64,000 nucleotides of DNA from an uncultured Rivularia sp. (GCA_963665115.1 OY762007.1:2208001-2272000), one strand, 5' to 3'; shown: positions 1 through 64,000, counted from the stretch's first letter. Translations and numbers: made by a program. Notes: generated by a model from the letters alone, not told the origin.

Positions 1-12267: not shown

Positions 12268-12475
12268 GTAGTGCGAGCATCTTGCTCGCTAGATAAGTAA
12301 TGTCGTAGTGCGAGCATCTTGCTCGCTGGATAAGTAATGTCGTAGTGCGAGCATCTTGCTCGCTGGATAAGTAATGTCGTAGTGCGAGCATCTTGCTCGC
12401 TGGATAAGTAATGTTGTAGTGCGAGCATCTTGCTCGCTAGATAAGTAATGTTGTAGTGCGAGCATCTTGCTCGCT
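12268..12475. repeat. 37-bp tandem array: 6 copies of GTAGTGCGAGCATCTTGCTCGCT with near-identical 14-bp linkers
   Basis: Cores start at 12268, 12305, 12342, 12379, 12416, 12453; internal hairpin GCGAGCA-TCT-TGCTCGC. Confidence 0.95.
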
Positions 12476-12540
12476 CGTTATTTATCTAACTAGCAAGATG
12501 CTCTCTTGTTATTCATCTAGCAAACAAGATGTCGTATTAG

Positions 12541-12564
12541 AGGGCTAAAGCCCTTACTACAAAC
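12541..12564. repeat. Small palindromic dispersed repeat (AGGGCTAAAGCCCTTACTACAAAC)
   Basis: Related copy AAGGACTAAAGTCCTTACTACGAAC at 38875-38899. Confidence 0.7.
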
Positions 12565-12602
12565 ACATATAGTTTAAAGATTTTAGTTGAGGATGTTAAA
12601 CA

Positions 12603-13823
12603 ATGATTAGTCAGGCAAAGCAATCTCAATTAGTTATAAATCAACAACAATTAAATCATCGTCATTCTCAAATATTAGCCAATCACCAAGAATTAGAAAA
12701 AAAATATTTTCCGCAGGATATATATAATCTAAATAAACCAATTTCTCAACCATTACGAATAAAAAAATCCGATTACACTTTAGAAGAAAAGAGATTATTA
12801 GTTATAGCGCGATCGCAAGCTGCCAATTTGTGTAAAAGCAAAGGATACAACCCTTGGGAATTAAAATATAATCGGGCATACCAAAATTGTAATAATCCCT
12901 GTATAACTGTTGTTATTACACTCTTCAATTATTCTAAATATATTCATGAGTGTTTGAATAGTGTAGCTAATTCAGATATTTATAATTTACCAGGAGATAT
13001 TGAAGTTTTGGTAATTGATGATTGTTCAACTGATAATTCCGCAATTCTTGTGGAAGAATATTTAGAAAAATCAGATTTGCCAATATGTTTGATAAAAAAA
13101 TGGTTTAATACTGGTTTAGCCGAAGCAAGAAATATCGGTTTAGAAACAGCCAATTCACCCTATATATTTATTTTAGACGCTGATAATTGGATTTATCCCC
13201 ACTGTCTATCAGTTCTTTACGAACAAATAAATTCAAATAAATATGCTGCTGTTTATGCACAAATAAGCCAATTTGATAATGATACAAGAAAAGAATTAGG
13301 TAGAATCTCTTCTCACGAATGGGATGTCAACAAATTAGTCAGGCAGCCTTATATTGATGCTATGGCTATGTTTGATAGAGATATATTGCTTCAAGTCGGG
13401 GGATATTCTACAGATTTGATTGAGTATGGTTGGTTTGGATGGGATGACTATGATGTGTGGTTAAAATTAGCTCAAGCTAACTATGTTTGTAAGTTCGTTC
13501 CTCAAGTTCTTAGTGCATATAGAGTTCATTCAACTTCGATGATAAATACTACTAATAAATATGCACTTAACCTTGCTAAATATTTTTGTCAAAAGTTTGC
13601 CGATTTTGTTCAAAAATATCAGACATCGGAGATGATATTCGGTTTTTCTCAAAACGAATTATATCGCGAGCCATTTTACATTCTAGAGAATAATCCACAA
13701 TTGTTACTACAAGAATTACAGCTTGCTCGAAATCAAATTGTAGCTATGGAGTCGAGTAAGTTTTGGGAATTAAGAAATAAATGGCTCAAGCTAAAAAGTT
13801 TTTTAATTAAAATTAAAAACTAA
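12603..13823 (+). CDS. GT2 glycosyltransferase with C-terminal AMESSKFW tail
   Basis: IDDCSTD, GLAEARN, LDADN, WDDYD. Confidence 0.88.
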   Translation: MISQAKQSQLVINQQQLNHRHSQILANHQELEKKYFPQDIYNLNKPISQPLRIKKSDYTLEEKRLLVIARSQAANLCKSKGYNPWELKYNRAYQNCNNPCITVVITLFNYSKYIHECLNSVANSDIYNLPGDIEVLVIDDCSTDNSAILVEEYLEKSDLPICLIKKWFNTGLAEARNIGLETANSPYIFILDADNWIYPHCLSVLYEQINSNKYAAVYAQISQFDNDTRKELGRISSHEWDVNKLVRQPYIDAMAMFDRDILLQVGGYSTDLIEYGWFGWDDYDVWLKLAQANYVCKFVPQVLSAYRVHSTSMINTTNKYALNLAKYFCQKFADFVQKYQTSEMIFGFSQNELYREPFYILENNPQLLLQELQLARNQIVAMESSKFWELRNKWLKLKSFLIKIKN

Positions 13824-13830
13824 TTATATT

Positions 13831-14781
13831 GTGACGAAAAGTATGGGATTAAATTTGAATTATAAAGTAGCAGCTTACATTACAGCTTATCAAGATATAG
13901 AAGCACTTAAAAGTACTATTACTGCAATCCAAAAACAGTGTTATCCAATATTGGAAATATTTATTATCGACAATTCGATAAAACAAGTTATTATTGAAAA
14001 TAAAGATGAAAATATTACAGTTGAATTTCACCCCGAAAATATAGGTGTTGATGGCGGATTAAATATAGCTTTAAAATGGGCTATTGAGAAAAAATATGAT
14101 TTCCTTTGGCTTTTCGATCAGGATAGTCAACCAGCAGACGATAGTTTAAAAGTTTTATTAGCTAAATATCAAGAATTATCTGCAAAATATAATATTGGCA
14201 TACTTTCTCCTCAGATACTTGACATTAATACTTCGCAAGAATTCCCTGGATACGTTTTTCAAGATTATAAATTTGTACCAAAAACTGGATATGCTCAAGC
14301 AAAAGATTATTATACCTGTGATGGTGTAATCACTTCAGGCTCTCTTGTCAATTTAAACGCAGCTAAATCTGTTGAACTTCCTAAAGGGAATTTATTTCTG
14401 GATGCAGTGGATTATGCCTACTGTATGAATTTAAAATCCCAAGGTTATGAAATAATTGTAGTCAAAAATATAATTATGCAGCATCGTCTTGGTAATTATT
14501 CTAAAGTTAAAGATAGATTATCCAAGATAGACAACGAAATTTTAACTTTTACTTGTTCTCCATCTCGTTATTACTATGCCTGTCGAAATCATACTTATTT
14601 TGAAACTCGTCACTCAAATAAGCGAATGTTACATTTTTGTATTGTCTATAGATTAAAATGTCTTAGAGATATGATAATTAGGGTTATGCGTTACGAACCC
14701 GACTTAGTTTTTCTCAAAGTATGGGCTTGCACTTTTGGAACTTTTGACGGTTTTATAGGTAGGCTTGGTAAAACTTGGTAA
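13831..14781 (+). CDS. GT2 rhamnosyltransferase-like
   Basis: N.GV.GGLN, LFDQDS, ITSGSL, FLDAVD, RYYY..RN. Confidence 0.85.
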   Translation: MTKSMGLNLNYKVAAYITAYQDIEALKSTITAIQKQCYPILEIFIIDNSIKQVIIENKDENITVEFHPENIGVDGGLNIALKWAIEKKYDFLWLFDQDSQPADDSLKVLLAKYQELSAKYNIGILSPQILDINTSQEFPGYVFQDYKFVPKTGYAQAKDYYTCDGVITSGSLVNLNAAKSVELPKGNLFLDAVDYAYCMNLKSQGYEIIVVKNIIMQHRLGNYSKVKDRLSKIDNEILTFTCSPSRYYYACRNHTYFETRHSNKRMLHFCIVYRLKCLRDMIIRVMRYEPDLVFLKVWACTFGTFDGFIGRLGKTW

Positions 14782-14874
14782 AGTTATTATTTTTCTAAGC
14801 TAAAAATTACCTGTTAAAATTTTATTCCAAAATGGAAGTAAGATGAAAATTCAGGGATAGTTTATAACAAATCA

Positions 14875-15420
14875 ATGAAAATCATTTTTGCTGAAATTCC
14901 TGATATTCTAATTCTCGAACCACAAATCTTTCAAGATAATCGTGGTTTTTTCTTTGAAGCTTTTAATTTAAAAAAATTTGCCGATAAAACAGGTATTAAT
15001 GTTAACTTCGTTCAAGATAATCATTCTTACTCAAAACGAAGCGTATTGCGGGGTTTACATTACCAAATCGAGCAACCGCAAGGAAAATTAGTACGTGCTG
15101 TTGTTGGTAGTATATTTGACGTAGCAGTAGATATTCGGAAAAGCTCTCCTACTTTCGGTAAATGGGTGGGCTATGAAATCAGCGCTGAAAATAAGCGTCA
15201 AATGTGGGTACCATCAGGTTTTGCTCATGGTTTTGTGGTGCTTTCCGAAGTTGCAGAAGTTCTTTATAAAACTACAGATTATTACGCACCTCGTGGAGAA
15301 CGTACTATCCTTTGGAACGATACCGATTTAAGTATTGATTGGCAAATAAGCGATCGCCCAATTGTTTCTGATAAAGATGCAGCAGGTAAATCTTTTAAAA
15401 TCGCTGAAGTTTTTCCTTGA
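14875..15420 (+). CDS. rfbC: dTDP-4-dehydrorhamnose 3,5-epimerase
   Basis: DNRGFF, FVQDNHS, LRGLHYQ, QGKLV, DVAVDIR, GFAHGF. Confidence 0.97.
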   Translation: MKIIFAEIPDILILEPQIFQDNRGFFFEAFNLKKFADKTGINVNFVQDNHSYSKRSVLRGLHYQIEQPQGKLVRAVVGSIFDVAVDIRKSSPTFGKWVGYEISAENKRQMWVPSGFAHGFVVLSEVAEVLYKTTDYYAPRGERTILWNDTDLSIDWQISDRPIVSDKDAAGKSFKIAEVFP

Positions 15421-15464
15421 TGTATTAATCAATTGCAATTAATTCGTTGTGAAATTGAAACCAG

Positions 15465-15494
15465 TGTAGAGACGTGATATATCATGTCTCTACA
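15465..15494. repeat. Palindromic small dispersed repeat between convergent genes; possible bidirectional terminator
   Basis: TGTAGAGACGTGATATATCATGTCTCTACA; related copy GGAGACGTAGCAGTGCTGCGTCTCTACA at 31255-31282. Confidence 0.75.
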
Positions 15495-15523
15495 TTATGT
15501 TAGTAAAATTTCTAATTTTAGGT

Positions 15524-17122
15524 TTAAACTACAGCGCCAAAATCCTGTGTCCAATAAGTGTTGTAGTTTATTTCTCCGGTGTCGTTTGCCAGGTAATGAT
15601 ACCCAATTCCAACTTCTTTATAGTTCGGATTGAGAATATTTTCGCGATGTCCGGGACTATTCATCCATCCTCTGACAACTTCTTCAGCTGTAATGTAGCC
15701 TGCTGCAATGTTTTCCCCTACATAAGATGATTGGTAGCCTGCCGATTTAGTGCGATCGCTAACTCTAGTACCGTTGGAACCTGTATGGCTAAAGAAGTCA
15801 CTTAAAGCCATATCTTCACTATGTACTTGAGCAGATTCGGATAGGTTCATATTTAAAGTTAGAAGCTGCAAACCATGCTGACTGCGATAAGAATTTGTCA
15901 GTGCAACAACTTCTTCAATTAGAGGATTTATAGTCGGAGGTAAGGCAGCAGACTCAGGTGTGGGAGAAGTTGGAGTAGCTGGAACGGGTGAAGATTCATT
16001 CAAAACTATGGTATTAGATTCAGTATCTATCGGAGTTACAGACAGGCTCAAATTATAGTTACTATTAGATTCTTCTATTCCTTGGAAAACCCTAATATAG
16101 TAGGTTCCAGTTTCCAAATTATTAGTGCTTAAGAATTCGTTGATGTTACTATTGCTGGCAGCACGAGAGACGATTTCACCGCTGCCGTTCAACAATTCCA
16201 CATCTACGTCTGCACTTAATCCGTTAATTGTTATTTCGAGATTGCTGTTGGGATTATTCAAACTCAAACTATAAAAATCGTCTGTGTCAGAGTAGCCAAT
16301 AGAGTCTCTAAAAACTATTTCCCCAGAGTTTAAAGCTACTGCACGAGAGCTTTCTAAGCTGTTACCAGCATAGTCGGTTTCAATAAATTCACTGGCATTA
16401 AGTCCGTTACTTAAACCCGTAGTGACGAAGTGTTCGTAAGCATCGCTATAAGTAAAACCCAAGTTGTTTAATTCAGGATTGTTGTCTAAATAGTACTTGA
16501 CATCAAATCCCGGTGCTGATGCTCTGCCTTCATTTAAACCATTGAGTACAAAATGCTCTAAAAGCTGCTTGTTATCTAATGAACTAGCTGCTAAATCGGC
16601 ATGAGCATTTTTATAGAATTGTGCATCAAAAGCAGGTGAAAAAGAATCGCCACTATTCAAACCTTCAATTACCAAATTATCAAATGCCTTTTTATAGCTA
16701 TTACCAAAGGCTTGAGCAACATCAGGATTATCAGCCAAATAATAGTCAACGTTGAAAAATGGTGAAAAGGAATCTCCTGCCGCTATACCCCGATTTTTTA
16801 AATCCTCAAATAGTTCTTCGTAATTTAAATCAGCTAAATTACTATTACTTTCTTGGTAGAAATTTAAGTCAACAAGCGAAGAGAATTTTCGCCCCTGGCT
16901 GACACCATAATTCACTAAATGCTCGTAAGCTTGTCTGTTATTTAAGTCAGCTAGATCGCTATTACTAGCACGATAAAAATCTAAATCAACTAATGATGAA
17001 AATTCCAGACCATTTTCTAAACCGTAATTTTTAAAATGCGACCATGATTGGTTATCGCTTAAGCCATTCAAATCTGAATTAGCCGAGCGATAGAAGTTAG
17101 CATCAAATAAATTGATAGGCAT
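15524..17122 (-). CDS. Surface protein: FDxxFY/NPDL-type repeats + PPC-like domain + Pro/Thr linker + CAP (SCP) domain
   Basis: Repeats FDANFYRSANSDL, VDLDFYRASNSDL, FDVKYYLDNNPEL; DTDDFY...GTYYIRV; FFSHTG, GENIAAG, WMNSPGHRENIL, YWTQDFG. Start taken at MPINL. Confidence 0.8.
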   Translation of the reverse strand: MPINLFDANFYRSANSDLNGLSDNQSWSHFKNYGLENGLEFSSLVDLDFYRASNSDLADLNNRQAYEHLVNYGVSQGRKFSSLVDLNFYQESNSNLADLNYEELFEDLKNRGIAAGDSFSPFFNVDYYLADNPDVAQAFGNSYKKAFDNLVIEGLNSGDSFSPAFDAQFYKNAHADLAASSLDNKQLLEHFVLNGLNEGRASAPGFDVKYYLDNNPELNNLGFTYSDAYEHFVTTGLSNGLNASEFIETDYAGNSLESSRAVALNSGEIVFRDSIGYSDTDDFYSLSLNNPNSNLEITINGLSADVDVELLNGSGEIVSRAASNSNINEFLSTNNLETGTYYIRVFQGIEESNSNYNLSLSVTPIDTESNTIVLNESSPVPATPTSPTPESAALPPTINPLIEEVVALTNSYRSQHGLQLLTLNMNLSESAQVHSEDMALSDFFSHTGSNGTRVSDRTKSAGYQSSYVGENIAAGYITAEEVVRGWMNSPGHRENILNPNYKEVGIGYHYLANDTGEINYNTYWTQDFGAVV

Positions 17123-18010
17123 AGGTTTATTAGGGAACAACACAAAAAAACATTGCAAACGTTTGCTTTCGTCAGGGTTCCTATACCACGTGGCTAAAAT
17201 CATAAAACCAGAAGTTTTATAATTTTAAGAAAAAATTAAACATTCATTCAACTACGGATTATAGCAAGATTAGCACACTAAATTTTGTCTACTACTATAA
17301 GTAGTATTTCTAAGTAGGTAGGTTATATTTTTGAAAAACAACCTATTTGTAAGCGATTCACAGAATCTTCATAAACATCAATGTAAACAAATACTAAACA
17401 CTTTAACTACATACATAAGTATTTTTTAACATTAATTATTTTTTAACTGTAGAAATTTAAATCATGTTATAAGAAAATACTTTTGTATCTATCTATATAT
17501 TTGTGAGCAAAAATAATTATTCAAGCCTAAAAACTTTACCCAAAGACTTATCTATTTAGCTAAATTAGCTGATAAGAAAATATTATGTGAAAAAAGAAGA
17601 TTCAACAATACAATATTTATAGTATTTAAGATTAATTTGTTATGTAAGTTTAGTGATTATAGGATATGTACTGAAATAAAATTTAAACCGATTGCTGATT
17701 ATAAGTCCTTGAAGCTACATTTAATCTATTATTTAAACTGATAGATAACATTTAAATTATAAAATTATTGAGCAAAAATAATGTGTTTATATTAAAAACA
17801 ATTAATAGTGTTATCCTTATTTTTGACCTGCCAACGATAATACTTAGTTCTTTTTGTCTGGAACATTAAAAATACTAATGTAAACTTTTATTTATCTCCT
17901 TAATTCTCATTGCATAACTATTGATGGGCGATCGCCTTTCAAGATATTATTTTTCTACATGGATAGAATTTGTAGACTAGTTTATAGGCTAGAAATGTGG
18001 GGAGTATTTC

Positions 18011-18903
18011 ATGGTGAGTAAATCAATTTTGCTAATTGGCTGTAATGGTCAAGTAGGTACTCAATTAACAAAAACTCTTCAACCTTACAACAATTTGATA
18101 CCTGTAGCGCGGCCGGTAGTGGAGCTTGCTCAACCTGAAACGATAAAGGACTTAATTAAGCAACATCAACCAGAAACGATCGTTAACGCTGCTGCTTATA
18201 CTTCCGTAGATAAAGCTGAAAGCGAACCCGAATTAGCAAACACAGTTAATGCTATAGCTTCAAAAGTTTTAGCTGAAGAAGCTGAAAAATTGCGGGCTTT
18301 ATTGATTCATATCTCTACTGATTATGTTTTCGATGGTAAAACCAGTTGCCCTTATCAGGAAAACGATCCAACTAACCCTTTAAGCGTTTACGGCAAGACT
18401 AAATTAGCCGCAGAACAAGCTATTCGGTTAAATTGTAGCAACCATATAATTCTGCGTACAGCCTGGGTTTATGGGACAGGAGGTAAAAGCAACTTTGTCA
18501 AAACAATGTTGCGATTAGGAGCAGAAAAGACAGAACTCAAGATAGTCGCCGATCAAATAGGTAGTCCCACCAGGGCAAAAGATATAGCGCAAACTATAGC
18601 CTTACTAATTTCTCAGAATCCTTGTGAAACTGGCACTTACCACTACACAAACAGCGGTGTAGCCAGTTGGTATGACTTTGCTGTTGCCATTTTTGAAGAA
18701 GCAAGATTATTAAACTTTCCTTTGAAGATTGAGCGCGTCATTCCTATTACTACTTCCGAATACCCGACTCCTGCGACTCGTCCCCTAAATATTCAGTTCT
18801 TAATTGCGCCAAAATATCACCGAAGCTGGAATCCTATCCACCTCATTGGCGACAAAGCCTTAGAGAAATGCTTCAAGAACTTCGACAATTAAGTCAATTG
18901 TGA
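18011..18903 (+). CDS. rfbD: dTDP-4-dehydrorhamnose reductase; frameshift at CCCC 18782-18785
   Basis: GCNGQVG, NAAAYT.VD.AE, HISTDYVFDG, YGKTK. The true C-terminus RPKYSVLNC...HWRQSL is in the shifted frame ending TGA 18903. Confidence 0.93.
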
Positions 18904-18980
18904 ATTATAAAAGCTAAAAGATTTATTAGCTGTGTGTTTTGTACTAACTTGATTCCCTCTCGGCTGAATTCCCAAAATAT

Positions 18981-20057
18981 ATGAAAGCATTAATCCTCTC
19001 TGGCGGTAAAGGTACCCGACTGCGCCCCCTTACTTACACTGGAGCTAAACAACTTGTACCTGTCGCCAACAAACCTATTTTATGGTATGGCATCGAAGAA
19101 ATGGTAGCAGCCGGTATTACTGATATCGGTATCATTATTTCACCAGAGACTGGAGAAGAAGTAAAATCTCAAACCGGAAATGGGGATAAATTTGCAGTCA
19201 ATATCACCTATATTTTACAAGAGCAACCAGCAGGACTTGCTCATGCGGTGAAAGTTGCACAACCTTTCTTAGGAGATTCACCTTTTGTAATGTACTTAGG
19301 TGATAATCTTATTCAACAAGGTGACTTAAGTTATTTTCTCAAACAATTTCAACAGCAACACCACGATGCATTAATACTATTGCGTGCTGTTGATAATCCT
19401 AGTGCGTTCGGAGTCGCTAAAGTCGATGAAAGTGGCAAAGTTTTAGAACTAATTGAAAAACCAAAGCTTCCTCCTTCCAATTTAGCTTTGGTAGGGGTTT
19501 ATTTCTTTTCTGAAATTATTCACCAAGCCATTGCCTGTATTAAACCTTCGGCAAGGGGTGAATTAGAAATTACTGACGCTATTCAATATTTAATTAGTCA
19601 GAAAAAGCAGGTGTTAGCCTGTAAGCTTGAGGGTTGGTGGCTAGATACAGGGAAAAAAGATGATTTATTAGAAGCTAATCGTTTAATTCTTGATACCAGC
19701 TTACAAACATTGATTTCTGGAGAGGTAGATAGCCAAAGTCAAGTAATTGGCAGAGTGCAAATCGGCTCCGACTCAAAAGTCATTAACTGCACGATTCGCG
19801 GCCCCGTAATTATTGGAGATAATTGTCATTTAGAAAATTGTTTTATTGGTCCTTATACCAGCATTGCTGACGAATCAACTTTAGTAGATACCGAGTTAGA
19901 ACACAGTGTAGTTTTGCAAGGTGCTAAGATATCCGGAATTCATCAAAGAATTATTGATAGTTTAATAGGGCAAAGGGCGCAGGTAACACTTGCACCCCGT
20001 CGTCCTAAAGCCTTGCGATTTATGATTGGTGACGACTCTCAAATAGAATTATCATAA
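18981..20057 (+). CDS. rfbA: Glucose-1-phosphate thymidylyltransferase (long form)
   Basis: LSGGKGTRLRPLT..GAKQL, YLGDN, SARGELEITD, WLDTG. Confidence 0.95.
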   Translation: MKALILSGGKGTRLRPLTYTGAKQLVPVANKPILWYGIEEMVAAGITDIGIIISPETGEEVKSQTGNGDKFAVNITYILQEQPAGLAHAVKVAQPFLGDSPFVMYLGDNLIQQGDLSYFLKQFQQQHHDALILLRAVDNPSAFGVAKVDESGKVLELIEKPKLPPSNLALVGVYFFSEIIHQAIACIKPSARGELEITDAIQYLISQKKQVLACKLEGWWLDTGKKDDLLEANRLILDTSLQTLISGEVDSQSQVIGRVQIGSDSKVINCTIRGPVIIGDNCHLENCFIGPYTSIADESTLVDTELEHSVVLQGAKISGIHQRIIDSLIGQRAQVTLAPRRPKALRFMIGDDSQIELS

Positions 20058-20537
20058 ATTCAAAGGTAATGGGGAACAAAGGAAAAAGACGATATTAGTT
20101 CAAAATAATTTTTAGATAATTTCTAATATTATTTTGACGTAACTTGTGCTGAAAAAATTAAATATATTGCCTGTTAACTATTTCTCGAACGTACCGAAAC
20201 TTTTAACAGTTAAATCAGATTGCTATCAATTTTTTAAATTGTTACTTAAAAACTGTATGTTTTATAACTAATACAATTAAATTATCGTGATATTTTTGCA
20301 TGACAGTTTAAATAGCGCCTAATGAACTTTTGAAAATAAATATGTTCTAGTATTAATAGAATTTATTTGAATATATTAGGTAGCATTATTTATCTAGTCC
20401 GTCAATTTATAGTTCCGAAAACGGTCAAACCTTGAAGTCGTTATCAAATTAATTAGGAAACTGACTGAGATGAATCATCTAAAAATTAGATGCTCTAAGT
20501 TTCTTATCAAATTTAGATAGGTTTGCCTAGTTTTTAA

Positions 20538-21407
20538 GTGATTTATTTTTTAATAGTTAATTATTACTCTACGACTCTTGTCCGTAAACTAATTAGCTCT
20601 ATTCCAGTAAACATAAATGTTGAGTACCAAATAGTTATAGTTAACAACTCCCCAGAAGACTATTCTATTAAAGAACTCAGCGCTCCATCAGTCCTCATTG
20701 TTGATAATCAAAGTAATTTAGGGTTTGGTTGTGCTTGTAATCTAGGGCTTCAGTGGATTTACAAAAGAGATAGACAAGCTACTATTTGGATAATTAATCC
20801 AGATGCTTATTTTAAAGAGATATCTTTAGAGAAGGTAAAAAGTTTTTTTGATTTACATCCAGAAGTTTCTATTCTTGGCACTATTATTCATACACCTACA
20901 AATAAAATTTGGTTTGCTGGTGGTAGCTTTTTATCTCAGACTGGATCAATATCAACACCAGATTTATTAACAAATACAAATGTAGACTATGTTGTATGTG
21001 ATTGGGTTTCAGGTTGTAGCTTAATAGTTAATCTGCTTAATTTTTCTGATTGTCCGCAATTTGATGAAGCTTACTTTCTATATTACGAAGATTTCGATTT
21101 TTGTAGACGCTATGCTAATCAAGGATATTTAATTGCTGTAACTAAAGATTTCGGTGTACTTCATCAGCCTTCATCAATCACAAATAGGTATATTCTTAAA
21201 AAAATTAAACATAGTACCTATAGTTATTTACTAACTTTAGAAAAATATACCAATGATTTAATTTTAACGATTAGATTAATTAGACTCGCTATTAATGCTC
21301 TAGTCTTAATTTTTATTCAACCCAAAGCAGCATTTGGAAAATTTTTCGGACTAATAATGTATGCTCGCCAAGTAGCTAGAAAAACTAAATTGAAGTTATT
21401 AGACTAA
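20538..21407 (+). CDS. GT2 glycosyltransferase (WbbL/rhamnosyltransferase-like)
   Basis: IVNY, NLGFG..CN, INPD, FDE.YFLYYED.D. Confidence 0.88.
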   Translation: MIYFLIVNYYSTTLVRKLISSIPVNINVEYQIVIVNNSPEDYSIKELSAPSVLIVDNQSNLGFGCACNLGLQWIYKRDRQATIWIINPDAYFKEISLEKVKSFFDLHPEVSILGTIIHTPTNKIWFAGGSFLSQTGSISTPDLLTNTNVDYVVCDWVSGCSLIVNLLNFSDCPQFDEAYFLYYEDFDFCRRYANQGYLIAVTKDFGVLHQPSSITNRYILKKIKHSTYSYLLTLEKYTNDLILTIRLIRLAINALVLIFIQPKAAFGKFFGLIMYARQVARKTKLKLLD

Positions 21408-21437
21408 TAATCAACAATCCTAACTGAATTTCTCATC

Positions 21438-21508
21438 AGTTGTTAGTTGTTAGTTGTTAGTTGTTAGTTGCAATCCTAACTCCCAACTCCTAACTCCTAA
21501 CTCCTAAT
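21438..21508. repeat. Heptamer STRR arrays (TGTTAGT)n and (CTCCTAA)n
   Basis: Direct reading; between convergent genes. Confidence 0.9.
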
Positions 21509-21522
21509 TTTGCGATCTAACT

Positions 21523-23292
21523 TTACTGAGTTCCTACCGCACCGGAGTAAACTGTACCCCGCTGTATATCCATAGTCAGAATTGCTCCATCCCTAATCAT
21601 TTTGGTTGCATTTTTAACCCCAACTATTACAGGTACCCCAAGACGCAATCCGATTACGGCAGCATGAGAAGTAAGACTTTCTTCCTCGGTGATAATACCG
21701 CCAGATTTGCGAATTGCTTCGACAAAATCCGCAGTTGTCGTTGGGGCTACTAAAATCTCTCCAGGATTAAAGTTATTTAGGTCGATGCCGCTATGAGCTA
21801 CCCGTGCGCGACCGCTGACAGAACCTTGTCCCAATCCTATTCCTTGCCCGAGTACAGCAGTTACAACTTCAACTTTAATTAAATCGGTAGAACCGGAAAT
21901 TCCTTGAAGAGTACCCGCACTCATGACGACTAGATCGCCTTCGTTTAATAAATTTTTCTCTTGAGCGACGTTGATAGCTGCTTGAAAAGTTTGACCAGTC
22001 GAAGGTAGCTCTAAAACTAATAATGGTTTGACTCCCCATACTAATTGCAGCTGTCTGGCTACGTTTACATGGGGTGTTATTGCCAAAATCGGAGTGCGAG
22101 GACGGAATTTAGAAACGTTACGGGCAGTAGCACCACTCTGAGTAAGTGTCATAATTGCAGCTGCCTCAAGCTGTTGGGAAATTTGACCTACTGCTTGAGA
22201 AATAGCATTAGGAATCGAACGTCTGGGGTCTGGTAATTGATTAGTATTTTTACTTGGGAAATCTTCTTTTTCAATGCGTTCGGCAATTCGGGCCATTGTG
22301 GCTACTGCTTCTACCGGATATTTACCGACTGCCGTTTCGTTAGAAAGCATCACCGCATCCGTACCATCTAGGATTGCGTTGGCTACATCCGATACTTCCG
22401 CCCGAGTTGGACGAGGATTGCTAACCATACTATCTAACATTTGAGTAGCGGTAATGATGGGAATACCCAAACGGTTTGCAGTGGCGATTAAACGCTTTTG
22501 CAGCACGGGGACATCTTCTGCCGGGAGTTCTACGCCTAAATCCCCTCTTGCCACCATTACACCATCACACAAAGCCAGAACAGCTTCCATTTGTTCAATA
22601 GCTTCATGCTTTTCAATTTTGGCTATTACTGGTACTTGTTTTCCCGCGCTAGAAATTAACTCCTTAATTTCCATTACATCTTGTGGATTGCGGACGAAGG
22701 AAAGGGCTACCCAATCGACACCTTGGTCTAAACCGAATACTAAATCCTCGCGGTCTTTATCGGTTAATGCCTTGATAGACAAATAAACGCCGGGGAAATT
22801 AACACCCTTGTTATTAGAAAGCTTACCTTCGACCGTAACGCTACAATGTAAATCGCCTTTTTCTTTGTCTACCTCCACAACCTGCATTTCCACTTTTCCA
22901 TCATCGAGAAGAATATTCGCTCCAACAGGAACTTCCTCTGCCAAATGCTCGTAGGTAATGCAGCTAATTTCTTGAGTACCGACAACTGGACGGTTAGTCA
23001 AAGTGAAGCGATCGCCCTTGGCTAGCACTATCGATCCATTTTCAAATTTACCCAAGCGAATTTTGGGACCCTGCAAATCTTGCAGAATCGCAACTGGTTT
23101 ATTTAGTTCAAATGCTGTTTGCCGAATCAACCGAATATTACGTTGATGATCGGCATGGCTTCCATGTGAAAAATTGAGCCGCAGCGTTGTTGCACCTGCT
23201 TCAATGAGAGCCTTAAGGACTTCAGGGCTGCTCGTAGCAGGTCCAATAGTGGCAACAATTTTTGTCCGGCGTACTGAATCTCTTAGTTCCAT
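21523..23292 (-). CDS. pyk: Pyruvate kinase with C-terminal PEP-utilising mobile domain
   Basis: RRTKIVATIGPA, DLQGPKIR, MVARGDLGVE, ATQMLDSM; C-terminal TSHAAV. Confidence 0.97.
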   Translation of the reverse strand: MELRDSVRRTKIVATIGPATSSPEVLKALIEAGATTLRLNFSHGSHADHQRNIRLIRQTAFELNKPVAILQDLQGPKIRLGKFENGSIVLAKGDRFTLTNRPVVGTQEISCITYEHLAEEVPVGANILLDDGKVEMQVVEVDKEKGDLHCSVTVEGKLSNNKGVNFPGVYLSIKALTDKDREDLVFGLDQGVDWVALSFVRNPQDVMEIKELISSAGKQVPVIAKIEKHEAIEQMEAVLALCDGVMVARGDLGVELPAEDVPVLQKRLIATANRLGIPIITATQMLDSMVSNPRPTRAEVSDVANAILDGTDAVMLSNETAVGKYPVEAVATMARIAERIEKEDFPSKNTNQLPDPRRSIPNAISQAVGQISQQLEAAAIMTLTQSGATARNVSKFRPRTPILAITPHVNVARQLQLVWGVKPLLVLELPSTGQTFQAAINVAQEKNLLNEGDLVVMSAGTLQGISGSTDLIKVEVVTAVLGQGIGLGQGSVSGRARVAHSGIDLNNFNPGEILVAPTTTADFVEAIRKSGGIITEEESLTSHAAVIGLRLGVPVIVGVKNATKMIRDGAILTMDIQRGTVYSGAVGTQ

Positions 23293-23638
23293 AGGGGGCT
23301 GCTGTATAGCGCTTCTAGCTAGGGAATAATCGTAGATGAAACTGAAACTTCTGTCTGTGGCTAGAAACGCAATAAATCAGAAATTAAAATTCCTAAACTA
23401 TAAAATTGTCTCATAATATCTCTCCACTTATATATTTTTATTACCGGTCGCTAGCAACTCGTAACTGTTAACTAGTAACCGTTCGCCTTAGAGCCACAAC
23501 CTTTGGGCGAAAACTGGTAGCTGTTGACTGTTGACTGATGCGCGATAAATGCAAAAATAAATGTTGGTACACAAAACTTTATTATTCTGTACTTCTGTGT
23601 CGTATACTCGCAAATATTTGGTAAATAAGGAGTTAACA

Positions 23639-24529
23639 ATGCTGATGTCGGAGGCAAAATCGCCACTGACACTCCCCCCCAAGGAACTTTTGTCCCCACC
23701 CGGTGGTTTCAATCCCACTGTGCAAATGTTTTTGGCCGCGATTGGGATTGTAATTCTATCTGTACTAGGTTATTGGGTTTGGCAATGGCCGCAATGGATA
23801 TGCTTCGGCATGAACGTTATTGCCTTGCATATGTCAGGTACGGTAATTCACGATGCTTGCCACCAGTCTGCTCATCGCAATCGGACAATTAACGCTCTGA
23901 TGGGACACGTTAGTGCGTTGATGCTTGTTTTTGCATTTCCGGTATTTACGAGAGTGCATTTACAACATCATGCGAATGTTAACGATCCAGAAAATGACCC
24001 AGACCATTATGTTTCGACAGGTGGTCCGCTATGGTTAATTGCGGTTCGCTTTTTCTACCATGAGATATTTTTCTTTAAACGCCGTTTGTGGCGCAAAAAT
24101 GAGCTTCTCGAATGGTTTATAAGTCGTCTTATAGTCATAGCTATTGTTATTGTTTCAGTGCATTTTAACTTTCTGGGCTACATTCTCAATTTCTGGTTTG
24201 TACCGTCAGGTATCGTTGGTTTGGCACTAGGCTTGTTTTTCGACTATTTGCCGCATCGTCCCTTCGTGGAACGCAATCGCTGGAAAAATGCTCGGGTTTA
24301 CGCAAGCCCAATTCTTAACGTGTTGATTTTGGGTCAAAATTATCATCTAATTCATCATCTATGGCCTTCAGTAGCTTGGTATAATTATCAACCTACATAC
24401 CGTTTGATGAAGCCGCTTTTGGATGAAAAAGAATGCCATCAATCACTAGGTTTGCTTAGAAAAAAAGACTTTCTGGAATTTATGTATGACCTAGTTTTAG
24501 GAATTCGTTTTCACTCTAAGAAGGAGTAG
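23639..24529 (+). CDS. crtR: Beta-carotene hydroxylase
   Basis: His boxes HDACH, HLQHH, HLIHH; DPENDPDH; AAGGAG RBS before ATG 23639. Confidence 0.92.
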   Translation: MLMSEAKSPLTLPPKELLSPPGGFNPTVQMFLAAIGIVILSVLGYWVWQWPQWICFGMNVIALHMSGTVIHDACHQSAHRNRTINALMGHVSALMLVFAFPVFTRVHLQHHANVNDPENDPDHYVSTGGPLWLIAVRFFYHEIFFFKRRLWRKNELLEWFISRLIVIAIVIVSVHFNFLGYILNFWFVPSGIVGLALGLFFDYLPHRPFVERNRWKNARVYASPILNVLILGQNYHLIHHLWPSVAWYNYQPTYRLMKPLLDEKECHQSLGLLRKKDFLEFMYDLVLGIRFHSKKE

Positions 24530-24534
24530 AGGAA

Positions 24535-24643
24535 TGGGGAGACAAGGGGACAAGGACAGCCGGGGAGTGGGGGAAGAAAGTTCCCAATTCCCAATTCCCA
24601 ATTCCCAATTCCCATCCCAATTACCAATTACCAATTACCAAAT
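24535..24643. repeat. STRR arrays (GGGGACA/TTCCCAA/TTACCAA)
   Basis: Direct reading. Confidence 0.85.
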
Positions 24644-24928
24644 TCAAATGTCGCTAGATATACTTTGAGCCTGTATAATTTCGGTATGAGCATTAAATTG
24701 CAATCTGTTTAAAGATTCTGTGAAAAACACAAAACCTTTATAGGCAGTTGCATATTTATAGATTTTGGTGAAAAATCCCTCTGCTGTTTCAACCACCAGC
24801 GGTTCTTCACTTTTAGAAACAATTGTCATAAAATCTTCCGACTTTACCCGAACTCCAGTTCCTCTGTCAGTGAAGACTCTTCCACCAATAGCTGCTGGTT
24901 GAGTCGCGTCACAACCGTCAAACTTCAT
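24644..24928 (-). CDS. Hypothetical protein
   Basis: 94-aa ORF with globular composition, co-oriented downstream of aroH. Confidence 0.6.
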   Translation of the reverse strand: MKFDGCDATQPAAIGGRVFTDRGTGVRVKSEDFMTIVSKSEEPLVVETAEGFFTKIYKYATAYKGFVFFTESLNRLQFNAHTEIIQAQSISSDI

Positions 24929-24992
24929 AGTATTTTAAGTATTTTCACATAGAATTGGGTACATTCTACACTTTTGACTCTGTTGTTGACTG

Positions 24993-25379
24993 TCATGCTT
25001 GTAACGGCTGGGGTAAATTCCAGTCAGGACGAAGCTTAGAAGCATTACGTAAATAAATATGGCTTATGGTGGTGGAAGATTTAATGTATGTGTGGATCAA
25101 AATCCGAATGCACTTTTCCAAGCTCCCTGGAACATACATTTGCTGTACATCTATCATCGGAACATTATTCCAATCATCACGATAACGAGCCACAGCAGCC
25201 GGGAAAATAGCATCTAAATCGGATGTTACCGAAAAAGTAACGCTAATCATATCCGTTGGATGCAAGTTATTACGTTTTTCAATTTCGTCTAATATTTCCA
25301 TTACAGCTTCCTGGATTGCTTCAACCGTATTTTCTGAAACGGTTGTTGCTCCACGAATTGCCTGCATTCGCCATTCCAC
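24993..25379 (-). CDS. aroH: Chorismate mutase, AroH class
   Basis: AIRGATT, FSVT.DL.A.FPA, CIR.L, YL..A..LRPD; GGAGG RBS. Confidence 0.95.
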   Translation of the reverse strand: MEWRMQAIRGATTVSENTVEAIQEAVMEILDEIEKRNNLHPTDMISVTFSVTSDLDAIFPAAVARYRDDWNNVPMIDVQQMYVPGSLEKCIRILIHTYIKSSTTISHIYLRNASKLRPDWNLPQPLQA

Positions 25380-25608
25380 TTAAAAATCCTCCTAATCAAA
25401 AACACGAGTCATTAGTTATTATTCATCAACTTTGAGTAAAGAACAATTGAGTGTTAACTAATAACGAATGACTATGTTTTATTTTTTTTTAAATTGGGAG
25501 CATCACAATTTTTGAAATATATTTTGAAATATATATCGTAGTGCGTTAGCGCAGCGAAATTGAAAATTTAGGATGCTACCTTTGCTACGTTTTAATTAGA
25601 TGCTTAAT

Positions 25609-26424
25609 TCAAGGGCGATACAGCCACAGAGGTAAACCAGACGTAGACAACTCAAATTCTAACCAATCAATTTTGCTTAGTCCATTTTTGACTTTGTTAC
25701 CTGGTAAAATCTTGCTGTACCAAGGCTTGGGTTCTTCTAAGGTATAAACTTCGGTTTTTTCTGGATCGAGATTTACCAATTCTGCTGCCCAACGACGAGC
25801 ATCTTCCTCAGTTCCTAATCTATCAACAACCCCTAATTCCACAGCTTGCTCTCCGGTAAAAATTCTGCCGTCAGCGAAGGTTCTAACTGTTTCCGGCGTT
25901 AAATTACGTCCCTCTGCGACTGTTTGCACAAACTGCCGATAACTTGTATCAATCAATTCTTGCAGAATAGTTTCTTCACTATCAGTTAGTTCTCTATCGA
26001 AAGACAAAATGTCTTTATAAGGACCGGATTTTATTACCTTGAAGGAAACACCAATTTTATCTAATAAGCGTTGTAAATTGTTTCCGCGCAAGATCACACC
26101 GATACTACCCGTAATGGTTCCGGGATTAGCCATGATGTGTTCTGCCCCCATACCGATATATACACCCCCGGAAGCAGAAATATTGCCGAAACTAGCGACA
26201 ATTTTCATTTTTTCACGCAAACGCTTGAGGGCACTGTAGATTTCTTGCGAGTCTCCTACGGTACCACCAGGGCTATCAATCCGTAATAGTAAAGCAGGAA
26301 ATTTTTTCTCCTCTACAGTTTTGAGTGCTTCCAAAACCCGTTTGCGAGTACTACCTGCGATCGCGCCATTAATTTCTATCTTGGCAATTTGCTTGCGAAA
26401 CTTTGACTTAAAAGGCCAAACCAT
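25609..26424 (-). CDS. sppA: Signal peptide peptidase SppA (short form)
   Basis: RIDSPGG, SASGGVY, TGSIGV, SGPYKD, DGRIFTG. Confidence 0.93.
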   Translation of the reverse strand: MVWPFKSKFRKQIAKIEINGAIAGSTRKRVLEALKTVEEKKFPALLLRIDSPGGTVGDSQEIYSALKRLREKMKIVASFGNISASGGVYIGMGAEHIMANPGTITGSIGVILRGNNLQRLLDKIGVSFKVIKSGPYKDILSFDRELTDSEETILQELIDTSYRQFVQTVAEGRNLTPETVRTFADGRIFTGEQAVELGVVDRLGTEEDARRWAAELVNLDPEKTEVYTLEEPKPWYSKILPGNKVKNGLSKIDWLEFELSTSGLPLWLYRP

Positions 26425-26850
26425 GAGCAGTAAACAGAACCTTGCGATATTTTTTGCTTAATATTACCTACACACCAACAACGGAAATATAGTATTCCAG
26501 AAGTTGATATCACCCTAACTCCTCACTAATTTAGGACGATTTGTATAAATCTTATTTGAATTAAAACATTAGCTTTAATTTATAAATGCGTAAAGCATCT
26601 GCTGTCAAAAATATAAGCAGAGGCAAAATTACAAGCTAGATTTGATAAATTTTTCTGTCTTGAAATGTATTTTAGTTTTCTTTAAAAAGTTTTCTGCTAA
26701 ACAATTTTCTAAACAATTTTGTTTAACGGTCAAAGGTCTTTTGTTAATTTTCTAATATTCTACAATTAATAAATACCATAGTCTTCAGCTTTAATCTTAC
26801 AGTTTAAGAGACTAAAACCAAAAAAAATCGCACAGCAAAGAATCTAGCAC

Positions 26851-27147
26851 TTAAGAACCTATTCGTAAAATTTGACACCGGTAGTATACATAAGTGTCGA
26901 AAAGCGCTCCAACAAAGCTACAAGTTAAACAAATTACAAACAACCCCTGTAAAGGAGTACCGCTTCCAAAAGTAGCTAAGAAATGAGAAATTTGAGTTGC
27001 GATTATTTCACCCAGAGCTTGTAAACCAGGAAGCAAACTCAAAAGCGATAAAATCAGTAATGCTACCCCAATAAATATCATTGGAGCCACGAAACTCAAA
27101 ATAATCGTTAGAAGCAAAGAGCGAAGAAAGCTTGTAAACATGGTCAT
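26851..27147 (-). CDS. Small membrane hypothetical protein
   Basis: 98 aa, two hydrophobic segments, FLATFG and GALFDTY motifs. Confidence 0.65.
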   Translation of the reverse strand: MTMFTSFLRSLLLTIILSFVAPMIFIGVALLILSLLSLLPGLQALGEIIATQISHFLATFGSGTPLQGLFVICLTCSFVGALFDTYVYYRCQILRIGS

Positions 27148-27552
27148 AGGAATTATTCCATGATGATGATTAACAACAGTCGGTGTCTGTCACCTTCTAC
27201 AATAAGCGCAATTATGCTATATCAAACCGCATTTAAAGAATCTTAAGTTTTAATTAAAATATGTTCATATAGTTTGTAGTCTATGTTTACTATTACAAAT
27301 GGCATTCACTCAATCAAATCCACCATATATCAAGGCTTAAGCTCACACTACAATTTTTCTTGTATCGATGCATACAGTTAATAACAGCCTTGATTTATGA
27401 GAGCAATTTTTTACTTAAGTTAATGTAAAGCGCGATTTTAGGAGTTAGGAGTTAGGAGCCAATAACTGATAATTGGTAACTGGTAACTGTTTTTCACCTT
27501 TTGTCGATATCTTTCGCTATTATGACGGCAATTGCAGAATTAATTAAAAATT

Positions 27553-28352
27553 GTGAGCCAAGCAACATCTAAATCCAGTTTGGGAGCATGGAGCCTGCGA
27601 TTGCTGGCGGCTGTGTTCTTGATTGGACAAGTAATAATTCATTTATTTAAAGGTAAAATTCATCGCCGCAATACTTTAGAACAAATGGCTGCTGTGGGGG
27701 CCCTGACTCACTATTTATCGCCTTAGTTACAGCTGTGTTTGTAGGTGCGGTGTTTACTATTCAGGTTGCACGAGAGTTTATTAATTTTGGCGCGGGAAAC
27801 GCTGTAGGAGGAGTATTAGCAGTAGCGCTGACGCGAGAACTTTCTCCCGTACTTACAGCAGTCGTTCTGGCAGGACGAGTTGGTTCGGCATTCGCTGCGG
27901 AAATTGGTACTATGCGAGTAACGGAGCAAATTGACGCTTTGTTGATGTTAAAAACTGACCCAGTAGACTATCTAGTTATTCCTCGCGTGCTTGCTTGCTG
28001 CTTAATGTTGCCGATTTTGACTTTACTATCTTTGGTAACGGGTATGGCGGGAGGTTTATTTATTGCTAAAAATTTGTACAATCTATCGGATACCCAGTTT
28101 CTAGACTCAGCTCGTAATTTTCTAGGAGTTTGGGATATTTTAAGCGCAATGATCAAAGCTCTTTGTTTCGGACTTTTAGTTGCCGTAATTGGCTGTAACT
28201 GGGGTTTAACCACAACAGGAGGAGCAAAAGGCGTAGGTCAATCCACTACCACAGCAGTTGTTACAGCCTTATTAATTATATTTATTGCCAACTTCTTTCT
28301 TTCTTGGATAATGTTTCAAGGTACTGGAGGTGCTTTGTTACAAGGTATTTAG
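27553..28352 (+). CDS. mlaE: MlaE/TGD1-family lipid ABC permease; frameshift at GGGGGCCC 27696-27703
   Basis: GTG 27553 gives MSQATSK...TLEQMAAVG, resuming PDSLFIAL...; RELSPV, AGRVGSA.AAEIGTM.VTEQIDAL. Confidence 0.9.
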
Positions 28353-28478
28353 TAATTTGAGTTGAGAGTTAGGAGTTAGGAGTTAGGAGTTACTAATTTA
28401 TAACTGTTCGCTGTTCACTGTTAACCGCTAACTTCTAGAATAAGAACAATGTCTTTTGACAAATATTATTTTTAGATA

Positions 28479-28871
28479 ATGACTACTTCACTTACATCTA
28501 ACTCAACATCTACTGTAGAACTGAAGCCTAGCTACAACATACCTATAGTCTTGATTGTTGCCTCGATTCCCTTGCTGCTGATTGGACAACCCGTAGCTGG
28601 AGGAATAATCGGCTTGTTTGGTTTATTCCTTATGTACCAAGCGGTAACACTACGTTTACAATTTACTGCTACTGATTTAGACCTTTTTAGAGGTGATAAA
28701 TTGCTTCGTCGCTTTCCTTATAGCGAGTGGCTGAATTGGCGTATCTTCTGGAATATAGTTCCAATTTTGTTTTACTTCAAAGAAATTAAAAGCATTCACT
28801 TTTTGCCAATTTTGTTCGATCCTAAAAATCTTAAGGCTTGTTTGGAAGAACGTTGTCCAAGGATCGATTAG
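28479..28871 (+). CDS. DUF3119-family membrane protein
   Basis: RRFPY.EW.NW, LFYFKE..SIHFLP; usual cyanobacterial position between mlaE and DUF3086. Confidence 0.8.
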   Translation: MTTSLTSNSTSTVELKPSYNIPIVLIVASIPLLLIGQPVAGGIIGLFGLFLMYQAVTLRLQFTATDLDLFRGDKLLRRFPYSEWLNWRIFWNIVPILFYFKEIKSIHFLPILFDPKNLKACLEERCPRID

Positions 28872-29136
28872 GGAGTGAGGAGTGGGGAGTGGGGAGTAAA
28901 TTTCTTTTTATTCTTATCGTCATAAATGTGGCTGCTAATTACGTCTATTTTTACTCGCTACTCACTACTCGTAACTCACTACTTGAAGAATTTCCCCATC
29001 TGCCCGATCGGCTGTAATTATTGGTTCACCTCACTGGTAAAATGTGAAATTGATACTTTATATTGGTTCTTATATTGAAATTTGTAAAGTTAGCATTTAT
29101 GAATTCGCCTCATTCTTTTAGGGGCTTAGATTAATT

Positions 29137-30315
29137 ATGAGCCAAGACGAAAATTATAACGAAGAACAATTTCAACTAGGTTCTACAGAAGAAAATTCAT
29201 TAACTTCAGTTACTTCCAATATGGCGAATTCCAGCGAACAGAATACCCCAGAAGATTCGCAAATAAACTCGAAATCAATTGATAACTCTCCGGAATACAA
29301 CCTGGCGGCTCAAAGAGTCGCGCAATTACAACTGACTGAAGAATCTTTAAAACAGGAAATATCCGATTTACAAGCGTCTTACAAAACTCTTCAGTCTGAA
29401 GTCGGTAATACTCAAAAAGCGCTTTCTAAAATGACCCAAGAAGCGCTTTCGGAATTAGAACAACGCAAACAAACTTTATCAATTTCTATTGAACAACTCG
29501 AACGCCGTCAAGAACGCATTCGTAATGAAATGCGAACTACTTTCGCCGGTGCTTCTCAAGAATTAGCAATTCGAGTTCAGGGTTTTAAAGATTATCTAAC
29601 TGGTAGTTTGGTAGATTTAGCAGCAGCTGCCGAACAGTTAGAGCTAGTGCCTCCTACTAAGCTAGAACCTCAAAAATTAGCTGTTCGAGAAGCTGAACCA
29701 GATGATGATTTTGATGACGAATATGAAGACGAGTATGAGGAGCGGGATACTTCGGACTTTAGCCGGGGACAGTTTCAAGATACTACGAAAAAAATTCGGC
29801 AGCTAGTAGATCAATATCGTACTAAACCAGATTACTACGGTCCACCGTGGCAATTACGCCGTACATTTGAACCAGTTCACGCAGAACGAGTTTCTACTTG
29901 GTTTTTCAAGCAAGGAGGAAGAGGTGCTTTAAGAACAATGGGTAGTCGGTTACAAAATACGCTTATTGCTTCAGCAATTGTATCTATACTGCATTCCTTA
30001 TACGGCAATAAAGTTCGTACTTTGGTTTTAGCTAATTCCCCGGAACGTTTGGGAGAATGGCGACGCGGTTTACAAGATTGTTTAGGGATTGGTCGTCCGG
30101 ATTTTGGTCCAGATAGAGGCTTAGCATTATTTGAAACATCTTCAGCCGTCGCGCAAAAAGCAGAGCGTCTGGTAAAAGCTGGTTTACAACCGTTTATTAT
30201 TATCGATGATTCAGAAGAACAAATTAATGTAGGGTTGTTGCAATTTCCATTATGGTTAGCTTTTGCTCCTGACCCCAAGATGATGAGAGACTATTATGAG
30301 GATGAATTTTTCTAA
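29137..30315 (+). CDS. DUF3086-family coiled-coil protein
   Basis: FAG.SQ.LA.RV.GFKDYL, PDYYGPPWQLRR, ERLGEWRRGLQD. Confidence 0.8.
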   Translation: MSQDENYNEEQFQLGSTEENSLTSVTSNMANSSEQNTPEDSQINSKSIDNSPEYNLAAQRVAQLQLTEESLKQEISDLQASYKTLQSEVGNTQKALSKMTQEALSELEQRKQTLSISIEQLERRQERIRNEMRTTFAGASQELAIRVQGFKDYLTGSLVDLAAAAEQLELVPPTKLEPQKLAVREAEPDDDFDDEYEDEYEERDTSDFSRGQFQDTTKKIRQLVDQYRTKPDYYGPPWQLRRTFEPVHAERVSTWFFKQGGRGALRTMGSRLQNTLIASAIVSILHSLYGNKVRTLVLANSPERLGEWRRGLQDCLGIGRPDFGPDRGLALFETSSAVAQKAERLVKAGLQPFIIIDDSEEQINVGLLQFPLWLAFAPDPKMMRDYYEDEFF

Positions 30316-30331
30316 GAGTTGTTAGTTTCGA

Positions 30332-30436
30332 TAAGTGCTTAGGCAAAATTAATTGTGTATTGTCATTGCGAGGAACGAAGCAATCCCAAAATTTTGAAGC
30401 TTTCAGAATGTAAAATGAATTTTGCACAACTACTTA
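30332..30436. mobile_element. Degenerate MITE-like element with imperfect TIRs
   Basis: TAAGTGCTTAGGCAAAATT...AATTTTGCACAACTACTTA enclosing GTCATTGCGAGGAACGAAGCAATC. Confidence 0.5.
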
Positions 30437-30485
30437 GCGAGCAAGATGCTTAGTTCCGATAGCGAGCAAGATGCTCGCACTACAA
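30436..30485 (-). repeat. One full and one partial inverted copy of the 12268 repeat core
   Basis: AGCGAGCAAGATGCTCGCACTACAA at 30461-30485 is the exact reverse complement; partial copy at 30436-30450. Confidence 0.9.
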
Positions 30486-30510
30486 CCATTAACAGATAAC
30501 TTCTAAAAAT

Positions 30511-31206
30511 ATGGCTATTTGGTTAAGTTTGTGTGGAGCAATTTTAGTCGCAGCTTATCTTTTAGGTTCTACCCCTACAGGCTACACGCTGGTAAAGCTG
30601 TTAAAGGGAATTGATATTACAGAAATTGGTTCTGGTTCGACTGGTGCAACTAATGTCTTAAGAACTTTGGGTAAAGGTCCTGGTGCATTCGTTTTACTGG
30701 TTGACTGTTTGAAAGGTGTTTTGTCAATATTTCTGGTTTATAGGTTGTTTGAACTTGCGTCTAGCAATAATCTGATTCCGGCAACAGTTAACCCCGAATG
30801 GCAACCAATCATGGTAACTTTAGCCGGTTTAGCTGCCATACTCGGACATAGTAAATCAATATTTTTAGGATTTCGTGGCGGTAAATCCGTAGCTACGAGT
30901 TTAGGAATTTTGTTAGCCATGAATTGGCAAATTGGTTTAGCGACATTTGGAGTATTTGCCGTAGTTGTTGCGATATCGCGAATTGTATCTTTGAGTTCTA
31001 TTTGTGGCGCGATCGCAGTTTCTGTTTTCATGGTTTTACTGCATCAACCGCTGCCATATATATTGTTTGGTATTGCTGGTGGCTTTTATGTCATTATCCG
31101 CCATCGTAGCAATATTGAGCGATTACTTGCTGGTACCGAACCAAAGTTGGGACAAAAATCAACGGTAGAAGCGGAAGCAGAGCAGACTGTTAGTTCGACT
31201 GGTTGA
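30511..31206 (+). CDS. plsY: Glycerol-3-phosphate acyltransferase
   Basis: YLLGS, GSGSTGATNV.R, D..KG, GH, F.GGKSVAT, RH..NI.RL..G.E. Confidence 0.96.
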   Translation: MAIWLSLCGAILVAAYLLGSTPTGYTLVKLLKGIDITEIGSGSTGATNVLRTLGKGPGAFVLLVDCLKGVLSIFLVYRLFELASSNNLIPATVNPEWQPIMVTLAGLAAILGHSKSIFLGFRGGKSVATSLGILLAMNWQIGLATFGVFAVVVAISRIVSLSSICGAIAVSVFMVLLHQPLPYILFGIAGGFYVIIRHRSNIERLLAGTEPKLGQKSTVEAEAEQTVSSTG

Positions 31207-31306
31207 ATTATAAGATTTTAATCAGAAATTAATCCCAATGTGAATCAAAAATATGGAGACGTAGCAGTGCTGCGTCTCTACATTTATGGTTAAAATACAT
31301 CGCAAC

Positions 31307-31346
31307 GTAAAGTAAACTTGACTTATAGTAATTTAAACTTTACTAT
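31307..31346 (+). promoter_or_regulatory. Sigma70-type promoter overlapped by two imperfect palindromic operators
   Basis: TTGACT(31318)-N17-TACTAT(31341); GTAAAGTAAACTTGAC (31307) and GTAATTTAAACTTTAC (31328), 21 bp apart. Confidence 0.7.
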
Positions 31347-31396
31347 AAAAGCATGGTGGTAAAAATAAGCTATGCAAGTATATTAATTTGCAACCA

Positions 31397-32614
31397 ATGG
31401 AAAACCGCCTAAAAATCTTTAGAACACAGCACAATTTTTCGCAAGCAGCATTAGCAGAGCGTTTGGGAGTCAGTCGCCAAACGATTAACGCTTTAGAAAA
31501 GGGTAAATATGACCCCAGTCTGCCGCTGGCAATGAAGATTGCTCAGCTTTTTGATTGTGCAATTGAAACAATATTTTTATTTGAACCAAATTTGCAAGAA
31601 GGTTCAAAAGGAGATTCTATGCTTGATAAATTGACAACTAAAGCAGTACAGGTAATAGCACTCGCTCAAGGAAACTTTACATTTGATAAATGGACTCCTC
31701 AAGCAGTGGAAGTAATTCAGCTAGCTCAACAAGAAGCTCGTCATTTAGGACATAATTTTGTTGGTACGGAGCAGGTTTTGCTGGGATTGATTGCAAAAGA
31801 AAGCGGTATTGCGGCTAAAGTTCTGAAATCTGAGGGTGTAACGCTCGATAAAGCTCGTGTCGAAGTAGAGAAAATTATTGGTAAAGGTTCTAGCTTTTTA
31901 GAAATACAAGTACCGTTTACACCAAGAATGAAGCGAGTTTTTAAATTATCTTTGGAGCAAGCGCATCAAGTTGGACATAACTATATTGATACAGAGCATC
32001 TTTTATTAGGTTTGTTACTAGAAGGAGGAGGAGTAGCAATAAGAGTTTTGAAAGTTTTAGGAATTGACATTAATAATCTTCGTCAAAAAGTTTTAGAACA
32101 AGTTGCGTCAGAGAAAATAGAACTCCAGCAAATCATAACTGCTGGAAATCAAGAATTATCAAAGCCAATTGATTTTACATCTGGTGCAATTAGCGCTCGT
32201 TTTGTCAGTCTTTTATCTAGTTTAGTGGAGTTGCATCAATTAGGATATATAGTTACAAATACAGGATTTAAACTATCTAATGGAGATGTAATTGCGCCGC
32301 ATATTTCATTTTATTCCAAAGAAAAACTCAAGCAAGTGCCTAGAATATATCCTGAATTATCACCTGATTTGGTAGTAGAAATTAAATCGGCATTTGAGCA
32401 AGTTAATACCGTAACAAACAAAATATTTCAGTTTTTAGAAATGGGTATAGGTTCGGCTGTTTTAATTAATCCCGATCAGCGTAGTGTAAGTGTTTACATA
32501 AATGAAGGGGATAAGAAAGACTCAGTTAATGTTTTGCAGGATGGAGATAAGCTAAGTTTACCTGAGTTGTTTCCTGATTGGGAGTTGGAAATATCCCAAT
32601 TGTGGGTTACATAG
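31397..32614 (+). CDS. Fusion protein: XRE HTH + Clp N-terminal repeat domain + Uma2-like domain
   Basis: SQAALAERLGVSRQTINALEKGKYDPSL; AQQEARHLGHNFVGTEQVLLGL / GHNYIDTEHLLLGL; PDLVVEIKS...LINP...LPELFP.W. Confidence 0.85.
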   Translation: MENRLKIFRTQHNFSQAALAERLGVSRQTINALEKGKYDPSLPLAMKIAQLFDCAIETIFLFEPNLQEGSKGDSMLDKLTTKAVQVIALAQGNFTFDKWTPQAVEVIQLAQQEARHLGHNFVGTEQVLLGLIAKESGIAAKVLKSEGVTLDKARVEVEKIIGKGSSFLEIQVPFTPRMKRVFKLSLEQAHQVGHNYIDTEHLLLGLLLEGGGVAIRVLKVLGIDINNLRQKVLEQVASEKIELQQIITAGNQELSKPIDFTSGAISARFVSLLSSLVELHQLGYIVTNTGFKLSNGDVIAPHISFYSKEKLKQVPRIYPELSPDLVVEIKSAFEQVNTVTNKIFQFLEMGIGSAVLINPDQRSVSVYINEGDKKDSVNVLQDGDKLSLPELFPDWELEISQLWVT

Positions 32615-32684
32615 TATTTCTGGTTTGCTATAACGGATTGGGAAATACAACCCAATAACTTGCATAACCGAAAAAACAATAACA

Positions 32685-33612
32685 ATGAAATCTTCTGCTG
32701 CTGGAATTGCTTTATTAGCTACCTTGTTTTTATCTCAGGGTTGCTCATCTACCACGAAAACTGAAGATACATCTGAGAATCAACGTCAGGTACAATCTTT
32801 ACCAGATAAAACTTCCCAAACTAAGCAGCCAGAATCAACGTCAACCTCTGGTAAGCAAAACACTGAAGAAAAAAAAGAAAAATTGCAGGCTAGCTCTCAA
32901 TCTCAGAAAAATTCTACAGCTACTCAAGGTAAATTAGACATTCCTGAGAAAATTACACCAAATAAACCCGTTCCCGTTAAGGTTCAAATTCCAGCAACTG
33001 TAGCAAAAGCTAATAATAATGATGCTAAACCCCATCAAATGCAGATGGTTGTTGTGAGCAATGACTTAAGATTTTTCGATTTAGTTCAAGCTAGTTACAA
33101 AAATAATCAAAATATTGAAGTTAAGCCTAAATTTCCGGCTCCAGGTGAATATACCGTTTTTAGCGATTACAATCCATCTGGAGAAAAAGAACAAGTATCT
33201 GTAGAAAAAGTTTCTATTCCCGGTGAAGTTCCATTTCCTACAGAGTTAGAAAGTTATAGCAAAACAAAGACATTCGCCGATACAAAAATAGATTTGAATT
33301 TATCTCAACCTAATATCAAAGCTGGTAAAAAAGTAACTTTAAAGTTTGATTTGAAGCAAGCTAGCAATAACAAACCAATTAAAGACTTAAAACCGTATTT
33401 AGGTCAAAAAGCAAATCTAGTAGTGATCAAAAGTTCCTCTTCCCTGGGAGAAACTGATTATATCGATACTGAAACCATCAAAAAATCACCAAACAACCAG
33501 GTGCATTTTACAACCAAATTTCCCCAACCCGGAAACCTACAAACTTTGGCTGCAATTCAATCGCAACGGTAAAGTAAAAACCGCCGACTTCTGGGTAACG
33601 GTTAACAGTTAA
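32685..33612 (+). CDS. Lipoprotein with two beta-rich domains; +1 frameshift at AAA 33533-33535
   Basis: Lipobox-like LSQGC; FPAPGEYTVF and restored FPQPGTYKLWLQFNRNGKVKTADFWV ending TAA 33612. Confidence 0.75.
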
Positions 33613-33615
33613 CAG

Positions 33616-34569
33616 TTACTTCTTCTCCACGCCACTTGTTTTCAAAACATCGCTCATGGTGTCGCAGTAGTTTGGTAAGTTGAAGGTGCCGGGATTTGTT
33701 ATGTCGTCATAGCTAAAATGGCGATATTGCATACAGAATCTATCCCATGCAGCCATCTGAATGTTGAAGTTTTTAATTATTACATCTGCTAAGGATGGAG
33801 ATAGAGGGATGCGGAAGTGAATCTTTTTGTCCAAATAAGCGCAAATTTGTTCTATTGCTTGATTTGCGGTAATCTTTTCTTGTCCTAATACGTATTTTCT
33901 CGGTTCTTCTGCTTTGGGAGGGTTATCGATCAGATGTTTAACTACGGTAGCAATATCTTTTGCGTGGATGAAGTGAAAACTACCGTCTGCTTTCAAAAAG
34001 CGAATTAAATTAACATATTTCGTTACTTCGGGAATACCGGATGTTATTTGAGATAATGGTTTATTTTCATCACCACCTACAACTAATGTAGGGAACACTT
34101 TGGTTATTTTAGGTGCGATCGCCAGTTTGGAAAATCTCCGCAAGCAATCGAATTTGGAACGAATATAGTCTGTACCTAATTCCCCTGCTTCTTTAAGAGG
34201 TTGATTTTTGCTGTCTAAAACACTAGCTGTAGAGAAATAAATTACCTGTTCGCATTTTTCAACGTCTAACAGATTAAGTAATTCGATTGTTTTAACTACA
34301 TTAATATCAAAAGTTCCCGTACCACCCCAAGCGGTTGCTGTTAACACTGCTACATCTATAGTTTTGAGCAATTCAGCTAAATCCCCGATTTTTTGCATAT
34401 CACCTTGCAAAACATGGATACCGGGACGTACTAAGGTATCAATCTTTAATTTCTCTGGATTTCTTACTAACAAATACAGTTCGTGTTGGGTTTCTTCTAT
34501 CAGTAACTCACTGATGTAATGCCCTATACAGCCACTTGCACCAGTGACTAAAATCCGCTTCTGGTTCAT
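33616..34569 (-). CDS. NAD-dependent epimerase/dehydratase family protein
   Basis: ILVTGASGCIG, YFSTAS, YIRSK. Confidence 0.88.
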   Translation of the reverse strand: MNQKRILVTGASGCIGHYISELLIEETQHELYLLVRNPEKLKIDTLVRPGIHVLQGDMQKIGDLAELLKTIDVAVLTATAWGGTGTFDINVVKTIELLNLLDVEKCEQVIYFSTASVLDSKNQPLKEAGELGTDYIRSKFDCLRRFSKLAIAPKITKVFPTLVVGGDENKPLSQITSGIPEVTKYVNLIRFLKADGSFHFIHAKDIATVVKHLIDNPPKAEEPRKYVLGQEKITANQAIEQICAYLDKKIHFRIPLSPSLADVIIKNFNIQMAAWDRFCMQYRHFSYDDITNPGTFNLPNYCDTMSDVLKTSGVEKK

Positions 34570-34677
34570 AGAATTGTTCTAAATTTTTATTGTTAGATGT
34601 TAGTAGTTATTTTTAACTTTTATACTCACAACTAACAACTACAACCAGATACCAAAAGTGTCGGGATGAAAAAAAGA

Positions 34678-34832
34678 TGGGGGGATGGGGAGATGGGGGG
34701 ATAAGGAGATAGGGAGACAAGGGGACAAGGAGAAAATACAAAGTTAGGAGTTAAGAGTTAGGAGTTAGGATTTTTTTCTACCCCCTCTACCCCCTCTTCC
34801 CCCTCTTCCCCCTCTAACCAATGCCCCATTCC
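34678..34832. repeat. Purine-rich then pyrimidine-rich STRR composite
   Basis: GGGGGAT/GGAGACA/AGGAGTT units followed by CCCCCTCT units. Confidence 0.8.
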
Positions 34833-35909
34833 CTATTTCGCAGCAGTTAAGATTTCGCTTTTAGTCATATCCAACTGTTTGGCGGTTTCAAAGAAGAATG
34901 CAACATTTTCTTCTGGTGTGGTGGGTAAAACACCGTGTCCAAGGTTGAGAATGTGACCCCAATTTCCGGCTTTGCGAACTGTATCGTGAATGCGATCGCG
35001 AATAAATTCTTTGGAACCAAAAAGTACTCCTGGATCGAGATTTCCCTGTACTTTCATTTCTTTACCCAATCTTCGCCGCGCATCTGCCATGTCTACCGTC
35101 CAATCTACGTTGACGATATCGGCTCCGGATTGACTCATTCTTTCTAATAAACCCGCGCTGCCGCTGACTAAAAGAATTAATGGTGTATCTGGATGGGTTT
35201 GCTTTACTTGCTCGAAGACTCTTTTTTGATAAGGTAAAGCGAAGGTTTCGTAATCTTGGGGACTCAATTGACCTGCCCAAGAATCAAACATTTGTACTAT
35301 TTGAGCGCCGCAGTCAATTTGATAGCGGACGTAAGTAGCTATGGAATCGGATAATTTTGCTAGTAGTTGGTGCAGAATGGCTGGTTCTGAAAAAGCCATA
35401 TTTTTAATGATGGAATAGGTTTTTGAACCTTTTCCTTCTACTGCATAAGCTGCTAAAGTCCAAGGCGCACCAACAAAACCCAGTACAGTTGATTGATTGC
35501 CTACTTCGTCTCGCAACGCTTGCAAAATTGTTTTTATAAATGGCAAAGATTCGTCTGGTTGCAAGGGATACAAGCTATCTACTTGTTCTTGAGTGCGAAT
35601 AGGATTTTCAATAATGGGACCTTTTCCTTCGGCAACATCCATATCAATACCGATACCGGGTAAAGGAGTAACGATATCGGAAAAGAGAATTACGCCATCA
35701 GGTTGAAAAGCTTTCCAAGGTTGTAGGGAAACTTCAATTGCCACTTCGGGAATTTCCGAACGCTGGCGAAAAGAAGGGTATTTTTCCCTCAAGTCGCGAT
35801 AAGCTTTCATATATCGTCCAGCTTGTCGCATCATCCATACAGGGGGACGGTTTACAATTTCACCGCGAGCTGCTCGGAGCAAGTGAGGCGTTCCTGAAGT
35901 TACACCCAT
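34833..35909 (-). CDS. hemE: Uroporphyrinogen decarboxylase
   Basis: [37 protein letters not shown]. Confidence 0.97.
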
Positions 35910-36482
35910 ATATTAATTCATCCTAAATAACTAATTTATTTAACCTATGATTTATCAGATTATCATTCTTTGATTCTGCTTTTTCGGAATATTTGTTGCA
36001 AAATATTAAGCTGTCAAGCATATGTTTTACAATTCCGAAATTCCGATATTTTTTTTCAAAGTCAACTTTGAGAAGACTTGTAAAATAGAAGATGCTTTAA
36101 TTCTTTTACCCTAGCTAAATGATATTTTTGCGGAATCGTCAATTCATTAGCTGGTGTTGCAGTTATTAACTTGATTTAACAATTAATAACTTATATTAAG
36201 GATTATAATCAATTTTACGTTTTTTGATACTTAATTTAATTAATAAATCTGTATAATTTATAGTTTTTGTAGATAATTATTAGAGTCTTTTAGTATTGAT
36301 TAAATAATTTATTTAAATGAGAATTTATGGTTTTCTGACGGGTCATTTATTGCCAAGGAATAATGATTTTAAACAAATTAGTCATTACGTAACTAGCGAA
36401 TTTCTTTTGTAGCTTGTAGTCTCACGCACCAACCACCAATTGTGACACTTGCTGCCATTCACAATTTTATGATAATCAAAAG

Positions 36483-37193
36483 GTGCTGAAATTGAATAAT
36501 ACTTTTGACAACCTAGTTGTAGTTGGTGCTAGTCGAGGAATAGGTGCTGCTGTAGCAGAGCATTTAGTTTCTCGTACCAATCGACTAATTTCAGTTTCCC
36601 GCTCTGCTCCACCTTTTGGTGAATGGGTAAAAGCGGATATCAGTACAAAGCAGGGAATTGAAATTGTTCGCAATGCTGTAGGTAATTGCGTGCTTGACGG
36701 TTTACTTTATATGGGTGGAACCTGGGAAAACAAAGCATTTACTCAAGGGTATTCTTTTGAAAAATGTTCTGATGAAGATATTGAAAATGTTTTAATGGTA
36801 AATCTTTTAGCTCCAATTCGTTTAACTAAATCTTTGTTACCCACTCTTCGCCAATCTTCCAACCCAAAGATTATATTTATGGGTGCTTTATCTGGACTAG
36901 ATAACTTTCCTGCAAGAGAAGTCGCAAATTCTGCTTCTAAATTTGGGTTGAGGGGTGTAGTTCATGCGCTTCGAGAAGAATTACGTCAAGATAGAATTGC
37001 AGTCACAATTATTAATCCTGGAAATATCGGTACTCCAGAAGTGTTATCCGATTTGAGGGAAGTTGGGAAATCCGAAGAAAACGCAATACCTCTTCAAGAC
37101 ATTTTGCAAGTTATTGACTGCGTACTTTCATTATCTCGTTCAAGCTGTATTAAAGAAATTCAAATTCCAGCTATGAACGGAGAAGGAGCTTGA
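36483..37193 (+). CDS. Short-chain dehydrogenase/reductase (atypical active site)
   Basis: VVGASRGIG, VNL, NSASKFGLRG, INPG. Confidence 0.85.
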   Translation: MLKLNNTFDNLVVVGASRGIGAAVAEHLVSRTNRLISVSRSAPPFGEWVKADISTKQGIEIVRNAVGNCVLDGLLYMGGTWENKAFTQGYSFEKCSDEDIENVLMVNLLAPIRLTKSLLPTLRQSSNPKIIFMGALSGLDNFPAREVANSASKFGLRGVVHALREELRQDRIAVTIINPGNIGTPEVLSDLREVGKSEENAIPLQDILQVIDCVLSLSRSSCIKEIQIPAMNGEGA

Positions 37194-37268
37194 ATTGTTG
37201 TCAAAACAAGAAATATGTGATAGCAAAGTTATATATTAATTAAATCAAAATTAACTAAAAATAATCCG

Positions 37269-37340
37269 TCGTTTTTCCCTAATTTCCGGAAAGGCGATAA
37301 GCCACAATCACCAGAGACGCGGCTGCTGAACCCATGTCTC
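37269..37340 (+). ncRNA. Candidate two-hairpin cis-regulatory RNA upstream of rtcB
   Basis: TCGTTTTTCC/GGAAAGGCGA 10-bp stem (2 G-U); GAGACGCGG/CCATGTCTC stem with CTGCTGAAC loop; GC-rich relative to flanks. Confidence 0.4.
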
Positions 37341-37388
37341 GCTAAAACCTTCACAACAACAAGTTAAAAAAAAGACTTGCAAAAATTC

Positions 37389-38831
37389 ATGCAGCCAAAA
37401 AATTTAAAGCGTCTCTTGCGTGCTTTGTCGCGGCAAGGAATGGAAGTCACTTACAATAATTCAACTTATTCGGTTGGGTTGAGTAATAATACTAATGCCC
37501 CAGTTGCACAAGTTTTATTACCTGAAAGTTTTCCTGTAGAAGCAAAAGCTCTCAAACAGTTAGCGAATCTTGCGAATGTTCGTCATCCTGCGGGTGGCTC
37601 TGTTTGCAAATGTCATGCTACACCGGATTTTCATCCAGGTGATTCCGGAATTGCGATCGGCTCGGTAGTGCAAACTGAAAATATAGTGATTCCTGCGGCA
37701 ACAGGTTCGGATATTAACTGCGGAATGCGTCTGCACGTTGCCGATTTGACTGTCGATCAATTTTTAGCAAAGCGGAATCAATTTGTAGAGTTGATGAAAG
37801 GCGATTACTTTTTCGGTACTCGCGATGTCACCATGTCTGGTAAAGCTATGCAAGCTTTATTTGAATATGGGGTTCCCGGTTGGTTAGATGCGATGTTGGA
37901 TTCAGCTACCGGAAGTGTGGCGAAATCTAATTTAGATCAGTTAGCAGAAGAAAATGACAATATTTTTCTGAATGGCTCGATGGATGGTAATTGGCGACTT
38001 GCACCTCCGGAATTAGTACCCGATGAAGGGTTCGTGCGCGATGGTGGGTTGGCAACTATCGGTGGTGGAAACCATTTTGTAGAAATTCAGCGCGTCGATA
38101 AAATTGAAAATTCGGCTTTGGCTTACGCTTGGGGAATCAAAGAAGGACAACTTGCCTTTATGATTCATTCCGGCTCCCGTCATGTTGGTAAATATATTGG
38201 CGGAATGTGGCGAGATAAGGCTGTTGCGGCTTGGCAACCGGGAGTTAAATATCCTGTTGGAAAAATATTTCCGCTTTCAGTAAATTCTCATCCCGAATTA
38301 GTTGCTGGTTATTTGCAAGCTGAAGCGACTGCTGCAAACTATGGTTTTATCAACCGTTTGCTGTTAGCTGAATTACTGCGTTTGCGGTTACGGGAAGTTT
38401 ATGGAGATGTGGAAGCGCCTTTAATTTACGATTTGCCACACAATATTACATTGCCAGCAACTGAGAAAAGCTGGATAACTCGTAAAGGTGCTTGCCCTGC
38501 CCATCGAGAACAACCCGTAATTATTCCCGGCTCAATGGGTGCTTATTCTTACTTATGCGTCGGAAAAGGTAATAATAATTTTTCTAATTCTGCTTCTCAT
38601 GGTGCCGGAAGATTGCGTAGTCGATTTGACCTCAATCGTGAAGGTGCATTGGAAACTGAGGAAGAATTAGGATTAACCGGAGTTGACTGCATTACTTTGC
38701 GTGAAGAAAGACGGATTGAAGAAGCACCTGCTGCTTATAAACCAATTCAGTCGGTAATTGACGTGCAGGTGGAAGCAGGAATTATTGATGTTGTAGCGCG
38801 GTTGAGTCCAATTTTGACTTTTAAAGCTTAA
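37389..38831 (+). CDS. rtcB: RtcB-family RNA 2',3'-cyclic phosphate/5'-OH ligase
   Basis: PDFHPG, DINCG, GGGNHF, HSGSR, HN, PGSMG, HGAGR, EEAP.AYK. Confidence 0.93.
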   Translation: MQPKNLKRLLRALSRQGMEVTYNNSTYSVGLSNNTNAPVAQVLLPESFPVEAKALKQLANLANVRHPAGGSVCKCHATPDFHPGDSGIAIGSVVQTENIVIPAATGSDINCGMRLHVADLTVDQFLAKRNQFVELMKGDYFFGTRDVTMSGKAMQALFEYGVPGWLDAMLDSATGSVAKSNLDQLAEENDNIFLNGSMDGNWRLAPPELVPDEGFVRDGGLATIGGGNHFVEIQRVDKIENSALAYAWGIKEGQLAFMIHSGSRHVGKYIGGMWRDKAVAAWQPGVKYPVGKIFPLSVNSHPELVAGYLQAEATAANYGFINRLLLAELLRLRLREVYGDVEAPLIYDLPHNITLPATEKSWITRKGACPAHREQPVIIPGSMGAYSYLCVGKGNNNFSNSASHGAGRLRSRFDLNREGALETEEELGLTGVDCITLREERRIEEAPAAYKPIQSVIDVQVEAGIIDVVARLSPILTFKA

Positions 38832-38833
38832 AA

Positions 38834-38900
38834 GGTTTGTAGTAAGTAGCTCTAGACCTTTTATGCCTTGATTTAAGGACTAAAGTCCTTACTACGAACC
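38834..38900. terminator. Repeat-derived long hairpin just after rtcB stop
   Basis: GGTTTGTAGTAAG...CTTACTACGAACC inverted arms. Confidence 0.5.
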
Positions 38901-39134
38901 TTAGTGTATTAAAATACTTGTATCTATTTAAATTTAGATATTAGTGACAGTAACAAATTAAATATATTCTTCCTTACTTTAGTATCTTTAAGCTTATGGC
39001 TACCAGCAATAATTATAGATTTTGCTAACTTAGAACTTGCACAAATTATTGTTTGGATAGCTGCTTTAAGGCATATTTTAATTCAAGGTAGACGCGAGAA
39101 TTCTTATTCATAAATATGGTTTTTTTACGCCCTG

Positions 39135-39230
39135 ACCAACTCCCAACTTTCTACTTTCTACTTTCTACTCCCAACTTTCTACTTTCTACTTTCTACTCCC
39201 TACTCCCTACTCCCTACTCCCTACTCCCTA
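39135..39230. repeat. STRR array (CTACTTT/CTACTCC)n overlapping the stop of the phosphoesterase gene
   Basis: Direct reading. Confidence 0.9.
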
Positions 39231-40086
39231 ATATAAATACCGTTATTTCTGGGCGCGAACCAAATCGTAAATGCAGTTTGGTCATACCTAAACCCCGATT
39301 AGTATATTCAAACATTTTTCCTATCTTATAAAGACCTACATAATATTTTTGACCTAAACCTGGTAATAATGGCGGTTCTAAAAAAGGTAAACGAATTTGT
39401 CCTGCATGAGAATGTCCTGACAATTGCAAATCAAACCGATTTGTTGCAGCACTAGTATCTGCAAAATCTGGCTCGTGTGCGAGTAAAATAGCTGCGCCTT
39501 CTGGAGGTAATTGTTGTAATACTAAATCTAAACGGTCTTTACCCATCCAAACATCATCTACACCCGCAATATTAAGTATGGCATTACCTCTTTTTAGGGT
39601 ATAAACTTTATTATCAAGATTTAGTACATTAGTTTTTTCTAGAACTTCAGCAATTTTGCTTGCATTTGCCCAGTAATCATGATTTCCTAATACTCCTACT
39701 ACCTTATCTGAAGCATTAAGTTGACCTAAAGTAGCCTCTAGTTTAGGAAGAAATTTCATTTGACGACGAGTCACAAAATCTCCTGTAATCGCAATTAAAT
39801 CTGGTTTTTGTTGATTTACAAGCCGGAAGATATGATTTAAACGCCGTTTTTTGCTTTGTTTGTCAACATGAATATCACTGATTTGCACAATCCGATAGCC
39901 ATTGAATTCCGATGCTAAATTTGGTAAATTTAGTCGCACGTAATTGATATCAATCCAGTTAGGTTCAATAAAGTGGGCGTATAATAAAGTGCAAATGATA
40001 GTGGTAAAAATAAATTTTGCTAGTCTTGAGAGGAAAAATTTAGCTCTAAAAAGCAACTTGTGAATTTCCATCCCTACATTTTCCAT
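39214..40086 (-). CDS. YkuE-like metallophosphoesterase
   Basis: SDIH, TGDF, GNHD, HEPD, SGHSHAGQ, RPEI; N-terminal TM. Confidence 0.92.
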   Translation of the reverse strand: MENVGMEIHKLLFRAKFFLSRLAKFIFTTIICTLLYAHFIEPNWIDINYVRLNLPNLASEFNGYRIVQISDIHVDKQSKKRRLNHIFRLVNQQKPDLIAITGDFVTRRQMKFLPKLEATLGQLNASDKVVGVLGNHDYWANASKIAEVLEKTNVLNLDNKVYTLKRGNAILNIAGVDDVWMGKDRLDLVLQQLPPEGAAILLAHEPDFADTSAATNRFDLQLSGHSHAGQIRLPFLEPPLLPGLGQKYYVGLYKIGKMFEYTNRGLGMTKLHLRFGSRPEITVFILGSRE

Positions 40087-40188
40087 TTTTAATAATCAAT
40101 TCCTTAATCTGTAAGTACCAGAATTTTGAATTTGTTTCACCCATATAGTTACAATATTAGTTTGGAGCTTCAGGAGCATCCTTAATTT

Positions 40189-41562
40189 ATGAGTCTTCCT
40201 ATAGTAGCCATTATTGGCCGCCCAAACGTGGGCAAATCAACAATAGTCAATCGTTTAGCAAAACAGCAGTCAGCGATTGTTCACGATGAACCCGGAGTCA
40301 CCCGAGACAGAACTTACCTAAATGCATTTTGGCGCGATCGCGAATTTATGGTGGTTGATACGGGTGGTTTGATCTTTAATGACGATACAGAATTTTTGCC
40401 GTTAATTCGTCAGCAAGCAATGATAGCTTTAGCTGAAGCTAGTGCGGCTATTTTTGTTGTCGATGGACAAACTGGCGCTACACCGGCAGATCAGGAAATT
40501 GCTGAGTGGTTGCGGCTTCAATCGGTTCCCGTATTACTTGCGGTTAACAAATGCGAGTCTCCAGATATGGGATTGGTTCAAGCCGCTGATTTTTGGCAGT
40601 TGGGATTGGGTGAACCTTATCCGATGTCGGGAATTCACGGTAACGGTACGGGAGAGTTATTAGATGAATTAATTAATCATCTTCCTCCAGCTTCAGAAAT
40701 TACCGAAGATGAAGAAATTAAAATTGCCATCATTGGACGACCAAATGTTGGTAAATCAAGTTTACTAAACTCTTTTGCTGGTGAAGAAAGAGCAATTGTT
40801 AGTCCAATTTCCGGTACTACTCGCGATGCGATCGATACTTTTATTAAACAAGACGAACAAGTTTATCGATTAATTGATACGGCTGGGATTAGAAAAAAGA
40901 AAAACATTGATTACGGTACCGAATTTTTTAGTATTAACCGTGCTTTTAAAGCAATTCGTCGTTCGGATGTGGTTTTATTTGTAGTAGATGCCCTTGATGG
41001 TGTTACCGATCAAGATCAGAAATTAGCTGGCAGAATAATTGAAGAAGGTAGAGCTTGTATAACAGTTGTAAACAAATGGGATGCTTACGAAAAAGATTCC
41101 TATAGTGTTTATGACTATCAAAAGTATTTATCAGGTAGACTTCATTTTTCCGAATGGTCGGAAACCATTTTTGTTAGTGCTTTGACAGGACAGCGCGTAC
41201 TCAAAATTCTTGATCTAGTCAAAGAAGCAATTGAACAGCATAGACGGCGGGTAAGTACTTCAGTAATTAACGAAGTTTTAGAAGATGCAGTTCGCTGGCA
41301 TTCACCACCCGCAAGTCGTAGTGGAAAACAAGGAAGAATTTATTACGGAACTCAAGTTACTACCGAACCACCTACCATTGCTTTATTCGTCAACGAAGCC
41401 AAACGTTTCAACGATAATTACCGTCGCTATATCGAACGTCAATTTCGAGAACAATTAGGTTTTAAAGGTACTCCAATTCGTCTTATATGGAGAAGCAAAA
41501 AGGTTCGCGACATGGAAAGTAATGTCAAAGCCAACAGAGCTACTAAAGTTTGGTCAAATTAA
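40189..41562 (+). CDS. der: Ribosome biogenesis GTPase Der (EngA)
   Basis: Two [25 protein letters not shown]-terminal KH-like domain. Confidence 0.98.
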
Positions 41563-41566
41563 GACA

Positions 41567-41787
41567 GGTTAAAGGTTAAAGGTCAAAGGTTAAAGGTCAA
41601 AGGTCAAAGGTTAAAGGTTAAAGGTTAAAATTTTTAACCCTAATTCCTAACTTATAGCTTCTAACTCCTAACTCCTAACTCCTAACTCCTAACTCATAAC
41701 TCCCTACTCCCTACTTCCTACTCCTAACTCCCTACTCCCTACTCCCTACTCCCTACTCCCTACTCCTAACTCCCTACTCCCTACTCT
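41567..41787. repeat. STRR arrays (AAAGGTY)n, (CTCCTAA)n, (CTCCCTA)n
   Basis: Direct reading. Confidence 0.92.
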
Positions 41788-41800
41788 CAACTATTCTTAA

Positions 41801-42730
41801 ATGGATTTATTACGTTCTTTACCACTGGGACTTTATTTAGAGCAACCTATTACTTGGCTACATAAACTCGATTCGCGAGTTAAGTTTGTATGGTTAATGA
41901 GTTTTTTAAGTACTTATATTTTTGCTAATACTGGGTGGCGTGTAATATTAGTATTTGTGCTGATTTTTATCACGTTAATATCCGGAATTCCTCGGAGAGT
42001 ATGGCGGCAGCAAATGGGTTATTTATTATCAGTTTGCTTATTAGTTTTAACTATTGCATCTCTAAGTCCTGATGGGATGGGTATTGATTATCAACCACGT
42101 TTACCTGCAAATACACAAGTTGTAAACGTGCCATCGACTCAGAATAGTTCTAAGAATCCGATTCTATCAATATTTGACCCCCAAGAATATAATTATGTAT
42201 TGTTTGCTAGAGGGCCTGTAAAAATAACTCGACATTCCTTCGATCTAGCAGTTCGTTTAAGCACTATTTTTTTTACAGTTCTATATAGTACTACCTTATA
42301 TTTACTAACAACTGCACCAGAAGAAATTACTGCTGGTATAGAAAGTTTGATGCAGCCCTTGAGGCGATTTAAAGTACCAGTTACTGAAATCGCTTTAACA
42401 TTAACATTGTCTTTACGCTTTATTCCTTTAGTTTTAGAAGAAATCCAAAATTTAATTCGCTCGGTAATGACTAGGGCAATTAATTGGAAAAAATTAGGAT
42501 TGAAAGGAGTAGTTAAAGTTTGGATGATGATTGCAGAGCGATTGCTGCAAAATTTACTTTTACGTGCCGAACAAATGGCTAATGGTATTGTGGTAAGAGG
42601 TTTTATTGGCCCTAACAAACACCGAGTTCAGTGGCATAACTTAAGTTTAAAACGTTTTGACTGGTTGGCAATTTTTGTATTAATTCTATTTTGGGGAATG
42701 CGGTTTGCTATCGGAAATCAGGTTAAGTGA
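41801..42730 (+). CDS. ECF transporter T component (CbiQ/EcfT family)
   Basis: LH.LD.RVK, TT.PEE, LSLRFIP, RGF. Confidence 0.88.
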   Translation: MDLLRSLPLGLYLEQPITWLHKLDSRVKFVWLMSFLSTYIFANTGWRVILVFVLIFITLISGIPRRVWRQQMGYLLSVCLLVLTIASLSPDGMGIDYQPRLPANTQVVNVPSTQNSSKNPILSIFDPQEYNYVLFARGPVKITRHSFDLAVRLSTIFFTVLYSTTLYLLTTAPEEITAGIESLMQPLRRFKVPVTEIALTLTLSLRFIPLVLEEIQNLIRSVMTRAINWKKLGLKGVVKVWMMIAERLLQNLLLRAEQMANGIVVRGFIGPNKHRVQWHNLSLKRFDWLAIFVLILFWGMRFAIGNQVK

Positions 42731-42862
42731 TAGTTGATGGTTGTTAGGAGTTAAGAGTGAGTAGGGAGTAGGGAGTAGGGAGTAGAGAGTAGTTAGGAAT
42801 TAGGGATTATTTCTCCCCCTCTCCCCATTCCCCCATCCCCCATCCCCAATTCCCAATTCCCC
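42725..42862. repeat. STRR composite (GGGAGTA)n ... (TCCCCAT/TCCCAAT)n
   Basis: Direct reading. Confidence 0.85.
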
Positions 42863-42874
42863 AGTTTTCAATTA

Positions 42875-44312
42875 ATGACAAACCAAATTCAGCCTTGGTA
42901 TTGGCGAAAGCTTCCTTTAAAACAACGTACTGGTAGTGATATTTTTAGCTGTTTGTTTATTTCTAATCCCCTTAATGAAATAGCTACTCTTTTAGAAAGT
43001 CCTTATCCAAATAGTACAAATAATCCCCAATTAGCTCGCTATTCGATCTGTGCTGGTTCATCTCGGGTAATTAATGGTGTTCCGCAAATGTGGACACCTG
43101 AATTAGGGGGAGTGTTACCTTTTCTCAGACAATTATTAGAAAAGCCAGCAAAAAAACCAGCAGATTTTGAAACATTTCCTCCTCTTCCATTTACCGGAGG
43201 TTGGTTGGGTTGGTTGGGTTACGATGTGGCTTGGGAAACAGAAAATTTACCTAAACTCAGATCGGATACTTTACCGTTTCCAGTAGCTTTTTGGTATGAG
43301 CCTAAATGTTTCGCAGTGCTGGATCATTGGGAACAAGTTTTGTGGTTGGCTGCGAGCAATAACAGCGAATTGGATGAATTAGAAGATAAATATCAACAAA
43401 AGCTAGATTTATCCGATTGCACATCTGCAATTGGTGATGTAATATCACCCTTAGAATTAGTTACCTCTCAAGCTGATTATGAAGCGGCTGTTTTGCAAGC
43501 GAAAAAGTACATTCAATCAGGAGATATTTTTCAAACTAATCTTTCTATCCGCTTTGAAACTCAAACAAATGCTTCTGGATGGGAAATTTATCAAGCTCTA
43601 CAAAAAATAAATCCTTCTCCTTTTGCGAGCTATTTTAAAACTCCTTGGGGTGAGGTAGTTAGCTGTTCCCCGGAAAGATTGGTTCAAGTATACGAGAATC
43701 AAGCCCAAACTCGACCAATTGCAGGAACTAGAAAGCGCGGTGATACTGAGAAAGAAGATTATATATTAGCTGAAGAATTACTTAATAATAGTAAAGAGCG
43801 TGCCGAGCATATCATGCTCGTGGATTTGGAACGTAATGATTTGGGACGAGTTTGTGAATGGGGAAGTGTCAATGTAGATGAATTACTGACAATTGAGCGC
43901 TACAGTCACGTGATGCATCTGGTGAGCAATGTTAAAGGAACTCTATTAAATAGTAAAAATAAAAGTACTATAGTGGATTTGATTGCTTCCATGTTTCCCG
44001 GTGGTACAATTACGGGTTGTCCAAAAGTTCGCTGCATGGAAATTATAGAAGAACTCGAACCTGTCAGACGCAGTTTATTCTATGGTTTCCTGCGGTTATT
44101 TAGATAGAAGAGGTAATCTAGATTTGAATATCTTGATTCGTACCTTATTAGTGGCTCCTCAAGCATCATCGGGCAATTTACATTTGCCAACTGTTAATTC
44201 CGTTTGGGGACAAGTTGGAGCAGGAATTGTAGCAGACAGTAATCCTCAGAAAGAATGGTACGAATCTCTGCATAAAGCACAAGCACAAATACAAGCACTG
44301 CAAAGAGTTTGA
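42875..44312 (+). CDS. Chorismate-binding enzyme, aminodeoxychorismate/anthranilate synthase component I; +1 frameshift at TTT 44086-44088
   Basis: GDIFQ.N, SPER, RPIAGT, KERAEH.MLVDLERNDL, FPGGTITG.PK; restored FYGSCGYLD...NILIRT...GAGIVADS. Confidence 0.9.
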
Positions 44313-44396
44313 GATGAAAGTAGCTATGCAAACAAGTATGTTTCTTTCGTACTTGTTATGCCAATTCAATAGTCGTTGAAGAGGGAACAGAGCATA

Positions 44397-44487
44397 TAGG
44401 ACTTACGCATCAATAACAGAAAGTATAGTGTTCCAGACATTCTAGATCCCCCAACCCTCTTAAAAAGGGCAGCTTGCGTAAGTCCTA
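44397..44487. mobile_element. 91-bp MITE-like element with perfect 13-bp TIRs
   Basis: TAGGACTTACGCA ... TGCGTAAGTCCTA. Confidence 0.75.
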
Positions 44488-45090
44488 AATATTATAAGAT
44501 AATCTTGTTTCCGAAGACCAATAGTCATCTCACAGCCAGTCTTACAGATATTTTCACCTATTCTTTAGCAAGCCCTAACTACTCAAGAACCATAAGTATT
44601 TTATAGCTCGCTTCAATTTGCATCAAATTTTATACCTATCTAAATGATTAAGTAGTCTCAAGTCTCAACATAAAATTGACCGCATTGTTTAAAAGTTTAA
44701 AAAATATTACTTTGGATGCTTTATATCTAACGATTGAATCGGGAAGTAATAAAATTGGTTCTATATGATATTTCAAAGCTGCGGTAAAATAGTTTTTTAC
44801 CCAGAAAAGCTCGATAGATAAAATAGGCTATTAATTGGTTTTTAGCAAAACTTGTCGTAATTGTAACAGGTTTTGTCGTAACTATATTTTTTGATGGGAA
44901 GAATGTAACGAACATTTAGCATTTAATTTTTCTCATGCGTACATCCATTCGTTGATGTGCAAATAACTACCATTATTGCCATTCTGTATTTACATTGCTT
45001 AAAAATATTTGGGCGATATCTTATTAAAGAAAGTCCGACTTTTTGTTTTTAACAGCGAAAAGATATATGTACTCGTACCTTGACTACTAA

Positions 45091-45369
45091 ATGACTTCAG
45101 AAACCTCCGAAACTTACTTGAATCATCCTACTTGGGGACTACTTTACAGAATATGTATGGTAGACCAAAGTCAAGAGCTTTTTACTACGTTGTATGCTCA
45201 ACGCCTGTTTTTCTTGGTAATCAACGATGAGAAAGGCATTAAGTTCCAACCAGTAGGACGTACTGAAGCGAGAATGATGTTGGAAAATCGTTTGCGTAAC
45301 TTGCGTCGAAGCGGACAATCTGTTGAGTACGATCAACTCACTAGTATTTTTCAACGTACATTCCAATGA
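45091..45369 (+). CDS. pipX: PII-interacting protein X (NtcA coactivator)
   Basis: ETYLNHPTWGLLY, LF.TLYAQR.FFLV. Confidence 0.95.
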   Translation: MTSETSETYLNHPTWGLLYRICMVDQSQELFTTLYAQRLFFLVINDEKGIKFQPVGRTEARMMLENRLRNLRRSGQSVEYDQLTSIFQRTFQ

Positions 45370-46037
45370 GTAGTTCGCTTTCTCGACGTATACGTTCAAT
45401 TCAAGAAAAGCTTCCTGAATCTGTCAAATTAATTGCTGTAAGTAAGAAAGTTTCGGCTGCCGCAGTACGCGAAGCATATGCTGCTGGCATCCGAGACTTC
45501 GGCGAAAGTCGGATTCAGGAAGCTGAAAGCAAAATTGAGCAATTACAAGACTTATCGGGCATTTCCTGGCATTTTATTGGACATCTACAAAGCAATAAGG
45601 CTAAAAAAGCTCTTTCGTATTTTCAATGGCTTCATTCCGTAGACAGCCTCAAGTTAGCGCAACGCTTAAACCTTTTAGCAAGCGAGCTGGGAATCAGTCC
45701 CAAAATTTGCCTGCAAGTCAAAATTCTCCCCGATTCAAACAAATCCGGTTGGACGATACAGCAACTTCTAGACGATTTAGTGGAACTTAACCTTTGTCAA
45801 AGTTTACAATTTGAAGGTTTGATGACAATTCCACCATTGGGATTAGATAGCTCGGAGGTTATTTACGTGTTTAATCGGACACGAGAACTGATAGCTGAAA
45901 TCAACGAACGCAACTTGTCAAATATTAAAATGAAGCAGCTTTCGATGGGAATGTCGCAAGATTATCAGTTAGCAATTCAATCAGGTGCAACTATGGTACG
46001 TTTGGGAACAATTTTGTTCGGAGAACGTTATCTATGA
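45366..46037 (+). CDS. pipY: PLP homeostasis protein (YggS family)
   Basis: LIAVSK, FGESRIQE, WHFIG.LQSNK, LSMGMS.D, GAT.VRLG..LFG. Confidence 0.95.
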   Translation: MSSSLSRRIRSIQEKLPESVKLIAVSKKVSAAAVREAYAAGIRDFGESRIQEAESKIEQLQDLSGISWHFIGHLQSNKAKKALSYFQWLHSVDSLKLAQRLNLLASELGISPKICLQVKILPDSNKSGWTIQQLLDDLVELNLCQSLQFEGLMTIPPLGLDSSEVIYVFNRTRELIAEINERNLSNIKMKQLSMGMSQDYQLAIQSGATMVRLGTILFGERYL

Positions 46038-46549
46038 GTCACCTTTATTAAGCTAAAAAAAGCTAAAAACCTCGATATTGCTTGGTTTTAAGCTGGGAGA
46101 AGAAAAATCTGCCGATTCTCAAAATCAGTCAGTCTTTTGATGCACCTTCAATAATTCGCCAGATTACACCTAAAACTGGCGAACTCCCATCAAATGAACA
46201 AATATTCGTCCGTAGGTAAGTGCCAAAGCTATTATATTTGATACAGAATATTTATTTAATACCCTAGTTGCAAATGCGACAAAAGATATAGTATTTACAA
46301 ATGAAAAAAAAATAAAATAAGGGGTGAAAACAGCTTTTCATTCCGAGGTGACTAAGATATAATTTTGACTCATTATTGTAGGTAGTTTAAGTACAAACCT
46401 TGCAATAAGGTGAATGCTGTAGAAAAGACCGTGATATATGCTACAAGTAGTTATTTAATGTAACAATTATTTTCTGTTTGTAGCGGTAAAAGTTGACAAA
46501 AACAATTTTTACCTTCTCAATAAAGATGATTGGCACCAGGAGCGTAACA

Positions 46550-47161
46550 GTGAATAACATATTTTCCCGATTGAGAGACTTTGTTGGTTTAAATGAACCA
46601 GTTGAATATGAATATTATGAAGAGGAGCCAGATGCAGAGGGTTATGAGAATCTGTATCAAGAACAGAATCAACCAGCGACTGCTCCTCCTCAACCAGAAA
46701 ATGCCGCAGTTAATCGACGTTGGCGCGAACCAATGCCTACAATGGGTAGCGATGTAACAAGCACTTCCTCTGCTGCAAAGACAATGAGTAATGTTATTGG
46801 TATGCCAGGAGTCTTGAACGGTATTTCTGAAGTATTGGTACTTGAACCACGTACTTTTGAAGAAATGCCCCAAGCGATTCAAGCATTGCGCGAACGTAAG
46901 TCTGTGGTATTAAATTTAACAATTATGGACCCAGACCAAGCTCAGCGTGCTGTAGATTTTGTTGCAGGAGGTACTTACGCCCTTGACGGACATCAAGAGC
47001 GTATAGGAGAAAGTATCTTTCTGTTCACACCTAGCTGCGTACAAGTTAGTACTACTGGCGGAGTACTTCATGAAGTTCCTCAGCCACCAGTACGTACTCG
47101 TCCTAATCCAAATCCATCTAACCAAGCGTGGGGAAACGAACCGAATCGCATGGCACAATAA
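46550..47161 (+). CDS. sepF: Cell division protein SepF
   Basis: [35 protein letters not shown] before GTG 46550. Confidence 0.95.
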
Positions 47162-47247
47162 AGATAAACTAGTCATTAGTCATTAGTCATTAGTCCGTTT
47201 GTTTCTGCCTGATGACCAATGACGAATGACCAACGATAGAACGGGCA

Positions 47248-48066
47248 ATGACGAATCACAAAAAATTTGGCTTAATTGGTGGCGGGGTAATGGGTGAAGC
47301 ATTATTATCCCGCCTCATCAGTTGTGGAATATATCAACCATCCGAAGTTATTGTCAGCGAACCACTTCCAGAACGTCGGACTTATTTAGAGCAAGAATAC
47401 AAAATTTTGGCGATCGCCGATAGCAGCATGGCGTTTGCTCAATCTACAGAAGTAGTATTTTTAGCCATTAAGCCTCAGATATTCAGTGCGATTGCTCAGG
47501 AGTTAGCAGGAGTAATTGAACATGGAAGCAAGCAATTGATAGTTTCTATTTTGGCGGGAGTACCATTAAAGCAATTAGAAGCAGCTTTCCCTGGTTTGCC
47601 GGTAGTTAGAGCAATGCCAAACACCCCAGCTACAGTAGGTGCGGGAATGACTGCAATTTGTTGTGGTGCTTACACTAAAGCCAAACATACTGAAATTGCA
47701 ACAAAGCTATTTTCGGCAGTCGGGGAAGTAGTAGAAGTACCCGAATACTTAATGGATGCAGTCACAGGTCTTTCAGGAAGTGGTCCGGCTTATGTCGCAT
47801 TAATGATAGAAGCCCTTGCCGACGGTGGAGTTGCAGCAGGTTTACCAAGAGCAACTGCTGCTACTTTGGCCTTACAAACTGTATTAGGAACGGCACAATT
47901 GCTACTAGAAAGTAAAATGCATCCAGCAGTATTAAAAGATAAAGTTACCAGTCCCGGCGGTACAACAATTGCCGGGATTACCAAACTTGAGCAAGCTGGA
48001 TTTCGTTCTGCATTAATTGAAGCAGTAAAAGCTGCTACTAAGCGTTCTCAGGAATTGGGAAAGTAG
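47248..48066 (+). CDS. proC: Pyrroline-5-carboxylate reductase
   Basis: [31 protein letters not shown]. Confidence 0.97.
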
Positions 48067-48299
48067 GGAGTAGGGAGTAGGGAGTAGGGAGTAGGGAGTA
48101 GGGAGTAGGGAGTAGGGAGTAGGGAGTAGGGAGTAGGAAGTAGGGAGTTAGGAGTTTGGAGTAGGGAGTTTGGAGTAATAAATAGTTATTCTTCTCCTTG
48201 TCTCGCAATTCCCAATTCCCAATGCCCGATGCCCAATTCCCGATGCCCAATTCCCGATGCCCAATCCCCAATCCCCAATCCCCAATCCCCAATTCCTAA
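48064..48299. repeat. STRR arrays: (TAGGGAG)x10 then (TGCCCRA/TCCCCAA)n
   Basis: 10 perfect TAGGGAG copies at 48064-48133. Confidence 0.95.
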
Positions 48300-48486
48300 T
48301 ACTTCGTATTTTACGAATTGTCGAGAAATTTAATCAAATTGAATGTGGTTAAGTATAATACTCTTAACTCGCGTAAGGGAGTTTGATTGATTGGTGCGGG
48401 GAAATTATGCGCGAGATATGTAAATCCTGCTTGCAATAGACGAAAATAATTTAATTGAAAATCAGTTTGGATGTAATTGTATTTGA

Positions 48487-51157
48487 GTGAATAATCCAGC
48501 CCTAACTCCAGATGTTGAGCCGAGTTCTGTTTTTTCTTTTGAACTCGATCGATTCCAGCATGATGCGATCGATTCTCTGAATGCCGGACATTCAGTTGTT
48601 GTATGTGCGCCTACGGGTTCCGGTAAAACGTTAATTGGGGAATACGCGATTTATCGTGCTATGGCGCGAGGCAAACGGGTATTTTATACTACTCCCCTCA
48701 AGGCGCTTTCCAATCAAAAATTACGCGATTTCCGTTCCGAGTTTGGTTTCGATTCGGTGGGACTTTTGACTGGAGATGTTTCTATCAATCGAGATGCTCC
48801 AATTTTGGTGATGACTACGGAAATTTTCCGTAATATGCTCTACGGTACACCTATTGGACAGGTCGGTACTTCTTTAATAGATGTGGAAGCAGTGGTGTTG
48901 GATGAGTGCCACTATATGAATGACCGTCAACGCGGGACGGTTTGGGAAGAATCTATTATTTATTGCCCGGAATCAATTCAGATTGTAGCTCTTTCGGCGA
49001 CGGTTGATAATAGCGATCAGCTTACTGACTGGTTGAATCAAGTTCACGGCCCTACGGATTTGATTTATTCGGATTTTCGTCCGGTTCCTTTGGATTATCA
49101 TTTTGGTAATAGTAAAGGGTTTTTTCCTCTTTTAAATGAAGATAAATCGGAATTAAATCATCGCTTAATCAAAAGAAAAAGAAAGAGAGGCGACAGAAGC
49201 AAACAAATTGCTAGACAAGAATCTCCTGGCATTAGTGAAGTATTAGAGCATTTGCGAGCGCGTGATATGCTGCCAGCGATTTACTTTATTTTTAGTCGCC
49301 GGGGTTGCGATCGAGCGGTGGCTGAGGTAGGGGATTTATGGTTGGTAGATGGTGATGAAGCGCAAAGATTGCGACCCCAGATTGATGATTTCCTAACTCG
49401 CAATCCAGATGCTGGCCGCGCCGGACACGTCGGGGCCGCTTTACCGAGGAGTTGCCGCCCATCATGCCGGAATTTTACCTGCTTGGAAAGGGTTAGTTGA
49501 AGAACTTTTTCAACAAGGTTTAATTAAAGTTGTATTTGCTACGGAAACTCTAGCGGCAGGAATTAATATGCCTGCTAGAACAACAGTAATTTCTACACTT
49601 TCCAAACGTACCGATAGCGGACATCGACTGTTAAATGCTTCCGAGTTTTTACAGATGGCGGGAAGGGCTGGCCGTCGGGGTATGGATGAAGTCGGTCACG
49701 TTGTAGCGCTACAAACCCCGTTTGAAGGTGCTAAGGAAGGTGGTTATTTAGCAACATCCAATCCAGATCCTTTAGTTAGTCAGTTTTCGCCAAGTTACGG
49801 AATGGTGTTGAACTTGCTGCAAACCCATACATTGGAAGAAGCGAAAGAGTTAATAGAACGAAGTTTTGGGCAGTATTTAGCTAATCTGCATCTACAACCG
49901 CAGTACAAACAAATTTCTGAAATTAAGCAGCAATTAACAGACGTTCACTCAAAGATTGCCAACGTTAGCGACGAAGAAGTCGCGCAATATGAGAAATTGC
50001 GTCAGCGTATAAAAGTGGAACGCAAGCTGCTAACAACCTTGCAAGAACAAGCAGCAGAAACTCGCAAAGAAGAATTAATCATGATGCTGAGTTTCGCGGT
50101 TTCGGGAACGCTGTTAAGTTTAAAAGGTGATAATGCCGAAATTTCTGCACCAGTCACGGCCGTGTTAGTTGGTAAAACACCAGGTACGGAAACACCTTTC
50201 TTAGTTTGTTTGGGAAAAAATAATCGTTGGTACGTAACTTCGGTTCATGAAGTAATAGACTTATACGCTCAATTACCTCGCATTGACGTACCTCCCGATT
50301 TGCTACCCCCACCGGAGTTATCGTTGCAACCGGGCGAATCCGATGATGGTGATGAAATTACAGCCAATATAGCCGCACAAATTCCCGAATCTACAGACGA
50401 TTTGTCTATGGCTCCGGAAGTATTAGAGCAGTCGCGTCTGGTATCAAGTTTGCAAGAGCAAATGGAAAGCAGTCCGCTGCATGGGTTAGGGAATGCCGCG
50501 AGCATATACAAACGTCAAGCCCGCGCTGCTGAATTAGAAAACGAAATCCAATATTTGCGATCGCAAGTTGAACTACAATCTCAACGTCATTGGGATGAGT
50601 TCGTCACATTAATTGAAATTCTTCAATATTTTGAAGCTTTAGATAACTTGGTACCTACTCATTTAGGACAAATGGCAGCCGCAATTCGGGGAGAAAACGA
50701 ACTATGGTTGGGTTTAGTACTTGATAGCGGTAACTTAGATCAACTAGCTCCCCATCATTTTGCTACGGCGATCGCAGGTTTAGTAACAGAAACCTCCCGT
50801 CCCGACAGTAGAGTATTTTTTGAACTCAGTACTGAAGTTTCAGATGCTTTAGCTTCATTGCGCTCAATTCGTCGCAAGGTGTTTCAATTGCAACGCAGGT
50901 ATGGGGTAGCATTACCCGTATGGTTGGAGTTTGAATTAATTGCTTTGGTAGAAAAATGGGCGTTAGGAATGGATTGGGTGGAACTGTGTGAAAACACTAC
51001 CTTAGATGAAGGAGATGTGGTAAGAATATTACGTCGTACCTTAGATTTGTTATCGCAAATTCCTCACGTACCTCATTTACCGCAAGAAATTAAGCGTAAT
51101 GCTCAGCGGGCAACTCAGTTGATTGATAGATTTCCTGTGAATGAAGTGGTTGAGTAA
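48487..51157 (+). CDS. Ski2-like (HelY) DEAD/DEAH RNA helicase; +1 frameshift at GGGG 49432-49435
   Basis: APTGSGKT, KALSNQK, DECH, LSAT, HHAG, ATETLA.GINMPA, QMAGRAGRRG, DSHCT-like DEGD.VR. Confidence 0.92.
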
Positions 51158-51285
51158 TCAGTAATTGGGGATGGGAGATGGGGAGATAGGAAGACAAGGG
51201 GACAAGGAGACAAGGGGGAAATCAATGTTCTTAATTCCTAACTTTTCCCTTAATCCAGAATCTAAAATCTAAAATTAAATAGCTC

Positions 51286-51755
51286 CTATTTTTTAAGTTG
51301 ATTTAGTATACCTTGGGTTAATTGATAGCCTTGAGTATTTCCTTGCTGACGAAATAGTTTGGCAGCTTGCTGTAAATCGGTTACGGCAACGCGCTTGTTT
51401 CCTAAAGCGTAATTGGCTAATCCCCTGCTACCGTAAGCATTGGCTAATTTTGGATTGTATTTTATTGCTTGATTGAAATCTGTTACTGCTGCTTTATTAT
51501 TACCTTGCTGATAATTAATCAGTCCCCTGTTGTAGTAAGCATCTACAAACTTTGGTTCTAATTTTACAGTTTGGTCAAAATCTGATATTGCTGCCGAAAC
51601 ATTTCCTAAACTTGCATTTACAATACCGCGACTGTTGTAAGCATCCGCATGACGGGGATTAATTTTTAACGCTCGATCAAAATCTTGAATTGCCGATTGG
51701 AATTTTCCTAAATGGGATTTTGCTAAACCACGCAAACAGTATCCTTCATAAATAG
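51286..51755 (-). pseudogene. TPR protein, apparently 5'-truncated
   Basis: About 4 TPRs (AYNSRG, AYYNRG, AYGSRG). The ORF begins mid-repeat (YEGYCLRGLAK) with no ATG before an upstream in-frame stop. Confidence 0.55.
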
Positions 51756-51792
51756 GACTGAAGTAATACCCAGCAAAATCAATGTGGTGAAG

Positions 51793-51852
51793 TACTAGAA
51801 GATTTATAACCCGCGCAGGCGGGTTTTATTTGTGTAGCAGCGACTTCTAGTA
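51793..51852. repeat. Palindromic dispersed element
   Basis: TACTAGAAG...AACCCGCGCAGGCGGGTT...CTTCTAGTA. Confidence 0.7.
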
Positions 51853-51938
51853 AATTTCCCATGCATCCTCTTAAAGATAGCAGCCTTGTTTAAGTACACT
51901 GTGGTGGCAAAAGAGTCTAATTTAGTAATTTTCAACTT

Positions 51939-54900
51939 TTAAGCGATATCTGAAACAGCACCTAAAATGTGTAACGTTTCCTTTGTCGCTGCTGTTAAAC
52001 CATTAGCACCTTGAATATTCATTTTTTGATAAGGCTTAGGAATTATCAAAGTTTTAATGCACTTAACTGTATTAATATCCCAGAGCTTAATGGTTTCATC
52101 CTCGCTGCAACTGAATAAAATATTCAACTGGTGACTATAACAAATTGACCAAATACTGTGTTGATGACCTGTTAAAATTTTAAGACAATTTCCCGTACAA
52201 ATATCCCAGAATCTAATAGTGCGATCGTCGCTGGCGCTAATTAAAATTTCTGGTTGAGTAGAAGATTGAGGAATAAAAGTCAGAGCGCGAATTTGTGCTT
52301 GATGTCCAGAAAAAGTTTGCAAGCAATTTTGGGTTTCCACTTCCCATAATTTGATATTGAAATCATCGCTGCTGCTAGCAATTAATTTACCAGAATTATT
52401 AAAAGTTATGGCTCGAATGCGATGGGTATGTCCTTTCAAACTAGTTAAGCAAACTTTCTTGTGAATATCCCACAAATTTATAGATTGACTAGTTCCAGCA
52501 GTCGCTAGAATTTCAGCTTGGGGATGAGAAGCGATCGCCCACATCCATTCTGTTTCTAAATTACCTAAAACTTGAGATTTATTAGTGCAAGTATCCCAGA
52601 TTAAAACTGTGCGATCGTCGCTAGCACTAATTAATGTATGATTATTCTGGATAAATATTATTGACCATATCCAATCAGTATGAGCGCGTAAAGTTTTCAA
52701 GCATTTACCCGTATTTACATCCCAAATTTTAATCGTGCGATCGTGACTAGCACTTGCAATTAGTTCACCATCCGAACTAAAAGTAACGTGACGAATTCTA
52801 CCTTGATGTCCCGACAAGGTTTTTAACAATTCACCAGTTTCTGCATTCCACAATCGAATCTTGCCATCATCGCTACCACTAGCAAGATAGATCGTATTTT
52901 GTTGATAAACGGGACTAACAGCTACAGTCCAAATTCGATTGCTATAACCTTGAAAAGTTTTAATTGGCTCACCAGTTTGAGTATCCCATAACCTAACCAA
53001 CTGGTCATCGCTACCCACGGCAATAATCTTTTTGTCAGCACTATAAGCCAAAGAACGAATGCGGTGATGGGGTTCGTGTAAAGTCATTTGCGGTTCCCCA
53101 TTTGCTAAATTCCAAAGTTGAATTTTATCGGTACCGCAACTGATGATAGTTTCACCATTAGGACTAAATTTAATAGCCCAAATAGCAGTTGGTGCAGTTT
53201 TCACACTCCGCAAACACTTACCTGTATTCACATCCCAAGTTTTCAGACATTGATTATCGGTGCTTCCCACCAAACTTTTACTATCTGGACTAAAAGCAAG
53301 TTTCCGAACCCCTGTGGAATTATCATCAAAGGTTTTTAAACATTCATTCGTCCAGACATTCCATAATCTTATCGAGTCAGCACCACTTGTAGCCAAAGTT
53401 TGACCATCATTACTAAAAGAAAATCCCCAAACCTCTCGATCCGGTTCGTGGAAAGTATAAATGCAAACTCCTGAATCGAGACTCCAAACTTTTACAGTGC
53501 GATCGCTACTGGCGCTAACTACCAAACGCTTATCCCAGATAAAATACACCGACCACACCCAATCAGTATGTCCGCGCAATATTTTTAAACATTTTGCAGT
53601 TTGACTATCCCAAATTTTCACCGTATGGTCATTTCCACAACTTGCAATTAAGTTACCATCCGGACTAAAAGCTACACAGCGAATCCAATCACCATGAGCT
53701 TGCCATGCTAAAATTTGCGAACCATCTGCCACATTCCAAAAACGAATTTGTCCATCCATTCCCCCAGTTGCAAGTAATTTTTGATCGGGGCTAAATGTAA
53801 CGCTAAATATACTACTTAAAGATTGAGAAAAAACAGTTTTATCAAAACTGCAATCGCTAAAATTTACTTGTGGTAATTCCACCCCCTGTAAATAAGCTTG
53901 GGAAATAGGAAGACGAGAAAAATCGTAACCAGCTAGATTTACTTGGAGTTGAATTAAAAGATTAATTAAATTTCCTCCCGCATATCCTACAGGTGCTTGT
54001 AATTCTTGTTCTCTTAACTTCTCAACAATAATACGAAATTTCTGTTCTAAAACTCTTTTCGTCTGGTTTTTGCATAAACTTTCAGCCACAGGTTCTAATA
54101 AAACCCGTTTTTGATTTTCCCTGAGATAATCTGGTGCTGAAGCCTTAATAATCGCGTGAGTTCTTAATAAATCTAACTCGCAACTATCTAATTCATGGAT
54201 AATTTTGGTAATGAAAACTTCCGTAATATACTCCATCACCACATTTTGCAGCGTCAATCCTAAATTAGTAGATTGAATTAAACAACGTCGTAATAAAGAA
54301 TCTAAACCTTCTCGAATCTGACGCGGTGATAAACCTAAAATATCTTCTGCTAAATCATTTTCCGATACAGCTTGACGGTTAATTGCCAACCAATACATTA
54401 AACCTTTTTCTAGTTCCGATAACCGCTCAAACTGCTGCGTTAATAAATCGTGAATATCATCAAAAACAATAATACCTGTATTTAAAAAAGCTTTAATATC
54501 ACCATGAAAAAGTTTTATTATAGTTTCTGGAACAATTTGTAAAGCTAAAGGATTACCGTGATAGCGCTTTACCAATTCTTCGATGTCTTCTGTTGAACCA
54601 CTTATACCCCTTGCAGTCAAAATTTCGGCTGCCTTCTCTAACCCTTTCAACTCCCAAACCCGCACAGGTAAAGTTTCCCCCGCTAACCGTCGCACCTCCT
54701 TAAATTGTTCGCGACTAGTTAAAATCAAACAACTTTGATGTTGAGATTCTCCTATTCTGCGAAATAACTCACCATAACCAGAATATTCCTCACGATAATT
54801 ACCTGAAGAAGAACCACTTTGTAAAATTGATTCAGCATTATCAAGAATCAGCAAACAACGAGAAGCGCGTAAATAATCAATTAATCGCGTGATTTTCTCC

Positions 54901-55505
54901 TCCAAAGTGTCAGGTAAATCAATTTCTTGTTGAAGAGAAAGAAACTTAACAATATCTGCAATTATTTTTTCCGGTGTTGGAGCTTCTCGCAAACTCCGCC
55001 AAATAATATAGTCAAACTCCCCACTTACCTCTTGAGCTAACTTTACCGTCAAAGCAGTTTTACCCACACCACCCATCGCCAAAATTGCTACCAAACGGCA
55101 TTTATCGTTAATTAACCATTGTTTTAGCCTAGTTAATTCTACCCTTCTATCGTAGAAAATTGATACATCAGGAGCAGCATTCCAATCATGCTTTGTCGGT
55201 GATGATTTATCTTTATTATTCGCGCTTTTAACTTCATTCTGAGTTTCAACAACCTCTTCCCAATTTAGTTGTAAGATTTGGCAGAAAGCCTTGAAATTAG
55301 GAGATTTAACAGGTGTACCCCATAGAAAACGCTTCCAAGTACCGATAGAAACCGCGACTACTGGATATTGCCAACTTTTGTTGCCCGGTTCGAGGATATG
55401 ACTCGCTTCTTCTAGCCACGTTGGGTTATCAATGGCTGATCCTCTTTTCTCCCGCGCTTCCTTGATTTTTTTCAGCCCCTCTGGTGATGCTTTTAAGCTC
55501 CGCAT
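51939..55505 (-). CDS. STAND NTPase: N-terminal HTH-like domain + NB-ARC + pentapeptide-like linker + about 14 WD40 repeats
   Basis: DW..APDVS.FY.R, AMGGVGKT, WRSLR, LLILDN.E, LTSRE, GNPLAL; repeated GH..W/V.S..FSPDG...D.T.K.W. Confidence 0.92.
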   Translation of the reverse strand: MRSLKASPEGLKKIKEAREKRGSAIDNPTWLEEASHILEPGNKSWQYPVVAVSIGTWKRFLWGTPVKSPNFKAFCQILQLNWEEVVETQNEVKSANNKDKSSPTKHDWNAAPDVSIFYDRRVELTRLKQWLINDKCRLVAILAMGGVGKTALTVKLAQEVSGEFDYIIWRSLREAPTPEKIIADIVKFLSLQQEIDLPDTLEEKITRLIDYLRASRCLLILDNAESILQSGSSSGNYREEYSGYGELFRRIGESQHQSCLILTSREQFKEVRRLAGETLPVRVWELKGLEKAAEILTARGISGSTEDIEELVKRYHGNPLALQIVPETIIKLFHGDIKAFLNTGIIVFDDIHDLLTQQFERLSELEKGLMYWLAINRQAVSENDLAEDILGLSPRQIREGLDSLLRRCLIQSTNLGLTLQNVVMEYITEVFITKIIHELDSCELDLLRTHAIIKASAPDYLRENQKRVLLEPVAESLCKNQTKRVLEQKFRIIVEKLREQELQAPVGYAGGNLINLLIQLQVNLAGYDFSRLPISQAYLQGVELPQVNFSDCSFDKTVFSQSLSSIFSVTFSPDQKLLATGGMDGQIRFWNVADGSQILAWQAHGDWIRCVAFSPDGNLIASCGNDHTVKIWDSQTAKCLKILRGHTDWVWSVYFIWDKRLVVSASSDRTVKVWSLDSGVCIYTFHEPDREVWGFSFSNDGQTLATSGADSIRLWNVWTNECLKTFDDNSTGVRKLAFSPDSKSLVGSTDNQCLKTWDVNTGKCLRSVKTAPTAIWAIKFSPNGETIISCGTDKIQLWNLANGEPQMTLHEPHHRIRSLAYSADKKIIAVGSDDQLVRLWDTQTGEPIKTFQGYSNRIWTVAVSPVYQQNTIYLASGSDDGKIRLWNAETGELLKTLSGHQGRIRHVTFSSDGELIASASHDRTIKIWDVNTGKCLKTLRAHTDWIWSIIFIQNNHTLISASDDRTVLIWDTCTNKSQVLGNLETEWMWAIASHPQAEILATAGTSQSINLWDIHKKVCLTSLKGHTHRIRAITFNNSGKLIASSSDDFNIKLWEVETQNCLQTFSGHQAQIRALTFIPQSSTQPEILISASDDRTIRFWDICTGNCLKILTGHQHSIWSICYSHQLNILFSCSEDETIKLWDINTVKCIKTLIIPKPYQKMNIQGANGLTAATKETLHILGAVSDIA

Positions 55506-55670
55506 GACTAGGTAATTAGATGAGTGTTGTCAAGTACATTTACGGAACACTACAAGGGGAGGGGTAAGTGATCCGGAATTGTGCTGAAAGTGTGCTGGTT
55601 TTTCTCAGTGGATTTATGGAAGATGGGGATGTGAAGGGTTACAAGAGTGAAAAATGCTGGAGGATTAAAT

Positions 55671-55868
55671 ATGAAACTGAAACTGGGATATTTGGTGTTG
55701 AGTGGTGTGATTTTTACTGCTGCTGTATCTCATACTCAAGCAGCGAATGCATCATCATATCGAGCAGCTCGTGCTATAGGTAATTTTCTTTCAAATCCAA
55801 CTGTTATCACTGCCTTAATAGCATTAATTGCGGTTGTGCTACTAATTGCAAAATACGCTATAAAATAG
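55671..55868 (+). CDS. Small protein with signal peptide and C-terminal TM
   Basis: GGAGG RBS; MKLK-hydrophobic-AANA; C-terminal VITALIALIAVVLLIA. Confidence 0.6.
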   Translation: MKLKLGYLVLSGVIFTAAVSHTQAANASSYRAARAIGNFLSNPTVITALIALIAVVLLIAKYAIK

Positions 55869-55974
55869 CAGCAAGTAGTTACTTTTAAATTCAATATTGG
55901 ATTTATAAAATGGATACTCAATGCTTATACTAATATTTTTTACTATTAACTAAATGAAAGTATTACTTACTCTC

Positions 55975-56065
55975 ATGACTTACGCACCAATATCATTTTT
56001 ATGTCATTATTCGTTGTGTTAAGTAGTCGTAAAGCTTTATTTTTCATTGCGAGTATGTAAGTCAT
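55975..56065. mobile_element. Degenerate member of the 44397 MITE family
   Basis: ATGACTTACGCA ... TATGTAAGTCAT, similar length. Confidence 0.5.
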
Positions 56066-56144
56066 AACTTTATATTTCAGAAACAAATAATGATAATAAA
56101 GTATTTTATCAAACAAACTAACATTATTCCTCAAGGAGTTAACA

Positions 56145-56312
56145 ATGGAAGGATTAGGACTTGTTTTTGGATTGATTTTATTAGTAAGTATAGCTACAGT
56201 TACAATGAAAATTGCTCAAGAAAAAGGACGTAGTTCTACACTCTGGTTTATTTTAGGAATTGCATTTGGATTTTTAGCTTTAATTGTCGTTTCATTTTTA
56301 CCTCATATATAA
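56145..56312 (+). CDS. 55-aa two-TM protein absent from the ORF track
   Basis: AAGGAG RBS at 56133; MEGLGLVFGLILLVSIATVTMKIAQEKGRSSTLWFILGIAFGFLALIVVSFLPHI*. Confidence 0.8.
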   Translation: MEGLGLVFGLILLVSIATVTMKIAQEKGRSSTLWFILGIAFGFLALIVVSFLPHI

Positions 56313-56429
56313 AATAGTTTTATCCTTTATAAACTGGATAAATCAAAGGAGTATAGGATAAATATCATTTATCTTCAAATGTATTAGGTTTAATTGAAAA
56401 ATGTAACAAATTGTTTATCTGGGGAAAAT

Positions 56430-56909
56430 ATGTACGATTCAAAAATTAACGAAATAGAAAAAATGATTGATAAAATTGATAAATTGCAAGGTCAAGCTGA
56501 TAGTTTAAGATCGGAGGTATGTGATTTCAATGATTTTTGGGGATCTGCGGATAGGCTTGCAAATCAAATTAAAACTATTAATAGTGGCACAAAAAATATG
56601 GCACATTGTTTAAAAGAGTTAAAAAAAGAATTAGAAAATTTGTCACCTATATTTAATGATAAGGAATCACAACAAATTGCAAATAAATGGGTATATGTTG
56701 TAGCTAAACTAAAACGTTTAACAGAAACTGTAAATAATGCACAATATGAATTGGTTGATAGAAACTTTTGGGCTTGGGCTTCTTCTTTACTTGAAAATTT
56801 GGGAAATTTACTTAGACAAGTGATAGATGACGTAAAAGAAATAGCAGTGCGAGGAACAAAGAAATTAATCACTGAAGGCAAAATATTATTTCTTCCAGGA
56901 ATAGATTAA
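56430..56909 (+). CDS. Hypothetical helical/coiled-coil protein
   Basis: 159 aa from ATG 56430; heptad pattern, amphipathic C-terminal helix. Confidence 0.7.
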   Translation: MYDSKINEIEKMIDKIDKLQGQADSLRSEVCDFNDFWGSADRLANQIKTINSGTKNMAHCLKELKKELENLSPIFNDKESQQIANKWVYVVAKLKRLTETVNNAQYELVDRNFWAWASSLLENLGNLLRQVIDDVKEIAVRGTKKLITEGKILFLPGID

Positions 56910-56957
56910 ACATCTAATTAGTAAAACTAAACATAATCCAAAAATAAGGCTGATGTT

Positions 56958-57401
56958 ATGAGCAAAAATATAGCTTTAGAAAAATTAATGACAAAATCTA
57001 CAAATAGCTTAAGAGTTTTAGAAGAAGAAATAGAATCATATGATGATATTGATTTAAGACATATACTTTTTTTATTAATTAATAAGTTAGTGTGTTCCGG
57101 TCAACACGATGAAGATAACACAAGAATAAAGCAAATATACAGAGAATTAGAGCGTATTCGTTCACAAATAAAAGCAGCTATCGATACTTATTCCAGAGAA
57201 CTTAAAAAAGATGATAACAATAATAAAGATACATTAGGATATATATCACAAATGATGCAAGTACTACGAAAGGTTTCAGTTATCGAAGAAAAATTAAATC
57301 GTAAAGACATTGAGAATATCATTAACAATCATAGTAGTAGTAAAAGTCGTCATCAAAAAGATAATGATATAAATTGGGATGACTTAGATTTAAATCTGTA
57401 G
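56958..57401 (+). CDS. Hypothetical helical protein
   Basis: 147-aa ORF, charged helices, acidic tail. Confidence 0.7.
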   Translation: MSKNIALEKLMTKSTNSLRVLEEEIESYDDIDLRHILFLLINKLVCSGQHDEDNTRIKQIYRELERIRSQIKAAIDTYSRELKKDDNNNKDTLGYISQMMQVLRKVSVIEEKLNRKDIENIINNHSSSKSRHQKDNDINWDDLDLNL

Positions 57402-57467
57402 TTTATTCTTATAACAATCAAAAATATGTAAAATTATCTCTTAATTGTTATTCCAAAAAATCCAAAA

Positions 57468-58667
57468 ATGCCTTCCAACGAAAACAACAACACCACCTTA
57501 TCCATCGCAGCATTAGCCGCAGCAGCAACCGGGATTTGGTCAATTTTCAACAACTCAAATAAATCAAACAACAACTATAAGCAGACAGAAGTGGATGCTT
57601 TATTTAACCAAGCGCTTGCCTTAATTCAACAAGGAAACTATCATCAAGCAACCCAGATATTCCTTCAAATTTTAGAAACAAATCCTCAGCACGCACCAAC
57701 CTATAACTACCTAGCTTGGATTTATGCAATTCATAACTATGAACTCGAACAAGCACTTGCATTTGCAAATAATGCGGTTCAACTAGCAAGCAGTCACGTT
57801 GATAAAGCTTGTTTTATTGATACTCTTGCAGAAGTTTATGCCCGTAAACAACAATTAGATACAGCAATAGCATTATCTTTAGATTGCTTAAAAATATTTC
57901 AAGGTATTAATAAATATCCTAATAATCCAACAACTTATTTTCGTTTGGCTTGGTGCTATCAAATTAAACAGGATTTTAATCAAGCCTACTATTTTATCCA
58001 GCAAATTCTACAATTTAACAGTATAGGAGCAAACGAACACCTAACGATAGGGGATATTTGTTACGCAATCGCCTTTTGTACTAGCAGTCAGGGAATGTAT
58101 CACGATTCCTTATCCCATTTTGATAACGCTATCCAACATTATCAAATATCCCTCAACATTGCCCAAAGCCAAAACTTTAGTATTGACTTATTCAGATTAA
58201 AGCTAAGTTGTTGTCTGAATGATAAAGCAAGAATTTTTTTTGTTCTAGAAGATTACCAAAGTAGTCAGAATTTATATCTCCAATCACATAATGTTTATAA
58301 TTTAAATCCTTATCCTTTAGTTAATTTGGCTCTTTTAGCTGCACGAGCTAAAAATAAACAGCAAATGCTTTTTTGGGTAGGAAAAACAATGCCTTTGATT
58401 GTAGATATGCCTCCCTACGTGCAGAAAGAAAAGTTAGTATATATTCTACTTACAGATATAGATTTTGATGATTATAAAGAGGATATTTTAGGATTACTTT
58501 TCAACCACGGCAAAATCAACCAATACGAATATGCACAATTTATAAAAAAAGCAATTAAGTCAAATCAGCCAATTATGAATTTTTCACAACAGAACTTTTA
58601 TGCAGATGTTACTGGTGTGGCTGGTAATGTTGAGGGAAATTTCATGTATCAACCTCAATGTGCATAA
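57468..58667 (+). CDS. TPR protein with N-terminal hydrophobic segment and C-terminal GVAGNVEG motif
   Basis: LSIAALAAAATGIWSIF; ALALIQQGNYHQA, YNYLAW, DTLAEVY, YFRLAWCY TPRs. Confidence 0.85.
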   Translation: MPSNENNNTTLSIAALAAAATGIWSIFNNSNKSNNNYKQTEVDALFNQALALIQQGNYHQATQIFLQILETNPQHAPTYNYLAWIYAIHNYELEQALAFANNAVQLASSHVDKACFIDTLAEVYARKQQLDTAIALSLDCLKIFQGINKYPNNPTTYFRLAWCYQIKQDFNQAYYFIQQILQFNSIGANEHLTIGDICYAIAFCTSSQGMYHDSLSHFDNAIQHYQISLNIAQSQNFSIDLFRLKLSCCLNDKARIFFVLEDYQSSQNLYLQSHNVYNLNPYPLVNLALLAARAKNKQQMLFWVGKTMPLIVDMPPYVQKEKLVYILLTDIDFDDYKEDILGLLFNHGKINQYEYAQFIKKAIKSNQPIMNFSQQNFYADVTGVAGNVEGNFMYQPQCA

Positions 58668-58703
58668 ACAAAACTCATAAATTAATCATAAGGAGATAAT
58701 TTT

Positions 58704-59063
58704 ATGTCAGATAATTCTAAAGTTCAAATGAATATGCATCAAGCAACTATTTCAGGTGGTGTTGCTGGTAATGTTGAAGGTGATTTTAATGTTAATCAAC
58801 AGCAAAATTTATCCGAAGCAGCAGCAGAAATCCAACAATTACTCAATCAACTATCTCAAACCTACCCGACAAACACAACTTCTGAAAAAATGGAAGTAGC
58901 AACAACAGCTATCCAACGTATCGAGAATAATTCTAATCTTCGTCAACGGGTACTCAACGCTTTAAAAACAGGAGGAATTCAAGCGTTAGGCCAAATGCTG
59001 AATCACCCGGCATCAACTTTTGTAATTGCAGCTTTGGATGATTGGCAGAAAAGCCAAAATTGA
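58704..59063 (+). CDS. Small protein: N-terminal GVAGNVEG motif + helical 'NL.EAAAEIQQLL' domain
   Basis: AAGGAG RBS. The C-terminal domain resembles one I recall at the ends of many cyanobacterial multidomain proteins. Confidence 0.85.
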   Translation: MSDNSKVQMNMHQATISGGVAGNVEGDFNVNQQQNLSEAAAEIQQLLNQLSQTYPTNTTSEKMEVATTAIQRIENNSNLRQRVLNALKTGGIQALGQMLNHPASTFVIAALDDWQKSQN

Positions 59064-59068
59064 TTAAC

Positions 59069-59176
59069 TTACTTTTCATCTGCGTTGTTTACTAGCGTAG
59101 GTATCGCTTCCAACCAAGCATCCAAATCGGACATCCCTTGAAAATCAAGCAAAGCTTCCCCCAAATTTTCCAACTG
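59069..59176 (-). pseudogene. DUF4351 C-terminal fragment
   Basis: QLENLGEALLDFQGMSDLDAWLE...EK*, preceded by in-frame TAA, no start. Confidence 0.75.
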
Positions 59177-59283
59177 TTAGCCTTGAAATTGATTTCGAGG
59201 CGGGAAATAGGGCTTAACGATAATGCTGCAAGATATCAGTTAAGAGACTTTTAGCATTACTTTTCAAAGTCGGCAATTTATAT

Positions 59284-59865
59284 TCAATTCTTCTCTCCCA
59301 CATCAAACTGAACTCGTCGATAAAGTTTCTCTACCGAAATCGAAATTCCCACGCTTTCCAAATTCAAAGTATCACCTTCCCCGTAGGTATGTAAAACCCA
59401 TAAACCTTTATCATTCCGACGAAAGCATTCCACAGCAATTTCATCGGATGCAATTAAAACGTATTCTTTTAAAGTGCTTGATTGACGATAGCGAGTGAAT
59501 TTTTTACCTCTATCGAAAGCTTCTGTTGATGGGGAAAGCACTTCGACAATTAAACAAGGATGACGGATCATGTCAATCCGTCCTTTATCTCTCTCATCAC
59601 AAGTTACTACTACATCGGGATAATGATATGGTCCTGCTTCTGATACTTGTACTTTCACATCAGAGATATAAAATTCACAACCCTTTTCGGCTAAAAAATT
59701 ATCTAACTCACTACCTAAGTTAAAAGCAATACGGCTATGGGGTTTTGTTCCCCCAGTCATTGCGAATACTTCACCGTCAATATATTCATAACGGAGTTCT
59801 TGAGTTTTTTCCCATTCCAGGTATTCCTGGGGACTCATGTATTGAAATTGAGGATTAGCAACCAT
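59284..59865 (-). CDS. Uma2-family (DUF820) putative endonuclease
   Basis: EYIDG...M.GG...H, YPDVVV, P.LIVEVLSPST...DR..K...Y, EYVLI. Confidence 0.93.
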   Translation of the reverse strand: MVANPQFQYMSPQEYLEWEKTQELRYEYIDGEVFAMTGGTKPHSRIAFNLGSELDNFLAEKGCEFYISDVKVQVSEAGPYHYPDVVVTCDERDKGRIDMIRHPCLIVEVLSPSTEAFDRGKKFTRYRQSSTLKEYVLIASDEIAVECFRRNDKGLWVLHTYGEGDTLNLESVGISISVEKLYRRVQFDVGEKN

Positions 59866-59951
59866 TGGTTATTTCCAAGTGATGGTATGACTTAATTCCA
59901 TTTTACCAACTACCAATTACCTATTACCCATTACCAATTATCAATTATTAC

Positions 59952-61571
59952 CTATCTACTAATCAAACAAGCTTCTTCTAATTCAACTAATAAATCTTTT
60001 TCAATTGGTTTAGTAGAAAAGATATCGTGTTTTAAATCTCCCCATTTTTTACCAGAACTAGTTTTGTGTAAACTAATAATTTCAGGGATTTGTGAAGACA
60101 CCATGACTCGCACGGATTGCAGTTGTTCTAATAGTCTTGCTTTACGATAGTGGTGCGATTTTTGTAATCCCTCTTCTAACTGTGATGCGATTTCTTGGGG
60201 ATTATGTTTCGCGTTATCAAGTAATAATAGATAATGCTCTTGGGGATGTTTTACGGGTACTAAAGTTTTAAAACAGCTTTCTTCTAAGGGTAAACTTTTT
60301 AAGACATCGCGAACAAAATCTGAATGTAATTTTTCACCAACTAAATCACTTACTTCTTTTTGTCTTCCGATAAATTCCAAACAAGGTGTATTTAGGTATG
60401 AATGGGTAAAACGTACTCTATCTCCGATACGATAGCGATAGAATCCACCTTTTTGAGAAATAATCATTTCATAGGTGTTTCCCTGTTTTAATTGGTGTAG
60501 CTGAAAAACAAACCCGCTTTCATCTATAAATTCAAAAAACACTTCATTTAGTACGGGTACGCATCCTTTTGCAGGAATTAAAGGAATAGTCATTGGTGCT
60601 TCTGTAGCGAGAAGTCCTTTTCCTTGTACCAAAACATTAGGAAATAAAGAACGTAAAAAATCAGCACCATCAGCAGCATTGGCGCTATCCCAACAAGATA
60701 TTAGTTTAAGTTCGCTCCATAACAAATGCCAAGGAATTTTATCGCAATAAATTTTCTGGAATAGCTGATTTAATTTAGGATTTGTAGAGATTTGTTTGAA
60801 TAAATGAGGTTGCAACAGCATTAAACGACGTTTTGCTGACATCTTTTCTTTCAATTCTAAAGCTAATTGTTTGCGATTATTTTGAATATAATCAAGGATA
60901 ACTTTGAGAAAAGTTGGACTCCAGATCGATATTATTTCTAATTTTTCTGATTTTAAAAGCGTTTTAGCCAATTCATGTTTAAATTTTTCTGCATCGCGCA
61001 ATTTGTTTAATCCAGGCGGAGAAACTAGAAAATTATTCATCAAAAACTTCAACCAACCATCTAAATATTCTGAATCATCTTGTAAGGATTGAAAGTTGGA
61101 ATTATTTTTGAATTGTTCTTGCTGATTTTCTCCTAATTGCGGGGAAATACAAAAATATATTTTTCCAGTGTTAAATTTGGGGCCGTGTTTAATCAGATCG
61201 TACGCCCATATACAGAACATTTCATTGAAAGAGCGCCGCAAAGATTTAGTATAGGGAATTAATTTGGCTGAGCCACGACTTCCAGAAGTTTTTTCGTAAA
61301 AGCTAACTTTTTCCGCTGTAAGTAGCTGAGTTTTATCTTGCTGCTGTATATGAATCCAATTCTCAATATTATGGTATTCGATTATAGGAATGCGATGCCA
61401 ATCATCAATCGTTTTTACACGCAAATATCTTCCATAGTCGCTTTTAATCAAGCTTTTTAATATTTGATTCTGGACTTTTTCCTGTGCAGCTTGGGGATTT
61501 TCTAAAGCCCGATAAAAATTATGGCTTGTGGATTCGATTAGTTTACTAAAAAGTTTGATGAGTAAGTTCAT
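59952..61571 (-). CDS. GH3-family acyl-adenylate/amide synthetase
   Basis: EKTSGSRG..K.IPY, LLATEA, FFEF, YRYRIGD, F.GR...SDLVGEKL. Confidence 0.85.
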   Translation of the reverse strand: MNLLIKLFSKLIESTSHNFYRALENPQAAQEKVQNQILKSLIKSDYGRYLRVKTIDDWHRIPIIEYHNIENWIHIQQQDKTQLLTAEKVSFYEKTSGSRGSAKLIPYTKSLRRSFNEMFCIWAYDLIKHGPKFNTGKIYFCISPQLGENQQEQFKNNSNFQSLQDDSEYLDGWLKFLMNNFLVSPPGLNKLRDAEKFKHELAKTLLKSEKLEIISIWSPTFLKVILDYIQNNRKQLALELKEKMSAKRRLMLLQPHLFKQISTNPKLNQLFQKIYCDKIPWHLLWSELKLISCWDSANAADGADFLRSLFPNVLVQGKGLLATEAPMTIPLIPAKGCVPVLNEVFFEFIDESGFVFQLHQLKQGNTYEMIISQKGGFYRYRIGDRVRFTHSYLNTPCLEFIGRQKEVSDLVGEKLHSDFVRDVLKSLPLEESCFKTLVPVKHPQEHYLLLLDNAKHNPQEIASQLEEGLQKSHHYRKARLLEQLQSVRVMVSSQIPEIISLHKTSSGKKWGDLKHDIFSTKPIEKDLLVELEEACLISR

Positions 61572-61658
61572 AGTAGGATAACGAGATTAAAATCTGTATT
61601 TATAAATGGATGAAAAAAACTACTTCCCGCAATATTCTAAGCTAAAGCCTGTATTCAA

Positions 61659-62318
61659 TTACGATAAAATTAGCGGATTTACTAATTGATTATTATCCTG
61701 CTGACAATCTTTTTCGATCACCGTATTTGGATACAAACAGCTATTTGCAGGAATAAAAGTTTGGTCTTTCACAATTACACCGGGAGTAAGTTTAGAACCC
61801 GCTCCGATAAAAACATCGCTACCAATTTTTACTTTTTTTACATACAGCATCAAATCTTGTTTTTTCGGTTTAACAACGTGGGGAAAAATACCGCAGCTTT
61901 GCCCAAAAAGTACGCGATCGCCAATTTCAATTAAGGAACGATCGCCAATTTCTAGTGTGGGAGTCCAGTATACATTTTTACCAACTTTTGCTCCCCACAA
62001 TCGCAACCACAGCGAAAATGCACCAGGAATCAGACGCAATGCCGATTCTAGAAAGCTAAAAGTGACATATATTAACTGTATTTGGTGACTTCCCCACCAA
62101 GGAGAATATTCTTTCCCCCCTAGATAACTAATTCCTTCTTCAATCTGGTAAAAATAGTCATGTATTTTATGGATTAATAATGGCAATCCATAGAAGGAAA
62201 ACAATAAACTGGCAACGCTTAAAATTCCAGGTGAATAACAAACCCATAAGAAAGAGGTAAATCCTAGAAGCATCACAGCAGCAGGAAAAAAGGAAAGTAT
62301 AGTGCTTGTTATAGTCAT
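61659..62318 (-). CDS. Membrane-anchored left-handed beta-helix acyltransferase-like protein
   Basis: Two N-terminal TMs, WLRLWGAKVGKNV, IEIGDRV, VKIGSDVFIGAGS hexapeptides. Confidence 0.8.
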   Translation of the reverse strand: MTITSTILSFFPAAVMLLGFTSFLWVCYSPGILSVASLLFSFYGLPLLIHKIHDYFYQIEEGISYLGGKEYSPWWGSHQIQLIYVTFSFLESALRLIPGAFSLWLRLWGAKVGKNVYWTPTLEIGDRSLIEIGDRVLFGQSCGIFPHVVKPKKQDLMLYVKKVKIGSDVFIGAGSKLTPGVIVKDQTFIPANSCLYPNTVIEKDCQQDNNQLVNPLILS

Positions 62319-62654
62319 GGGTTTAAATATATCGATCGTGAAATTGTGTATGCTGACATCATTTTGTTCCTAATTTGGATTTCAAGTAAATTTTGAGCTT
62401 TAACATCCGCAACATTTGAAAGGCGATGTAGTTTAGTAATTTCCACGATATCCAGTTTATTAAGCACTAGTACCAATTGCTTTTAAAACACGTATAAATC
62501 CGGATGTAAGTATCTCAATCTACAATCTCTTTAAATTTTATGCCTGTAATATGAAGTAAAAAGAGTACAACTAGCAGTAGTTGAGATGATGTGTTATTAC
62601 GCAAGTATTTGGATATTCATCGCAATTTTATATTCTCTATACTATCTATACTAC

Positions 62655-63380
62655 TCAAAATGGCAAGAATAATTTTTTCGTCAAAGATAGATAATTATTA
62701 ATACCTAATGAATCTGGAAGATTATCGGATTGATAGTAAGTTCCATGTATTTTATCCCAAAGCTTCAAATTTGCACCGTAGTTTCCCCGATCGCAATTGC
62801 TGGAATGATGCCAAGCATGATCTTGAGGTAAAATTAACCACGGTGATAAACAATAATATAACCATGAATTTACTTTTGGCGTAAAGTTACTGTGTCGCCA
62901 TAAATCCAAAGCCGAACTTAAACTGATGCCTAAAATATACCAGTAAGGTTCTTGCAGCAAATACAGGAATAAAGAGTGAATCCATAGATAAACAATAAAG
63001 AAGCTTGTCCATAAAGTATTACGGGAAGTTCCTAACACGTCCATTTCTGTGACAGTGTGATGCACTTGATGCATAAACCATAGTTTTCGAGTGTGAAATA
63101 GACGATGATTCCAGTAATAGAGATAATCTACAAATACAAAACTTAGCGAGAAAGCAGCGATAGGATAAAGATTTATTGAAGCACGAGTATGTGGTAGCAG
63201 CAACTGGTAAAGTTGAAAAACTACAGTAATTTGTAAAAATGGGATTGCAATTCCCTGAAAAAATAAGCCAATACCGTCTAATAACCAATCCTCACGACTC
63301 TTTTTTCGCCATAGAAAGGGTTGTTTGCTATTTGTAACGGTTAATGCTAGAAGAATTACGAAGGTAAAGAAAACTAACAT
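62655..63380 (-). CDS. Sterol desaturase/fatty-acid hydroxylase family
   Basis: YWNHRLFH, HQVHH, HAWHH, NYG...WD.IHGT. Confidence 0.88.
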   Translation of the reverse strand: MLVFFTFVILLALTVTNSKQPFLWRKKSREDWLLDGIGLFFQGIAIPFLQITVVFQLYQLLLPHTRASINLYPIAAFSLSFVFVDYLYYWNHRLFHTRKLWFMHQVHHTVTEMDVLGTSRNTLWTSFFIVYLWIHSLFLYLLQEPYWYILGISLSSALDLWRHSNFTPKVNSWLYYCLSPWLILPQDHAWHHSSNCDRGNYGANLKLWDKIHGTYYQSDNLPDSLGINNYLSLTKKLFLPF

Positions 63381-63503
63381 ATTGATAAATCAGTTGTAAT
63401 TTATACGATTTCAGGATTATATAATCGCTATACTTTAACTCAGGTTCTACCTGGGAATTTTTTGGAAGTGGCTGAGCCACTTCTTTTTTTGTTTGTACTT
63501 TAC

Positions 63504-64000
63504 TTAAACCCAAAATTTTACCTCTACCGATTTATCCGGAAGTTGCCTTGGATCTTTTCCTGCTAAAATGCGATCGCGAATTGACTCGACAAAAATATGG
63601 ATGGTGTCAGCAGGGGTATTAGCAAATTGGGTTCCATACTTTTCGATTACTTGCCACTGAATCTTTAAAGCTTGAATATCTTGCTGGATAATATGCTGTG
63701 TAGTCCAATGTACGAGGGGCTTTGCCAGTTTAGTCCATATGCCATAGTTATAGGTTACATAGGTATAAACCAAAGTGGAATCTTCTGTTTCTGGAATGCA
63801 TTGGCTGGTGATGAAAAGTCTTCTGTTAGGGGATATATCGTATTCAACGCTGGTAACATTCGGCATATGAAAGCTATCGATATGGCGAATTTTATGATTT
63901 TTACGATTGAGAAATTTTGCAAACCAGCCTATATTATTGGTTTCGTTACGGTATTCTGCAAACACGCTACCGTTGCGTCTTTCTACAGTCATTTCTAGCT
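63504..64000 (-). CDS. C-terminal catalytic domain of a Rieske non-heme iron oxygenase (partial)
   Basis: H.D.F.MPN, ..PE.E..T..Y, IIQQD...L..Q, ...AD pattern (VanA-like). The Rieske motif would lie outside the window. Confidence 0.6.
   Translation of the reverse strand, partial: LEMTVERRNGSVFAEYRNETNNIGWFAKFLNRKNHKIRHIDSFHMPNVTSVEYDISPNRRLFITSQCIPETEDSTLVYTYVTYNYGIWTKLAKPLVHWTTQHIIQQDIQALKIQWQVIEKYGTQFANTPADTIHIFVESIRDRILAGKDPRQLPDKSVEVKFWV

Follow-up and report, generated by a model that had tools for sequence, protein, structure and literature searches.

In the window, that is, the whole analysed stretch of 64,000 nucleotides from an uncultured Rivularia sp. (GCA_963665115.1 OY762007.1:2208001-2272000), two adjacent genes encode a TPR protein and a small helical protein that share a G/N-rich motif, located at the C-terminus of the former and at the N-terminus of the latter. 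The shared motif is real, selected and modular. On comparative sequence evidence, we lean towards reading the pair as amyloid signalling of the BASS kind, in which the geometry is reversed and the output domain, here called HEL, is new. An earlier note on this DNA had put forward an amyloid-pair interpretation. The comparative predictions of that interpretation held, whereas HEL as a death effector found no match to two Bell-like proteins or solved pore formers. The note did not recognize the pair as a member of a large modular family, nor that its two motifs travel as one recombining block.

Organization of the TPR gene and the small gene

All features of the pair lie on the + strand. The TPR gene (57468..58667) encodes a candidate receptor of 399 aa without an NTPase domain, which ends ...NFSQQNFYADVTGVAGNVEGNFMYQPQCA. 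It is followed after 36 bp by the small gene (58704..59063), which encodes a 119-aa protein beginning MSDNSKVQMNMHQATISGGVAGNVEGDFNVNQQQ and is preceded by a Shine-Dalgarno site read from the sequence, AAGGAG (58690..58695), 8 nt 5' of its ATG. The gap, the ribosome-binding site and the shared GVAGNVEG, as given in the earlier note, were confirmed from the sequence and the ORFs. One gene split by a sequencing error was rejected as an explanation, because the split recurs in all orthologous loci read. A promoter and terminator scan was uninformative, with 28 promoter-like sites against 18 expected, none of them directly before the TPR start, and one terminator-like site within the small gene.

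The TPR protein exceeded the Pfam cut-offs for TPR_12, TPR_2, TPR_17 and TPR_1. The 25 Pfam matches shown were to TPR families only, neither a GreA/B-C nor a PIN domain was found, and the model was all-helical. The AF2 model and Pfam together define a TPR-like helical solenoid (residues 37-364, 57576..58559) of 17 helices with pLDDT mostly 80-95, which agrees with the claim of a receptor lacking an NTPase. The note's hint of a membrane anchor is matched by a hydrophobic N-terminal helix (residues 9-27, 57492..57548; KD19 1.56), which is conserved in 15 of 16 homologues, has no basic residues before it and lysines after it, and is detached from the solenoid at low confidence in the AF2 model. 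We infer from this helix a possible membrane anchor.

The C-terminal motif of the TPR protein (residues 371-394, 58578..58649; core GVAGNVEG at 58614-58637) lies in a tail (residues 364-399) with pLDDT <50 in the AF2 model. Though predicted to be disordered, this motif is the best-conserved region measured, with a column conservation across 16 TPR homologues of 0.84; the TPR body reaches 0.75 and the linker that leads into the motif 0.64. In the small protein, the N-terminal motif (residues 7-31, 58722..58796; core at 58758-58781) falls largely in a head (residues 1-29) that is also predicted to be disordered (pLDDT <50). The geometry is indeed inverted as described earlier. The head is followed by five predicted helices (residues 30-118) that constitute HEL (58806..59060), an unnamed domain recognized from the structure model and family comparison; its length of about 85 aa is that proposed earlier for a helical effector domain. 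No Pfam model scored above cut-off for the small protein.

The shared motif within the genome

GVAGNVEG is the core of a G/N-rich motif of ~25 residues, whose consensus is roughly hydrophobic-x-Q/M-N-F-x-(A/G)-x-V-x-(G/N)-(V/A)-(A/V)-G-N-V-E-G-(D/N)-F. Three of the eight core codons differ synonymously between the two genes (gtg/gtt, gag/gaa, gga/ggt). The pattern GVAGNV.G has two matches in the 42,422 six-frame ORFs of the 8.69-Mb genome, both in the pair. A motif profile built from 34 related copies, with the pair left out, matched only the TPR gene and the small gene genome-wide (E 1.5e-14 and 7.1e-12; next best about 3), and a trans-acting motif elsewhere in the genome was therefore rejected. 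When 2,487 pairs of adjacent co-oriented genes were ranked by tail-to-head similarity, this pair came 6th; four of the five pairs above it are repeats or paralogues, and the other is a Bell-like/NB-ARC pair. Within the window's own pair the match is modest (10 identical residues over 15 aligned columns, score 49) and the two motifs differ in their first half; several orthologous pairs match better, with scores of 67-74.

HEL, a large family of C-terminal helical domains

HEL was matched in 136 of 201 family genomes and, at a stricter cut-off, in 57 of 301 phylum genomes, and clustering at 50% identity divides the family into 1,858 clusters. Of 149 HEL domains examined, 140 are C-terminal, and HEL is typically preceded by a G/N-rich motif. 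HEL had no family match in Pfam or NCBIfam, the EAD/bDLD/TCAD Pfam models matched none of 44 HEL members, and Foldseek found no match to solved structures at E<=0.001. VIA-align gave nothing clear, the best match being a TetR regulator (Z 6.3, rmsd 5.4, 88 aligned), and the sequence profile comparison with the PDB gave only summed weak matches to designed armadillo repeats, with no single stretch significant. Neither sequence nor fold comparison linked HEL to HeLo, MLKL or Death domains, and hhalign comparison with two Bell-like proteins of this genome gave probabilities of 0.6% and 1.0%; a remote kinship with Bell domains could escape such a comparison. In addition, the small protein is without the N-terminal hydrophobic helix typical of Bell/HeLo/MLKL, and the HEL helices are amphipathic and mildly hydrophobic, the most hydrophobic 19-mer averaging 0.8. 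PADLOC matched neither the TPR protein nor the small protein. The ESM Atlas provided unconfirmed leads to DUF2321 (0.88-0.90), TCAD2 (0.84-0.88), DUF4404 (0.82) and an AbiTii-bearing cluster (0.77). No paper on HEL or on the reversed geometry was found in a search whose scope left out most subscription journals.

Among long HEL fusions, 31 of 46 were scanned, and LRR-Roc-COR, AbiTii, CHAT, TRADD-N, HEAT and pentapeptide domains were found to precede the motif, with no domain match in 9 of the 31. In the LRR-Roc-COR proteins HEL fills the C-terminal slot, and the Roco C-terminal slot has been described as an effector position (Kaur 2021, PMC8195603).

Several individual loci show the variety of the family. 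The second HEL of this genome (L179, G000:C1:3495017-3495727) is preceded by tandem ~18-aa repeats, not by a G/N-rich motif, and has no matching neighbour. Three HEL proteins near the query (L045 in G045, P0025 and P0026) carry a different, RHIM/BASS3-like motif, with the core VQIGD or TQVGD in L045 and P0025, and the motif of L045 is echoed at the C-terminus of an upstream 382-aa gene (shuffle p 0.03). In G186, an array of four motif-bearing genes (L071:986-4030 and downstream) encodes a 273-aa protein with an internal motif, a standalone motif+HEL protein, a TRADD-N-motif-HEL protein and a 320-aa protein with a weaker copy. In P0225 (474 aa), motif and HEL run in frame into a second motif and a downstream protein, which looks like a two-gene pair fused by read-through.

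Motif matching between HEL genes and their neighbours

We examined 179 fetched loci, a non-random set of best matches, standalone-sized matches picked from the listing and 55 metagenome loci. These yielded 151 distinct HEL genes, of which one was dropped for a misplaced boundary and three were without a neighbour. A match was counted when a same-strand neighbour within 2.5 kb beat all 100 shuffles over the up-to-42 residues before HEL. By this measure, 54 of 85 standalone HEL genes have a motif-sharing neighbour, against 11 of 148 small genes of this genome as control, which bears out the prediction that motif pairs are enriched among neighbouring genes; after removal of the TPR loci the figure is 45 of 74. 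Matching neighbours were found for 18 of 62 fused or open HEL genes, leaving 31 of 85 standalone and 44 of 62 fused genes without one, some with short flanks.

The 72 HEL/partner pairs fall into 14 motif clusters, and the cognate partner outscores all other-cluster partners in 70 of them; it ranks first overall in only 28 of 72, since kin inside a cluster cross-match. Among the 54 standalone pairs, the partner motif lies at the C-terminus of the upstream gene, as in the window, in 29 cases, at the N-terminus of the downstream gene in 16 and elsewhere in 9. Among the domains detected by scanning 39 partners were NACHT (6), NB-ARC (3), nSTAND1, caspase, CHAT, HEAT, TPR, pentapeptide, FGE, FHA, GUN4 and DUF6232, with 10 partners giving no match. 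Twelve loci share one partner family (DUF6232 in all 5 members scanned, the others being linked by BLAST) but carry five motif types, and each small protein matches its own type in a block-diagonal matrix. The query-type motif itself also occurs N-terminally in NB-ARC and NB-ARC-TPR proteins (L151, L152) and C-terminally in a HEAT protein (L165). Relative to the genome, the 72 paired motifs are enriched in N (x2.9), G (x2.3), Y (x2.3), I (x1.3) and Q (x1.1), with V about level (x0.95) and L (x0.1), P (x0.25) and K (x0.6) depleted, a BASS-like make-up.

These comparative results display matched tags, not fibrils. The motifs might accordingly be matched docking tags that join by ordinary beta-strand addition into a small reversible complex, with HEL as an EAD-like adaptor and no self-propagating amyloid. 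The soluble look of HEL, amphipathic rather than hydrophobic, and the great diversity of the partners, which include pentapeptide, FHA and FGE proteins, would suit such docking. The motifs, however, fit tested BASS motifs in their length (~25-30 aa), G/N-rich and L/P-poor make-up, predicted disorder and N-terminal position in NLRs; by eye the window's motif is like BASS2 entries, and the VQIGD/TQVGD core of L045 and P0025 is RHIM/BASS3-like. We consider docking without amyloid unlikely.

Persistence of the motif match despite codon drift

Where partners have the same residue, they use the same codon in 649 of 1,159 cases (56%), compared with 42.5% expected if unrelated, indicating that the motif copies have a common origin from which they have since drifted. 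When neutral drift was simulated down to 58% codon identity, 34% amino-acid identity and a median score of 34 were left, whereas the observed pairs, which were chosen for significance, a choice that favours high scores, show 61% amino-acid identity and a median score of 81. The persistence of amino-acid matches despite synonymous drift indicates that the shared motif is no duplication relic. The three synonymous codon differences had been taken earlier as a sign of protein-level conservation, and across pairs the matches do outlast synonymous drift. Some pairs have a recently copied look, for example with 21 of 24 (L100) and 21 of 23 (L149) identical codons.

The drift simulation largely refutes the proposal that the two motifs are a relic, left either when a fused X-motif-HEL gene was split with local duplication or by gene conversion between neighbours whose products do not interact. 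Fused X-motif-HEL genes are common, codon identity exceeds the unrelated level, a few pairs look freshly copied and the motif block recombines as a unit, all of which a relic would accommodate. In contrast, the TPR-HEL fusion that would have spoken for such a history was sought and not found among 16 homologues of 378-427 aa, in a search that covered 219-699 aa, so that a fusion of ~520 aa would fall inside it. Moreover, even in homologues as distant as 46% identity no part of the TPR protein is better conserved than the tail motif, amino-acid similarity is far above neutral drift, and fission cannot explain the 16 standalone cases in which the partner lies downstream and has its motif at the N-terminus. 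A relic is very improbable in our assessment.

The pair in related genomes and exchange of the motif block

The TPR protein was matched in 9 of 201 family genomes, 7 times at full length (this genome included) and twice by its last ~50 residues only. In the 6 of 200 other family genomes with full-length orthologues, the small gene lies directly 3' in all six. The close homologues that carry a name belong to filamentous cyanobacteria of the genera Calothrix, Rivularia, Tolypothrix, Richelia, Scytonema and Nostoc.

In 13 of 14 TPR pairs the two motifs have concordant residues near the core (VAG/VAG in 7, AVG/AVG or AIG in 6), the discordant pair being P0079/P0021; 11 of the 14 were read from DNA and 3 were paired indirectly, by consecutive locus tags or by contigs of equal length. 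The VAG and AVG states are interleaved on the TPR tree, and the HEL tree is poorly resolved, with 2 of 24 branches starred. Over 58578..58800, which spans both motifs and the spacer between them, history differs from that of the flanks. Compared with G163 and G106, this genome has an identity of 0.55-0.65 in the 3' TPR body and 0.64-0.88 over 58578-58800, while with G067 and G086 the values are 0.75-0.88 in the same body regions and 0.39-0.68 over 58578-58800. The different history of the block and the TPR body indicates that both motifs and the spacer were exchanged together. Because the block moves as a unit, linkage can produce the 13 of 14 agreements, and co-variation among TPR orthologues, which we first read as co-evolution but give less weight in view of the block exchange, does not independently prove coupling. 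Of the earlier expectation that motif variants co-vary, the type matching across 14 clusters therefore stands, whereas the part concerning TPR orthologues is partly linkage.

The pair lies in a locus of variable gene content, bounded on the left by a divergent P-loop/WD40 NLR-like gene (51939..55505, - strand; WD40 by Pfam, P-loop read from the sequence) and on the right by a Uma2 family gene outside the pair (59284..59865, - strand). The small genes, ATPases or GTPases that lie between these two genes differ in each of four genomes. On the 5' side of the TPR gene, the window has three small, unassigned ORFs on the + strand at 55647-57401 (73 aa, 171 aa with coiled coil, and 147 aa), and the matching slot in L081, L082 and L083 holds entirely different genes (a GTPase, an AAA ATPase with IetA-like PADLOC matches, and unassigned genes); this slot is a variable hotspot. 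The presence of the TPR gene is itself patchy, with broken copies. In G013 and G005 (L075, L076), the TPR body is gone and the last ~50 codons with the motif stay an open frame before the small gene, which in G005 is also frameshifted. In G150 (L074:3919-4257, - strand), the TPR tail and motif are joined to an unrelated ~60-aa helical module followed by an intact small gene, an arrangement suggesting that the TPR tail can be re-attached to other partners. The small gene is intact in both G013 and G150, where the TPR protein is reduced to its tail.

Internal starts in fused HEL genes

Of 64 fused genes, which may include a few standalone ORFs extended too far, 57 have a Met located 20-60 residues N-terminal to HEL, against 75 of 303 background windows, and a Shine-Dalgarno-like site precedes the internal Met in 28 of 64, against 6 of 112 other Mets. 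A second set, which may overlap the first, gave an internal Met in 85 of 114 genes against 162 of 773. These patterns suggest that long fused genes may also yield a short motif+HEL isoform from the internal Met; alternatively, the internal Met and ribosome site could be a record of recent fusions.

That the motif+HEL unit keeps its own start in fused genes bears on another role for the small protein. The motifs might stack in amyloid-like fashion while the small protein serves as a brake, a cheap decoy of motif and HEL, translated on its own, which would cap or dilute the fibril of the partner and so guard against spurious activation. It would fit a brake that HEL accompanies proteins that already bear enzymes (caspase, CHAT, AbiTii), and that foci failed to form in a fungal test when a folded domain followed the motif (PMC9815663). 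The genome, however, encodes no third motif protein and the TPR protein has no recognisable output domain, so that nothing else is there to be activated, and HEL sits in the Roco slot described for effectors (PMC8195603). The intact small genes beside tail-only TPR remnants (G013, G150) fit an effector or a brake. We judge such a brake improbable, slightly more so than docking.

A wider reading, which we offer tentatively from sequence comparisons, is that HEL may define a large class of cyanobacterial output modules, as yet without a name, that are gated by amyloid. Each would be a portable cassette placed beside or in frame behind any sensor, where fused genes would make both sensor and effector by internal initiation and a swap of the 220-bp block would change specificity. 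If so, the cassette would consist of its own ribosome site, a Met, a swappable ~30-aa amyloid tag and the 85-aa helical domain, and would serve sensors as different as NLR, TPR, HEAT, Roco, membrane DUF6232 and caspase proteins. NTPase-free receptors could then fire amyloid cell-death switches from their C-termini.

Proposed mechanism of the pair

Every step beyond motif matching is one that we infer. If the pair is a BASS-like amyloid switch, the disordered TPR tail and the disordered head of the small protein would stack into a common amyloid-like fibril. The TPR solenoid would sense a cue and cluster, perhaps at the membrane via helix 9-27, with this clustering standing in for NTPase oligomerisation. 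The clustered TPR tail would then template cross-beta stacking of the small-protein head, as in Bab/Agp and HET-S, and stacking would cluster or release HEL, so that the triggered receptor converts the small protein. HEL would be the output, either through membrane-active amphipathic helices or as an adaptor recruiting a killer, and the system may act as an immune or cell-death switch in defence. Output by HEL is suggested by position: the genome has no other motif gene, the TPR protein has no other domain, and HEL takes the Roco C-terminal slot. Gene order and motif position are reversed together, so the motifs stay tail-to-head and could be swapped jointly as a specificity cassette.

Several lines of evidence argue for this amyloid switch: the restriction of the motif to the pair, the small gene behind TPR orthologues, neighbour enrichment and cluster matching; the partners (NACHT, NB-ARC-TPR, nSTAND1, caspase, CHAT) and the position of HEL after AbiTii, CHAT and TRADD-N; the query-type motif at the N-termini of NB-ARC(-TPR) proteins (L151, L152), the canonical BASS receptor position; and the BASS-like composition, the five matched DUF6232 motif types, the amino-acid match beyond drift and the patchy, variable locus. 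Against it stand the dissimilarity of HEL to Bell-like proteins, its mild hydrophobicity and the lack of an NTPase or other clustering module in the TPR protein, together with block recombination, codon identity above the unrelated level, recent-copy pairs, unmatched HEL genes, the weak first-half match in the window's pair and the PADLOC null. A fungal test also weighs against it, in which a motif (PUASM) placed N-terminal to GFP formed no foci (Wojciechowski 2022, PMC9815663). The pair is small (399 + 119 aa) and has natural mismatched variants, which makes templating, specificity and signalling direction directly testable.

Comparison with known systems

In fungal NWD2/HET-S, PP and PUASM and in animal RHIM/cRHIM systems (RIPK1/RIPK3, PGRP-LC/Imd), a short common motif likewise couples a receptor to a downstream protein. 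In Imd and RIPK1, the motif is followed by a helical Death domain, and the membrane receptor PGRP-LC has no NTPase. The domain order of Imd, RIPK1 and PGRP-LC therefore provides a precedent for the window's geometry with an adaptor output. In contrast to RHIM systems, the G-phi-Q-phi-G core is absent from the window's motif, whose core is GVAGNVEG, and HEL is without a match to HeLo, MLKL or Death domains. That core defines RHIM/PP/BASS3 motifs (Dyrka 2020, bioRxiv 10.1101/2020.01.06.895854), and cRHIMs are reported in PGRPs and Imd (Pysz 2025/PMC13506858).

Effector-associated domains (EAD1-11, bDLD) are homotypic modules of neighbouring genes in conflict systems of multicellular bacteria (PMC7159879, PMC8195603). 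They resemble the pair in homotypic sharing by neighbours, and HEL occurs among the same protein kinds (Roco, TRADD-N, CHAT, NACHT neighbours). EADs, however, are folded and present in both partners, whereas here a short disordered motif is common and HEL is in one partner only, being absent from the TPR protein.

Bab/Agp (BASS11), an abortive infection system of E. coli (Ibarlosa 2024, bioRxiv 10.1101/2024.11.07.622273), is the only bacterial pair with a demonstrated function in the literature surveyed. It resembles the window's pair in having a non-NLR, TPR-containing receptor, a small helical protein, a common motif and adjacent genes. As far as described there, the motif of Agp is N-terminal and the protein also contains GreA/B-C and PIN domains, whereas the window's TPR protein has neither domain and a C-terminal motif; in Bab the motif is C-terminal and accompanied by a Babybell domain, the first helix of which is hydrophobic, whereas the small protein has an N-terminal motif and no such domain.

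The Bell-BASS/NLR pairs (BASS1-10) share a motif of about 25 aa that is rich in Q/N/G/V/I and poor in K/P/L (Dyrka 2020, bioRxiv 10.1101/2020.01.06.895854). Two canonical-looking pairs of the Bell-like/BASS/NLR kind occur in this genome (L180, G000:C1:3137494-3137916 with the 3133115-3137347 region; L181, G000:C1:5374115-5376371); their small proteins start MEPL/MVEPL, carry a C-terminal motif and are followed by P-loop TPR genes with matching N-terminal motifs, which by eye resemble sets C12 and C06 in the BASS supplement, and the NLR of L180 is split in the TPR region. The window's pair is similar in its adjacent collinear genes, common ~25-aa G/N/Q-rich motif and small helical protein of about 120 aa, in its occurrence in filamentous cyanobacteria, the named homologues coming from multicellular hosts as do BASS pairs, in the variation of motif type among pairs, and in the query-type motif also found at NB-ARC N-termini. 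The 72 HEL/partner motifs, enriched in N and G and depleted in L, P and K, have the composition described for BASS. By eye the window's motif is like BASS2, resembling set C02 (taken to be BASS2 on account of its size, 329) minus 2-3 residues, and GNVEG is present in some C02 entries (Dyrka 2021 supplement).

There are also differences. BASS receptors are NACHT/NB-ARC NLRs with an N-terminal motif, an arrangement seen with the query-type motif at L151 and L152, whereas the window's partner is TPR-only; the window's motif is N-terminal in the small protein and C-terminal in its partner; and HEL matched neither of two Bell-like proteins from this genome and lacks a hydrophobic helix at its N-terminus. 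Some HEL domains are also fused behind the motif, with an internal start, while BASS all-in-one forms join effector and NLR directly. With three defining BASS features thus lacking, the pair is BASS-like but not a member of the BASS pairs. Published bacterial amyloid signalling, in the sources surveyed, has one layout, with the motif at the effector C-terminus and the receptor N-terminus, mined from Bell domains, and the screens compared Bell or other C-termini with NLR N-termini (Dyrka 2020, bioRxiv 10.1101/2020.01.06.895854). The TPR/small pair and the HEL family point to a second layout that Bell-based screens would miss, with an output domain of >1,800 clusters, at least 14 motif types and NTPase-free receptors as its new elements.
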